From: Camelus ferus
Lineage: Eukaryota
Reading direction: 5' to 3'
NCBI RefSeq assembly: GCF_009834535.1
Contig: NC_045696.1
Location: forward strand, 16,246,001 to 16,310,000
Length of the DNA stretch: 64,000 bases
Shown here piece by piece: positions 1 to 64,000 of the stretch. The translations under genes were made by a program, and so were the position numbers. Below the pieces are notes generated by a model that saw only the letters and a program-made list of their open reading frames with translations, made no database searches and was not told the origin of the DNA. The number at the start of each line of letters is the position of its first letter. Position 1 is the first letter of the stretch.

Positions 1-540
1 GAACTTTTGAGTTAAGATCCAGCTTGTGGAGAGTGAACTCAAGTTAAAATTGATATGCTGAATGTTACGGATGACTCCAGCTGCCCCAACGTCCGTCGCT
101 CAGTTTAGCTGGGCCCACTGACATCCTTCAAAGTCCAATGACCCCATTTCTGGGCTCTCAGATATGCCTGTGATCCCTCAACAGATAAACTACATTCTTT
201 ACTGGGTGTGTTTCCCCTAACAAGTGAATAACCCCAGGTAATGCTTAATCTCACAACAGCTCAGGCTGGCTTGTTTCAGCCCACCTTAGCAGAGCCAAAC
301 CCTGCCGCCCTTCACGGACCCTAAACCTCTTACCTCACCTACAACCAAGCAGAGACTTGCACACAAGCCGATCAGGCACCTTGAGACCCTACCTTATAAA
401 GACCCCAATAACCGGCCCTTGGTGCTCACGCAGGCACCCCTCGCCTGTGTGGCCCACTGCTGTCTATGACAGCGCACCCTGATAAACTCCTTTCGATTTT
501 TATACTTAACCTCTGGTAAATTCTTTGACCAAGTTTGCCA
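1..540 (+). mobile_element. Probable ERV LTR (partial; starts before or at the window edge)
   Basis: TATA-like cttataaag at about 393, GATAAA signal near 481, U5-like ctggtaaattcttt; family not recognised. Confidence 0.45.
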
Positions 541-1004
541 CGCATCGTGCTGCCAGGGACGGCTGAGCTGCTGGCTTCTCAGGAAGGACGTGACGGAACA
601 TCTGTGTTTACAGGGTGTTTGGAACTGAGGCCGTGCCCCTGCCTTGCTGAGCTTGTGCCCTCCCTGGTACCCAGAATCCCCATGGTTAAGACCTGCAGCT
701 GGTGATGGGCAAGAAAAGGACATGGACAGTGTTCCCTGTAGAAGGGAGGCGGGGAGCTGAGAGGTGAAGCAGAGAAGCTTTTAGTCTCCACTGAAAGCAC
801 CTGCTGGCGCTCAGAGGGGCAACATCTCCGCACTGATGGGGCTAAATTAGACCATTAGATTATAGAACTCTTTTTTCTTCTCTCCAGTCTGTCTATCCCG
901 GCCTTGAACAGAGGGCTCACTAAGAATCCACATTCTACTCCAGTATGTTTGTTAATGGCTAGAAATGGTTATCTTACTAACAAACAGGTAATACTTGCTT
1001 ATAT

Positions 1005-1490
1005 GTGTAGTCCAGTAGTTTCCTGGGACTGCCGTAACAAATGACCATCAACTGGGTGGCCTAAAACAACAGAAATGTATTCTCTCACCATTCTGGAGGC
1101 TAGAAGTCTGAAATGAAGGTGTCCACGGGGCCAGGCTCCCTGCAAAGGCCCCAGGGGAGTATCTGTTTCCTTCCTTTTTCTTGCTTCTGCTGTTGCCAGC
1201 AATCCCTGACATTCCTTTGACTTACAGGTGCACCGCTCCAGCCTCTGCCCCTGTCCTCACGTAGTGTTCTCCGCATCGTCTCTGTCCAGTGTGGTCAAGA
1301 GCCCGCCTCACTCTAGTAGTGTCCACCCCACTCCATACTAGATTGAGGGCCTGTCTTTATTCTAGTATGATCTCATCTTTACTTGATTGCATCCGTAAAT
1401 ACCCTATTTCCAAATAACGTCATATTCGTAGGTACCAGGGGTTAGGACTTCAGTATATTTTGTGGGGAGGGGACACAATTCAACCCACAT
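1005..1490. mobile_element. MaLR LTR (MLT1C/D-like)
   Basis: gccgtaacaaat...aaaacaacagaaatgtattctctc...ggggacacaattcaaccc MLT1 hallmarks. Confidence 0.8.
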
Positions 1491-4396
1491 CAGTTTTATT
1501 TTTAATTTGCCTTAACTTCTGTGGATCCAAAAAATTGTCCAAGTTTCTTTCAAAAATGCTATCAAATTTAAGTCAAAAGACTGCATGCCTTGAATTTATG
1601 ACCTCTTCCTTTACAAAAAATTAATAAGTTCCATGTTTAATTGGTTCAAATTGTGAAAGGCTTTAAATGCTTTGCATTTGCTTGAAGCAGATTAATGAGT
1701 AAATTTGTAAACCACGGTTGTTTTAATTAGCCAGGGTTAATTAATGCTTACTGCACTTGGAAGATGAAAAGACATGTATAAATGCACCATCCTGTGAATC
1801 ATTTTTTAATTTGTTGTTGAAGCTTAAAGTATATTTGAATTAAGACTGTGTACCTCACACTAAATAAAAGGCTATTGGAGCTCTGTGGTAATTAGTGTAG
1901 AAGACTCTAAATTTTGAGGTGAATTAATTACATTATAGAAGATGATCATCTTTTAATACTTTATATTCAGAGAAAGGTAGTTTTTTTTTTTAATCTGATT
2001 ATGTAAAAGAGGGGAAGAGTAGAAATCTCAGAGGAAGTTGCTAACTCTTTTTATAGTGTATCATAATTTGAGATTCTGGTTTTTGTTTTTGTTTTTAATT
2101 TCTAAGTTGAGACTTTTCCAGAGCAGAGTGGAGGAGAGAAAAGGGTCACTCGGCTGAGATGAAAATAACATTTTTAAGCAGCTTTTTTTGAGAAAGGAAA
2201 TCAATAGACTACCATGTGAATTTCTGACAGAAAAGCATTGGGGGCTTGGATGAGGTCCAGTGCAGAGACTGGGAAGGGTGGAGATGAGTTTGGAAGGAAG
2301 GACTGGGCTGGATGCCCCTTAGGGGGCGGGAAGCAGTATATGATGGAAGCAGTTGTGTCAGGCAGCAGCATGGGTTCCCCATTCTCGGTGAGGAAGTGGT
2401 CATCTGGGCTAATTTTCCAACACATCTCTGGCACCAGGATTCCTGGTTCGCAGGTCATTGTTACACTTTCCCCTTTTTACATGATCAGATTAAAAAATAT
2501 AACTACCTTTCTCTGACTATGCAGTGTTAAAACATGACCATCTTCTATAATGTATTCAAGCAGAGCTGGCCTCAGTGACACCACCTGCATTTCACTTCGT
2601 CGTCTGAAGGGAGAGCATGTTCAAAGGGAAAGTGGAAAAGGGATGGAGGCAACTTTATTTTTTACCTCCTACACAGTTTTCTCGCTTTTCCTTTACAGCA
2701 TTTAAAAAAAAAAAGGGTTTTTTTGTTTGTTTTAATCATCTCATGGGCGCTCATACTAAAATGATTTGATTAAGGAGTGAATGGAGGGGAAAGACCTGTA
2801 GCTCTTGATTTGGAGACAGGATACTTTGCTCCTTGAGGTTAACAGTAACCACCAAGCGCAGGACAGTTAGATGCTGTAAAGAATTTTCAGTGAGGACCTG
2901 GCACTTCATTGTGGGCGGAACTACAGTCTGGGTGGAATTATCTAGTAGAATTCAATATACAGTAAATCCCTTTTGGGGAATCTGATGTGGGCTTTTTTTC
3001 CCAAAATACCTGGGAAAATGGGAAAACTCCCATTTTCATTCTGGTTCTTCCCTTTGGACTGTTTCAGCATAGACGTGAGCTCTTTGGGCCCATATTTCCA
3101 GTGGCTCCAGAGCTCTCCACCACGATGTGTTGGAATTATCACAAACTCAACATGCCTAAATAGAACCTGTCTTTCTCCCTCTCTGCTCTTTTGTTGGACA
3201 AAACTGAGGTCAAGAATAAAAATATTACCAGCCACCTGTGCTGTCTCCCATCACACCTGCCCCCACACCTCCCACCACCACCAAAGTAACAGTGTTCTTT
3301 GTATCACTTCCTTAAACATCTTTCTGGCTTTCTCATGCTAATGTGCATTCCTTGCCCACTGTCTTCTTCCCCATTTTTTAATGTTGACCTAACTAGTATT
3401 TTATAATCCCCAGGTTTCCCCTCTGCCCCTTTTTTCTTTATAATTTACCTATTAATGAACTGCAGGCCACTCAACCCACAGAATCCCCATAGTCTGACTT
3501 CTGCTAACGGCATGGACTTCGTGCCGGTCAGCGTCTTCCTCTGCCCTGTGTGTGCCCCACAAATGTAAAGCCCCTGGCTTCTGTCTAAGCTGCTTCCCCT
3601 TTCGCCTCCCTTGTGCTCCAACAACGAGAAAAGTCCCAGCGTTTGGGCATCCCGTCTTCTGTGCCTTGTGCATGGCGCGTGCATGTACCAGGGCAGCCGT
3701 CTCTCTTCCTTAGCCAATGTGTACTATCACTATCCCCAGCCCCGAAGTCCCAGTGTGTTTCTTCCTCACTCTGCCTATTCCCCTGACCCGAGCATTTACA
3801 GGGGAATTACATTTGGGCCCATCTTTCCTCTGGGGCCTTGAGCATTGAGTAGAAAGAAACTGCCTTCATCATTTCCTGCACTGGCCGGCAAGACGGTAGG
3901 ATTGATTGCTCAACAGTTGAATAAATGAACAAATAAGTGAAAGAGCTCACTAATGGATGATAAAATTATTTTAATTTTCTTGGCTCCAAATTAATTTTCT
4001 TAAAGTGAATCCTTTCAGCTTCTCCACTTCTGCTCTGTTAATGCCTCCCCAAAAACAGACACTTCCATCCATCGCCAAGCCCCAGACACCAAGCACCTTC
4101 CGTCGCCGGGCTTGGTTCCTACATTGTTAAGGGGTCCTGCAGGTCTGCCAATGCAGAAGAGAAAGGACCATTGCTGTCCTAAAAATGTCCACTGCAGAAT
4201 GAGTTTTGTGTTAAAGAAAACCCGAATAGGCCAGTGTGCAGAAGAGAAAAGAGGGTTGCTGTGTGTTTTTTAAATCTGTATGAAGAAACATCTCAAACGA
4301 GCTGTCACGTCTACAAGCACGATGTGCTGTCTGTAGGAACGGAAGCGTCCTCCCTCCTGATGTGCGTTGATCTTACCCACACTTGCCTATTCCCCG

Positions 4397-4874
4397 TGTC
4401 GACTGAAATAAACGCGCAGCCTGAAAGTTGAGAGTTAAGTTTTATTTGGCAGGAAGACTCAAGCCGGGATGACAGCCTCTCAGATCGCTCTGAGGGACTG
4501 CTCCGAAGAGGTGGGGAGGAGCCAGGATATATAGGAGCTTTACAACAAAGACCAGGTAGTTGGAACAATAAAAGATTACTTGTTATCTAAAGAAAACCCG
4601 GCATCTCAAGTTAAAGAATTTAGCGCTTTTCTATATATGGGAGGAAGCAGATATTTGGGCTCATTGAATTCATTCCTTTGACAAGCGCCTAGCTATCTAG
4701 GGCCAGTATCCTGTCCTTTCTTATTCTGAGTCCCCTCAGGGTGCACCATTGTGAGTGGCTGCAGAGGCCGGGCTGCAGGCTTGTCTTCACTGGGGGGTGG
4801 TGGCAGTGGCTGATGACTTGATGCTTTCAGCATTCTTTGTTTGCTAATGTGGTCTGCAGTATTTTTTGTTCATA
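4397..4874 (-). mobile_element. ERV1 solo LTR (MER41-like)
   Basis: TG start, decayed CA end, ttttatt reverse poly(A) signal at about 4440, TATA-like tatata at about 4528, 4-bp TSD cccg/cctg. Confidence 0.75.
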
Positions 4875-5002
4875 CCTGTATACTTACTAGCATAAATCTC
4901 AGTCTCTTTGAGTGCAATCACCTATGTATGGATGTTGAAAATTTTACTTCCTGCCATGAGCTAACCCATCTTGCTAACCAGTGCTTTACGTCCTTCAAGA
5001 CA

Positions 5003-5463
5003 GAGGCATACCTACGAGATATTGAGGGTTTGTTTCCAAAATAAAGCAAGTCGCATGAATTTTTTGGTTTCCCAGTGCATGTAAAAGTTTGTTTACACTC
5101 TTCTGTAGTCTATTAAGGGTGCAATGGCACTATGTCTCTAAAAACTATGTACACACCTTAGTTAAAAAATACCTGATTGCTAAAAATGGTAACCATCCTC
5201 TGAGCCTTCAGCAAGTTGTAATCTTTTTGCAGTAGTAACAAGAGCACCGATCACATCACCATACAGATATAATACTAATGAAAAAGTTTGAAATATTGCA
5301 ACAGTTACCAAAATGTAACACAGAGACACAGAGGGAGCAAATGCTTCCGGGAAAATGGTGCCTATATATTTGCTTGACACAGGGTTGCCACAAACCTTCA
5401 CCTGTAAAAACCGCAGTCTGCAAAGTACAGTAAGGCAAAGCACAATAAAACGAGGTCTGCCTG
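5003..5463 (-). mobile_element. Tigger1a-type non-autonomous DNA transposon (TcMar)
   Basis: Terminal inverted repeats aggcatacct... / ...aataaaacgaggtctgcctg; homologous to the copy at 27379. Confidence 0.85.
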
Positions 5464-5651
5464 AATGGATTTCCATCAATTAGGCATTTGTCAGATATGA
5501 ATCAATTAGCATGCACTGTCTTCATAGCGTAGCAGAGAATGAGGGCAGGCTGCTGGGAGGGGCACTGCTGTCCATTCCTTTGGATTCCTTCTGTCCCCCC
5601 AGGGTGTCTCTTACTCAGGTAAGAAAGACCTGTCAGGAGCTTGGGAGAGGG

Positions 5652-6123
5652 TGTTGCCGAAAAACCGGCCTCTGTACCTGAGAGCCAAGTTGAGAGTGAG
5701 AGGCAGAGTTTCAGGAAGACAGAAAAGAACAGCTTTATTGCTTTGCCGGGCAAAGGGAGTCAGAGCCGGCTCATGCCTTAAAGGCTGTGAGCCCATCTTG
5801 GGGTTGAGGTCTTGAGGTTTTGTAGAAAAACTGGAGGGAACAGAAAAGGTGACAACAATCAGGGCGTTTTACAGGGTGTTACCTTCTCTTCATCTTGGTA
5901 AGAACTTGCTGTTGTTATAAGGAGGTTGTTATGAGGAGGGTCTGCCCGTTTTTCTGAGGTTCAGTCCATGACCTTCTTTCAAGACCTCCAGGGTAAAAAG
6001 GGATTAAGTTATTCTAAGAAAAGATAGCACAGGGAGGGGAGCCTGTTAGTCATAAGATCAGTTTAGCTGAAAGCACAGGCCTGAATGACTCAATGGCCAC
6101 CTTGTTAGTTTTCTACTCCTTCA
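5652..6123 (-). mobile_element. ERV1 solo LTR
   Basis: TG...CA termini with perfect 4-bp TSD AGGG (5648-5651, 6124-6127); ctttattg reverse poly(A) signal. Confidence 0.8.
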
Positions 6124-8471
6124 AGGGTGCTGATCAGACAGGACCACTGCTTCCAGCGTGCAGGTCGGACAGGACCCATCCCGCAGACGCCCTCCCTTGT
6201 CAGGTGCAGCTGGGAGTACAAGGTGGAGCTGCAGTCCGTCTGCACACAGCTTGACAAGCCACGTGCCCTGTGTGTGACTCACTCTCCAAAAAGAAAGCCC
6301 CCAGTGGGCTGGCATGGGCCTGGCCTTCATCAGAAGTAAAGGTGATGCATTAATGTCTAGCTGCTCTCTCTTGGTTGGTTCAGAGCGCAGGTGGAGAGAA
6401 GGGGACGTTGTGGGTTGGTGCCCAGAACACCCCAGCACCAGCAGTGAAGGTTCCCGGGGCATCTGAGCTCAGATTGTATACAGTCGCCGGAATGACTTTG
6501 CATTTCTGAAAATGTACGCAAGAGCAGTGAAACTGTCATTCGAGTATTCTTTTTAAAGAGCCTTTCTTATTTTGCTTTCTGCGCTCACTAAAAGCATCAG
6601 CAATTTTTAGAGAATGAAACGTGATACTGACTCAGTGCAAACCCAGGACTGATTGCATGTTTCCAATTTACTGTGTATCTCAGAACTTAGAAGTAAAAAC
6701 AAATGAACAAAAAACTGTACCAACTGTGCAGAACAGTCTATTAGAAAATTGAGAAATACATAGTGTGGAATGGACCTGGGGGGAAATTAATCCTCGTGGT
6801 TCCATCTCTATCCTCAAACCTGATAACTCCCGTTCCAGGAGCTTCCTGCGTGCTTCAGTAATCTTGAAAAATTCATTCTCATTGACCACAGTCATAACAG
6901 TAACCAGGTGATCGTGGGACGGGATGAAATAATCAGTTCCATAAAGGATAAAACTATTTTTAAAAAATTACTCTTGGTTATCTCTGGTGGTGGGGTGGCA
7001 AGTGGATTATCATTTCTTGTGTTTTCTACGTTTTTTGCAACTGAATTTATGTTACTCTCATCATTCATACACAACTACGTTTTTATGTAAAGGAGGAATC
7101 ACGGTGGAATCCTAGCTCACGCTGCAGGGGTCAAGTTCTTAGACAGGTTTACAGAGAACATTCATTCTACATAATCGTAATTACTTTGAAACTCCTTGAG
7201 CTTAGCCATAAAAGTATGTATCGTTTAACTAGCCCAGGACAGCTAGTTTTTCCTCTAGCAACAACTGTTTCCTGGGTGGAAGAGGCCACATGAAATCACT
7301 GACCTATATTTAAGGAATACACAACATAAAAATCACATTCATTTTTATGTTGGTTTGCAGAGGACGTGTAGTCTGTATCTGCCAACATTACTAGACATAC
7401 GTGCATTTTCATTATATATATTAGCCAGATAGATGGGTTAAAACCGGGACTACAGTTTTAGTGTCACAGTACTGAACTTTTTATTTCAGTGTAATTCCAG
7501 ACTTAGAGGAAGTTCTGAAATTACCACACAAAATGCCTTTTTTTTGAAAGTAACTTGGAGACATACTGGTCTTTACACCTAAATGCTTCACCGTGTTTCC
7601 TCAAAACAAAGACGTTTATTTTCATGTGCGCGAATTATAGCCTCAGCACAGCATACCTGGGGGTTCTTTCTGTAATAGGTAAACGTGGTTTGTAGTCTAA
7701 ACTTCAGAAGATTTTTTTCCCTCGGGATTGCTCAGGCTTCCGATTACCCAGGTGGGACCAGAACTCCTGATGTAGTTGGAAACAAGATCGGGACATGAGC
7801 ACAAGTTCCACAAGTAAATACGAAGAAGGAACTCTTGACTCTGTTTTTTTTTTTTAGAAGCCAGGGAGCCTGGCTGAGTTTTATTTGGATTTCTGATGGC
7901 CATTGGTAGATCTAAGTTGTTTGATCTACATTGTTTGAAAGTCAAAAGGAAATTCATCTTGAATGAAGAGGCACTTCTTCATGCCCTCAGTCTTAAGCGA
8001 GACAAGTGATGCTTCAGGAAAATGTCACACGCAGTAAGGAATGTTCTCCCAAGGGATGTGTAGCCATGTTTGTGTCCCCTCCGGGGGGGAGTTCGTTGCC
8101 ATAAGTGGACAAAGCGTGTCCCATTTAAAATCCATGTCCGAGAAACTTAGTAAAGAAAAATAAAGCCAGATTCAGACGTGGAGTCTGAATTTTGGGACTG
8201 TGAGAGATTTTCGAGATTGATAGTGTTGACGAAAATAAGACGACTGACCCAGTTTCCTGGAGGTCAAGATTAAAACTAGATTTGTGGAACAGTATTGCTT
8301 GGTGATAGTATGCCTCATGTTTTCCTCACGTTGGAAAACAGAGCAGCATCATACAGTGCTGTTTCAGTCTTGGTCACTGACGATTCCAGTCCCTGCACCA
8401 TTGATGAAAAAGGGATATTTGGGGTGACTGCATGTGTAGTCAGTCCACCATTCAGCCTTTTAAATAGCTCA

Positions 8472-8572
8472 TGGCAAAGGGGGTAGAGCTCAGTGGTAGA
8501 GCACATGCTTAGCATGCAGGAGGTCCTGGACTCAACCGCCAGGACCTCCATTTAAAAAAATAAATACATACA
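8472..8572 (+). mobile_element. tRNA-Ala-derived SINE (camelid Vic-1 type), short form
   Basis: A-box agctcagtgg, degenerate B-box, A-rich tail, perfect 11-bp TSD TAAATAGCTCA (8461-8471, 8573-8583). Confidence 0.9.
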
Positions 8573-9849
8573 TAAATAGCTCAAAATCCAAAGGAGCCTA
8601 AATTATCTTAAATTTGACTCAGAATTTGTGAAACCTGGTAACAGTTCATGTAGCTCTCGTATTTATGCCAGTCTACAAGAAAAAAGGGAAATCTAAGGAC
8701 ATAGGAGACAGGTGTTCAGAGGGGAAACTTCTGTTGAGGGTGGACCATCAAAACGGAAGTGACGGGGAAAGTCTCACTTAGAGAAGGGACCAGTTCCTGG
8801 TTGTGCATCTGAGAACCACATGGCCTTCCAGCTCTGCTCCACCATCAGGAAGCTCTGTGACCTTGGGCTCCAGGCAGCTCTGTGATTACCTTGGTTTCTT
8901 CATAGGAGAAAAAGATACCATTGAATTCATCACTTACCAAATCTATCACAATGTATGCAAAACAAACAAGATGCTTGTGATGATAGACATGTGTGTATTT
9001 TTATAATGTTAGTTACTAAGCAAAGCGAAGTAGCCATGACCTCCATAAAGTGGGTTTTTTCCTGAAACAGAAGGTTGTACCACATATCAGGATCCTTGGG
9101 TGTAGAGCCCAGTTCTGGTACTTGATAACCTTAAGTACATTTCTCAGGATGGGTGTCCCTGTTTGCTCAACTGTCAGTGGGAGTAATGATCCCACTTGAA
9201 GATTGCCGTGGGTGTCACATGAGCTAATGGACATGTAAAGGATGTCACTGGTGCAGTTGATCTCACGCTATCGAGATATCACAGCATGACACGATGGCAT
9301 CACAGTCTGGCTGTCCCACGAGTCACACACTGATCAAAACACCCCAACATAGGTTCTCGCCCAAATCAGCATTTCAGACAACTTCTGCTCCATTGAACCA
9401 TAGGCGGGTCCATGCTTAGAAGGAAATTCACGCTTCACAGGGGAGCACACAGCAGTGAAGTATGTCCTCTGGTGCCCTCTGTATATTTAAGCACATTTTT
9501 TTTCTACGGTCTGAAAAACACTGACCTGTTTTCCTGAACACTTTTCCTGCTCTGGCTCCTGTGTAATTTCCTGCCTGACAAATGGTCTGGCACAAAAGGA
9601 AATTCATAACTAGTCTTTCCTTTCCTATGGCTTTCTAGTTCAGAAGCCTTATCATGAATAATAGCTTCAAGGCAACAGGGTGGGTTGGGTTCTAAGGACA
9701 TGCCTTTGAGGTGTTTGGAGCAAAGTTTCTTCTGGCAATACGGTTTCCTGGCCACACTCACCTTTCACACCTTGTTCTGTTTTGAGGCTAGTCTTATGAA
9801 GGGGATACCTGGAGGCCATGGTGGAGTGATGCCTTTGTACAGCTTGTAG

Positions 9850-9990
9850 CAGTGGTCAGACTGTCATGTGCTTAAGAATCACCTGCTGGTCGCGGTAAAC
9901 GTGCAAATTCTGTTTCTCAAGTCTGGGTGGGACCTGAGATTATACATTTCAGCAAGCTCTCAGGGGATGCCCACATAGAAGAGTTATAGA
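9850..9990. mobile_element. MER5A-like hAT remnant
   Basis: cagtgg...agaatcacctg...gtctgggtgggacctgaga...caggggatgc. Confidence 0.6.
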
Positions 9991-12725
9991 CACCAGGATT
10001 CAGGGAGGAAGTACAGAGACCGTCCATCCAATTTCCCCTAATTGTATGGATGAAGGCACAAGGCTTAGGGAGCTCCAGAGGCCATGGTGATGTTAAGTAT
10101 AATGAACAGCGTGGCAGTTACACACGGAGGCGTGAATCCGACACGCACAGAACTGCGATGGAAAAATGAAATCTGATCTCATAGTCCCGCTGTGGACAGC
10201 ATGCCTAGAATGGATGACAGCTGATTTATGGGAGAACTGCTTGATAGGGAAAAAGGCACATCCCTTTTATAAATAAGTCCAGTGCAGCTGTATCATTTGT
10301 GGGGGATGCATTGTTCAGAGATGTAATCCTCAGTATTTTCAGATGCGTAAGTAATTATCTATTAAAATATAAGAATTGGTCATGGGAGAATCTCTTGTTA
10401 GACGAAATTGAAAGGAAATTTCCATGTGTATTTTTCCACCAGGAACCAGAAGAATCAGAAAACAGGGAAAAAATGATAATACTAATGCAGGTTCAATTCT
10501 ATACAAAAAGAAAACCCAGCACATCTAGGCATGTTCCCCAGTCTCCAAATCAGACCTTTAATCGCCGTGTTTTCCGGGGAAAAGACTGAGGGTGGACCTC
10601 CTTTATATGAAGGAAGCTTCCTCCCCACCCCAAGTGCATTTATTTACAGGATGGGAGACGTAGTTCAATAATTACAACTGAAGCTTGTAAAAGAACTGAT
10701 TTAATGTATAAAAACTTAATTTTCTCAAACCCTAAAATGTGGCAGGTAAATTTTTAGAAGTCTGGCTAGTGGATTAATAATCAAAAGAAGAATATTAGAT
10801 GAATTATCTAGGATTCATCCGTTTCCCATTCAGTAGTCCTTTAATGAGGCCATTTCTCTCAAAATGACTTATGGAAGTCTCTTGCTGCTACAAAAACAAA
10901 ATATTTTAGTCATTTGAAGATGAAATCACTATTGGGTGTCTCTTTGGATGTTGCTTCCTTTAAAATACTTTAAATATTGTCAATCATAGGAAAACAATGA
11001 GATATTTTGTTTTATTTTTCCTATTTACTATAATAGACACCCTCAAGACACTTTTTTATTATAAATACACGTGTTTAAAATATTTTTAAAAGGGCAGTGT
11101 ACATACAGTGGGGTTCGCTGCATGTTTAATATTTGAAATTAAATATCACTGTTATTGTTTAAACTCCAGGTTAAATATTACCATCATTGAACTCAGTTAC
11201 TTATTTCCACTTTTAACTTCAAGACTTCCTGTGCTTGGGTATTAGAGAAGATATTTGACTCCAGAGGTAACCACTGCAATTTGGGGCAATAACAAATAGC
11301 TTTTAGGAAAATAAAGAGTCTTGGGGGGAAACATGCCTAGTCTTTTAGTTTAATACAGCAGTTGGCAAATGTAGATGCTTAAAAGCTTTGAAATCCCAAT
11401 ATATGCCATCAAAGCATTGTAATGAAATATTAAATTAATTCAGATAAAAAGATAATCCACTAGGGCCACCAATATAGTAGAAGTGTGGTTTCCTGTGTGA
11501 TGAGTCTGACCACTAAATTCAAAGATGAAATCTCTCTCAGAATGAACGATGAGATAATCACATTTGGCTCTGGGGTTTTGGGGGGTTTTGGGGGGAGGGT
11601 TTTGTTGTTGTTTTACTCATAGGAGGAATTGCCTGGTGCCAGTTGTTTTCACAGTTGGTAAAATCCTGAGCCCTTAATAATTTCAAGAAGTAGGTGGCCG
11701 CCTTAGACATTTTACGATCACAAAATTGAATCCTCCTCCAGCTAACCGTAATCCACCATTTTCACCCTCTTTTCGTCCCTTAAAAACCATACTGACTTCA
11801 TTATTCCAAATGAATCTCACCAAAGGTGGTTGTTTCTAAATCTCCAACGTTAAACTGAGACAAGAACGTGGATTTCTGCTTTGGTACCAAAAAAAAATTT
11901 TTAAGCCTAATTGCTTTTCACTCTGCTAAAAAGGTAATGTTTCTTGAAAATTTCGTTCTCTCATTTTCTGAAAATGAATATAATAAACCAGGAAAATTAA
12001 CCACCATGGGACTCCACATTTTAGTGGCCATTTGGAGGAATTTTCCTGCCAACAGTGTAAGAGATAAAAGAGAAAGGGGAGGGAGAGCAGGATATGCTGC
12101 AGCCTGACATGTGCTGCATATTTGATGACGTGCAGATGTGAGATTTTCCAGTATGACAGTTCCATAGTCTGTCTTTTTTACTGCCGTGGCTGAGATGGTA
12201 CAGGATCCCCCCCAGCTCCCGTGCCTGGGAAATGCCTATTTGAAGGGACAAAAGCAATAACGATTTCTTAGGGTTAATGATGCGTAGGTGAGCTTACAAC
12301 CCCATCAATGTGGAAGACATTATGGAACAGTCACGCTTATAGTACGGGCTTTCTCCATTGGCTCTGCACATGAGCTATCCAGCGCTGAAAGAGGGAGCCT
12401 GGATAGGGAGGGGTTGAGTCAGGGAGGTTGGGGTGATGCAGCCCAGGACCTGGATTTCAGCACTGATGCTTACTGGCCAGGGAATCTTGAAGGGATCCAG
12501 TCATCTCTGCCCACCTCAGTTGCCTGTCCCATAAAGGTAAATCGTGCCTGCCTCGGAAAGTTGTTGAGACGAGAGTCGTAGAGGACGGGTCATTAAAGCT
12601 GGGCTCTAAAGAGTTCATATAGCTCAGATAAGCAGAGATGGGCTTCCCAGGGAGCAGGAACAGAGGGAAAAGGCATCCTGAGAGGAACACATGGTCCCCT
12701 CTGGGGGTAACCCCACCGATTCAGA

Positions 12726-14076
12726 TGTGGTGTTAATATGTAGGGTGTTCCCCACACCACCACGCTATTCTCCAACCTCAGCAGTGTGTCTTACAGTTCA
12801 ACCCAGTTCTCATACTACGACCTGAAGGTAGCATTCAGATTCTGCAGCCAATTGCAAGTCCTAGATGTCAGCTGGGCTTCTGATGACCGGCTATAAATCA
12901 GAGATTCTAACCACCTCCTCCTTAGGGTCTATTAATTTCCCAGAATGGCTCACAGAACACAGGAAAATATTTTACTTACTACATTGCTGGTTTATTACAA
13001 AAGGATGTAACTCAGGACTAAGAGATGGAAGAGCAGGACGGGGCAGGGTACGTGGGAAGGGGCTTGGAGCTCTCATGCCCTCTCCCACATCTCCCTGCCA
13101 CCTGCTCACCAACCCTGAAGCTCTCCCAACCCTTTTTTTTTTTAACATAGCTTATTTTTTTTAATGTTTATTTTCTAATTGTTTATTGTGAGTATATAAC
13201 ACAGCTGATTTTTTTTATATTGACTGTGTATTCAGAAGCCTTGCTAAATTCACTTTTTTCTTCCCTTTTTGAGGTATAGTTGTACACGATTATGTAAGTT
13301 TCAACTGTACAACACAGTGATGCACAATTTATAAAGGTTATACTCCATTTATAGTTATCATAAAGTGTTGACTATGTTCTTTGTGTTGTACAATATATCC
13401 TTGTAGCTTATTAAATAAATTTTATTCATGGTAGTTTGTACCTCTTAATCCAGTTCCCGTCTTATCCCTCCTCTCTTCCCTCTCCCCACTGATAACCATC
13501 AGTTTGTTCTCTACATCTGTAAGTCTGTTTCTTTTTTGTTATATTCACTAGTTTGTTTTCTTCTTTAGCTTCCACATGTAAGCGATATTATACAGTATTT
13601 GTCTTTCTCTGACTGACTTATTTCACTTAGTATAATACTTTCCAAGTCTATCCCTGTTGTTGCAAATGGCAAGACTTCACTCATTTTCATGGATGAGTAA
13701 TATTCCATTGTGTATATACACCACATCTTCTTTATTTATTCATCCATTGGTGGGCACTTAGGTTGCTTCCATATCTTGGCTTTTGTAAATAATGCAAACC
13801 CTATTCTTTTGGGGTTTTACAGAGGCTTCCTTACATAGGCATGCTTGATTAAATCATTGGCCGTTAGGGTGGGGCTGAAAGTTCCAGCCCTCTAATCATG
13901 TGGTTAGTTCCCCTGATCACCAGCGCCTATCCTTAGGTAACCTAGGGGCTTTTCAGAAGTCACCTCATTAATGTAACAAGACACCTTTAAAGCTTTCATC
14001 ACCTGGGAGGTTCCCAGGGTTTTAATAGCTCTGTGTCTACATGAAAGTCAAATATTTATTATAAATCACCATATCA
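12726..14076. mobile_element. MER21-like LTR interrupted by L1 (13134-13796)
   Basis: MER21-type motifs (gaatggctcacagaac; gattaaatcattggcc; aagttccagccctctaatc) resume after the L1. Confidence 0.7.
13134..13796 (-). mobile_element. L1 3' fragment(s), 5'-truncated
   Basis: T-tracts, tccacatgtaag...tgacttatttcacttag...ccacatcttctttat; flanked by aaccct. Confidence 0.85.
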
Positions 14077-14099
14077 GAGGTGTATACAGCAAAGAGCTG

Positions 14100-14960
14100 T
14101 GAATCTCATGGCTGGAAAGATGCAGGGCAGGGCAGATCACAGAGGGCCTTTAATATCTAGCAAAGGAGTTTGGGATTAATTCAGTAGAAAATGAGGAACC
14201 ACCGAAATGGGACAGAGCCATTCCTCAGTATCAGGTAAAGATCTGGGGAACAGAGGGATAAAAATTAAACTAGGGAGAGCAATGAGGAGACAGCTATCAC
14301 AGTTATCCAGGCTGAAAGTAGTGCTGGCTGAAGGGAGGTGGGCAGTGGGCAGGGGGCGGGAGGGGATAAGAGAGAATCCAAAATGGAATTTAAAAGGAGT
14401 TGTCGGTTATTCAAGTACAGGACACAAAGACAGAGTCACAGATGGTTCTGAAGGTTCCAAGCCTGTGGCTGGGAGAACAGTTCTGCCACAGTTAGAAAAC
14501 AGGACGGCCGGCAGGAGAGCGAGGGGCTCAGTCTGGTACCCACTAAGCTCATGGAAGATCCAAGTTCATGACGGTTCCTGCAGACTGTTAGAAATACATA
14601 CACTAGAGCAGGAGGGAGAAGTCAGGGCTGGGGAAATACATTTCAGATTCATCCAAAAGTAGGAGGTCCTTCTATAGAGTTTCAAGAGTGGTTGGGATTT
14701 CCCGATGAAGAATTGCAGAAAGAGACAGAAAGAGATACAAGAAGAAAATGGTAGGGACCAAGAGAATAGGAAAAAAGGAGCAGAGAGCTATTGAGAGAAG
14801 TCACGGGAACAAGCTCAAGTTCTGTGTATGCAAGACAAAGAGAAAATATTTCCCGATGGAGGAGGAGGTTAAGTGACGGTAAATACCGCAAAGACACCAA
14901 GAACAGCATGGTGCCAGGTGGGGCCGAGAGCAGATCCCACTTCCCACTGGCAAACGTTAT
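14100..14960 (-). mobile_element. Decayed LINE-2 fragment
   Basis: Purine-rich degenerate L2 motifs (aaggagtttgg, ggagaagtcagggctgg). Confidence 0.5.
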
Positions 14961-16352
14961 TCCCTCAAGATGAACGAACATGTAAGCACCAATAATTATT
15001 CCAGAAGATCCTCTCTTTATATTGTAAGAACTTAACAGTCACAAGCATAAGATTTATATAAAAGAAATGCCCACTTAATTTATTAAAGCAGACATTGCTA
15101 AGTTATTAGCCATTACCTATGACTCCGTAAGACGTGAAAAAGTTGGAAGAAATCTAATGGGGGCCTTTTATCTGTACGGGGAAGGTCACTGCAAGCATCA
15201 AATAATTGAATCTTAGAATGGTGCTACAGCGAATAGATATATATTATAACTCAAATTAGACTTCAAGAGGACTGATTTGCTTGAGATTTTATCATTTAAA
15301 AGAATATCTTGCAATAAAACCAACTCCATGGATGGATATTAATCTCATACTTTAATGCTATTCTGTCAAATTGCTTTAATAGGTATATTTGAACAGAATT
15401 TTAACTTTTCAGATAAATTCTGTGTTGTTGAGTTAAAAGAGAATGTGAAGGATGATAGTAACATGTTAGAAATTAAATTTACATCCTGATTTTATTTTTT
15501 TCGTTTTCTACATCAATAATACTAACCACCAGTCATTGATTTGAAAGGTATAACACAGTCAGCTCGTGACAGGTGTGATTGGAAAGTGAAAAATTCTGTT
15601 GAATATTATTGTTAATAGCACATAGGCTATTTCTGAGTCAGCTTTAAAAAATACATCACACAGAAAAACCCGGTGAGTCTTTGGCAACGTAATAGGAGAT
15701 TCTCGAATCTTGTGATACTGTTTTTAAAAGGGCAGTTGCACTTGATACAAGCTCTTTTTTCCGGTAAAAAATGCATTTCAGTAATGACAAGTATAATAGG
15801 GGAATTTTCACTAGAAGAACTTAAGGTATGTCGATTATGCTCCAGGAAGTTAATTTTGTTTAGTCAGTTTTAAAGAGGAGTGACTGGTAGTATTTTTTGA
15901 AAGGAGTCCCAGCAGAGGGGGAGGGCAGGATGCCTGGTCTGAGATCCCAGGAGAAATGTCGGGAGGCGGGGCTGTTTATCCCACAGAAGACCAGGCTGGA
16001 GCTGAGCTCAAGGGGCTTTTCTTTGTTGCCTCAGAGCATACATCCTGTAGCACCAGGGGAGCCTTTTGAAGAAGACAGATTTTTTTTTTTCTCAAAGCAA
16101 AATGATGAGAACTGTGCAACTGTGGAGCAGGCTGCCCATCACTTACACCTTTCTTGTCCTCACACATGTTCGGGGAGAGACTAAGGATTCGCTGGATGTG
16201 CCCTCCAGCCTAGAAGAAACTGTACCTTGTGCACTGCCCCCATTCCACTGCAAATGCCCCATCAAAGCACGTTGCCCATTCCTCTGTGACCGCAGTTTCC
16301 TAGGAGAGCCTTGTGGTGAAGGGAATGGCCAGGTACCTCTCCAGGTCTTTCA

Positions 16353-16366
16353 CCACTAGGGGGAGT
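16353..16366 (+). promoter_or_regulatory. Candidate CTCF site (CCACTAGGGGGAGT)
   Basis: 12/14 match to the consensus, about 275 bp upstream of exon 14. Confidence 0.4.
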
Positions 16367-16409
16367 GGTGCAGCGCTTCAGAGCATCTGCCAAGGTCTAA
16401 GCCATTCTC

Positions 16410-16570
16410 CCTGGGCTCAGATCCCACCAGGGGCGCTTGCTAGCTGTGGTTTTGTGCGAGTGACTTGACTACCGTGTGCCTCAGTTTTCACCTCTGTAAG
16501 ATGGAGCTGATGATGGTACCCACCTGGTGGCTGTAAATAAGATCATGCATGTTGAGTGGTTGCATTCGTG
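16410..16570 (+). mobile_element. MIR SINE
   Basis: gtgcctcagttttcacctctgtaagatggag core, just upstream of exon 14. Confidence 0.65.
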
Positions 16571-16599
16571 CCCGCAGACAGCACATGGTACTGTTATGA

Positions 16600-16902
<303 letters not shown>

Positions 16903-19535
16903 TAGCTCTCTCATGCTCTTAAGGAATGACTTTTGTTATGAAGCTTTAAAACTCCTTTCTCACCGAGGGGTATATTGTGGCTTTCATTCCAAAAGCACAA
17001 TATTCAGTTAGGGTTTATGAGCCCGTGGCCTAGAATTCCCACCTTCAAAGGAAACAGACAGGTGGTGAAATTATGGAAATCACAGTTCACTCAGTGGAGA
17101 GAGAAATTTTAATGGGGCCTGCATAAATGGAGGTTTGAAAGGCACCAGAATAATCTGCATTGGTTATTTATTCTAGTGCGTTAAATTTCAGATGGCATTA
17201 AATGTTAAAGGCAACGATAGAGAACCACTTATGTAATGAAATGTAATTTTGCTTAAGAGTTACACAATTTTGTGTTTAGAAGGTTAAATACAAGGCAGCT
17301 GTCAAAATTAAGAAGCACGTTGATCTAAACGTTTCTTCCTGTGATAATTCAGAAAAGCAAGGTTTTCTTTGTCAACAAATTTGCACAATGGATTATGTAC
17401 CTTCTTTCATAGGGATTTCTTAGCAGAAACTTCCAAATATCTATTTATAAGAGAGAATTCTTTAGTTTTTCTTATTCCATATCTTTTTACATGTTCAGAA
17501 GTATAAATTTTGAAGCATAGGAACACCTTGATTTCTAGACACTAATTAGTATGTTTTTCAAGAGCACATAGGATTTTATCTGTAACTTTCTTTGTTAAAG
17601 TAGCAACTTTTGATGGTTGAAAATTTTTGTGTAGACTATTTTCAGAACATGAGTAATCACCACAAATTGGTTCCATTAATTGGAAAAAAAAAAAAAGGTA
17701 CCTTTTAGTAATATCAGATACAAACAGCAGTGTTATTTATGATACAAAAATAATCCAGACTTTTCCATTTATAAAACTAATTCTTACATAGAGGGAAAAA
17801 TTTAAGGATATTTAGTTATCAAAGACCTGGGTAACTTCCTTATTAAATTGTATTATACTGGAATGCTAGTTGTGTTATTTTTTTAGGTAGATAGATTCTG
17901 GTAGATAGATTTAAAATCTTCATCATTTAGCCTCTAATGAGAGTTGTTTGTGAAAAATGTCCAATCTCAGCTTGTAAATGGAATGCTGCACACAAGATTT
18001 CCTCTTTTCCTTTAGGATGCTGTTGTTTAATTGATGGAGGAAAAGGTAACATGTCTGAAGTCTACCAAACTTCGTTTCATAGGAAATTACAGTCCTCACT
18101 GCCCTTTTTATACCAAATAATGTTAAGTGTGTAGTTTGTCATTTATGTCCAAATCTTAGCTTTTTATTTAAAAAGTTAAATATATAGATTATACCCTATT
18201 TTTTCTTAAAAATTGCCTTTGCCATTGAGAAGTTATCTGCAATGTGATTCTAAAATTACAATTTCTAGAGAATTGCCTATCCTTTTCTTATAATTTAAGA
18301 CCTTTTCACATCTCTTACAAATATATAGTTTCTATAAATGCAGTGTTCTTATTTCATATGTATTATTATTTATTCATTTTGGAAAAGTAGAATAGAACAT
18401 ACTTTAGAGTTTACCTAAGTCATTTTTATGAACACACACACAAATAATAGGGACTACAAATTGTAATTTATGACAAAGTTTATGGAAAGAGATTCCGAGC
18501 GTTAACAGCATAAGCTAAGTTAGCAGCAGTGTAAAATTAATTTACAGACCTTAATACGTAGTTTGTTGTAATACTTGGTATTTCTCTTACATGTTATGAC
18601 TCTTAGAAATGTGGACTGTGTGGAATTCACAGACATAAAAGACATTCCAGCCCTGTTCATGTTAACTCTTCACATTTAGTGAATACAGTGAAATGCAATG
18701 AGCTTGGTGCCACGGAGCACAAAAGACAATAGGAAAACATTATGTATCTTCCCCAAAGCTGCTGCATTTCCTGAATTTCAAAATTTCCCTTTCTCACTCA
18801 ATGAAATCTTGAGAGCTTAGCTGCTTTATATATGAATATCAGCGTGCATGTTTCCTTGCTGCCTTTAATGAGGTATATTTAACTTTGCAGTTATCATGTT
18901 AATGGTATATATAATACCAACAGTTAAATGAATCTGCCCTTTTATGCCCTAAGCATTTTATCTTGCCTCTGAATTTATTCATATGCATACATATATATGG
19001 TCTCCATTAAATATTATATGCATTCCATTAAACAAGCTGTTTATGTTAGCCAAACAGATCCATTTCGTCTTGGGAAAAAATGGAAGGAATATTGATTGTT
19101 TGTTTTATGTAGAAATATAGAAAGAAACGATTTTATTTCACTAAAGCCGCTTCTTGAAATCCAAATCCTGATGCCATCGTCAACAGAACACTGCCCCTGT
19201 TTTCTTATCCTTCTGCCCCTTAACAATTCCCCACATCACTTAAGAAGTAAAGAAGTCTTGGTCCAAGTTAGGAGGCAAGCTGTGATTTTTTTTCCCTCCC
19301 CCAACTTGCCAAATAATCCAAAGAAGACTGGATTAACTATATTGTGCTTTCCCCAAAGTCATCTGCTTTTTGAAGGTGAAGAACAAAACCAATTTGGAGA
19401 GACCCCACAACACCGTGGACCACCACTTCTGCTCAGAAGTGGGCTCTGAGAGTGGCAGGTGGCTTGTGGCCATTGGGCTCACGTTCCTAACAGCACACAT
19501 GGTAGAGCTGGTCCTGCGAGACAGTCTGCAGGCAG

Positions 19536-19564
19536 ACACACACACACACACACGCACGCACACA

Positions 19565-19600
<36 letters not shown>
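19536..19600. repeat. (CA)n microsatellite, interrupted, APP intron 14
   Basis: Seen directly. Confidence 0.95.
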
Positions 19601-19602
<2 letters not shown>

Positions 19603-20399
19603 GCCCTTGGGTACAGCCAGGGTAGATGCCCAGTTGGGCAGAGTCCGTGACTGAGCGCCTCTAGATCGTTGACCAGCGTACAGTCATTACATTGACTGAG
19701 TCTCATCAAAAGAGCTACTATTCTTGTTTAAAAAAGGATGTTACTGATAAACAGCAAACTCGTACATGACAGTATTGGAGGCAATAATATTTAAGATCTC
19801 AGAGAGTTTGAATTCTGGTTTTCACCATTATCAGACCAACACTCCTTTTATCATATTTTGAGAGGACTCCTTAATGATGAATCTTAAAACAAAATGAACT
19901 GACACAGTTTAGAGGGGAAAGTCAATATAATGGGCGTGATTTATAGTAAGTGTTTTAACATGTGAGTGTTCAGGCTTGACTCCCATGGAAACAATGGCAG
20001 TCGGGTGTCTGCCCCCAAATGGATGTGACAAGTACAGGTGCAGACTGCTAAGGGGGCTCTGAATTAAACATCCTTTCTTCATTTTATCCATTGGGGAGCT
20101 CCAGGGAGATCCAGCCTACAGTAGGAATTGTTGCAGAAATGCTTGGTGTTTATATATAAAGCTGACTTAAGTTTTGGACTCACATTGTCATAAATACATA
20201 AATGTCCAGCAGGAATTTAGGAAGCTGCATAGAGTGTGGAACAATTTTTATTTGTGTGGGACTGCCCCATGCATGTCATCTAGCATCCCAGATCCCCACT
20301 AAAAGCCACGAGTGTCTTCCCTCCTTCTCCAGTCATAGTGACAACCAAAGTCACCTCCACTTTCCTCACCATCCCACATTCTGGAATGATGTGGATCAG

Positions 20400-20582
20400 A
20401 GTTTAAATTCCATTTCTGCTGTGTCATTTTGGGCAACTCACAGAGCCTCTCAGGCTATTTCCCAGTCTGTGAAATAAAGCTGATAACAATTCCTAACTTA
20501 AAGATAGGATGTGCACATTAGTTGAGATGGTATGAAGACCTCTTAGCAAAGCCCCTGGAACATAGTAAATGTTCAGTGGTAG
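20400..20582 (+). mobile_element. MIR SINE
   Basis: tctgtgaaataaagctgataac...cctggaacatagtaaatgttcag. Confidence 0.6.
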
Positions 20583-20821
20583 TTTTTTTTTTTTTTTTTT
20601 TTAATAGAACCAGGATCTCATTAGAGAGGTTTTACCAGCTTGTCTCAAGGAGAGATACTCTGTGCCCCAAACAGTATATCCTTAAAATTAATGTATATAG
20701 CAAGCCCTATAATAGTCCCCAAATCTTATCCTTTCTCCCCATCTCCCTCTTCTCCTTGTTTCTCGTGACTCTTACAGACATGTGCTTGCACACAGGGCTA
20801 CTGAAAATATGTTAAGTTCTC

Positions 20822-20945
20822 GGCAGGGTGGGTATAGCTCAGTGGTAGAGTGCATGCCTAGCATGCATAAGGTCCTGGGTTCAATCCTCTGTTGACTCCC
20901 TTACAAAATAAATAAATAAACCCAATTACCTCAAAAAAATAAAAT
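20822..20945 (+). mobile_element. tRNA-Ala-derived SINE (Vic-1 type)
   Basis: tatagctcagtggtagag...ggttcaatcc head, (TAAA)n tail with an aattacctc motif, degenerate TSD. Confidence 0.9.
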
Positions 20946-23900
20946 AAAATATCTAAAATCCTCAAAGAATTTCCTCTCATTGTTCCTGCAGCCCTTATCA
21001 TCCGAGCTTCAAGTGCCGACCAAAAACTTTGTTGTTTTTCTCAAGAACAATCAGTCAGATCCACAGAGAGGATCAGACACCCAGACATTCTTTTAATTTA
21101 CACTGAAAAAATAAGCGTATCAGGAACACAGTTTTCCAGTATTTTTAGGCTCTTTGGCCAGCTGCGATTTGCCTTCAGGCATTTTTATTCTGTGGTTTTT
21201 CTGATCCACAAAACTGAAATGGCTAAACTCAAGTGAAGCCGTTGTTTATAAAACGGTTGTTCTCATGGGTGGTGAAATCATCCAACTGAAAGCTTTTGTG
21301 TTGATAGCGTTTTGTTTGTTCTGCATTTTCCTGATCGCCTGAGCAGGCCAGCCCGAAGGTCAACATGGGATGCAGTGGCCACCAGAAACTCGTTGTGGCC
21401 AACAGTCAGCTCCCCTATGTGTAAAACATACATAAAATGCTGTAATATTTTTCAAGAGGTGCAGCGGGTCTTGTAAGACTGGACGTGTGTGGTTGCATCG
21501 TGAAGTTGCCCTCTGGTAGATTCCCACTTAGCTGTAAAGCAGCAATGAACAAATCACTTAAATGGGGAAACTGAGATTAATGTCCTTCATCAGACTTGCC
21601 AGGCAGTCCTTTTCAGGCCTCTCTTATCTACAGTAAAACCGGTTTCCTGCCGACTCCTCCATCACTAACTTAGGCATGGTGGGGAGGGGAATTTAGGCTA
21701 GGCAGCATCTAGCTTAGACTTGGTCTCTTACAGGGAATGCCAGAACTAACAAACTCAAAAGTCCTCGAGTTTCCATCATTCTCTGTCTTTCTTTTCATAA
21801 TGGACCATTGATTCAGAGCTGCTGAAGGCAGTGGAATAACACATTCCTGCTTAAGCTTTATTTTACCTCTGTAAGGTGATCTGTTTCTTATTTCCCATTT
21901 ACTAAACAGCCAAAGTAACATGTTTTGAAGACTATATTCAAGTTTCTTTCCAGTTCAACAAGTAATGGTCCATTTGAAAATTAGGAAGTATTGATTTTGT
22001 TTTGGGAAATAATGCACTACTTTATCCTGACAATGTATATTCTTTTTTTTTTTTTTTTTGCGATGATGTAATTATCTTTTTTAAAATGTATGGATGTCCG
22101 ATCACTGAACACACAAGTTTATTTATTTTTTGAATATTAATTCCTACTAAATCAGCCTCGCTCTGTTAAAGCAAACTAAAGTTTAAGTCCCTAAAACTGT
22201 TATTCTTTATCTTCCTAAAAAATAAAAAAAGATTTTATTACTGTTTTCAAATAATACATGCACCTTGAAACAAGGAGGCAGAGAAATTCAGAGGAATGAT
22301 CTTCTGATCCAGAATAAACTGATGATAGCTTTTTGTGGTCATACCTTTCAGACTTTTTCCTAGGCATATTTGATACTTTTCAATATTCTCTTGAATAATG
22401 ATGGAAGAGGGCTTTATCATTTGTCAGGTTCTTTGGCATATGTGTGCAAATGAGCCCTGGAAAAACCCAGCTTCCCTGTGACAAAACCGAGGCTCAGAAA
22501 GAATGTAGTTTTCGCTGAGAGTTTTAGTGGTGGATAGGTGATGGCTTTAAAGTCAGTCCCTGGGACTGACTACCAAGTCTTCAGCCTACATTGAAACCAC
22601 AGGTTCAGCTGCTTCTCTGTGAGTCAGAGACCGTGTCTAGTGACTTAACTGTTGAAGGTGATCACCACTTAAAGTTACTTTTTTGCTCTGTGACTTGGCT
22701 TTGGTCCATTCTTACCTTCAACTGAAGCACCATTTGGGGCTTTTGTCATCAGAAAGTTCTCCAAAAGTATGATAATCCTCCAGTTAACACATTTTACAAG
22801 GAGTAAAAAAGTCCCTCGCGCTGTGTTGTTGTGGACGGGGGAAAAGATGGAATATAAAGAAGCAGTTACTGTTCAGGTGTATTTGGGAGTTGCTGAAGGA
22901 AGGATGTCTTAATCTGATACAGGAATAGAGCCTTAGAGATAAGTCATTAGGATATTTCATAAGTGGGATGTTTAATAAATGCAGTTGTATAGTATTTGAG
23001 AGTTTCAGAAGTAGGTTTAAAAAAATGTTTGTTCCTCATTACAATTATAAGACACAGTCATTATTATTTCTGTTTTACCCAAGAAGAAACAGCCTTAGAA
23101 ATGGTCATTTGCCCAACGTCGCTTCCATCATGTATGTTGGGTTTAGTACATGCCTCGGTCTTTCTTTCTCCACCGTGCTGCCAGTCTGCATGATAACGGA
23201 CCAGCCCACTTTTCTCTTTTGATGCATCCAAATGTCTTGGTATTCTCAGCAACATCGTGTTCTCCTATTTTGAAGACTTGGCTTGCTGCCGCTTGGTTCT
23301 CCCTCACTGTTCTGCCAGCGTGTGTCATTCAAAATCGATTTGGACTTATAATCCCATCTTGGAATGCCTGGGCTGTGTGCATCAGTAAGCTGGCTGGTCT
23401 TACTGAAATTGCTGATCCAGATGCCATCCCATCCAGCGCCCCTTCTCTTCTTGCGGACACCTCTGCACACTTTTCCCTACCTTCTCACCTCTGTCCTTCC
23501 CAGGCCTTCCCCGGGCTTTTTCCCTCCCTCCTGGCTTCACGGGCCACTTGTCCATGTATTAATCCTAAAAGCTTTCTGTGTCTCCCTTGCCTATTTCTTC
23601 AAAGACCAGGGTAAGTTCAAGGTAATATTTCCTGAGAACCAGAAGCACTTTGGAAATAATGGAAAACAATGGTGGGCATTCTTGTGCTGCCCGCAGTGTT
23701 TTCTTTGGGTCAGACCCAGCACACTCACCAAGGAAAAATTGTGAAAGGTGACCGATGCGGAAGGAAATAGTCACACCTTGCATATTTCAACTGTAAACTG
23801 TGTGTCATCTATGAAACAGAAACCAGCCTTTAAAAAATAGAGAGAGAAGAACTTTCTGGTTTACCTCTTCTACCCTCAAAAGAGGAACAAATTTGATTCG

Positions 23901-24415
23901 CTAAATGGCAGATTATGTGGTGAAACTCTCCTCTCCTGATAAATTCATATTTGCATTTCCCCTGGGGATTTAACGGAGTCCTTTTGTAGATTAATTAACT
24001 GTAAAATAAGATAAGCTTGGACAGTTGTAAAGGGAAGTATCTTTAAGATTTTCCACTGGGCTGGGCATAACGTATTTCACTTCTAATCAAAAGCCAAGAA
24101 ACTATCTCTAAACTCGCTGAGAGGAAACCCACCCGCCCCAGCCCCTCTTCTTTGATGTTGCCGCGTATCCTGGTGAGTGCTTTCATTAGAAGACTGAGGA
24201 GCAGGGCTGGCACATCGGTAGCGATAAGCCATTTGAAGTGGTACCCCTCCCATCCTTGGTGCTCGGGATTAACTCACTGTGGTTCTTTTCCAGCTGCTCC
24301 GTTTTTATAACTTGTGTATTGCACATGCTTTTCCCTGCACTGTGTTCAGGAGCCACGACTTACCGTCTCGAATTTGTCTTGTTTGCTTTCCGTGTATCTT
24401 GCTTCCTGTGCCCAG

Positions 24416-24469
24416 TCGAGCCTGTTGACGCCCGCCCTGCTGCCGACCGAGGACTGACCACTCGACCAG
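24416..24469 (+). CDS. APP: APP coding exon 15, 54 nt, VEPVDARPAADRGLTTRP(G); the cassette exon skipped in L-APP isoforms
   Basis: Peptide visible in ORF 24238..24564. Acceptor cttcctgtgcccAG, donor GTacag at 24470. Same phase at both ends and a multiple of 3. Confidence 0.97.
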
Positions 24470-26162
24470 GTACAGCCCGGGTGCCCTCCACCCCTCCGCA
24501 TCTCGCTGCTTGCGCAGACGCAGCCCCTTGCTTCAGGACCAGCCTCTCTGAATCGCAACTATAGACAAGTAGGATTTGAAATGGCCATGGAAACCGCACT
24601 TTTTTTTTAAAGACCCCTTTGCTTTTCCTTACACTTCATTTCCCAAGTTCCTAATTAGGTGATCTGTTTTTTTCTTTCCGAGCGTTCCTTTGGAAACAGT
24701 AAAAGAGAGCCCGTCCAACTTTTAGTTTTTTCTTTTTTCAAGTGGAGAGGGTTATATAGAGCCTGTCTGGCCTCAAAAATGGAAACCTGCACAGATGCAG
24801 ACTCTGTCTGGTGGCGACCTGGTTACTGCTGTGAACACACCTTATCCTGCCTTTCTTGTTTGGTGTCTGGATGGTCAGTTTCTAACTGAACTGGGCTCAA
24901 ACTTCAGTCAGTTCCTCAAGTAGACATGACTCCCTAAAAATATCAGAATTGGAGTATCTCTAGAGCCCAGAACTATTTACATTTTATCTTTTACGGGTTG
25001 AATGTATTTATTCTTGATGGGTGGCTAAAACACAACTGATGTACATGCCTAATTTTACAAAGAAGTCCTTTATTTTTTAATGCTACTTAAAATTCCCATT
25101 CACACCGGTATGGACGGATGCTTCTTTTTTTGTAGTTTCCCAGGCATTAAGAAGAAATGCATTTTCACCTTTGTTCTGTATTGATCCCATTTCTCAAACT
25201 CAGTTTTAAGAATAATGTCAAACCACAGCAGAAGCATATACATGCCTGGTTTTGACTCTGTGCACAACCTCACCCAACTGATAGTTGCTTTCAGTGAATC
25301 AAAAAGAGGAGAAAAGTTACTGAATTAAAAATATGTATGTTCTGGGGAGATTTTACTCTTAACAGTGCAAACCTACCCATGTTTGTTTTCCTCTTTATCG
25401 TCGTAATGTCCCCGCGCAGTAATCAAGGAACAGGGAGCTAACCTCATTTGGAGATGCTACCACGTGGAGGTCGACCTTTGCTCCCTGGGTCAGATACAGT
25501 CAGCAGCGGGGCCCAGCAGACCCTGCCCTTCTCTCTGCCAGCAAAGGCTCATGTTACATCTGCCTCCAACCACAATCACTGGCGAGAAATTCAGAGTCTG
25601 CCTTGTGGCGTCTTCATGCCTCTACGCTGTAATTAACAGGGCAGCAGGGACAATGGAGTGACACATCTTGACAGCCGATCTCCTTGATTTTATGTCTCTT
25701 TCTGTAGGGCTTTTCAGAAGAGTTTAAATGATAGTAAGTCAGACACAGTCTTAGCTCTCCTAACATCTTCCTTATTGCCAGTGTCACACAAGTGAATTTC
25801 AGGGAACCAGCAATTGGCACGTCCCTGTCCTGCTTCAGCCCACGGGTGGGGCCCAAGGCTGAAAGTCAGTTACATTCTAACTGCAGCCGAGACCAGCTTG
25901 GGCCTTTATTTCATGGTGCTTCCTACTTTATTTTTAAAGGAAGAGATGCTTTTTCGTTTGCCAGCATAAAATGTGCATTAGAAGCACTCATTCAACCAAT
26001 TTTATTATTAAGTTGCTACATTGGGAACACTGGGCTATTATGTTCCTCCTGAAATACCCAGGAAGAGGTAACACCACCAAAGTTGGGGTTTTTTGTTTTT
26101 GGGGGTTTTTTGTTCTTTTTAAAAAAAAAAAAAATCTTAACACAATAAGGACTTTTCCTTAC

Positions 26163-27157
26163 AATGTGCTGAATTATATCATTCGATTTTCCAAACTTAG
26201 AAACCCTTTCCAGGATTGTCACATCATGTCATTCAACTGATGGCATTGTTTTTTTTGAATAATCATTGTAGTCACTTTGAAACAAGTAAAGAAAGGGCTT
26301 TTTAGGGGAAGAACCAGAGAACAGTTAGAGGTAATATATAGATGGGAAGGAAGCCCCTTCTAAAAGCTTCGCTGTAACAGTAGGAATATCTCATTTCGAT
26401 ACTTCAGCAAAGACCCTGCAACTGCTCTGGAGGGTTGAAAGAAACTAAGTGAGAAGGTCCCCACTCTCAGGAGTTTGAAGTGTAATAGAAGGGCCACACT
26501 TTGCATAATTAGAAAGATGAGAAGGAGTCAGAAAGGCTGGAAAGAGCAAAGCGACGTAAAGTGCAAAGCACCTCGTGGCGTTTGTTTGGGGCGTGAGCAG
26601 ACGGGGCCGTAACCAAGGTGTGTGTCAGTCAGGGATTTGCTGGGGGTGAGCTTCAGGACAGGTTTTGAGAGGTGCTAGGTCCACCCCATTGGCAAAGATG
26701 AGGGGAGCAATTCTATACAGAATGAAAGTATGGCCTGGGCCAAGTTTGCTTTATTACACCATTGTGAGGCTTGGAACCCCCCAGTAGAAAAGGGCCATAG
26801 ATGGAAAAGAATGCTCAGGTAGGAAGTGAGGGAGATTCTGATTAAATTATGTATATGAATAGCTCTATTTGCTGGATGTGTGTTAAGACATACATGTGCT
26901 CTGTATTCTTGTGCTTGTAGTGAGTCTTTCGAGCATTTGGACCAATTCCCCCCCCAATTTTCTAGCGTTAGTTTTGATTCTTTGTCATCACACTTTTATG
27001 AGACCACCTGCGTGAGTCTAATGTACTGAATTATGTCTTTAGTTTTTCCATACCTAGAAACCCTTTCCAGAATTGTCAAATCGTGTCACTGAATTGATGG
27101 CATTGTTTTTTGAATAATCACTGTTGTCCCTCTGAAACAAGTAAAGAAAGGGCTTTT
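26163..27157 (+). repeat. Direct duplication of about 140 bp (26163-26302 and 27020-27157)
   Basis: Both copies share aatgt(g/a)ctgaattat...tagaaaccctttccag...tgatggcattgtttttt...gaataatca...tgaaacaagtaaagaaagggctttt. Confidence 0.9.
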
Positions 27158-27378
27158 GTATAATCACGACTGAGGAAGATGACTTCTCCTTGACTTTCAT
27201 ATCTGAAATACCAGGGCTTGGTAACTTCTAGTGTTAAGAAGGGAACACCACACTATCATAGGTGATTTCTGGGGACAGTGGCCATGACAGCTGCTCCCCT
27301 AGGCTTATTCCCAGAGAGAAATAGACTCTGAAGGACAAGTTACCAGTTACCATTTGACCAGAATAAGGAAGAAAAATA

Positions 27379-27832
27379 CAGGCATACCTCGTTTTATTGC
27401 ACTTCCCAGATGCTGCGAGTTTTGCAAATTGAAGGTTTGTGGCAACTCTGAGGCGAGTAAGTCTATCGGTGCCACTTTTCCAAGAGCATTTGCTTACTCA
27501 TGTCTCTGTGTCACAGTTTGGTGATTGTCTCATGGTTTCACACTTATGTATTATTACTGCTGTATTATGGTGCTCGGTGATCTTTGATGTACTACTTGCA
27601 AAAAGATTACAACCCACTGAAGGCTTAGATGATGGTTAGCATTTTTTAGCAGTAAACGATTTTTAATTCAGGTCCATATGCTCCTTTTTAAAAACTAGAC
27701 TACAGTATAGTGCAAATATAACTTTTATGTGCATCCAGAAAGGGAACCCCCAAAATTTGCATGACTTTATTGCAATAGTCACTCTACTGGGTGGTCTGGA
27801 ACTAAACCCGCAGTATCTCTGAGATGCGTCTG
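27379..27832 (+). mobile_element. Tigger1a-type non-autonomous DNA transposon (TcMar)
   Basis: TA|caggcatacctcgttttattgc ... gagatgcgtctg|TA with TA target duplication. Confidence 0.88.
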
Positions 27833-28972
27833 TATGTTAGCAGGCTCTTCACAGGGTAGAAAGCTTACTCTTTCCACTGTACTTTAACCAGCCCTCTCCA
27901 GTCCTAATAAAGGAAACCAGATGCTTTGTGAAAGGTTTCCTGAAGGACCTGCTTCCCTTCTTCAAGTGAATAGCAGGCTGTCCTCACTCATCGTGATTTT
28001 AACAAAGAGACTCACACCAGAGCTTAGAATGGAATCGGCACAAATCAGAAAAAGCATCTTGTGAAACTGTAAACAAAGGTCCCGGAGGTTTACTTAAATC
28101 TTCTCATCACATTTCATTCTAGGCAGTATCAGCTTGTTATCAGGGATGTTTTCCTCAGGTGCAGGCTTATTAACTTCCCCCCTTTAATGAGATTTGCTCA
28201 ATATATAGAAAGTCTTTTCAGTGAATGGCTGAACGTGCTGTACAAAAATGAACCAGCAAGAGCTCTTTTTGCCGAGAATCTTGCGGACAATTGAGCTGTA
28301 ATTATCTGTTGTTCTCACTTGCTACATGAATTTGACTTTTTTTTTGACCGTCAAAAATACCCTTGGTATCCTTTCAGAAATAGTGTGGGTTTTTAAAATT
28401 TTGAGTGGAGAGCTCATTCTTTACTTTTTTTTTTTTTTTTAATGTAATGATTTGGTCCCACAAATCTAAAAGGAAAGACTATTCAGTAGAGTTTTCCTAA
28501 AATCTCAGAAATACAATTTCAACTATTGCATTGTTAGATCCTGATGACAGAAAAAGAGGTGAGGTGTAAAGAAATCACTTTGGTTCTATAAGGATCGCAG
28601 ATTTAAAGGGGCTTGTAGAAAGATAAAAATATATAACTGACGAGAAATGGAAGACTGTTAGTGTCACAGCCCAGTAAAAATCTGTGTCAGGAAGATTAGA
28701 GGTCAGAATGAGATGACACTTAGGAGAAAATGCTAATAATTTTAAAGGCAGGAAATAATAAGACTAGAGAACCCTGCAGCTCTTGGGGTGGGGTTAGGGA
28801 GATCAGGGGACAGTCAATGAGAGGACCAGTTAAAAGAGAAGAGAGAAGGGAAAACTGTCCCATTTTGATTGCGTTTCTGTCTTTCCTGTGTATGTTAAAG
28901 AGAATGATCTTTAAAGGAAATTAAAGCCCAAGGTAGATCAAGATGAGGAAAGAAAGCACTAGTCCCTTGTGT

Positions 28973-29500
28973 GTGTTCTCTATTCCTATGTAATAAATAA
29001 CCCCATAAATCAGCAACTTAAAGCAACAAGCTTTTAGTTTCTTATAGTTGCTGTAATGCTAAGGATTTCAAGCACGGTTTAGCTGGATGCTTCAAGCTCA
29101 GGGTCTCTCAGGAGGTTGCAGTCAAGACATCTGCTAGAGCTGCAGTCATCCAAGGGCTTGAAGTTTGGCGTGGGCTGGTGACTCTTTCCAAGATGGCTCA
29201 GTCACACGGCTGTTGGCCGGAGACCTCAGTTCCTCACCACGTGAACCTTTTCATAGGAATGCTTGAGTGTCCTCACAACATGGCTGCTGGCTTTCTCCCA
29301 ACCAAGGGATCCAAGAGACTAAGAATGAAGCTGCCTTCTATGACCCAGCCCCAGCAGTCATACACCATCACTTGTGCCATGTACCTGTAGACTAGAAGCA
29401 ACTCACTACATCCAGTCTACACCCAAGGAAAGGGAATAAAGTCCCCCCTCTTGAAGGGAGGAGTATATACAAATTTGTGGATATATTTTAAAACTACCAC
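28973..29500. mobile_element. MaLR LTR (MLT1F/H-like)
   Basis: tccaagatggctc...gagtgtcctcacaacatggc...tttaaaactaccaca. Confidence 0.75.
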
Positions 29501-31094
29501 ACTTCTTGTCCAAGTCGAAGTCTTTACGACCCTGGGCTAAGAGAACTTCAGGGTGAAATCGTAGAACCATTCTCTGCCATCTTTGTGGAACCATGCAGAG
29601 CTGGGAAGATAGGAAAAGGAAAAAACAACAACGTATTTCTGACAAGTAATGGAGAGAAGACAGCTTCACAAGCCACAAGCCAGGTGGAGATTGACATTGA
29701 TCTTGGGTCCATTTTCAGATAGGTTATTAAATGGAAGCTTTTTGAGCAATTGGCCAAGGAATCAGTGATCTGTCACAACCAGCATGGGTTCCCTGGGTCT
29801 TGTGAAATCATCCTCTTTTCTCTTTGTATTGGCTGTGATATACAACTAGCACGTCGTACGCTGTGGACACTGCTTTTCATCGGCAAGATGTGTGGCAAGT
29901 TTCACAGCACCTGGTAGACAAGTATGTAAAAGTGACTAAACCAAAAGCAAGGAATGAGGTCCCGTGGGAGCTGAAGGAGCTTGGTAACATGCAGCCTGAG
30001 TAGGAGGAGAGTCAGCAGGAGCATTGGTGCCTGATCTGTTCAAGAGTGGAGTGCAGAAGGGACATTTAGGCCTTCTCTGTGCTGAACAGTCGAAGAGTGG
30101 AAGTTAATGGGGAAACTGATTTGGGCTTAATGTAAGAAAAGCCGTTCTAGTAGACCAAGCTGTCCATGATGGAGGCAAAATGATACATTCTTCTCTGTTC
30201 AGGCAGGAGCTGAGAGTTTGCCCCTGGGTGGGAACACCAGAGAAGAGAGACGTTAAAGGCCTTTCTCATCCTAAAGCTCTGACTTTTGATATTTAAGTGC
30301 TGCTGCATGAAAACAGACATCTATACCTTGTACTTCCACTTTTTGTTCTATAAAGTACTTTGTGTTTTGTTTTTAAGCTTCAAATGAGTATCTGAAAAAT
30401 GAAATTCATTGTAACACTTAGTGTAAGAATCCTGTAACAATTTATGGGGAAAGAAGAGTCAGTGAGTTAGAAATTCTGTGGGTGCCACAGAAGCACTTTC
30501 AAAAATTACGTACTTAATTCCGCGGATTCTGTATCTATAACCAGATCGCTTAACTAAATAAATGATATGATTTTTACGGTGCTTCACTGCCTAGATGCAC
30601 AAACATAATTTATCTGCAGTTGGAACAGAGTCCCAAAGTAGCAGTTTTGTTCTGCCAGGTAATTAATGCTCACTTTTAAAGCCTTTTATTATTTTTTTTC
30701 TGATGGCAGGAGAGCACATGGAAAAAGACATTAAATAGGCTGAACAATAAGCCCCTAAACCAAGCCAGCATATTCTAGGAACAGATCCTTGCCAGCCTCC
30801 CAGCTAGCATTTAATCTCTGTGTTTTCCCATTAAAAAAAAAAAAAATTTAGCATGTGTTTAAAGGCAATAGAAGCCTGGAGTTCAGATTTCTCTAATCTT
30901 TAATTCCTTTTAGTTTAAAATAAGTAGTGGTTAAGGATTTAAATACAGGGTGTCATTTTTCTTGGAGAAAGTCATTAATCTATTTTTCTCTAACTTCAGT
31001 CCTGGAAGGAAGTTTCTGGTAGGCTTTGTGCTGTAGCGGTATTGTCTATGGAGAAAACAGATTGACTGTCCTGCATATTTTAATTACAATGTAA

Positions 31095-31259
<165 letters not shown>

Positions 31260-33950
31260 TGACTCTGGCTCCTCCTGGGTCAGAAGTCCAGTTAAGGAAA
31301 AGATTGAAACAAAAGTAAAACCCTGGCCTATAGGATCATCACGCCAACATGAAGAAAATACAAAAACAGGTTCTTTATATAGGAGTTCTTTGTGTCTAGA
31401 AAGCAGCGAAGCCCACGCAGGGTTTAAAGTGGAATTAATTTGTATTCTAGCAGCCATTTTAATTAACTTCCAGTCTGTTTTTCTAGGCAATCAGGTTTAT
31501 AATAGGTTTGTGTGAAGGAATCAAAATCTCTAATAAACAGGTGCTAACACTGCTTGGGTTCACAAAACAGCTTTTATGGCCCTTTGGTTAAATTCACATT
31601 TGTAACCTTCCCCCTGGGCTTCCTCACCTCTCCCTCGCCCCTCCCTCCCGTCCCCTCCCTGCCTTTTAAATTCCCCCCACAAGGGTGGGATGTTTGGGAC
31701 TCTCTGGAGGTGGGTGGAAGGCAGTAGGTGAGCTACACTGCAAGATGTTCCCAGCAGTGCTGTTCAGCAGAAGGCTTGGGCAAGAAAGACAGCAGCTTCC
31801 TTTTCAGAAACAATCGCCCTTTCTCCCCCCAAATATTAGAATGGGAGTAAATCAAAACGCACCCATCTCCTTAAAGGTAGCTCCAGTAGTTACATAAAAT
31901 CCTTTACCTAAACCTTCAGATAAAGCAATCCTGCATTATGTTAGGGTAAGTGGCTTAAATCAATAAAGAAGACAATTTTATTGGCACATGGAGTAGTGAA
32001 CAAAAATGATAACAGAATTCTGAAAGCAGTAATACTTGAGAAGGACTCTCCCGGGCAACTGCTTTGTTTTTATGTGTGTGAACTCCTTTTTCCGGAGGAA
32101 ACTATTTTTCCAATATTCATAATTAAAATTTATAAATCCAAGTGGTAAACTCCAAAAGAGATTCCTGGAAAGCCTAGTGTATGCCTCTTTTCACTCCAAA
32201 CAATTGAGGCAAATCCAAAATGGACTTGAGATTCAGATTTGCATTTTAGCCCCCGATAATCTTTTTTGTAAATGCACGTTGAGCTTTTTGAAGCATGGTT
32301 TTCACTGGCAAGTTAATCCAGTGTCAGTTATTACAGAATCAAGGGCCCTCTTGATCTGGTTGATGCCAAAGAGGAATAAAAAAAAAAAAAAAAACAAAAA
32401 AAACCTGGGGCATCTGCTGAAGAACTGGGAGCTGGGGGAGCAGAGAGCCCAAGATTAACGTGTGGCTTTGCATTTTCTGGTGCCTGTGTCATAAAAGCCC
32501 CATCTCCGCAATTCCACTGACTCCTCTAACGCGACAGTGACTGATGGCAGCGGCAGCAATTAAGAGAATCCGCTCCCTCTACTGAACAAGCTGATAAGAT
32601 AATGTACTATAATTAGTGCGATGAATATTACAAAATTACAGTATTTTCTTAAAGTCAGAGGAAGATGCCCAGGCTTGCCTTCATTTCTGACTACCTCGTA
32701 CTTGTGTCATTAGCTGATTAATAATTTGCTTTTTATAAATGCAGTTGAGCTAGCATATTTGTTTAGAATGGGGAGTAATTATGAACAGTTTCTAATTTTG
32801 TGGCAGATACCATCGGTAAAAACTCTTTTAGAAATGTGTTTCATTTGCTGTATTTCATCTTGCCTTTTCAGATTGCTAGGATGTTAGTTTTAGCAATGTT
32901 AGTCTGTCATTTTACTATCTTGAGATTATATTAAAAGAATTATTTAGAGAGCTATTTGTATTCATTTATACAAACAGATGTGGTCTATGTTCAGTAGTAG
33001 TTAGGCCAGATGATCCTGGTATAAGATCATCTCCTTACATAACAAGATGATAAAAGTTGCAGTGCACCTTTATAATTCCATTCAACTATTAAGTTGAAAA
33101 ATAATGACTTGCTTTCATAAACAGTATGAAGGAACATACGTGCAATAAATTTATCACTGAATAAATTTCTTCTTTACAGTGTTCTCCAAATTCTTTTCAT
33201 GTTTAACCCAAATAAACAGTGGGATACAACAACATTTTGAGTTGGGTTTCTAGAAACAAGGTTGTAGAAAAGCATGTGTTAATGTGTGGCTATTAAAATT
33301 CTTATCTTGTTGCCTCCTAACTTCTTCTCTTTGAAAGAAGTGCCTTTTAAGCATTATGCTTCTCAAGGTTAATTAGTGTCCTGCTGAATTCATGTGGCTG
33401 AAAGTAGGTAACAAGATGCCTTTTTTCTTCTGTTTAATTTTAACTCTTTGTTTCAGGATGCTTGCTACTGTGTATTAAAAATATCCCTCTAAGGAAAGGA
33501 GGGCATCTGCAGGCTTGAAAAGCATAGCTGTCATGTGTCAGGTCTCCTTTGAAACCTGCTGCGACCTCCTTTCATAGTCATGATCCATTCCTTTCCAGTT
33601 TTTGTTAGACCTGAGAGCTGTGGTCCCCCTCTTACCAAATGTCACACCTGTTAAAGGGTTTCAGGTTCCTGCAGGTTTCTGTTTTGCCTTTCTAGAGATA
33701 CGAGGGGGGAAAGTAGACTTTCTAGAACTGGGGAAGCCACATATTCCACAGAAGCCACGTATTGTGCATCATTCTATAGACTACAAATGTCATTCTTAGT
33801 GAGTAGAATGTGGGGTTTTTTTTCAAGTACACACCAGATAATTGAGCGACCAACAACTCAAACATATGGTGTAAAATCTATACTGAATATACTGAAACTT
33901 TTCACATACCTCAGTCAGAGATCTCCAGCAATTACAGTTCTTTTTCTTGA

Positions 33951-34145
<195 letters not shown>

Positions 34146-34648
34146 TAAAGACTACGAAGGAAATCTTGCTTGGTGTTAGACTAATCACATACAAATATTT
34201 TTTCTTTTAAAAAAACAATCTGTGTTCCTGCATGGTGCTCAAATTGCAGCTGTTTTCTTAGCTTTGGGTTTTTTTTATTCATTCCGACTTATAAATAACT
34301 CTGATTAAGGCACTGGAGATATAAGCTGCTGTCTTAACTTCTTATAATTCGTACTGAAATATCAAAATAATACTAATAATAACGCCTGACTTAAAGATAC
34401 TGTGATCACCATCAAACATTTAAAAGAAAAAACAACAGCAGAAGTTACAAATGGAAAAGGAAGTGGAAGGCTGCTTTTAAAAAAAAAATTTAAACACATT
34501 TATTCCTGGACTTTTTTTTTTTTCATCTTAAATAATCTGACTTCTAGCTCCAGCCGGGTAATAATAAACAATTTTCAGTAAAGAGTTTCACAGAAAATCA
34601 CATTGTGCCAAAGGGCTGAGCCAAACATGCAAGGTTATTCAAGATGTT

Positions 34649-34795
34649 AAAAGCACAGGGAACTGTATTCAATAGCTTGTAATAACCTAGAATGAAAAAT
34701 ATACTATATATATATATATATAAAAACTGAGTCACTACGCTGTACACCAGAAACTAACACAACATTGTAAGTCAACTGTACTTTCGTTTTTTAAA
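34649..34795 (+). mobile_element. Short L1 3' end (artiodactyl type)
   Basis: agcacagggaac...gctgtacaccagaaactaacacaacattgtaa; 8-bp TSD AAGATGTT (34641-34648, 34796-34803). Confidence 0.85.
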
Positions 34796-35969
34796 AAGAT
34801 GTTTAACCTGTTACCCTGCACTTCCACCTGAAATACCTTAGTTCCAAGTTGTGAGCGCAGTGGCACCGCGGGTGGAGGGAAGACCCGCAGAGTGACGATC
34901 ACACTTCCTTGAGACTTTCTCCCTGCGGCCCAGCCAGTGAGAAACAGGAGTGTGTACAGCAGAGGGAGTGAGTTACACCAACAGAACAGAGCAAGCAGCA
35001 AGATTCAGTGGGACCCCTGAAACCCACGATGCAAAATATTTAAAAATAAAATTAAATGTGCAAATAAGATCCTTACACGCATTTAAAATGAAGCGTTGGT
35101 CGTGGGGATCCTCACAGTATATGTAGTTTCCAGGGGACTGTTAGAGGAAGTGAATTAACACATCTTAAGGGGTCTAGAAGTTTGAGAGCTCAGTGATCAA
35201 TTAATTGCTCTTCTCATTTTGTAGAGGAGAAAACAGACCCAGACAGAAGAAGTGTGCATGTCAAATTCAGTAGCACTGGGGGTCAGAGTTCAGATTCCCC
35301 CACCTCCTGTCCATTGCTTTTTTCCATCAGAGAAAAGTTCAGATGTTTCCAGGGAGTTAAACGTCTCACTAGCCCCAAGGAAATGTGCTTCAAACCGTTG
35401 TTGGTTATAGAAGGACAGGAACAGTTTAAATAAATTAAATTTGTGGCAAAGCCAGAAACCTGATTTAGTTCCGCACTTAGAACTTCCAGGCTGCTTGATT
35501 GCAGGAGCTGCTGGTGGAAATTGGTTTTGAGTCTTATTTCCCATGTCCGTCCTGGTGAGGCTGAGCTTTAGAGCAGTGACAGGAATGAAGCCGGGAAACA
35601 GGTGGCAAGATGTGAAAGAAGACGACTGGCAGGCTGGAGGGCTAGCATGTAAATGAGCGGTGACGTCAGCAAGTGTGGGGTATTTGCTTTCGTAATTGTA
35701 TTTCTGAGCTTCTGTCCTTTCAAGCAATATAAGGTGTATTATTACTACTGTTATCATTCATCTCATTTCTACTCAAAACATTTTTTTTTTCATTTGGATG
35801 CCGTGTTTGGGCAAATAAAATTGTTTTCAGAATAATTCAGAATAGAAGCCTGTTTCAGGTTCTTTAATATAATCGTGTGTTGTCATTGCCTTGAACTAGT
35901 GAATCTACCCAGGAGGCAGCTGCTTTTTTATCAAAGTGCCTGATTTTGGTGCCAAAGGACCAAGAGCTA

Positions 35970-36326
35970 GTGCTGTTTTGCTGGGGCTGCCGTAACACAG
36001 ACTGGGTGGCTTCAACCACAGAAATTCATTTCCTCCCAATTCTGAAGTCTGAGACCAAGGTGTCGGTCAGTTTGGTTTCTTCTGAGGCCGCCATTCTCCT
36101 TGGCTTCCCTGCCTTCACATCGTCTTACCTCTGCACAGATTTGCATCCTAATCTCCTCTTCTTGTAAGGACCCCAGAATTAACTGGATTAGGGTCTACCC
36201 TGATGACCTCATCTAACCTTAATGACCTCTTTAAAGACCCTTTCTCCAAACACTATCGTACTGTGAGGTACACAGATTGGGACTTCAGCAGAGGAATTTG
36301 GAGGGGACACAGCTCAGCCCATGACA
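35970..36326. mobile_element. MaLR LTR (MLT1A/B-like)
   Basis: ggctgccgtaaca...tggattaggg...ggggacacagctcagcccatgaca. Confidence 0.78.
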
Positions 36327-39300
36327 GAGCCCAGGGAAGCTGGGCCATATAGCAAGGCACCTCGGGGGCTCTCCGCCGGGTCGGTGCCTAAGACTTACCA
36401 GGAACTGATTGAAAAGGACCACATCCCTAGTTCCTACCCCACACCCGGGAAACAGAATTTCTGAATAGGAGGCTGGAAAGCTGAGTGTAGAAAGATCTTC
36501 ACAGCAGATTCAGACAAGCAGTCAGTTTTGAGAATCACTGATGTGCAGGGTTAGCGCTCTGTCCCTTCAGTTTTCTGAGCAAACCTTAGGGAGTAGGAAA
36601 CGGTACCTCTGGTCTCCAAGATAACTTGCCTTTTAAGCCTCCTTGCAGCTGCCTAGGTTCAGTGTTTCTTTTGGTTAGTTAACCAGAAAAGTCCCCTTGG
36701 TTCTGGAATATTAGAGAAGTTGACGCTTTAACACACATTCTGAAAAAAAAATGAATAAATAAACTGATTTTTAAGCCAGAAGGCATCCTGGAAGGAGCAA
36801 AATTGTAGGGAGGGCAGCTGTCAGTCTATCTCTCTCTCTCTCTTTTTTTTTTTACACCGTCATTGTGGTGTGGTTCCTGTACAGAAAGCTACACATATTT
36901 CAGACGTACACTTTGGTGCATTTTGATAGATGTGTACACCCATGAAACCGCCACCACAAACAAGATAGCTCACATTTCCATCACTCCCAGGAGGTGCAGT
37001 TTTTGATTTATTTTGTTAGCTACTTGAGAACAACTCGGGTACCTGCAGAGTGGCTGCCCCACCAACTTCTGTGTCTCTTTTCTTTATTTCCTCTCACTTC
37101 CTTCTTCCTCAAAGTAAGGATGTTACTTTAACCTGGAAGCCATCCCTTTCTCCCGGGAGAGGCCTTCCTCTCTCTCCAGTCAGTAGGTAAAGCTTTGTCA
37201 AGCTCCGCGTTGAGCTGTGTTGAGACAGAGCTTCATCTGTGAAGGATTACCGTCACCATCCCTGCCCTCAGGAAGGTTATAGTCTAACTGGGGTGGTCCA
37301 TCTCGGACCCAAAGAGCTGCAGCCCAGCCTCGGCACCTCGGCTGGGTCACCTGGCCTGGAGGATGTAGGGTGTCGCAGGGTTTTAACACCCTTCCTCTCA
37401 GAGTCCGTGCTGAGTGCAGGGGCCCCTCCCACACACATCCCTGCTTGTCTCAGCAGGCTCTCACATTCATGGATGTGGAAGTAAGTTTCTTTCCAACTCT
37501 GGTGAACCCGCTTCATTCATGAGTCAGTTTATTTCACTAAGAACAAAAATGAGTAAGTGGATATTTCCAGAGGGACTGGCCCGAGTCTTCAGGACAGAAT
37601 ACAGTCATACTTCACACTATCAGTGCATGAAGGAGAACTTACGACCAAAGCTTTGGTCTCCAGGAAGTCTGTCCTTCTTAGAGGGGAAGATTCCTGCAGA
37701 AGATCACAGAGATGTGGAAGTGAAAGCAAGCCAGGACTGTTATTGAGAGAACTGTTACCAGCTGGGAATGAGCAGTTGCTAGTTTTTATTTTTAAGAAAT
37801 AAGCAATACCTATGGATGTAATGCTATGCTTAGTTACAAGGCCAGAGATTCTCTCTGTATGTCATCAGCCACGGCTTCCCAAGAAGACAACGCGGCTTTA
37901 TTTGTGCCTGAATCAGTGACACGAGGGCCCTTTGTAACTGTTTCCCGCATGTGCCCATCTCTGCCGGCTGAGGGTCCCACCGCCACTGAATTCCCCACCT
38001 CTGCTCCTGCGGGAATACGGTTCTGCACAGCCCACTGACCCCAGGTTCTGTTCAGTAGCAGTCAGGCCTTTCCTACACTGATGTCAGTTGACACTATTTG
38101 AAAATATATATTGGAGCTCTTTCCACACCTCCTTCCAGCTGGAGACATCACCCTTCATAAGAAGGGGAGGGCACAAATTCTCTTCATTGAAGGATATTAA
38201 AAATTTTTCTTTCACAGATATGAGAGCTGGAACACCAGGGGTCTCCCACCCACCCCACCCCACCCCAGTCATCTCATTTATGATCCAAATAAGAAGAGAG
38301 TTGCTTGTTTAGCTTTTCATGGAGATAGGGCAGAGGACTCTTTCTAATGAAGATGCTGTCAAGACGGGTGGCATTATGAACATATGTCCTTATGGGTCCT
38401 TTCTTCCTCGCAAAAAGTCAGCTTTTAGTGGAGGCACAGCAGGAGGAGAAACTGAAAGGTCCAAGGAGTTCCAGAGCTTGCCTGAAGACTTACTTGGTGG
38501 TAGGCAATACATATAACTGAACTATTTATAAAGAGACTGGAAATATAATTGAGGAAATGCACACGTGTACAGCAGAGGAGAGAACCAACACCGCGCGCTT
38601 ACTGGGAGGGGTGGGGGGGTGGCTGGACAACTTCACTGCTGGTCCCTCTGTCAGTACTTTCCGTCCCGTGTCACTGGTGTTTTTGATGTTCTTGCACTCT
38701 CAGCTTGTTTTGCATATTTAGTTTATCTTATTCTCCATTCTTTGTCCACTTAAAGGACCTGGATTGGAAAATCTTAGGGGCTGGGATTCAGTTGTGGAGC
38801 CTAACTCAGGGCCACGTATAAAGGGACATTCATCAGCACACACCCTGCTGGTTACCATACATCGTAGAATTGAAATGCGGTGTTCAGTGGCCCTGCTGCA
38901 AGCCTGAAGTACCCACGCTAGAGACGACATGATGGGGGAGCTAAAAACTGAAAGACCCAAGTAGAATTTTATCTCTGCAGTCTACTGGTTGAGCTGTAAG
39001 TTCCTCTGGATGTAGTGAAAGAATGAATGGTTCTGAAGAGTCAAGTTTAGGGAGAAAGGGGTAGGAAGAGGGCATTAGCCAAAGAGGGGTCGAAAGTTCT
39101 ACTCCAGGCTGTGTTAGGACCAGAGGGACCAGCCCTTTGGGTGTTTTGTTTTGTTTTTAAGCTGTACATTCTTTGAAATCTCAGTGAAGAGGTGGCACAG
39201 AATGAAAGATGCCCAAGTTTGAATGCCAGATGGCTGCCCACAGGCTGCTTCTCAAAAGCAAATTTGGAGAGGGAATGAAATTTCTCGTTATTGGCGCCAG

Positions 39301-39630
39301 TCATTAATGGTGGCATTTTAACTTATCAGTGCCTGGCTGATGACACAACTGCCAGTTAAAGCAAGGTGACCTCATTTGTTGACAACAGAGTGGATCAAAG
39401 GAAGAGGAAGGGATGGGGAGACATCTGTGACTATTCCCCCAGGGACAGCGGTGCTGAGCATCCCTTTGTGCTGTGTCCTCTGAGGACCAACTCTTGGCAA
39501 GAGCTTGCTGGTGGCTTTGTTCTATGGGGAAAGGCTCAGGCGTGTCATTGGAATAACCTGAGGACTTGCTGCAGGAGAACGCGGGCAGCTCTGACCAGAT
39601 GGTGGATGGGGACTTAAGAATCAGGGCATT

Positions 39631-39760
39631 GAAGGGGGGGTAGAGCTCAGTGGTATAGTGCATGCCTAGCATACACAAGGTCCTGGGTTCAATCCCCAGC
39701 ACCTCCATTAATAAATAAATATAAACCTAATTACACCCCACTCCCCCCCTAAAAAAAATT
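39631..39760 (+). mobile_element. tRNA-Ala-derived SINE (Vic-1 type)
   Basis: Same head, tail aaacctaattac, approximate TSD gaatc(ag)ggca. Confidence 0.9.
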
Positions 39761-39924
39761 GAATCGGCACATAGCAGGCAGCGTGAGGGAATTTTACATC
39801 TTCCTATTTCAGCTGCTTTGTAATTAGCCAAGGTTGTCATTCCAATCCACGCCCAGATTCAAAGGAGTCAATCAGTCCATGAGGTGGAGTCATACAAAGT
39901 GACCCTAGGGGAACCAGATAATTC

Positions 39925-40680
39925 TAGTTTCATTGAGGTATAACTGACAGGTAACATTGTATTTGTTTTAAGTTGGCAACATGATGATTTGATATGTTGC
40001 AAAATGATCACCATGATAAATTTAGTTAACATTCATCACTTGAGATAATTGCACATTCTTAGTTTTTTTCTTGTTAAGAGAACTTTTAAGATTCATTCTC
40101 TTAACAGTGTTTAAGTATACAATACAGTATTGCTAACTATAGTCACCCTGCTGTACATGACATCCATGCCAGGACTTACTTGTATTATAGCTGGAAGTTT
40201 GTATCTTTTGACCCCCTTCACCCATTTCACCAACCCTGCAACCACCACTCTGCTCTCTGTGTCTGTGAGTTTGGTTTGTTTAGATTCCACATATAAGTGA
40301 AATCCTACAGTATTTGTCTTTTTCTACATCTGACTTATTTTACTTAGCACAGTGCCCTCAAGGTTCATCCATGTGTTGTCACAAATGGCAGAATTTTCTT
40401 CTTTTTATGGCTGAATAACATTCCAGTGTGTGTATGTGTCTGTGTGTATCGCATTTCCTTTATCCATTCATCTCTTGATGGGCACTTAGGCTGCCTCCAT
40501 GCCTTGGCCCTTGAACGTAAGGTTGAACTGAACATGGCAGTGCAGGTGTCTTTTCAAGACAGTGATTTTTGTTTCCTTTGGACACATACTCAGGAGTGGA
40601 ATTTCTGGGTCCTATGGTAACTCTATTTTTAGTTTATTGAGGAACCTCCAGACTGTTTTCCATAGTGACTGCACCAGTCT
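39925..40680 (-). mobile_element. L1 3' fragment (L1MA-like)
   Basis: attgaggtataactgaca...ttagattccacatataagtga...gaggaacctccagactgttttcca. Confidence 0.85.
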
Positions 40681-41732
40681 TTCAGTTTAAATTATTAGCC
40701 AGTGTGATCTAGTCCTGGTGTATCAATTGCCCTCCATCCCTGGCCCTGGTGTCTTAGCACCAACACACCCTGCTCTCTGGTGTTTTTGCATTGTTGGGTT
40801 TGGTGGGGAAAGCTGCTTAAAGAACTGAACGTCACTTTGCAGCACTCAGCAGTGGGGAACAGACCTGCTGTATTCTCCTAGAAATGATGTAGGAAGCCCG
40901 ATCTCCTCATGTACAGAAGAGAAGACATCCATTTGAAGGAAAAACCATCTTCTGGACAGCACATCTAAACTGCTTTATGGAAAAGATGTGGCTGCATTCT
41001 GATTAAATTTGTGTTGATTCTCTTTACTTCCAGTGGTTTTACAGAAGAGAAATCTTACAATAACAAAGCTAAGCTTTCATTTACTCAGCAAAGAATCAAG
41101 TACTTCCACTCTTCTGTAGACTGAGGTACAGCAAACATACTAGAAACCTGAATAGCCACTTCCCACCTCCCGGGGGATAAGCTGGGTCCTAGCAGGACCC
41201 TCTGGGGGAGAACACAAGTTTCCAACTGCTGCCTGATCTAGGAGCCACCGTATCAGCAGAGGGGGTCTGTTCAAGCCTTTAGCTGGACATACTTCTAGTT
41301 TACCTCTTAGTGCTCAGTTTAAAAAAAAAGATAATCTGTAATCTAGAACAGTATATTCTTTCTATATCTTTTAATAATACCCCTTTGATATGGTTATGTC
41401 ATTATTTTAATTAAAAGAGTCTCTTTAGCATATTTAATGAAAACGAGGACAGACTAAAGCAAGCATGGGAAAACACTCAGTGGTTCAGGTTTGAGTGTCA
41501 CCCATTCCACTCTGCTGAATCTCTCTCCATGATACTCTGGGATTTTTTTTTTTTTCTATTTTACCACCACACATTCAAGTAAAACAGCCTTCCATGGGAG
41601 CCTTTTGTCCTTTTTTGAGCCAACAGGGGAAGAAGAAAATATGTATTGCCCTACCTGTATCCCAGTTACTGTTAAGTTAGGGAAGCAACCAACGAGCCCT
41701 TGGCCTGCCCATCCAGCACGGCCAGGTTTTAG

Positions 41733-41746
41733 GCGCCACCTGGTGG
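41733..41746 (-). promoter_or_regulatory. Candidate CTCF site (CCACCAGGTGGCGC on - strand)
   Basis: Full match to the CCASYAGRKGGCRS consensus, about 200 bp upstream of exon 18 in a CpG-retaining patch. Confidence 0.55.
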
Positions 41747-41912
41747 CTGGATGGAGCATCTGCGTAACTGGTGGGCACAGGCGTCCTGCTCGCCGTCGGA
41801 GTGGGGAAGAAAGAGGAGAAAATCGTGGGTGTTCTGCAGTCTTGGGAAAAGAAGAGTACAGTGCACCTTATCTTTTTATTGCATCACTCCTAAAAGATTG
41901 CTTTTTTTTTAA

Positions 41913-42044
<132 letters not shown>

Positions 42045-42242
42045 ACCACCGCCACAGCAGCCTCTGAAGTTGGACAGCAAAACCATTGCTTCACTACCCA
42101 TCGGTGTTCATTTACAGAATAACGTGGAAAGAAAGCAACCCTTCTGTTTTATTATTTACTCATTATCGCCTTTCGACAGCTGTGCTGTAACACAAGTAGA
42201 TGCCTGAACTTGAATTAATATACAAATCAGTAATGTATTCTC

Positions 42243-42271
42243 TCTCTTTACATTTTGGTCTCTACACTACA
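42243..42271 (+). promoter_or_regulatory. APP 3' UTR 29-nt mRNA stability element (nucleolin/hnRNP C binding in human)
   Basis: tctctttacattttggtctctacactaca about 200 nt after the stop; nearly identical to the human element as recalled. Confidence 0.65.
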
Positions 42272-42504
42272 TTATTAATGGGTTTTGTGTCCTGTAAAGA
42301 GTTTAGCTGTATCAAACTAGTGCATGAATAGATTCCCTCCTGATTATTTATCACGTAAGCCCTTAGCCAGTTGTATATTATTCTTGTGGTTTGTGACCCA
42401 ATTCAGTCCTACTTTGAAATATGCTTTAAGACTCCATGGGGGATGCTTCATGTGAACGTGGGACTTTAGCTGCTTCTCTTGCCTAAGTATTCTTTTCTTG
42501 ATCA

Positions 42505-42511
42505 CTATGCA
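42505..42511 (+). promoter_or_regulatory. miR-153 seed site CTATGCA
   Basis: Seed match seen directly; miR-153 is a known APP regulator. Confidence 0.6.
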
Positions 42512-42590
42512 TTTTAAAGTTAAACATTTTTATGTATTCCAAATGAGTTAGAGGATTTTTTTTTCCACGATTGCATTTTACTGTACAAAT

Positions 42591-42597
42591 TGCTGCT
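42591..42597 (+). promoter_or_regulatory. miR-15/16 family seed site TGCTGCT
   Basis: Seed match seen directly; miR-16 is a known APP regulator. Confidence 0.55.
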
Positions 42598-42751
42598 TCC
42601 GCTATATTTGTGATATAGGAATTATGAGGATACACGTTTATTTCTTTGTGCCTGTTTTATGTGCACACATTAGGCATTGAGAATTGAAACTTTTTTTTGT
42701 CCATGTATCTTCGGATCTTTGATAAAGAAAAGAATTCCCTGTTCATTGTAA

Positions 42752-42758
42752 GCACTTT
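42752..42758 (+). promoter_or_regulatory. miR-17/20a/106 family seed site GCACTTT
   Basis: Seed match seen directly, in the known APP UTR context just 5' of the G-rich tract. Confidence 0.65.
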
Positions 42759-42892
42759 TACGGGCGGGGGGTGGGGGGAGTGCTCTGCTGGTCTCAAATT
42801 AACCAAGAATTCTCCCCAAAAAAACTTTCTTCAGGATGACTGTACAGAATCATTGCTTATGACCATGATAGCTTTCTACACTGTATTCCATA

Positions 42893-42907
42893 AATAAATT
42901 AAATAAA
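42893..42907 (+). terminator. Proximal APP poly(A) signal cluster (AATAAA-TT-AAATAAA)
   Basis: AATAAA at 42893-42898 and 42902-42907 with an overlapping ATTAAA. APP is known to use two poly(A) sites. Confidence 0.8.
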
Positions 42908-43032
42908 ATGACGCTGGGCAAGAGTGTTCTTTGAAAGATGGTTACAGACATGAAATATTCAGTGCAATTTAGGGTGGGGAAACAGAGGCAGACTCAGTTT
43001 CTTTTCCAGTTTCAGTCTAAAAAACACTTTAT

Positions 43033-43140
43033 GTGCTGGATATATAGCTCAGTGGTAGAGCATGTGCCTGGCATGCATGAGGTCCTGGGTTCAACCCCCA
43101 GTGCCTCCAGTAAGGGGGGAAAAGAGAAAAAGAGAGCAAT
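43033..43140 (+). mobile_element. tRNA-Ala-derived SINE inserted in the APP 3' UTR
   Basis: tatagctcagtggtagag...ggttcaacccccagtgcctcc head, purine-rich tail, approximate TSD aaaac(a/t)ctttat. Confidence 0.9.
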
Positions 43141-43269
43141 AAAACTCTTTATTTATGATACCAAAAAAGGATGAAAGTGGAAGGGACAAAATCAGGGAAT
43201 GGGGAAGACAAGCCTGGACAAACCCTTCAAGATTTGACTTCCCTTTGTATAAAATGGTGTTTTCATGTA

Positions 43270-43275
43270 AATAAA
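43270..43275 (+). terminator. Distal APP poly(A) signal AATAAA
   Basis: AATAAA with upstream TGTA elements and downstream GT-rich sequence (ttgtgctggtgtg). Confidence 0.8.
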
Positions 43276-43544
43276 GGCATTGTTGGAGGAGCGCCATTGT
43301 GCTGGTGTGCATGATTCCATGGTAACAACCTTCTGATCATTGAGTCATCGAAGATGAGTGAGAACCTTTAACGTACCTAATGTTGAACACCCACACCTAT
43401 ATGGTGTCTCACTTACAAGTTGGGGATGAAATTGGGGCCAACAGTCACCTCCCAGTGCAAGTAGAGTGCTTCATAGACCTAATTCAGTTTTCACTCCATC
43501 CAAACTATTTGGCGGCCGTATCTTGGTCCTCAAGTTTGACCCTG

Positions 43545-43880
43545 TCTTTGTCCATTCTGGTTACGGTAATAAAATGTCTCAGACTGAGTGGCTGATAAAC
43601 AACAGACATTTACTTCTCACAGTTTTGGAGGCTGGAAGTCTGAGATCGGGGTGCTGGCACAGTCAGGTGGGGGCCCTCTTCTCCTGGTACCCTCACGTGG
43701 TGGAAGGGGCCGGGGACCTCTCCGGCACCTCACTGAGGACTGCACTAATCCCGTGTCTGAGGCCTCCACCCTCATGACTGCTCATCACCCGACGGCCCCA
43801 CCTCCTAGTGCCATTACATTGGGCCTTAGGATTTCAACATGTGAAGTTTGGGGGGACACAGACATACAGACTGTCTAACA
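43545..43880. mobile_element. MaLR LTR (MLT1A-like)
   Basis: ataaacaacagacatttacttctcacagttttggaggctgg...ggggacacagacatacagac. Confidence 0.8.
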
Positions 43881-43949
43881 GTCCCAGATAAGTACAAAGA
43901 GAGAAGTTCCAGAGGAATAAAAATTATGATCAGTGGACAGTCATCAATA

Positions 43950-44152
43950 AGCAGGGTTTCTCAACCCTGTTGCTGTTTTGTAGGAGTAGTTCCTTGTTTG
44001 ACCGGCTGTCCCGAGCATTGTAAGGTGTCCCACAGCATCCCTGGTCTCCACCCTTTTCATGCCAATAGTACTCCCCAGTTACGATAAAGACATCGAGACA
44101 TTGCCTGATGTCCCTTAGAGGGGGCAAAATCATCCCCATTTGAGAACCTTTG
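43950..44152. mobile_element. MER20-like hAT element
   Basis: cagggtttctcaacc ... cagcatccctgg ... agacattgcc ... ttgagaacc. Confidence 0.7.
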
Positions 44153-44973
44153 CTCTGTATTCCAAAACAGTGTTATGTGTACATGATTTTTAGCTAGAGA
44201 AGCCTGGGCATTCCAAAGATCTAAGAACCCCCTGACCCTGGTGTTTCTGCTGTCCTGTGCTAGGTAACAGGTGAACAGGAGAACCGACCAGCACCTTTTA
44301 GCCTTAGATCACAACTTTCAAACTAAAACACAAAGCACAGAAAATTCATCAAAATCATTTCTTCAGGTCACTGTGCAGTATGCACAGACTCAATAAAACT
44401 CATCTGGATGTGTTATTTTCAAGAGAACAAAATGCTTGTCTCCCTTGCCCTGTTAAGGGCAATTAGACATGACTGCTCTAGGAAGATGCGAAACGTGACA
44501 GTTTACGTGTATAAGCAACAGTTCCGTTTGCTTTCACCCAAAGAGAGGTAACTAATGGGGGAAATAAGCCTTCATATAAGTAATGAAATGACTAATGAAA
44601 TGAAACCAAACCTTCTCACACATACAGGATGTTACTCCCAGGCCAGCCTTTAAGGCCAGGAGCTGCAAGTTTTAGCTTTGATCATTTCAGAACTAATGAA
44701 AAAAATTAAACACAGACACATATATATGTAAATTATATATACATATATATAATTATGGGGGGAAAGAATAATGCTTTATAATCGTATTCTAAAATTAAGG
44801 TATGATGAAAGAATTCTCCAGATAGTCCAGGGATTGATCAATAAATAATGAACACAAAATTTAAGAATTACCAAATAGAATTATAGTAATAGTACCCAGA
44901 CCAAAGTTAAACGAGATTTTGAGAGAATTTGGCCTGGCCAGCCTTGTGGGTGAGGAATGGCATCCCAGTATAA

Positions 44974-45739
44974 TTTTTTTTTCTTAATTGAAGTACAGTC
45001 GGTTTACAATGTTGTGTTCATTTCTGTGTACAGCACAGTGATTCAGTTATACATATATGTATATTCCTTTTCATGTTCTTTTTCATTATAGGATACTATA
45101 AGATATTGAATATAGTTCCCTGTGCTGTACAGAGGACCTTGTTGTTTATCTATTTTATTATAATAGTATCTGCAAATCCCAAACTCCCAATTTATCCCTC
45201 CCCTCTCTCCTCCCTGGTAACCATAAGTTTGTTTTCTATGCCTGAGACTACGTGTAAGACAAGACACCATAAATCTCCTAGAAGAGAACACAGGCAAAAT
45301 ATTCTCTGATATAAATCTCAGCAATGTTCTCTAAGGGCAGTCTACTGAGGCAACAGAAGTAAAAACAAAAATAAATAAATGGGATGTAATTAAATGTATA
45401 CGCTTTTGCACAGCAAAGGAAACCATATATAAAACGAAAAGACAATGTACTGAATGGGAGAAAATATTTGCAGATGATGCAGTTGACAAGGGCTTAATTT
45501 CCAGAATGTACAAACAGCTCATACAACTCAGTAACAACAACACACACAAAAAAAACACAACAAACAACCCAATCCAAAAATGGGCAGAAGACCTAAACAA
45601 GCAGTTCTCCACTGAAGACACACAAATGGCCAATAGGCACATGAAAAAATGCTCAATATCGCTAATTAGCAGAGAAATGCAAATCAAAACTACAATGAGG
45701 TATCACCTCACACTGGTCAGAATGGCCATCATTAAAAGG
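44974..45739 (-). mobile_element. L1 with 5' inversion (3' end on -, ORF2 fragment on +)
   Basis: 44974-45246 is an antisense L1 3' UTR. About 45255-45739 is a sense ORF2 C-terminal piece ([11 protein letters not shown]...[19 protein letters not shown]). Approximate TSD cca(g/a)tata. Confidence 0.85.
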
Positions 45740-47815
45740 CCAATATAGTTTTAATTCACTTACTTCTTAGTAGTGAAGTTGGAGATTCCTTTATCTGTTC
45801 AAGGGTCATTTTACAGCTCTGTGGTTTTTTCTGTTTGTCTTTTGTTTTGGGCTTGAAGTCTACTTTGCTATCAGGACTGCAACCCCTGCTGTCTTACTGT
45901 TTCCATTTGCTCAGTAAATCTTTGTCCGAGCTTTTTATTTATAGCTTTTCCAATTGCTGCGTTTTAAGTGTATGTCTCACGTACAGCGCAGAAGTGAGTT
46001 TCTGCTATGTGAGCCAATTTGAAAATCTTGTAATAGACAAGTTGGACCCACTCAGTTTTATGATCTGACTGCTACGCTGGCTTTTAGTTCTTCCATATCT
46101 CATGTTATGACTGACTGAGTGTATTATATTTACTGTGTCTCTATGAGGGAAGGACTCTTGGCATGCATATGAGGGTGTGTGAGTTTTGTGTGTGAGTGTG
46201 CATGTTTCATAGGAAGCTTTGTATTTTTATTCTAGTGGTTACTATTGAACTATTTTTATGTGTGTGGTGCTCTTAATCCCTTTTTTCTTAGCCTCTTGCT
46301 ATCTGCCTTTTCTAGATGATTTTTTTGCCCACCACCCATCACCTATACAACAATCAACAGTCTTGCTCTTCTTTCCTCCTTTTTTCTCTCTCTTCTCTCA
46401 TTTTTTCAGTTGCGTTTGTTCTGCGTTATCAGTCCATAATGTTTTTCTTCAACCTACAACTTCACCCTCTCGCGCCTTAGCCCTGCAGTTGAATATGAGG
46501 AATCTCTCTGGACAGTCCTTTGTTCCCAGACATCTTTGCATTGGGTGAAGCTCACCCTCCAGTAAGTTCCTCAGTAAGAGCATGTGTGCACAGCATCCTG
46601 GAGTTCCAGCAGATACAAAACTGGATTTTGATGACCTTGGAACTTGAAATGCAACTTGTTTATCCTTAAGTTTCTTTAAAATGCTGCACCACTCTTTCCT
46701 TGTTTTGTATGTTAATTCTGAGAAATACGAGGCCAAATTCAGACTCCGCATTTTGAGTGAGAACTTCCACCCCCACCCCAATGATTACATAAGCCAGGAA
46801 AGGTCATACGAAACACTGCTTTGGGTGTTTGTGGACCCCAAGGCTCTGCCTTCAGGTGTCTCCTCTATACACTGTCTCTGTGTAATCTCAGCCACCTGGA
46901 AAATTTCAGTATTACTTGTGTACAAAGCAATAGCTTAAACCCAGACCCTTTCCCTGAGTTCCAGACTCAGATTCCTATTTTTGCTTTAATAACAAGCATT
47001 GTGACTATAAATGCAATGCATGCTACTTGCAGAAAATACAGAATATAGGAAGAAAAAGGATTCACTCGTAATCCCACCATCCACAGAGAAGTACTGTTAA
47101 TATTTTGCATATATACTTTTAGTATTTTTAAATAACATGCAATTACCTCCCTTGCCTTTTGCTTTCATAACTTGGAGCCCATTATCCTGCTTTTCCTTGC
47201 TTTAATAGGTGCATTGTCTCATGTCGTTTTAAAAACTCTTAAAATAACCATTTTAATGACTGCATAAGGATATTTAATTCATCATCTTCTGGAAATATTT
47301 TACTATTATAAATAATCTTTGACTACAAATTAATGTTTTGCTTAGTTTTTGTTTTTAATAAAAGCCAGTTTAGCATCTGCTTCAAGAATGCAGATTTGAG
47401 CCAGTCTCTACATTGGTTTCTTCGTTTGTAAAGTAAGATAATAATAGTGCTTCATAGATGGGTCATGAGGATTCGACTTGTTAATAGATGTAAGGTGTTT
47501 AAAACTCTGTCTGATATGTAGTAAGTGGCCAAGATTAACTACTCAGGAGAGTGTCCAAGAAAGTAGAAGGGGTTTTTTTAATTCTCTCTTTATTCATAAT
47601 ACCAAGTTGCGTGCCAAAAAAAGGAAGTCTTAATGCCGTCTAGCGATATACGTTGAGTGCCTCTGGAAGTACACAGCTGAGGGTCTTGGGTAATATCGTG
47701 TATTGCCAATCAAACGAAGAGAGACTAATCTGGACCTCAGTACACATATCAGCTCCCTATGAGGCTGGCTGCTCTGGAATAATTCTCTAGCAGAGGACTC
47801 TCTAAAGGTCCCTGA

Positions 47816-47965
47816 GGAGGAGGGAGGGTATAGCTCAAATGGTAGAGTGCATGCTTAGCATGCACAAGGTCCTGGATTCATTTTTTTAAACTAATAATAA
47901 ATAATAATTAATAATAAATAAATAGACCTAATGACCTCCCTCCATAAAAATATTTTTTAAAAATA
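47816..47965 (+). mobile_element. tRNA-Ala-derived SINE (Vic-1 type)
   Basis: Head gggagggtatagctcaaatggtagag, tail gacctaatgacctccc. Confidence 0.88.
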
Positions 47966-48316
47966 AATGAATAGATTGAGCACAAGGGATTTTTAGGGCA
48001 ATGAAATTATTCTGTATGATGCTATAGTGGTGGTTATATGTCATTATGCATTTGTCAAAACCCATAGAATGTACAACATCAAGAGTGAACCCGAATGTAA
48101 ACTATGGACTTTGGTTGACAGTAATGTGTCCATGTTGGTTCATCGATTGTACCAAATACGCCACACTGATGAGGGATGTTGAGGGTAGGGAGTATATACG
48201 CGTGAGTGGGGAGGGCTATGTGCGAACTGTCAGTATTTTTTGCTCAATTCTGCTGTGAACCTTCCAACTTCTCTAAAAACTAAAGTCTATTATTTAAAAA
48301 ACCTTTAAAAAAAAAG
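47966..48316 (+). mobile_element. Ancient L1 3' end (L1MC-like) with A-tail
   Basis: ttgtcaaaacccatagaatgtacaac...gtaaactatggactttgg...gctgtgaacc resembles the L1MC 3' UTR consensus. Confidence 0.8.
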
Positions 48317-48949
48317 AAAGGTCTCTGAAGCCATGCTCTTATTCCCTGCCTCCTGCTCACCAGCACGAAGGCCCTACCATGCTAAGATTTTCTGCATGTA
48401 GGAAAAATTGGAGCACAAATCACTAATTTAATCCTTGCTTTGATTATATATATTTACTTTGTAGAATACATTTACAGATCAAGTCAGACTATGATGCTCC
48501 ACTGTAACTATTAAAGCAACAAAACTTCTTCCTGTAGCCAGCTGGCAATGCCTCATTTCTAATATCACACAGCTTTTAGAGTAATTTCCAAACTAAGTCA
48601 CGTTAATAGTCAGTAGATTTACTCAGATGGCTAAGCATTCTTGGATAACGTGTTTTACCTACCCCAGAGCTACTATAATCTTTTAACTACGCTGAACTGT
48701 GTTTTTCTGAAAGCTGAACTTTGTTTCTCCAAACTGGGAATCTTTCGTAGGGATCCTAAACTGTCCTCCCTTTCTTTTGAGATGGTTATAGCTGCTTCAT
48801 CTTGGGTCATTCTTTCACGTAAAAGAGTTATTGGATGCCTATTGTGTGCACTTAGCCAATGCCAAAGGGGATACAATGGTTTAAAAATAAAAAAGATGTG
48901 GTCCTACTCTCAAGACTGTAATCATTACCACCCCAGACAGTGGCTTGTA

Positions 48950-49380
48950 CACTAACAATTTTTATTTTGCCACAGATCTGCACTTCGGGTAGGGCTCTGC
49001 TCCACACGGCATCAACAGGGCCAGCTCAACTGAAGGCTGGACGATCTGCTTCCAAGATGGCGCATTCACATGGCTGGCAAGCTGGTGCTGGCTGTCAGTT
49101 CGGAGGTCGACCAGAAGCCTCAGTTAATCTCCACATGTGCCTCTTCAGGTAGCCTGGGCTTTCTCAGAGGCAGGGTTCCAAGGGTGAACAACCAAAATAA
49201 GAGAGTAGAAACTGTACTGCATTTTATGCTTTAGTCTCAGAAGTTCCATGACATCAGTTCTGTCACAGCTAATTCATCAAGGCAGTCCCAGGTCCTGCCC
49301 AGATCAAGGAGAGGGGAGGTAAACCCGATCTCTTGATGAGAAGTACATTAAAGAACTGTGGACGTGTTTTAAAACCACTA
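48950..49380. mobile_element. MaLR LTR (MLT1-like)
   Basis: tgcttccaagatggcgcattcacatggctggcaag...ttttaaaaccac. Confidence 0.7.
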
Positions 49381-49519
49381 CGTTCAAAAAAAAAATTTAT
49401 ATATTCTATTGCAATAAGTAGAGGTAATGCCCATCTTCCTGCTTTGATCTGCCTCGTGTAATTAACTAGCAACAAAAGACTGTTAGGGGCAGAAGAGGAT
49501 GTGGCTGAATTCCTTCGGG

Positions 49520-50058
49520 TAGGGCAGCTTTTTATATTTTCCGATCTGGACCTGTCCCCTGAACTCCAGATTCCCTGTTGTCCTACTGACATCTCCATTT
49601 CAATATTTAACAGACATCTCACACGACACCTTCAACATCAAACTACAGGCATCTTGCTCCTACTTTTGAGTTTCCCTTCTCAGCAGATGACAAGTCCATT
49701 GTTCTAATGGCTTAGGTCAAAAGTCACGAGCCACTGGTTAACCATCCATCTTACTTCTTTGTCTCCTTTAGGTCTTTGATCAAATGTCACAGTTTGGATG
49801 ATGTTGTGCCTAGCCGAGCCAGTTCAGCATAAACTCCCTTGCTGTCTCTAGCATTTCCTTCACCCCTTCCCTCCGCCGTTTTTCTTCTTGGCACGTCCTG
49901 GCTCATACGTTTTATGCCTCTATTTGCTTATTGTCCTTTTCTCAGTGTAAACACCCTAAAGGCAGGACTTTTGTCTGTCTTGTTCACTGATGAATCCTTA
50001 GTGCCTAGACGAGTGTCTCACACGTGATGATTGTTCAATGAGTATTTATTAAGTAAAT
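49520..50058 (+). mobile_element. LINE-2 3' fragments
   Basis: cccctgaactccagat...aggcaggacttttgtctgtcttgttcactgatg...tatttattaagtaaatg. Confidence 0.7.
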
Positions 50059-50237
50059 GCAGGGATTTGAGTCATCACACTTTGACAACTAACACAGAGG
50101 AGGAGAACTGGGAGGAAGGGGAATCACCTCCTCAAATACTATATAGAACTAGAGAGAACAAACAGAGCTGTGTATCTCATTTTCCTTTCTCAAGATCTAC
50201 TTGTAGACTAAATAGTTTTAAATAGTCTTCATAGTAC

Positions 50238-50870
50238 GTTTGAGACGGGAAGGGGGCAGGGCACAGCCATTCAAGGAACAGCGCAACAATTAACACCAGA
50301 ATGGCAAAAGATTCAACCCCCAGTAGGCCTTGAGGCCCAAGACGGTGGGAGATTTGACTTCCTTGAGCTCCATTATATGCTCACTGTAACATTAGCATAG
50401 TGAATAACGTGCCCACAGGCACCACGGCATGTCCCAAGGCTAGCCACAAAAGGTCAAAGAGTGGGAAATGGCCAGTTTACTGGGAAACCCAGCCCCTTCC
50501 CCAGGCTAGTTAGACTGGTCCTTCCACTTATTAGCAGATGAAGCCACCAAGCCCATAAAAACTGGCAACACAGTGTAGCTGCCACTGCCACCCCACCCCC
50601 ACCCCCTTTCGGAGACAGCCTGCACTCTGTCTATGGAGTGTGTACCTACTTTTACTCTAATCTGAGCACCCAACCCCCCACCTCGTGGCCTTTCTCTTGC
50701 CTTTCAATGTGTCTCTCTGGATAAATCTACCTTCACTCAACTGTGGCTCACTCTTGAATTCTTTCCTGCGCGAAGACAAGGACCCACACTTGGGGGGGGC
50801 ACATCCCATGGGCTCAACCTAACCCTAGGACATGGCTCTCCTCACGCCCACATCCGTTTTTCCTGCATCA
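50238..50870 (+). mobile_element. ERV1-type solo LTR
   Basis: cataaaaa TATA-like box, GATAAA signal, cttgaattctttcctgcgcgaag U5 motif, CA end; TSD unclear. Confidence 0.7.
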
Positions 50871-53800
50871 TATCGGCTGGGCTTAAATAAAATCTGTATC
50901 CTTGTGTCTGTTTCCCGTGGAGGTTTCCTCCCTGAGGGTCTGGGGGACATGGGCTGGGAGGGCCAGGCAGAGAAGATAGGCTTCTCGTCAGCTTGTGAAT
51001 CAAAAAGCAAGCTCCTTGGCTGCCTCCATCATTTTTATTGGTTTTTCCAAACCAGCAGGTTTTATCTCTGGCCAGCAATTCTCTCACATCAAGTGATAGA
51101 ACTCCAGCAATAAGAAAAGGAAAGCAATCGTTTGATGAAAATTACACCTATTATTGAAGAATTTTGCTTCAGCTTAGTAATTATTATAAAAGCTTCGGTG
51201 AATTGCTCCATGAAATATAACTACTTAATAGGAGAGAGGAAAATGACAAACTCAGAGAAACAGAAACTCCTTGGGAGGATCCAACCAAAGGCACGTACCG
51301 TATAGAATCTTTAATAAGCTTTAAGAATTGAGAAAGCAAAATTGTCTACAAGGAAATCAGCCTCAGAATGATGGGTTCCTGGAGACCACACCTGGCCAAT
51401 TTCAGCGTAGATTTATAATCACATGTCTGGTGTCTCTTGGCTCATTTCAAACTTAGATCACTCATAAAAACTGCATATACGGAAGAAGAATCTTCTGCAA
51501 ACCCAAAGATAATCCCAAATCTCTGCTGGACTCCCAGCAGAGACGTCAGCACTGTCCCTTCTGGGCATTCCTTGACAGAGGCCAACATGCACGCAGGGCC
51601 TGCCCCAGGGAATCTTCCATGAGCTTCTAAAAATGTTTCTGGCTAAAGATTTTGAATCTTTAACTCCAAGAGAAAAGGAATGAATTCCACTCGATTTTCT
51701 GGCTGTCTTTAAAAAAACAAATGAAAATCTTGTTCTCAGGTCCCCAAGATATATGTCTTACCCTGGTCACCAAAGTTTTGCCCAAACATAAGACAAAGGA
51801 AAAAAAAAAGGTGAGGGATGTTAGAGATTGTTTACATGAACCCCCTTTATTTTTCTGAGCAGGAAACTGAGGCCCAACGATGTGAGGTGACTTACCTGCA
51901 GCTCATGGTGAGACAACCAAGACTCTGTCCAGTTCCTCCCACCTCTCATCCACCAGCTCTCAAGGACACCCATGTCTTTTTCTCCCTCAAGACTCCATAG
52001 TAGAGCTTGTAACATCTTCCCTTCAAAGAAAGTCTGGACACCCCAAACTCTACCCTGTCTCCTGCACACAGCTCCCAGCTGCTGCTTCCCTGCTCCCCCC
52101 GCAGGGGTACAGTGCAGAGCATCCCCCGGGGTGGGGGGTCAGGGAACCTCCCCAACAGCACCTAGAGGAGCTCACCAGATGACCCCTGGGGGAGAGGGAG
52201 CTGAAAAGCATCATTTGGTTTTGTCCCCAGGTACTGTATGGAATAAGGTGTGCGTTACTCTACACAATGGTTAAGTGTTAGGCTGCCAAGGCCAACTTTA
52301 TCTTAAATCACCACCAAGTTGCATTAAATACATTATGTGTTATTTTCAAATTATATCAAAAAAGAGTAACTTCAAGGTGCTAATAAGTTTTAAAAAATCA
52401 CCTCTCAATAGGCCACACGGGTAGGGACTGAGATAATTATCCTATGTTATCTTCACGCTATGAAATTCCCCACTCCATCCCCAATATGCCTGCCCTGGGC
52501 CAAGAGAATGAGTTTCTTGTTCCCAGTTTTCACTGTGATGTTTAGCAGAGTGTGAGATTGTTGAAGAGGTCCAAGAAGGCCACCTTGGGACTGGAAGTCG
52601 CTAATAATACTTTACTGGAAGGAATTTTTTAAAAATACTCTGGCTCTAACTAGTTTTTTTTGTCTAAAAGGGAAAAACTCAGGAACAAGCAGATAAGGAA
52701 AGAAAATATACATTATAGTGAGATTCTCCCTCCACTTTTTTAAAGGAAGAAGTTGTGGTCTCAGTTGAGCTGCAGGTGCACCATGGATCTCAGCGGCTGG
52801 CCAGAAGGACGCCGTGGCTGTCCCTGCCTCTCTGAGGTGCGCGCACATTCTCAGTTTAGCTTTTGCGTGTCAGGACTGCAAGCGCGTGCGTCGCAGCAGT
52901 TATCTAGAAGGATGGGGACAAAGTCAAGGCAACAGAAGACCTAACGCCTCTGATGGAGGAGCATTTTCCCGCAGCCTTTACTGTTGCAGAGGAGAAACAA
53001 TTAGAATTCTCTCACTCACTCAAAAGAGAGCTAGAGGGTTTTTTTTTCTTTGCCCTGTAATAGCCAGTAGGCAAAACTTTAACATCAGAAAACTTTGAGG
53101 AAAAAACCAAAAAACAAAAAAGTAACAGAACACAGATGTTTTATTAAAAAAAAAAAAGAAAGGCACAATAACCATCTATAAAAGAACCCAGAATTAAAGT
53201 CCAAAACAGTTCAGTCCATTATGATGCAAACTGCTCTGACCCCAAGAGTCTCATCATATCTACATTTTACTAAACTAATTTCAATGCTATCACTGTGTCA
53301 TCTGACCATTCATTTTTTATTGCTTATGCTAATGGGTTTTGTGGGTGGTGGATTACTTGCATTTCAATGCCCAGCGGCAAAAGATGAAAACATTCCCGTG
53401 ACAGCAGTGGATGACAAAGCACCTTGCTGTTTGCGGTTTCAGACACAGAACTACATGATTTTTTTGTTTTAATGTATGTTTCCGTTGCTGGTTTAATCAT
53501 TTTGACAATAATAGACCTCAATTCCACGGAGACTTATCCCGAACAATCTAATGTCTCTTGCATAACATTTTATTCTCTGAACCATCCTCTAAATCTTTCC
53601 TAAAATTTCCTAAAATTACAGCTAAGTCTGGCAAATGGTTCGCTAAACAAAAATCCATTTAATGTTCATATGTAAGAGTGGATTCATTTAAAGGAAAGAA
53701 AATAGCATAACACTGATACAACTAATTCTTGGTTAAAAGTGGCAAAGTTTTGAGAGGAATAGAATGAAGGTTCTGGACTTACAGACCAAGGCTGGAGAAT

Positions 53801-54059
53801 GTTTCTTCTGGCAGCCCAGTGGGTGAGTCTCCTCACCTTACTGTGATAAACTACTGAAATTTACCCACAACCAATATAATGTTTCCTGTCGTGGAAAGAA
53901 AGAGAAACCTGGCAGACACGGATGGCTAGGGTAGTTGTTGTCTTTACTCTCCCTTTGGCAGAGTGGAGTCTTCAGAAAGCTTCACAAACACTACAGGCCT
54001 TCCAAAAAGGAATTATCTGTTCTCAACTACCAGCATGGAGTCCTTTCAGATTCAATTCT

Positions 54060-54204
54060 TTTGTTTTGCTTTGTTTTGTTTTTTGTTGGGGGAGGTAATT
54101 AGGTGTATTTATTTATTAATGGTGGTACCAGGGGGTTGAACCTAGGACCTTGTGCATGCTGGGCACGCCCCTCCACCACTGAGCTATACCCTCCCCCCGC
54201 CCCG
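54060..54204 (-). mobile_element. tRNA-Ala-derived SINE (Vic-1 type)
   Basis: Reverse-complement head; perfect 12-bp TSD AGATTCAATTCT (54048-54059, 54205-54216). Confidence 0.92.
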
Positions 54205-54760
54205 AGATTCAATTCTGATTGGCCGGAGTCTCACACTGCCCCAGCCATACACGACCCGGTGATTCCCAATCATTTTGCTGGCAGTGGGGCTCCAGTGGGT
54301 ATCTAAACTACCCAGACATCAGTCTGCAAAGGGTTTCTCTCCTTATTTTTTGGAATGAGGAGAGAGTAGTATGGTAAGATGAGTAGTATGGTAAGATAAG
54401 CAGAAAAATCTTAGAGATGCCATAAGTGATGCTTGTAAATAAATCTTTTCCAACCTGAATAGCAAATTGATCCTTGAACTTTTCACCTTAGGTTTTTTCC
54501 TTCATTTCTTCAATCAAGAAAACCAAGGCACTTCCTGCCAACAAGCAAGAAAGCTTAACACAAAACTTTTAATGGATTTTTCTTGTACACCGCCCCCCCC
54601 CCCCCCCCTCCGCGCCGAGTGAAGAACATCCCAGGAGGGACTTGTCTATTGTCGTGGAGAACATGAAACCAGTCTGTTTGCCACTGATTTGGGAGATAGC
54701 AGGGATGGATGGCACTGACCCCAAACCGACAGCTCCCTGTAAGATGCCACATACATTCCC

Positions 54761-54761
<1 letters not shown>

Positions 54762-54792
<31 letters not shown>
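54762..54792. repeat. (CA)n microsatellite
   Basis: Seen directly. Confidence 0.95.
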
Positions 54793-54795
<3 letters not shown>

Positions 54796-55031
54796 CAACA
54801 CAAAGCTGGAGAATCGACTGACAAGAACTCATGAGCCGGAATGTAACCCTTCAAATGCATCTTCTTGGAATTTTTTCGTTTTATAAAGAAATATTTACAT
54901 TTCTCATTGCCTTTAGTTTGAAATAGTCACCATATCTATGCATTATGAAAATTGCTGAAACAAACAAGAGACTAGAGTTTGGAACCACCTTGAAATAAAT
55001 GTCCCAGCTGAACATATTATCTCCATTATAT

Positions 55032-55053
55032 GTGTGTGTGTGTGTGTGTGTGT
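55032..55053. repeat. (TG)n microsatellite
   Basis: Seen directly. Confidence 0.9.
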
Positions 55054-55108
55054 ATTTTTTTTATTATAAAGGAATGGTACTAACTATAAAGGAGGTAAAT
55101 TTCTTATT

Positions 55109-55455
55109 TTTTTAAACATTTTTTATTGAGTTTTAGTCATTTTGTTGTGTCAAATTCCAGTGTAGAGCACAATTTTTCAGTTATACATGAACATACACAT
55201 ATTCATTGCCACGTTTTTTCTCTCTGTGAGCTACCACAAGATCTTGTATATATTTCCCTGTGCTATACAGTATAATCTTGTTTATCTATTCTATATATAC
55301 CTATCAGTATCTACAACTCCCTGTCTGTCCTCTGTCCCTTCCCACCTCCCTCCCCCTTGGCAACCACAAGTTTGTATTCTATGTCTATGAGTCTGTTTCT
55401 GTTTTGCATTTATGTTTTTTTTTTTTTTTTTTTAGATTCCACATATGAGCCACCA
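55109..55455 (-). mobile_element. Young lineage-specific L1 3' end (5'-truncated)
   Basis: T-tract, ttttattg (reverse AATAAA), ccccttggcaaccacaagtttg, ttagattccacatatg. Confidence 0.82.
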
Positions 55456-55459
55456 TCTC

Positions 55460-55604
55460 ATATTTTTCTTTGTTTTGCTTTTCTTTTTTCTTGTAGGGGA
55501 GGTAGTTAGGCTTATTTATTTATTTAATGGACGTACTGGGGATTGAACCCAGGACCTCATGCATGCTAGGCATGCACTCTACCACTGAGCTATACCCTCC
55601 CCAC
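55460..55604 (-). mobile_element. tRNA-Ala-derived SINE (Vic-1 type)
   Basis: ggggattgaacccaggacc...ccactgagctataccctcccc reverse-complement head. Confidence 0.92.
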
Positions 55605-56549
55605 TTAAACCTCTTATTAAGTAGAGCATATGCACGGACATGAGATGGAGATTTAGGTTGATTAACATGAGCCCCCTGATGAGAAGTTTCTCTTAATACA
55701 GAAACAGCAAGCCAAGATTCTGAGCTCCGGGCTAAAACAATGGCATTTGGCATCACAGAGCCCAGCGCTAATGAGAAAGCAGAATCCAGCTCAGAGAGCA
55801 CAGGGTTAGAGACTGAGTCCATCTCCCAAGACTGCCTGTGATGAGTGGCTCCCTCTCCAGAATTTGGTTTTACCTTTTCTGAGGTGGCAAAGTGAAGCTC
55901 TAATAAGATGAGAGCGAAAAGCGTAACAATGGCACCACACCATCAGCAGGGATACAGCATTTTAAATCGAAACAGTACTGTATTCCTGATTTTTATAACT
56001 GTGCTGTGATTACATGATGTGAGCATTAGGGGAAGCTGGATGAAGGGTGTATGGAGTGCCTTTTCCATTTATGCAGCTTTTTGTAGGTCTGAAATTATTT
56101 CAAAGTAAAAGATTAAAAAATAGTGTTAGATGGTACGAGGTTTTTAAAAAGAATTTAGCTGAGATGTGCAAAAGTCCAGAGTCTCTATGCTCTTGTCTTT
56201 TTTTTAGATGATTATCAAGATAATCCTTGTGGCCACTGTCACTATTTATAAAAAGCTAAATACTCTCAAGGGGACTCAATAGCTATTGCCAATGATAACC
56301 TAAAGGTGTCCCAGTTTGACTCAATTTAGGCTGAAATGACACAAAAACGTAAAGTAAGGAAGAAGCAGTTAATGGAGAACAATGAAATTTACCAGGTAAC
56401 TCAGAGATTGAGAGAGAAAAGTTAAATTCACTGTCAGCGTGTATTTTATTAGCAGCTTGTAAGGGGGAATAAATGTGGCAAAAATGGAAGGAAATGGATA
56501 TCTTTGGTCCACTATACTTCTGACAACGAAAAAATGTCATTTACCATTT

Positions 56550-56805
56550 GGTTCTACAAGAATGAAGTCACAGGCCACTGCAGTCACTGACCTTCAGCAC
56601 ACCCTGAAAAGAGTTCAGGGTGGAGATCAGGAATGAGGTGCTCTGTGCTCTGGGAAAAAACTGGCAGAACAGGCCTTCAGGGAGTTAGATATTTTTGGGA
56701 GAAGATTTTATAAACCCCAATTCTTGCATCTTCGCAGACTTAGAAAAGCACTCAAATAATTAAATAAGAGTCTGCTCCTTGTGACTAGCAGTTACCTTCT
56801 ACCAA
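56550..56805. mobile_element. Partial LTR fragment
   Basis: Composition and motifs resemble an artiodactyl ERV LTR U3; no termini pair found. Confidence 0.45.
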
Positions 56806-59800
56806 AACCCACAGATTTTCTTAGACAACAGGAGCCAATGAATGAAATTAAAAGTAGAGAAAGTGACAGTCAGCCAAGTATTTGCAAAATTAGAGTTTCT
56901 AGCTCTTTGAATATTCTGCTTCATTGACCTTAATCAGATCTGGATCACCTGCTCAAATAAAAAAAAAGAAATCAGCAACACTTAACTCTTACTGAATAAA
57001 CTCTGGTGTTTGTTTAGCTATTTAAGAGAACACTGAGATGTTACCCTGCTTTTGTGTAATTCGTTCCTTCATTTAACATGTATTTATTGAGTGCCTACTA
57101 TGTTCCAGGAACTGGAGAGACAGCAGTGAACAAAACTGACAGAACGCCTGCTCTCACGGACTTTACATTCTGGTGTTAGGATGGTAAATACGTTACCACA
57201 TAGATGTTCTGAGCAGGGGCTCTAAATTTCTTTTAATTCATGGACCACTTGAGAATGTGTTGAAAACTATAGGCTTTCTCTTCTTTAAAAAATAAATAAA
57301 TAAAAAGAAAGAAAAATGTGTGAATGTATACATACAATCTTTCAATATCAACTGTTACTATCGTTACCACAACCTCTGAGATTTCAGAGGTTTTCCTCTG
57401 TTGTTTGAACCTGTAATTCATAGATTTATTAGAACAAGATGTGGACGGATAAAAATTGGGCTACGTTTGCTAATTCTAGATTATTTCAAAGAACCACAGA
57501 GCCATCTTCTGGGATGTTAATGTTTATGTATGATTTATAATGACAGAAACCCAGTGGCCTTTGTTTTCTTTGAGTCATAGTACTGAATCATTGGGGATTT
57601 CCCATCGAACATCCATGCCTTGGCCTTTCAAACTGGGTTAAATTCTATTCTAATACACAAAGCCATGCTTTTTAATGGAAAGCAATTATGAATTGCACCA
57701 AGAGAGCACTAGCTTCAACCAAAAGAAGAAAACGCCTCATTAAGTTATTTAGCTTTCAGAGGAACCATGTTTAGAAGGCCTGTCTTCGAGTTACTAAATA
57801 TGTCATTTTTAGCGTAAGAAATGAGGACAAGCCACATTCAGACGAAAGGACAATTAAGAAACATGCTTGGTTGCTGAGTTGTTGTGTCATGAAATGAGGC
57901 TCTCAGATTTCCCTAACCCTGGAGAAAGAAATTTATTTACCACTAAATCAAATTTATTCACCACTAAGCAGCCATTTACATTTTAAAGTGATGCAGAGAA
58001 AAACGGGTGATCTGGAAAGACTACGTAACTTAATCCTGAGTCCGTTTCCCTTGATGAGAACACAAGTCCATCCCAGGTGCCAAGGGCAGGTGGGTGGGGA
58101 TGTGGAGAGGGTGAGGATCCTCAAAGACTAAGCTACTGAATTTTAAACTAGTCTGCAAACCATCTTTTACGGCAGTAGCTGCAAGTATGCTCAACAAAAA
58201 AATGGCTTTGCAAAAAAGTCAACCACCCCAATCTCCATTTCTCAGTGGGGTCCCTGACATAAAAGTCACTGCTACTTGGGTCAAGTTTTGAACAGAATAA
58301 ATAAAGCTTTAGGAAGTGTTGATTAAATTTGTCTTTGAGATCAAGTATCATCTGAACTGTGGTGGTCACGGTTAAAAATAAAGGAAAAAGAAGAAGAAGA
58401 AAAATCAGTAGAAAGGAAGATAAGTAAAGAGGAAAGGAGGGGGGAGGGGAGGATGCGTCCTGATGAATATATACTGTCAGTTACAACCATTTCCCTCCTG
58501 AGTAAGAAAAGTAAGGAACTAGCCCGACTAAGCTGGGAACTTTATTACTTTTATAATAACTGTCACTTAAATCTATGATCCTTATAACCAAAACCAAGTC
58601 CTTTCATGTCATTTTTTTACAAACTGCCTAATAGTCCATCCATTACATTCCTCATTAGACTGACCAGCCCTTGTTTATGGCGTCCAGTTTCTTTGGCTGG
58701 GACGGGCCTTTGGCTCTTGGGAGATCCCCTAGCAGCTGTAACGCCAGACTCTTTGGTTTGATCGAATTGTGATGAGTTAATGACTTCAAGAAAACTGACA
58801 TTGATCCAAGCTTTCCTGGGCACATAGACTTTTCAAACGAAGAATATTTTCATAATTGGAGAAGAATAACAACAACAGAGCTTAAAAACAAATTCCACTT
58901 CCTTGCCTGTCGTCCTGGCTGAAAGCCCTCTTCACACTCCATAGACTGTTTTAAAGGAAAAAAAGTGTGAATTACCCGCCTGACTAAATTAGCCTTCAGG
59001 CACAGGAGCGGACTGAAGGTGACCGGCTTTTCTGATTTATATTCTGCGTTCCCCCTGAAGGGGCCAGTGTGCAAAGAGCCAGTGGAGGGGAGCCAGAAAG
59101 CCCTGCTGGGCGACCTTGATTAAGCCCTACCTTTGGTTTCAGGTTCCGTATTTCTCAAGTAGGGAAACTCAACTCCCAGGACTCTTCCTGAGAAAGAGGC
59201 AGAGAGGTGATGGGGGCACAAGCACAGAATGTCTGCCGAGGCCATTAGGGGCAGGAAGATGCTGATCAAAAGGCACTGCCTGCTCACAGCTAAAGCCAGG
59301 CAGAGCTATGGACCCAAAGACATTCGCTTTTTTTCCGACATCCGATGTGATGAGTGAAAGATTGTTAGAAAAACAAAGCTCTGTCATCAAGGTAAATGTA
59401 AATTCCAGTTACAGTTTGTCATTGTGAATGTGAAATGTTAATTTGTAAACCCAGCAAATGTAACATTGTTTTTCAAAATAAGGTTATCCACCTTGGTTGA
59501 AAATTATTATGGCTGTATTGGTTAAAAAGACAATTTCTTCAACAGCACTGCTGGATTTTGGACCAGATGACTCTATGTTGGAGGTACTGTTCTGGGCACT
59601 GTCACATATTACCTTTGTTCCTGGTCTGTTTCCATGAGATGATAATAGCACCCCTTCCCCAGTCTTCAAACACTGGAAAATGTGCCCTGAAGGGCAAAAT
59701 TGTCCCGGGTTGAAACCACTTTTTTGTTGTTGTTAAGATAAAAAACCACTTAAAAGCACTTAAGTTTTTGTGTGAAGGTTTCAGGTCCAAATTCTTGATG

Positions 59801-60008
59801 CTTTGACTTAGCTCATGGAGAACATCTGAAGCTTCCCATTTGAGGGCCTATCACTTTATGAGAGCCTTCTTCTGGGAACATGCTCATTACACCAGGCTTG
59901 AAGGTTTAGAGAAGAGAGCGTTGTTCCTTGGGACAGAGATTATGAATTTCCTATTTGTGCTAGGTAACAGCTCCTGGCAAGGTGCTGGCATCATGTATAA
60001 GTCCTTTA

Positions 60009-60060
60009 ATGAATGGATGGATGAATGGATGAATGGATGGACGGTTGGGTGGGTGGATGA
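60009..60060. repeat. (TGGA/TGAA)n tail of an L2 3' end
   Basis: gaatggatggatgaatggatgaatggatgg following an L2-like terminus. Confidence 0.7.
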
Positions 60061-61234
60061 AACACTGAAATAAGAAAGAAATCAATGTAAGGCAATACAG
60101 ATTTACTGTCTCTGGCTGTCTCTTTACCTACACTACACCAGGGTGCTGCAAAGAGCATCCTAGTGACAAAGGAGAGATAAAGTGTGTGACTCTAAAAGAA
60201 AATCCCACTGAGCTTCTGGAGTGGTACTTTAAAGGACCAGAACCCCGCTGTGATACTTTGGGTCTTTCATCCATTCTGCAATAAATAATGCTCCCAGGAT
60301 GAGAATTAAATCAGCCCGGTCAGGGAAAGTAATGCACAAGAGGAGATACATAAATACAACAAGGTGTTAGAGTCCCTTTCACCATCTGCATTACTCTGTT
60401 TCTTCCCTCCGCTGTTTGGGAGAAAAGAGCTTAAAGTGGGTCAGCAGTCAGTATTATAAAGATGCAAGCTTCCCAGGGCAAGCTCTCAGCTCAAATAACA
60501 CTCAAGGTTCCAGGCCTGCCTGAGGTCTATAAACGCAAATTCCTTTTCCACAGCAGTAATTTAATATGCCATCTTCTATTGTGGTTGGCCAAGTTTGTCT
60601 AAATTACCCCTTCTGTGACTCTGAAACTTGACCTTGTAGATTTGTTTTTGGAAAATTCTTTTTGCAGTCTGCAATCAGTTGGTTTCCAATTTGAAGTTAT
60701 CGTCTTTATACTGTATAAATAAACCAACTTCTGACACCATAGCCCCAGTGTCAGTGGGCTCTGACTTTTCTGAAAGAACAAAATTGGAGCCTATGGAAGG
60801 CAGAGGATGGGCATGCTCCTACTGTTTCAATTTTGTGGGAGGTATTTTTGTTACCATAGAAGGAAGCAGAATATCCCCACTGGTCCCAATTGCTGTGACC
60901 CCTTCATTAAGAAGTCCCTCCACGGCCCATCTCTTCTGTGAGGAAAATGACTTGTTCATGAGCCATTCATGGAAAGACTGTTTGGCTCCCACAGACAGAT
61001 GTCTCATAGGGCTCTTCTGCCTCCTGGAAATCACTCTTTTTGTAACTCAAGGGAGAAATTGTTCCTGACTGTTTTAAATGGCACCCTGTGCTCAGCAGGC
61101 TAAACAAAGAAGAGCAGTTAATCACCCCTTTTAAGGATCAAACTCGAGCACCTAGGCAGAGATGGCAACAAAAGGAAGAAAGCTTTTAGATCATTGGGAA
61201 TGCTTAAAAAAAAAAAAAAAAGATTGAACATCTA

Positions 61235-62405
61235 GTAGTGGATGGAGAGAAAGAAATTTACCTCTTCCTTTTTAGGTTCTTCTGGCTGGGCTAAGGTTTA
61301 AATTAGCATGATACAGATCACCAGGAGAAAAATCAAACAAAAGTGTAATAACATGTGTACATGGCAGAGACCCAGGAAAACTGAGTATCTGGCCCAGATG
61401 ACTGGAGCCATCACCTTAAATACCAGTCATCAGCTAAGGACAAATGAGAATGTGGGGGGGGGGGGGTTGGGACTTCAAAGGGGAGGAAGGCAATTCACAT
61501 GGAGATGGAGAAGCAAATGCTTGGTACACTGATGTTGGTTTGCTGGGCCACGCAGAGACACTAGGACAGAGAGAGGAATTCTAACAAACTTTGCCGAGTT
61601 CCTCCCGTCTACACACCAAGTTTTCTAACAGGTCCTCTACCTACATCTTTTCAGGCAGTTAGGGGGAAGTGTTGCGGGCACTTAAGTTTCATCGCAGAAT
61701 TTAGAGATGAGACACGGAGGTCAAAAAGTAAAATGAGAATTTATTAAGGGATAGATAGTACACTCCCAGGATGAGAGCAGGCAGGCTCAGGTGAGCAGCT
61801 GCACTGAGTTTCTTTGGCAAGCTGGTTATATAGAGTGTTAAAATGAATGGGTAGAATATTCACCGGGGAAGGAAGGGTTTGGGATCATAGTCCCTGATTT
61901 TCATCCCAGCTGCACTTTCCCAAAGGAGGAGGGATTCTTGTCCTTATTTAGTCTGGATCGGGTGTCATGGCAATAGTGCACGATGGGTATTTCTAGTCTG
62001 CAAGGCTAATTTTATTGAAATGAGGGCATAATGAGCAAAAGTTACATTCAGACACTGGAGATTCCCACCTTTCTCTGTCAGCCTCCAGAACACTAGTCAC
62101 CCCCAAATCTGTGATCTCTTATCAGTCTTGAGGTTCCTGTTTTTCTCTGTCTGCCCAAGGACGCTTGTTGTTTACATGATGTATGTTTTCCTGCATTTGG
62201 CCTGTGCCCCCACCTTTTGCCAAATTCCTGCCATTTGGCTGGGGTTCCCCTTTCTGGTATTCATATCTAGCTATCTGCCTGCTCTAACAGAAGGTCAAAA
62301 ATTCTTCCTGAGTCCTTTGGACCTTAAAGATAATCAACCCCAAATTAATCTTCAGGCCAAAGAGACACATTTTGGTGAAGAGGGGGCAAATTTTGCTCCC
62401 CTACA
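61235..62405 (-). mobile_element. ERV1 LTR (MER34/LTR39-like) split by a nested younger LTR
   Basis: Ends ttttgctcccctaca (TGTAGGGGAG start on -); sequence continues across the insert (agggggaag|gtcaaaa). Confidence 0.7.
61670..62289 (-). mobile_element. Nested ERV1 solo LTR, 620 bp
   Basis: TG...CA termini, perfect 4-bp TSD GAAG (61666-61669, 62290-62293), tttatt reverse poly(A) signal at about 61740. Confidence 0.85.
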
Positions 62406-62975
62406 GAATGTGGCCTCCCACTTCTGTCCAGAAGCTCAGCATTTTATGACCCAACTGTGTCTCCCATTCTTTACGTGCCTCATGCACCAAAGCTCAAAGA
62501 TGAGGAAGACCGGAAGGAGATCAGTCCCTGATCCTCAAAGATTTTAAATTCAGATGCTCAATGGTAGAGGAATAAGAAATATGCACTAATAACAACAAAA
62601 GAAGGCAGAATCTGATGGCATGAACTCCCCGACAGCCCAAGATCTGATGGAATGAGAAAACACATTCATTTGCAGGGGGATGAAGAATAACTTCATGGCA
62701 TGTGAACTGATCCTGAAGAATGGATTGAATCTGGACAAGAAGAGATGAATGCACGTGCAGGAAAGGGAGGACTATATTTCATGTGACACAGAAAAATGAG
62801 CAAAGCACAAATGTGGAAAAGTCCTCATAAAAGGGAGGGAATCCATTTCACACTTGGAATTTGGACACTCAGGGTCCATCTAGGAGAAAGAAATCACATC
62901 AGCTATTTAAACAGAGAGATGTTAATATCAAGAAGAGTTAACTAATATAGAATTCTGAACTAAGTAAGTAAAAAA

Positions 62976-63396
62976 CAGTGCTGTGCTGAGCTATATTGAA
63001 GCCTGAGGCAAGAGGAAATGAAACCTTGTGCACCCTTATACATATGATTTTATGTACTTTTTAAATGGTGAATTTTTCCAGAATAATTGTTGGAAAAAAT
63101 ATTGAAAAATTGAAAAGTCAGTGTACTAATATCCACAACATTAAGTTTCAATGTTTTATTTATACCCAAACCTAATTTGTTATAATTTACATCAGTATAA
63201 AAAGCTAATTCAAAATTATTCAATATCATCCCTTGGACAGGGGAAACAGTTAAACATAGTAATTCTCTCAATTAAAAATGAAATAAGCAAAAATAGCATT
63301 TTAAAAAAATACTGTTGATGAGTTTGTTTCCATTAAAGCCAGTGGAGCACATTTTTCCATTTGCCTCAGGCTCTGAGGTGCCTCAGCACGGCAGTG
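62976..63396. mobile_element. Non-autonomous hAT-Tip100-like DNA transposon (Zaphod/MER115-like)
   Basis: Terminal inverted repeats cagtgctgtgctgag...gcctgaggcaa / ttgcctcaggc...ctcagcacggcagtg. Confidence 0.65.
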
Positions 63397-63399
63397 GTC

Positions 63400-63735
63400 T
63401 CTGAAATTCTGATATTTTGTTCATCATGGTTTTGCACATTTAATTTTGATATTTTTAAAAATATTGCATTGGAATATAATTCACCTGGTTGCGGGGGGAA
63501 CAGTATAGCTCAGTGATAGAGCACATATAGCATGCATGAGGTCCTGGGTTCAATCCCCAGTACCTCCATGAAATAAATGAATAAATAAATGAATGAATGA
63601 ATAAGCAAACAAACAAAAAAAACAAACCTAATTACCTCCCCCTCCAAAGAGAAAAAAAAAAGAAATATAATTAACCTGGATTCCTGAGAATTTTGGTTCC
63701 CCTTTGAATTCTATGTCTGAGGCAACTGCCTCAGG
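63400..63735 (-). mobile_element. MER96B-like hAT element interrupted by a SINE
   Basis: gatattttgttcatcatgg...aaaaatattgcatt...gaggcaactgcctca. Confidence 0.6.
63491..63663 (+). mobile_element. tRNA-Ala-derived SINE (Vic-1 type) nested in a MER96B-like element
   Basis: Head plus long tail; 16-bp TSD aatataatt(c/a)acctgg (63473-63488, 63664-63679). Confidence 0.92.
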
Positions 63736-64000
63736 AGAATTCTCAGGTCTCACAGCCAAGGTGAAGAAGGGTTGCCGGCTCACAGGAGCAGACAGCCCGA
63801 GGGAAGCACCCAAGAAACAAACAGGTAGGAGCCATCCCTTGTTCCTCCTCCAGCCCTGCGGTCTCTCTCATGCGCGCCCCCTAGAGGAAGAGTCCAACAG
63901 GGAGCCTGCAGACAAAGCAGAAATGCAGGTGGCAGAGACTGGGACCCAGCATCACAAAGCCAACTTGAGAAGAGAGAGAGTGTGGAGCTAAAAGACTGAG

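Follow-up and report, generated by a model that had tools for sequence, protein, structure and literature searches.

The 3′ UTR of the APP gene of Camelus ferus contains a tRNA-Ala-like retroposon between its proximal and distal poly(A) signals, and a further AATAAA is found where this insert meets its target site. This arrangement raises the question whether the insert supplies APP mRNA with a third 3′-end or is simply carried along in the long transcript. The locus was analysed in a 64,000-nt stretch of genomic DNA, called the window throughout, and all positions refer to it. The reading that we favour, and consider fairly probable, is that a vic-1-type SINE travels as a passenger in the long APP isoform, its AATAAA being mostly read through and the 3′-ends being formed at the ancestral sites.

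The end of APP and the anatomy of the insert

The exon at 41943–42041 matches the Pfam family APP_amyloid (PF10515, E 3.4e-18), which identifies the gene as APP. Based on this match and the sequence, the last coding exon with its stop codon was placed at 41943–42044 on the + strand, the stop codon being 42042–42044. The 3′ UTR contains four AATAAA hexamers, which start at 42893, 42902, 43138, and 43270. The first two belong to the proximal poly(A) signal cluster (42893–42907, + strand), which consists of two AATAAA and one ATTAAA with TGTA at 42841 and 42882; its use as a poly(A) site is taken over from the literature on human APP. The distal AATAAA (43270–43275, + strand) is accompanied by TGTA at 43246 and 43266 and by a GT-rich tract at 43297–43309. 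Both signals lie where the preliminary description had put them. Another AATAAA (43568–43573) was seen approximately 300 nt beyond the distal signal, with no upstream TGTA, in what gives the impression of an old repeat.

The effect of the human 3′ UTR extension on translation was reportedly mapped to its first 8 nt. If so, the responsible segment precedes the insert by more than 100 nt and would be retained in an intermediate isoform. That APP undergoes alternative polyadenylation and that its long form is translated better is reported second-hand in the available text of PMC6422928 and PMC12742782, which gives support of the same kind to the earlier statement that APP uses two poly(A) sites and that the segment between them affects translation; PMC9261399 does not mention APP poly(A) sites.

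The tRNA-Ala-like retroposon occupies 43033–43140, between the proximal and distal AATAAA signals and in sense orientation. Its tRNA-like core (43038–43109, + strand) scored 55.8 bits against the Rfam tRNA model (gathering threshold 29) and was called tRNA-Ala(GGC) by ARAGORN; it has two adjacent mismatches in the acceptor stem and no CpG is left in it. Within the core, 43045–43055 and 43089–43097 (both + strand) match the usual consensus patterns of the Pol III A box and B box, respectively. On the 5′ side the core is preceded by a 5-nt leader (43033–43037, + strand), unlike the G-rich leaders of the seven other related copies in the window, and on the 3′ side it is followed by a purine-rich, degenerate tail (43110–43140, + strand), which lacks the TAAA repeats and the 3′ block of the other copies. 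Of the 35 bases in the tail region 43110–43144, 20 are A. The preliminary description had assigned about 43033–43140 to a SINE head with an A box and a B-box-like motif, lying between the APP signals; the element and both boxes stand, but the head ends at 43109 and the rest is tail.

The element is flanked by a 12-bp target-site duplication (TSD) with 11 of 12 identical positions (43021–43032 and 43141–43152, + strand), and of 1500 random window loci, 13 showed a repeat as good in the same geometry. The left copy can possibly be extended by two A residues in 5′ direction, giving a 14-bp TSD with two mismatches, in which case the T of AATAAA represents a further substitution, in the A run of the duplication. 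The candidate intermediate poly(A) signal AATAAA (43138–43143, + strand) spans the junction of the tail and the right TSD, exactly as described earlier. The anatomy supports the conclusion that 43033–43140 is a TSD-flanked retroposon of tRNA-Ala type. Such a vic-1-type copy would have entered the distal APP 3′ UTR at an A-rich site, in sense orientation, through target-primed reverse transcription, presumably by the L1 machinery.

Two peculiarities of the sequence may be mentioned here. At the anticodon position (43070–43072), the insert has GGC, whereas all seven other copies have AGC. Inosine occupies this base in tRNA-Ala(AGC) and is copied as G, so RNA editing of the template might account for the difference, though a plain A-to-G mutation is an equally simple explanation. 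The other peculiarity is that the mismatch in the right TSD makes the TSD complementary to the AG-rich tail, by which 43131–43150 is predicted to form a 6-bp hairpin (−4.6 kcal/mol) with the AATAAA in its 8-nt loop. This mismatch could have arisen by a template-switch mutation or by chance.

In six genome-sized sequencing runs from two studies, one of which may itself be the source of the window sequence, 0.99–1.00 of the 99 sampled words of 42600–43600 were present, and consequently the insert is neither an assembly error nor private to one animal. Without the 120-nt insert, the first proximal hexamer and the distal hexamer would be 257 nt apart. The human APP extension is reportedly 258 nt long, a figure said to go back to de Sauvage 1992 and Mbella 2000, and the closeness of the two lengths weakly supports a lineage-specific insertion. 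Metagenome contigs were searched for exact matches to a 24-base pattern from the right flank; the search returned 0 loci and thus does not inform on presence or absence, and no paper on this APP insertion was found in the open-licence literature.

The junction AATAAA and the 3′-ends of APP RNA

A functional Pol II poly(A) site has a U/GU-rich downstream element and upstream UGUA, and a T-rich stretch at +1 to +15 and G runs further downstream can help cleavage. The context of the 43138 hexamer was compared with that of 147 other AATAAA motifs on both strands of the window. The 100 nt upstream of it contain no TGTA, while two occur at each of the three ancestral hexamers and at least two at 15 of the 147. 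In the +20 to +60 interval, only four T residues were counted (5 of 147 are as low, background mean 12.3), although the ancestral sites, with 12–14, do not exceed the background average, so this measure alone does not pick out real sites. Purines make up 35 of the 41 positions of the same interval, a value reached by a single background hexamer (1/147). On the other side, eight T residues fall in +1 to +15 (14/147 as high), three GGG runs follow further downstream (6/147 as high), and the hexamer itself is predicted to be unpaired with a probability of 0.94–0.99, which makes it the most accessible of the four in the UTR (0.18–0.77 for the others). The T-rich stretch that had been noted after the hexamer is present (43145–43156); however, it occupies +2 to +13, before the expected cleavage point, and not the position of a downstream element. 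The site possesses an accessible AATAAA and has neither the U/GU-rich downstream element nor the upstream UGUA. Because no TGTA precedes it and the region downstream is purine-rich and T-poor, AATAAA at 43138–43143 looks, by its sequence context, like a weak candidate poly(A) signal.

The presence of the insert in RNA was assessed by the share of 99 sampled words of 42600–43600 found in each sequencing run. The 14 best-ranked RNA or probable-RNA runs (five studies), of which one is on record as RNA and 13 were guessed to be so and which may include DNA or read-through, gave shares of 0.65–0.87. The expected shares are 0.30 for transcripts ending at the proximal site only, 0.55 for an end at the new site, 0.54 for a distal end without the insert, and 0.69 for a distal end with it; the probability of hitting at least 64 of 99 random words under these models is 1e-13, 0.026, 0.020, and 0.85, respectively. 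With 64–65 of 99 words, the likelihood is approximately 5–10 fold higher for read-through to the distal site than for a stop at the new one. Long APP RNA, as the word shares indirectly indicate, probably carries the insert and runs through to the distal site; these shares speak for the existence of the long RNA and not for the frequency with which the middle site is used.

The passenger explanation draws directly on the anatomy, the TSD, and the family and motif context, and indirectly on the presence of the insert in long RNA. According to it, the insertion would have lengthened the long APP isoform by 120 nt and would be tolerated there. RNA polymerase II would mostly read through the junction AATAAA, since the site lacks the upstream UGUA and the U/GU-rich downstream element, and the 3′-ends would be formed at the ancestral proximal and distal sites, with at most a minor fraction (less than ~10%) near 43160.

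The alternative that survives best, although we regard it as unlikely, is that the junction AATAAA is a real third APP site, used at 10% or more in competition with the distal site and giving an intermediate isoform that falls short of the long form by ~130 nt. In its favour, the hexamer is canonical and accessible by prediction; the T-rich stretch adjoins it, CA is found at +19/+20, and the G runs follow downstream. Moreover, sense SINEs provide poly(A) signals in dog (available text of PMC11699766), as do transposable elements (TEs) in human and mouse (available text of PMC2553571). Nevertheless, upstream TGTA is absent, the downstream region is among the most purine-rich when set against those of the 147 background hexamers, and the word shares fit read-through better by the factor given above. 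The text of PMC2553571 also states that non-conserved or lineage-specific TE-linked poly(A) sites are used far less often than those that are conserved. An A6 run (43163–43168, + strand) occupies +20 to +25 relative to the new hexamer and is an internal-priming hazard; located at the expected cleavage point, it could produce a false 3′-end exactly there in oligo(dT)-based data.

The case resembles the Can-SINEs in dog 3′ UTRs as far as these are described in the available text of PMC11699766: a sense tRNA-derived SINE, AATAAA, and a TSD starting with A4 are common to both. In the camel UTR, however, there is a single AATAAA, which sits on the tail/TSD junction upstream of an intact ancestral site. 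The same source reports that sense Can-SINEs inside UTRs tend to lose AATAAA while copies at UTR ends keep it, and the single AATAAA of the APP insert, the minimum short of none, echoes this loss. Likewise, in the TE-associated lineage-specific sites (PMC2553571, available text), a TE gives the upstream part of the site, as it does for the candidate middle site in the last exon of APP; those are actual sites with low use, whereas here we have a candidate only. SINE-donated poly(A) signals are an already described class, to which the APP insert would add a case.

Related copies in the window and the family label

BLASTN and profile searches detected eight related head copies within the 64-kb window, to which all copy counts refer, including the one in the APP UTR. 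The other heads lie at 8484, 20833, 39641, 47829, and 63504 (+ strand) and at 54188 and 55594 (− strand). The core of the UTR copy differs from the majority of the other seven at 8 of 67 positions, and the others differ at 4–15. AATAAA belongs to the family as a whole: in the 90 nt after the core, all seven other copies have it, one to five each, and the UTR copy has a single one. TAAA repeats are carried by the other copies, and a shared 3′ block was recognized in five of the seven by pattern and in six by eye; the UTR copy has neither. A primer of LCA37, a camelid microsatellite, matches this block (available text of PMC7296511), in line with a camelid context. In Rfam tRNA score, the UTR copy is the best of the eight, followed by one with 53.8 bits, and five of the eight reach the Rfam threshold. 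Selection for tRNA shape was considered and rejected, as the top score is ahead by a margin of just 2 bits.

Several properties of the other copies were recorded on the way. Three copies reside inside APP introns, all in sense orientation and with one to five AATAAA each. ARAGORN called the copy at 55528–55599 a tRNA-Ala(AGC) gene, which is probably a false annotation. In the copies at 47829 and 20833, the family sequence breaks off within or just after the B box; in the former (47829–47880), a T run follows the break and the 3′ block is still there.

We tentatively take the family of these copies to be vic-1, which originated from tRNA-Ala. The vic-1 SINE of Camelidae (Lin et al., 2001) appears in the available text on SINEBase (PMC3531059) as a simple SINE of camels, and vic-1 is unmentioned in the available portions of two camel TE surveys. 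The UTR copy shares with vic-1 the features of a simple tRNA-derived SINE in a camelid genome, namely head plus tail and many copies (eight in 64 kb), and it differs from the window neighbours filed with vic-1 by the absence of the 3′ block and the TAAA repeats and by another leader. Since the 3′ section of the other window copies is absent from it, we file it putatively as vic-1 type and not as a proven member.

The same differences, together with the best tRNA score of the eight, would also suit an element that is no typical vic-1 copy but a processed pseudogene of tRNA-Ala or a member of a separate and older subfamily. We find this rather improbable, since the insert has a 5-nt 5′ extension as the other copies do, no CCA is added after the discriminator base, the divergence of its core is typical of the eight-copy set, and the listing of vic-1 as a simple SINE (PMC3531059, available text) fits a head plus tail. 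Such an origin would alter the label alone and not the poly(A) question.

Pol III signals, RNA folding, and significance

Next to the junction hexamer, the insert ends in two overlapping motifs that are moderate Pol III terminators, TCTTT and TATTT (43146–43154, + strand), beginning 2 nt after AATAAA. TCTTT (at 43146) exists because of the single mismatch between the two TSD repeats, and TATTT begins at 43150. The UTR copy is alone among the eight in this spacing. The first terminator-like run lies 76–105 nt past the last AATAAA in five of the other seven copies; of the remaining two, one has no terminator-like run in 230 nt and the other has a T run before any AATAAA.

By these motifs the insert might be an accidental T+ SINE, transcribed by Pol III from its internal promoter, stopped at 43146–43154, and giving an AAUAAA-tailed RNA of ~115–120 nt from the APP 3′ UTR, which we hold to be very unlikely. 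Its A and B boxes fit the consensus and it has no CpG to methylate; most old SINE copies, however, are silent. In the available text of PMC8466645, T+ SINEs are those that combine AATAAA with such a terminator and whose Pol III transcripts are polyadenylated, and in B2 constructs TCTTT and TATTT caused 50% and 42% termination, respectively; a short distance from signal to transcript end favours polyadenylation (available text of PMC8466645 and PMC10572872), which would speak for the APP arrangement. Nevertheless, polyadenylation of T+ transcripts requires the beta and tau signals, the latter being a CFIm site or a polypyrimidine tract before AATAAA (available text of PMC10572872), and the purine-rich tail of the UTR copy, which has no TGTA, contains no tau. 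The low rating given here follows from this missing signal. Compared with the T+ SINEs B2, Dip, and Ves (as far as described in PMC8466645 and PMC10572872), the insert is alike in its A box, B box, and AATAAA adjoining TCTTT/TATTT. It is unlike them in that its terminator comes from the target site and not from the family, the other seven copies lacking the arrangement, and in that it has, besides the absence of tau, no oligo(A) after the terminator. For the proposal that one substitution in the right TSD created a T+-like unit, whose AAUAAA would serve both a Pol III RNA of ~118 nt and a camelid-only intermediate end of APP mRNA, we see a slim chance.

The fold of the insert was also examined, bearing in mind that folding programs often miss real tRNAs lacking modification. 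The cloverleaf reached −12.8 kcal/mol and the best fold −25.1 kcal/mol. In context, the acceptor and anticodon stems were predicted to pair with a probability of 0.00 and the D and T hairpins with 0.95–0.99, and the core gave a fold z-score of −0.81. The region 42910–43300 gave z −2.31, but as a single region chosen after the fact it was not counted as evidence. A long hairpin rich in G-U pairs (43026–43083) was also predicted, in which the left TSD and the odd leader pair with the anticodon arm; it would bury TGCATG and block the cloverleaf. Of the earlier claim that long APP mRNAs carry a tRNA-like module, the word shares indirectly uphold the presence of the insert in long RNA, while the stem probabilities do not bear out a folded module.

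TGCATG is indeed at 43074–43079 (+ strand), but its status as a special Rbfox site was rejected: it is a family trait, being present in five of the seven other copies, the + strand of the window contains 29 such motifs, and the one in the insert is predicted to be base-paired (unpaired merely 0.007–0.09). No functional explanation is needed for either the tRNA-like fold or TGCATG. An Rfam match to mir-1825 at 43642–43684 was dismissed as chance (E 0.55, 20.4 bits vs 70). A tRNA-mimic fold of the insert, cleaved by RNase P/Z in the manner of MALAT1 mascRNA and leaving APP mRNA with a non-polyadenylated 3′-end, is hardly credible on these models in spite of the high Rfam tRNA score and the well-formed D and T hairpins, since there are two adjacent acceptor mismatches, a closed-acceptor cloverleaf was not predicted and would be less favourable than the best fold by 12 kcal/mol, the acceptor and anticodon stems are predicted not to pair in context, and the fold z-score of the core is −0.81.

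Returning to the passenger explanation, a vic-1-type SINE that is mostly read through would be of little import, serving as a camelid lineage marker and making the long APP UTR 120 nt longer. Were the middle site used, it would be another poly(A) site donated by a SINE, here in a gene for which human experiments show an effect of UTR length on translation (available text of PMC12742782), and a natural test of the flanking elements that make AATAAA work. If the Pol III reading were true, it would mean that target-site sequence can give rise to the end of a T+ SINE, and an AAUAAA serving both polymerases would represent the origin of a T+ SINE caught in the act inside a neuronal disease gene.
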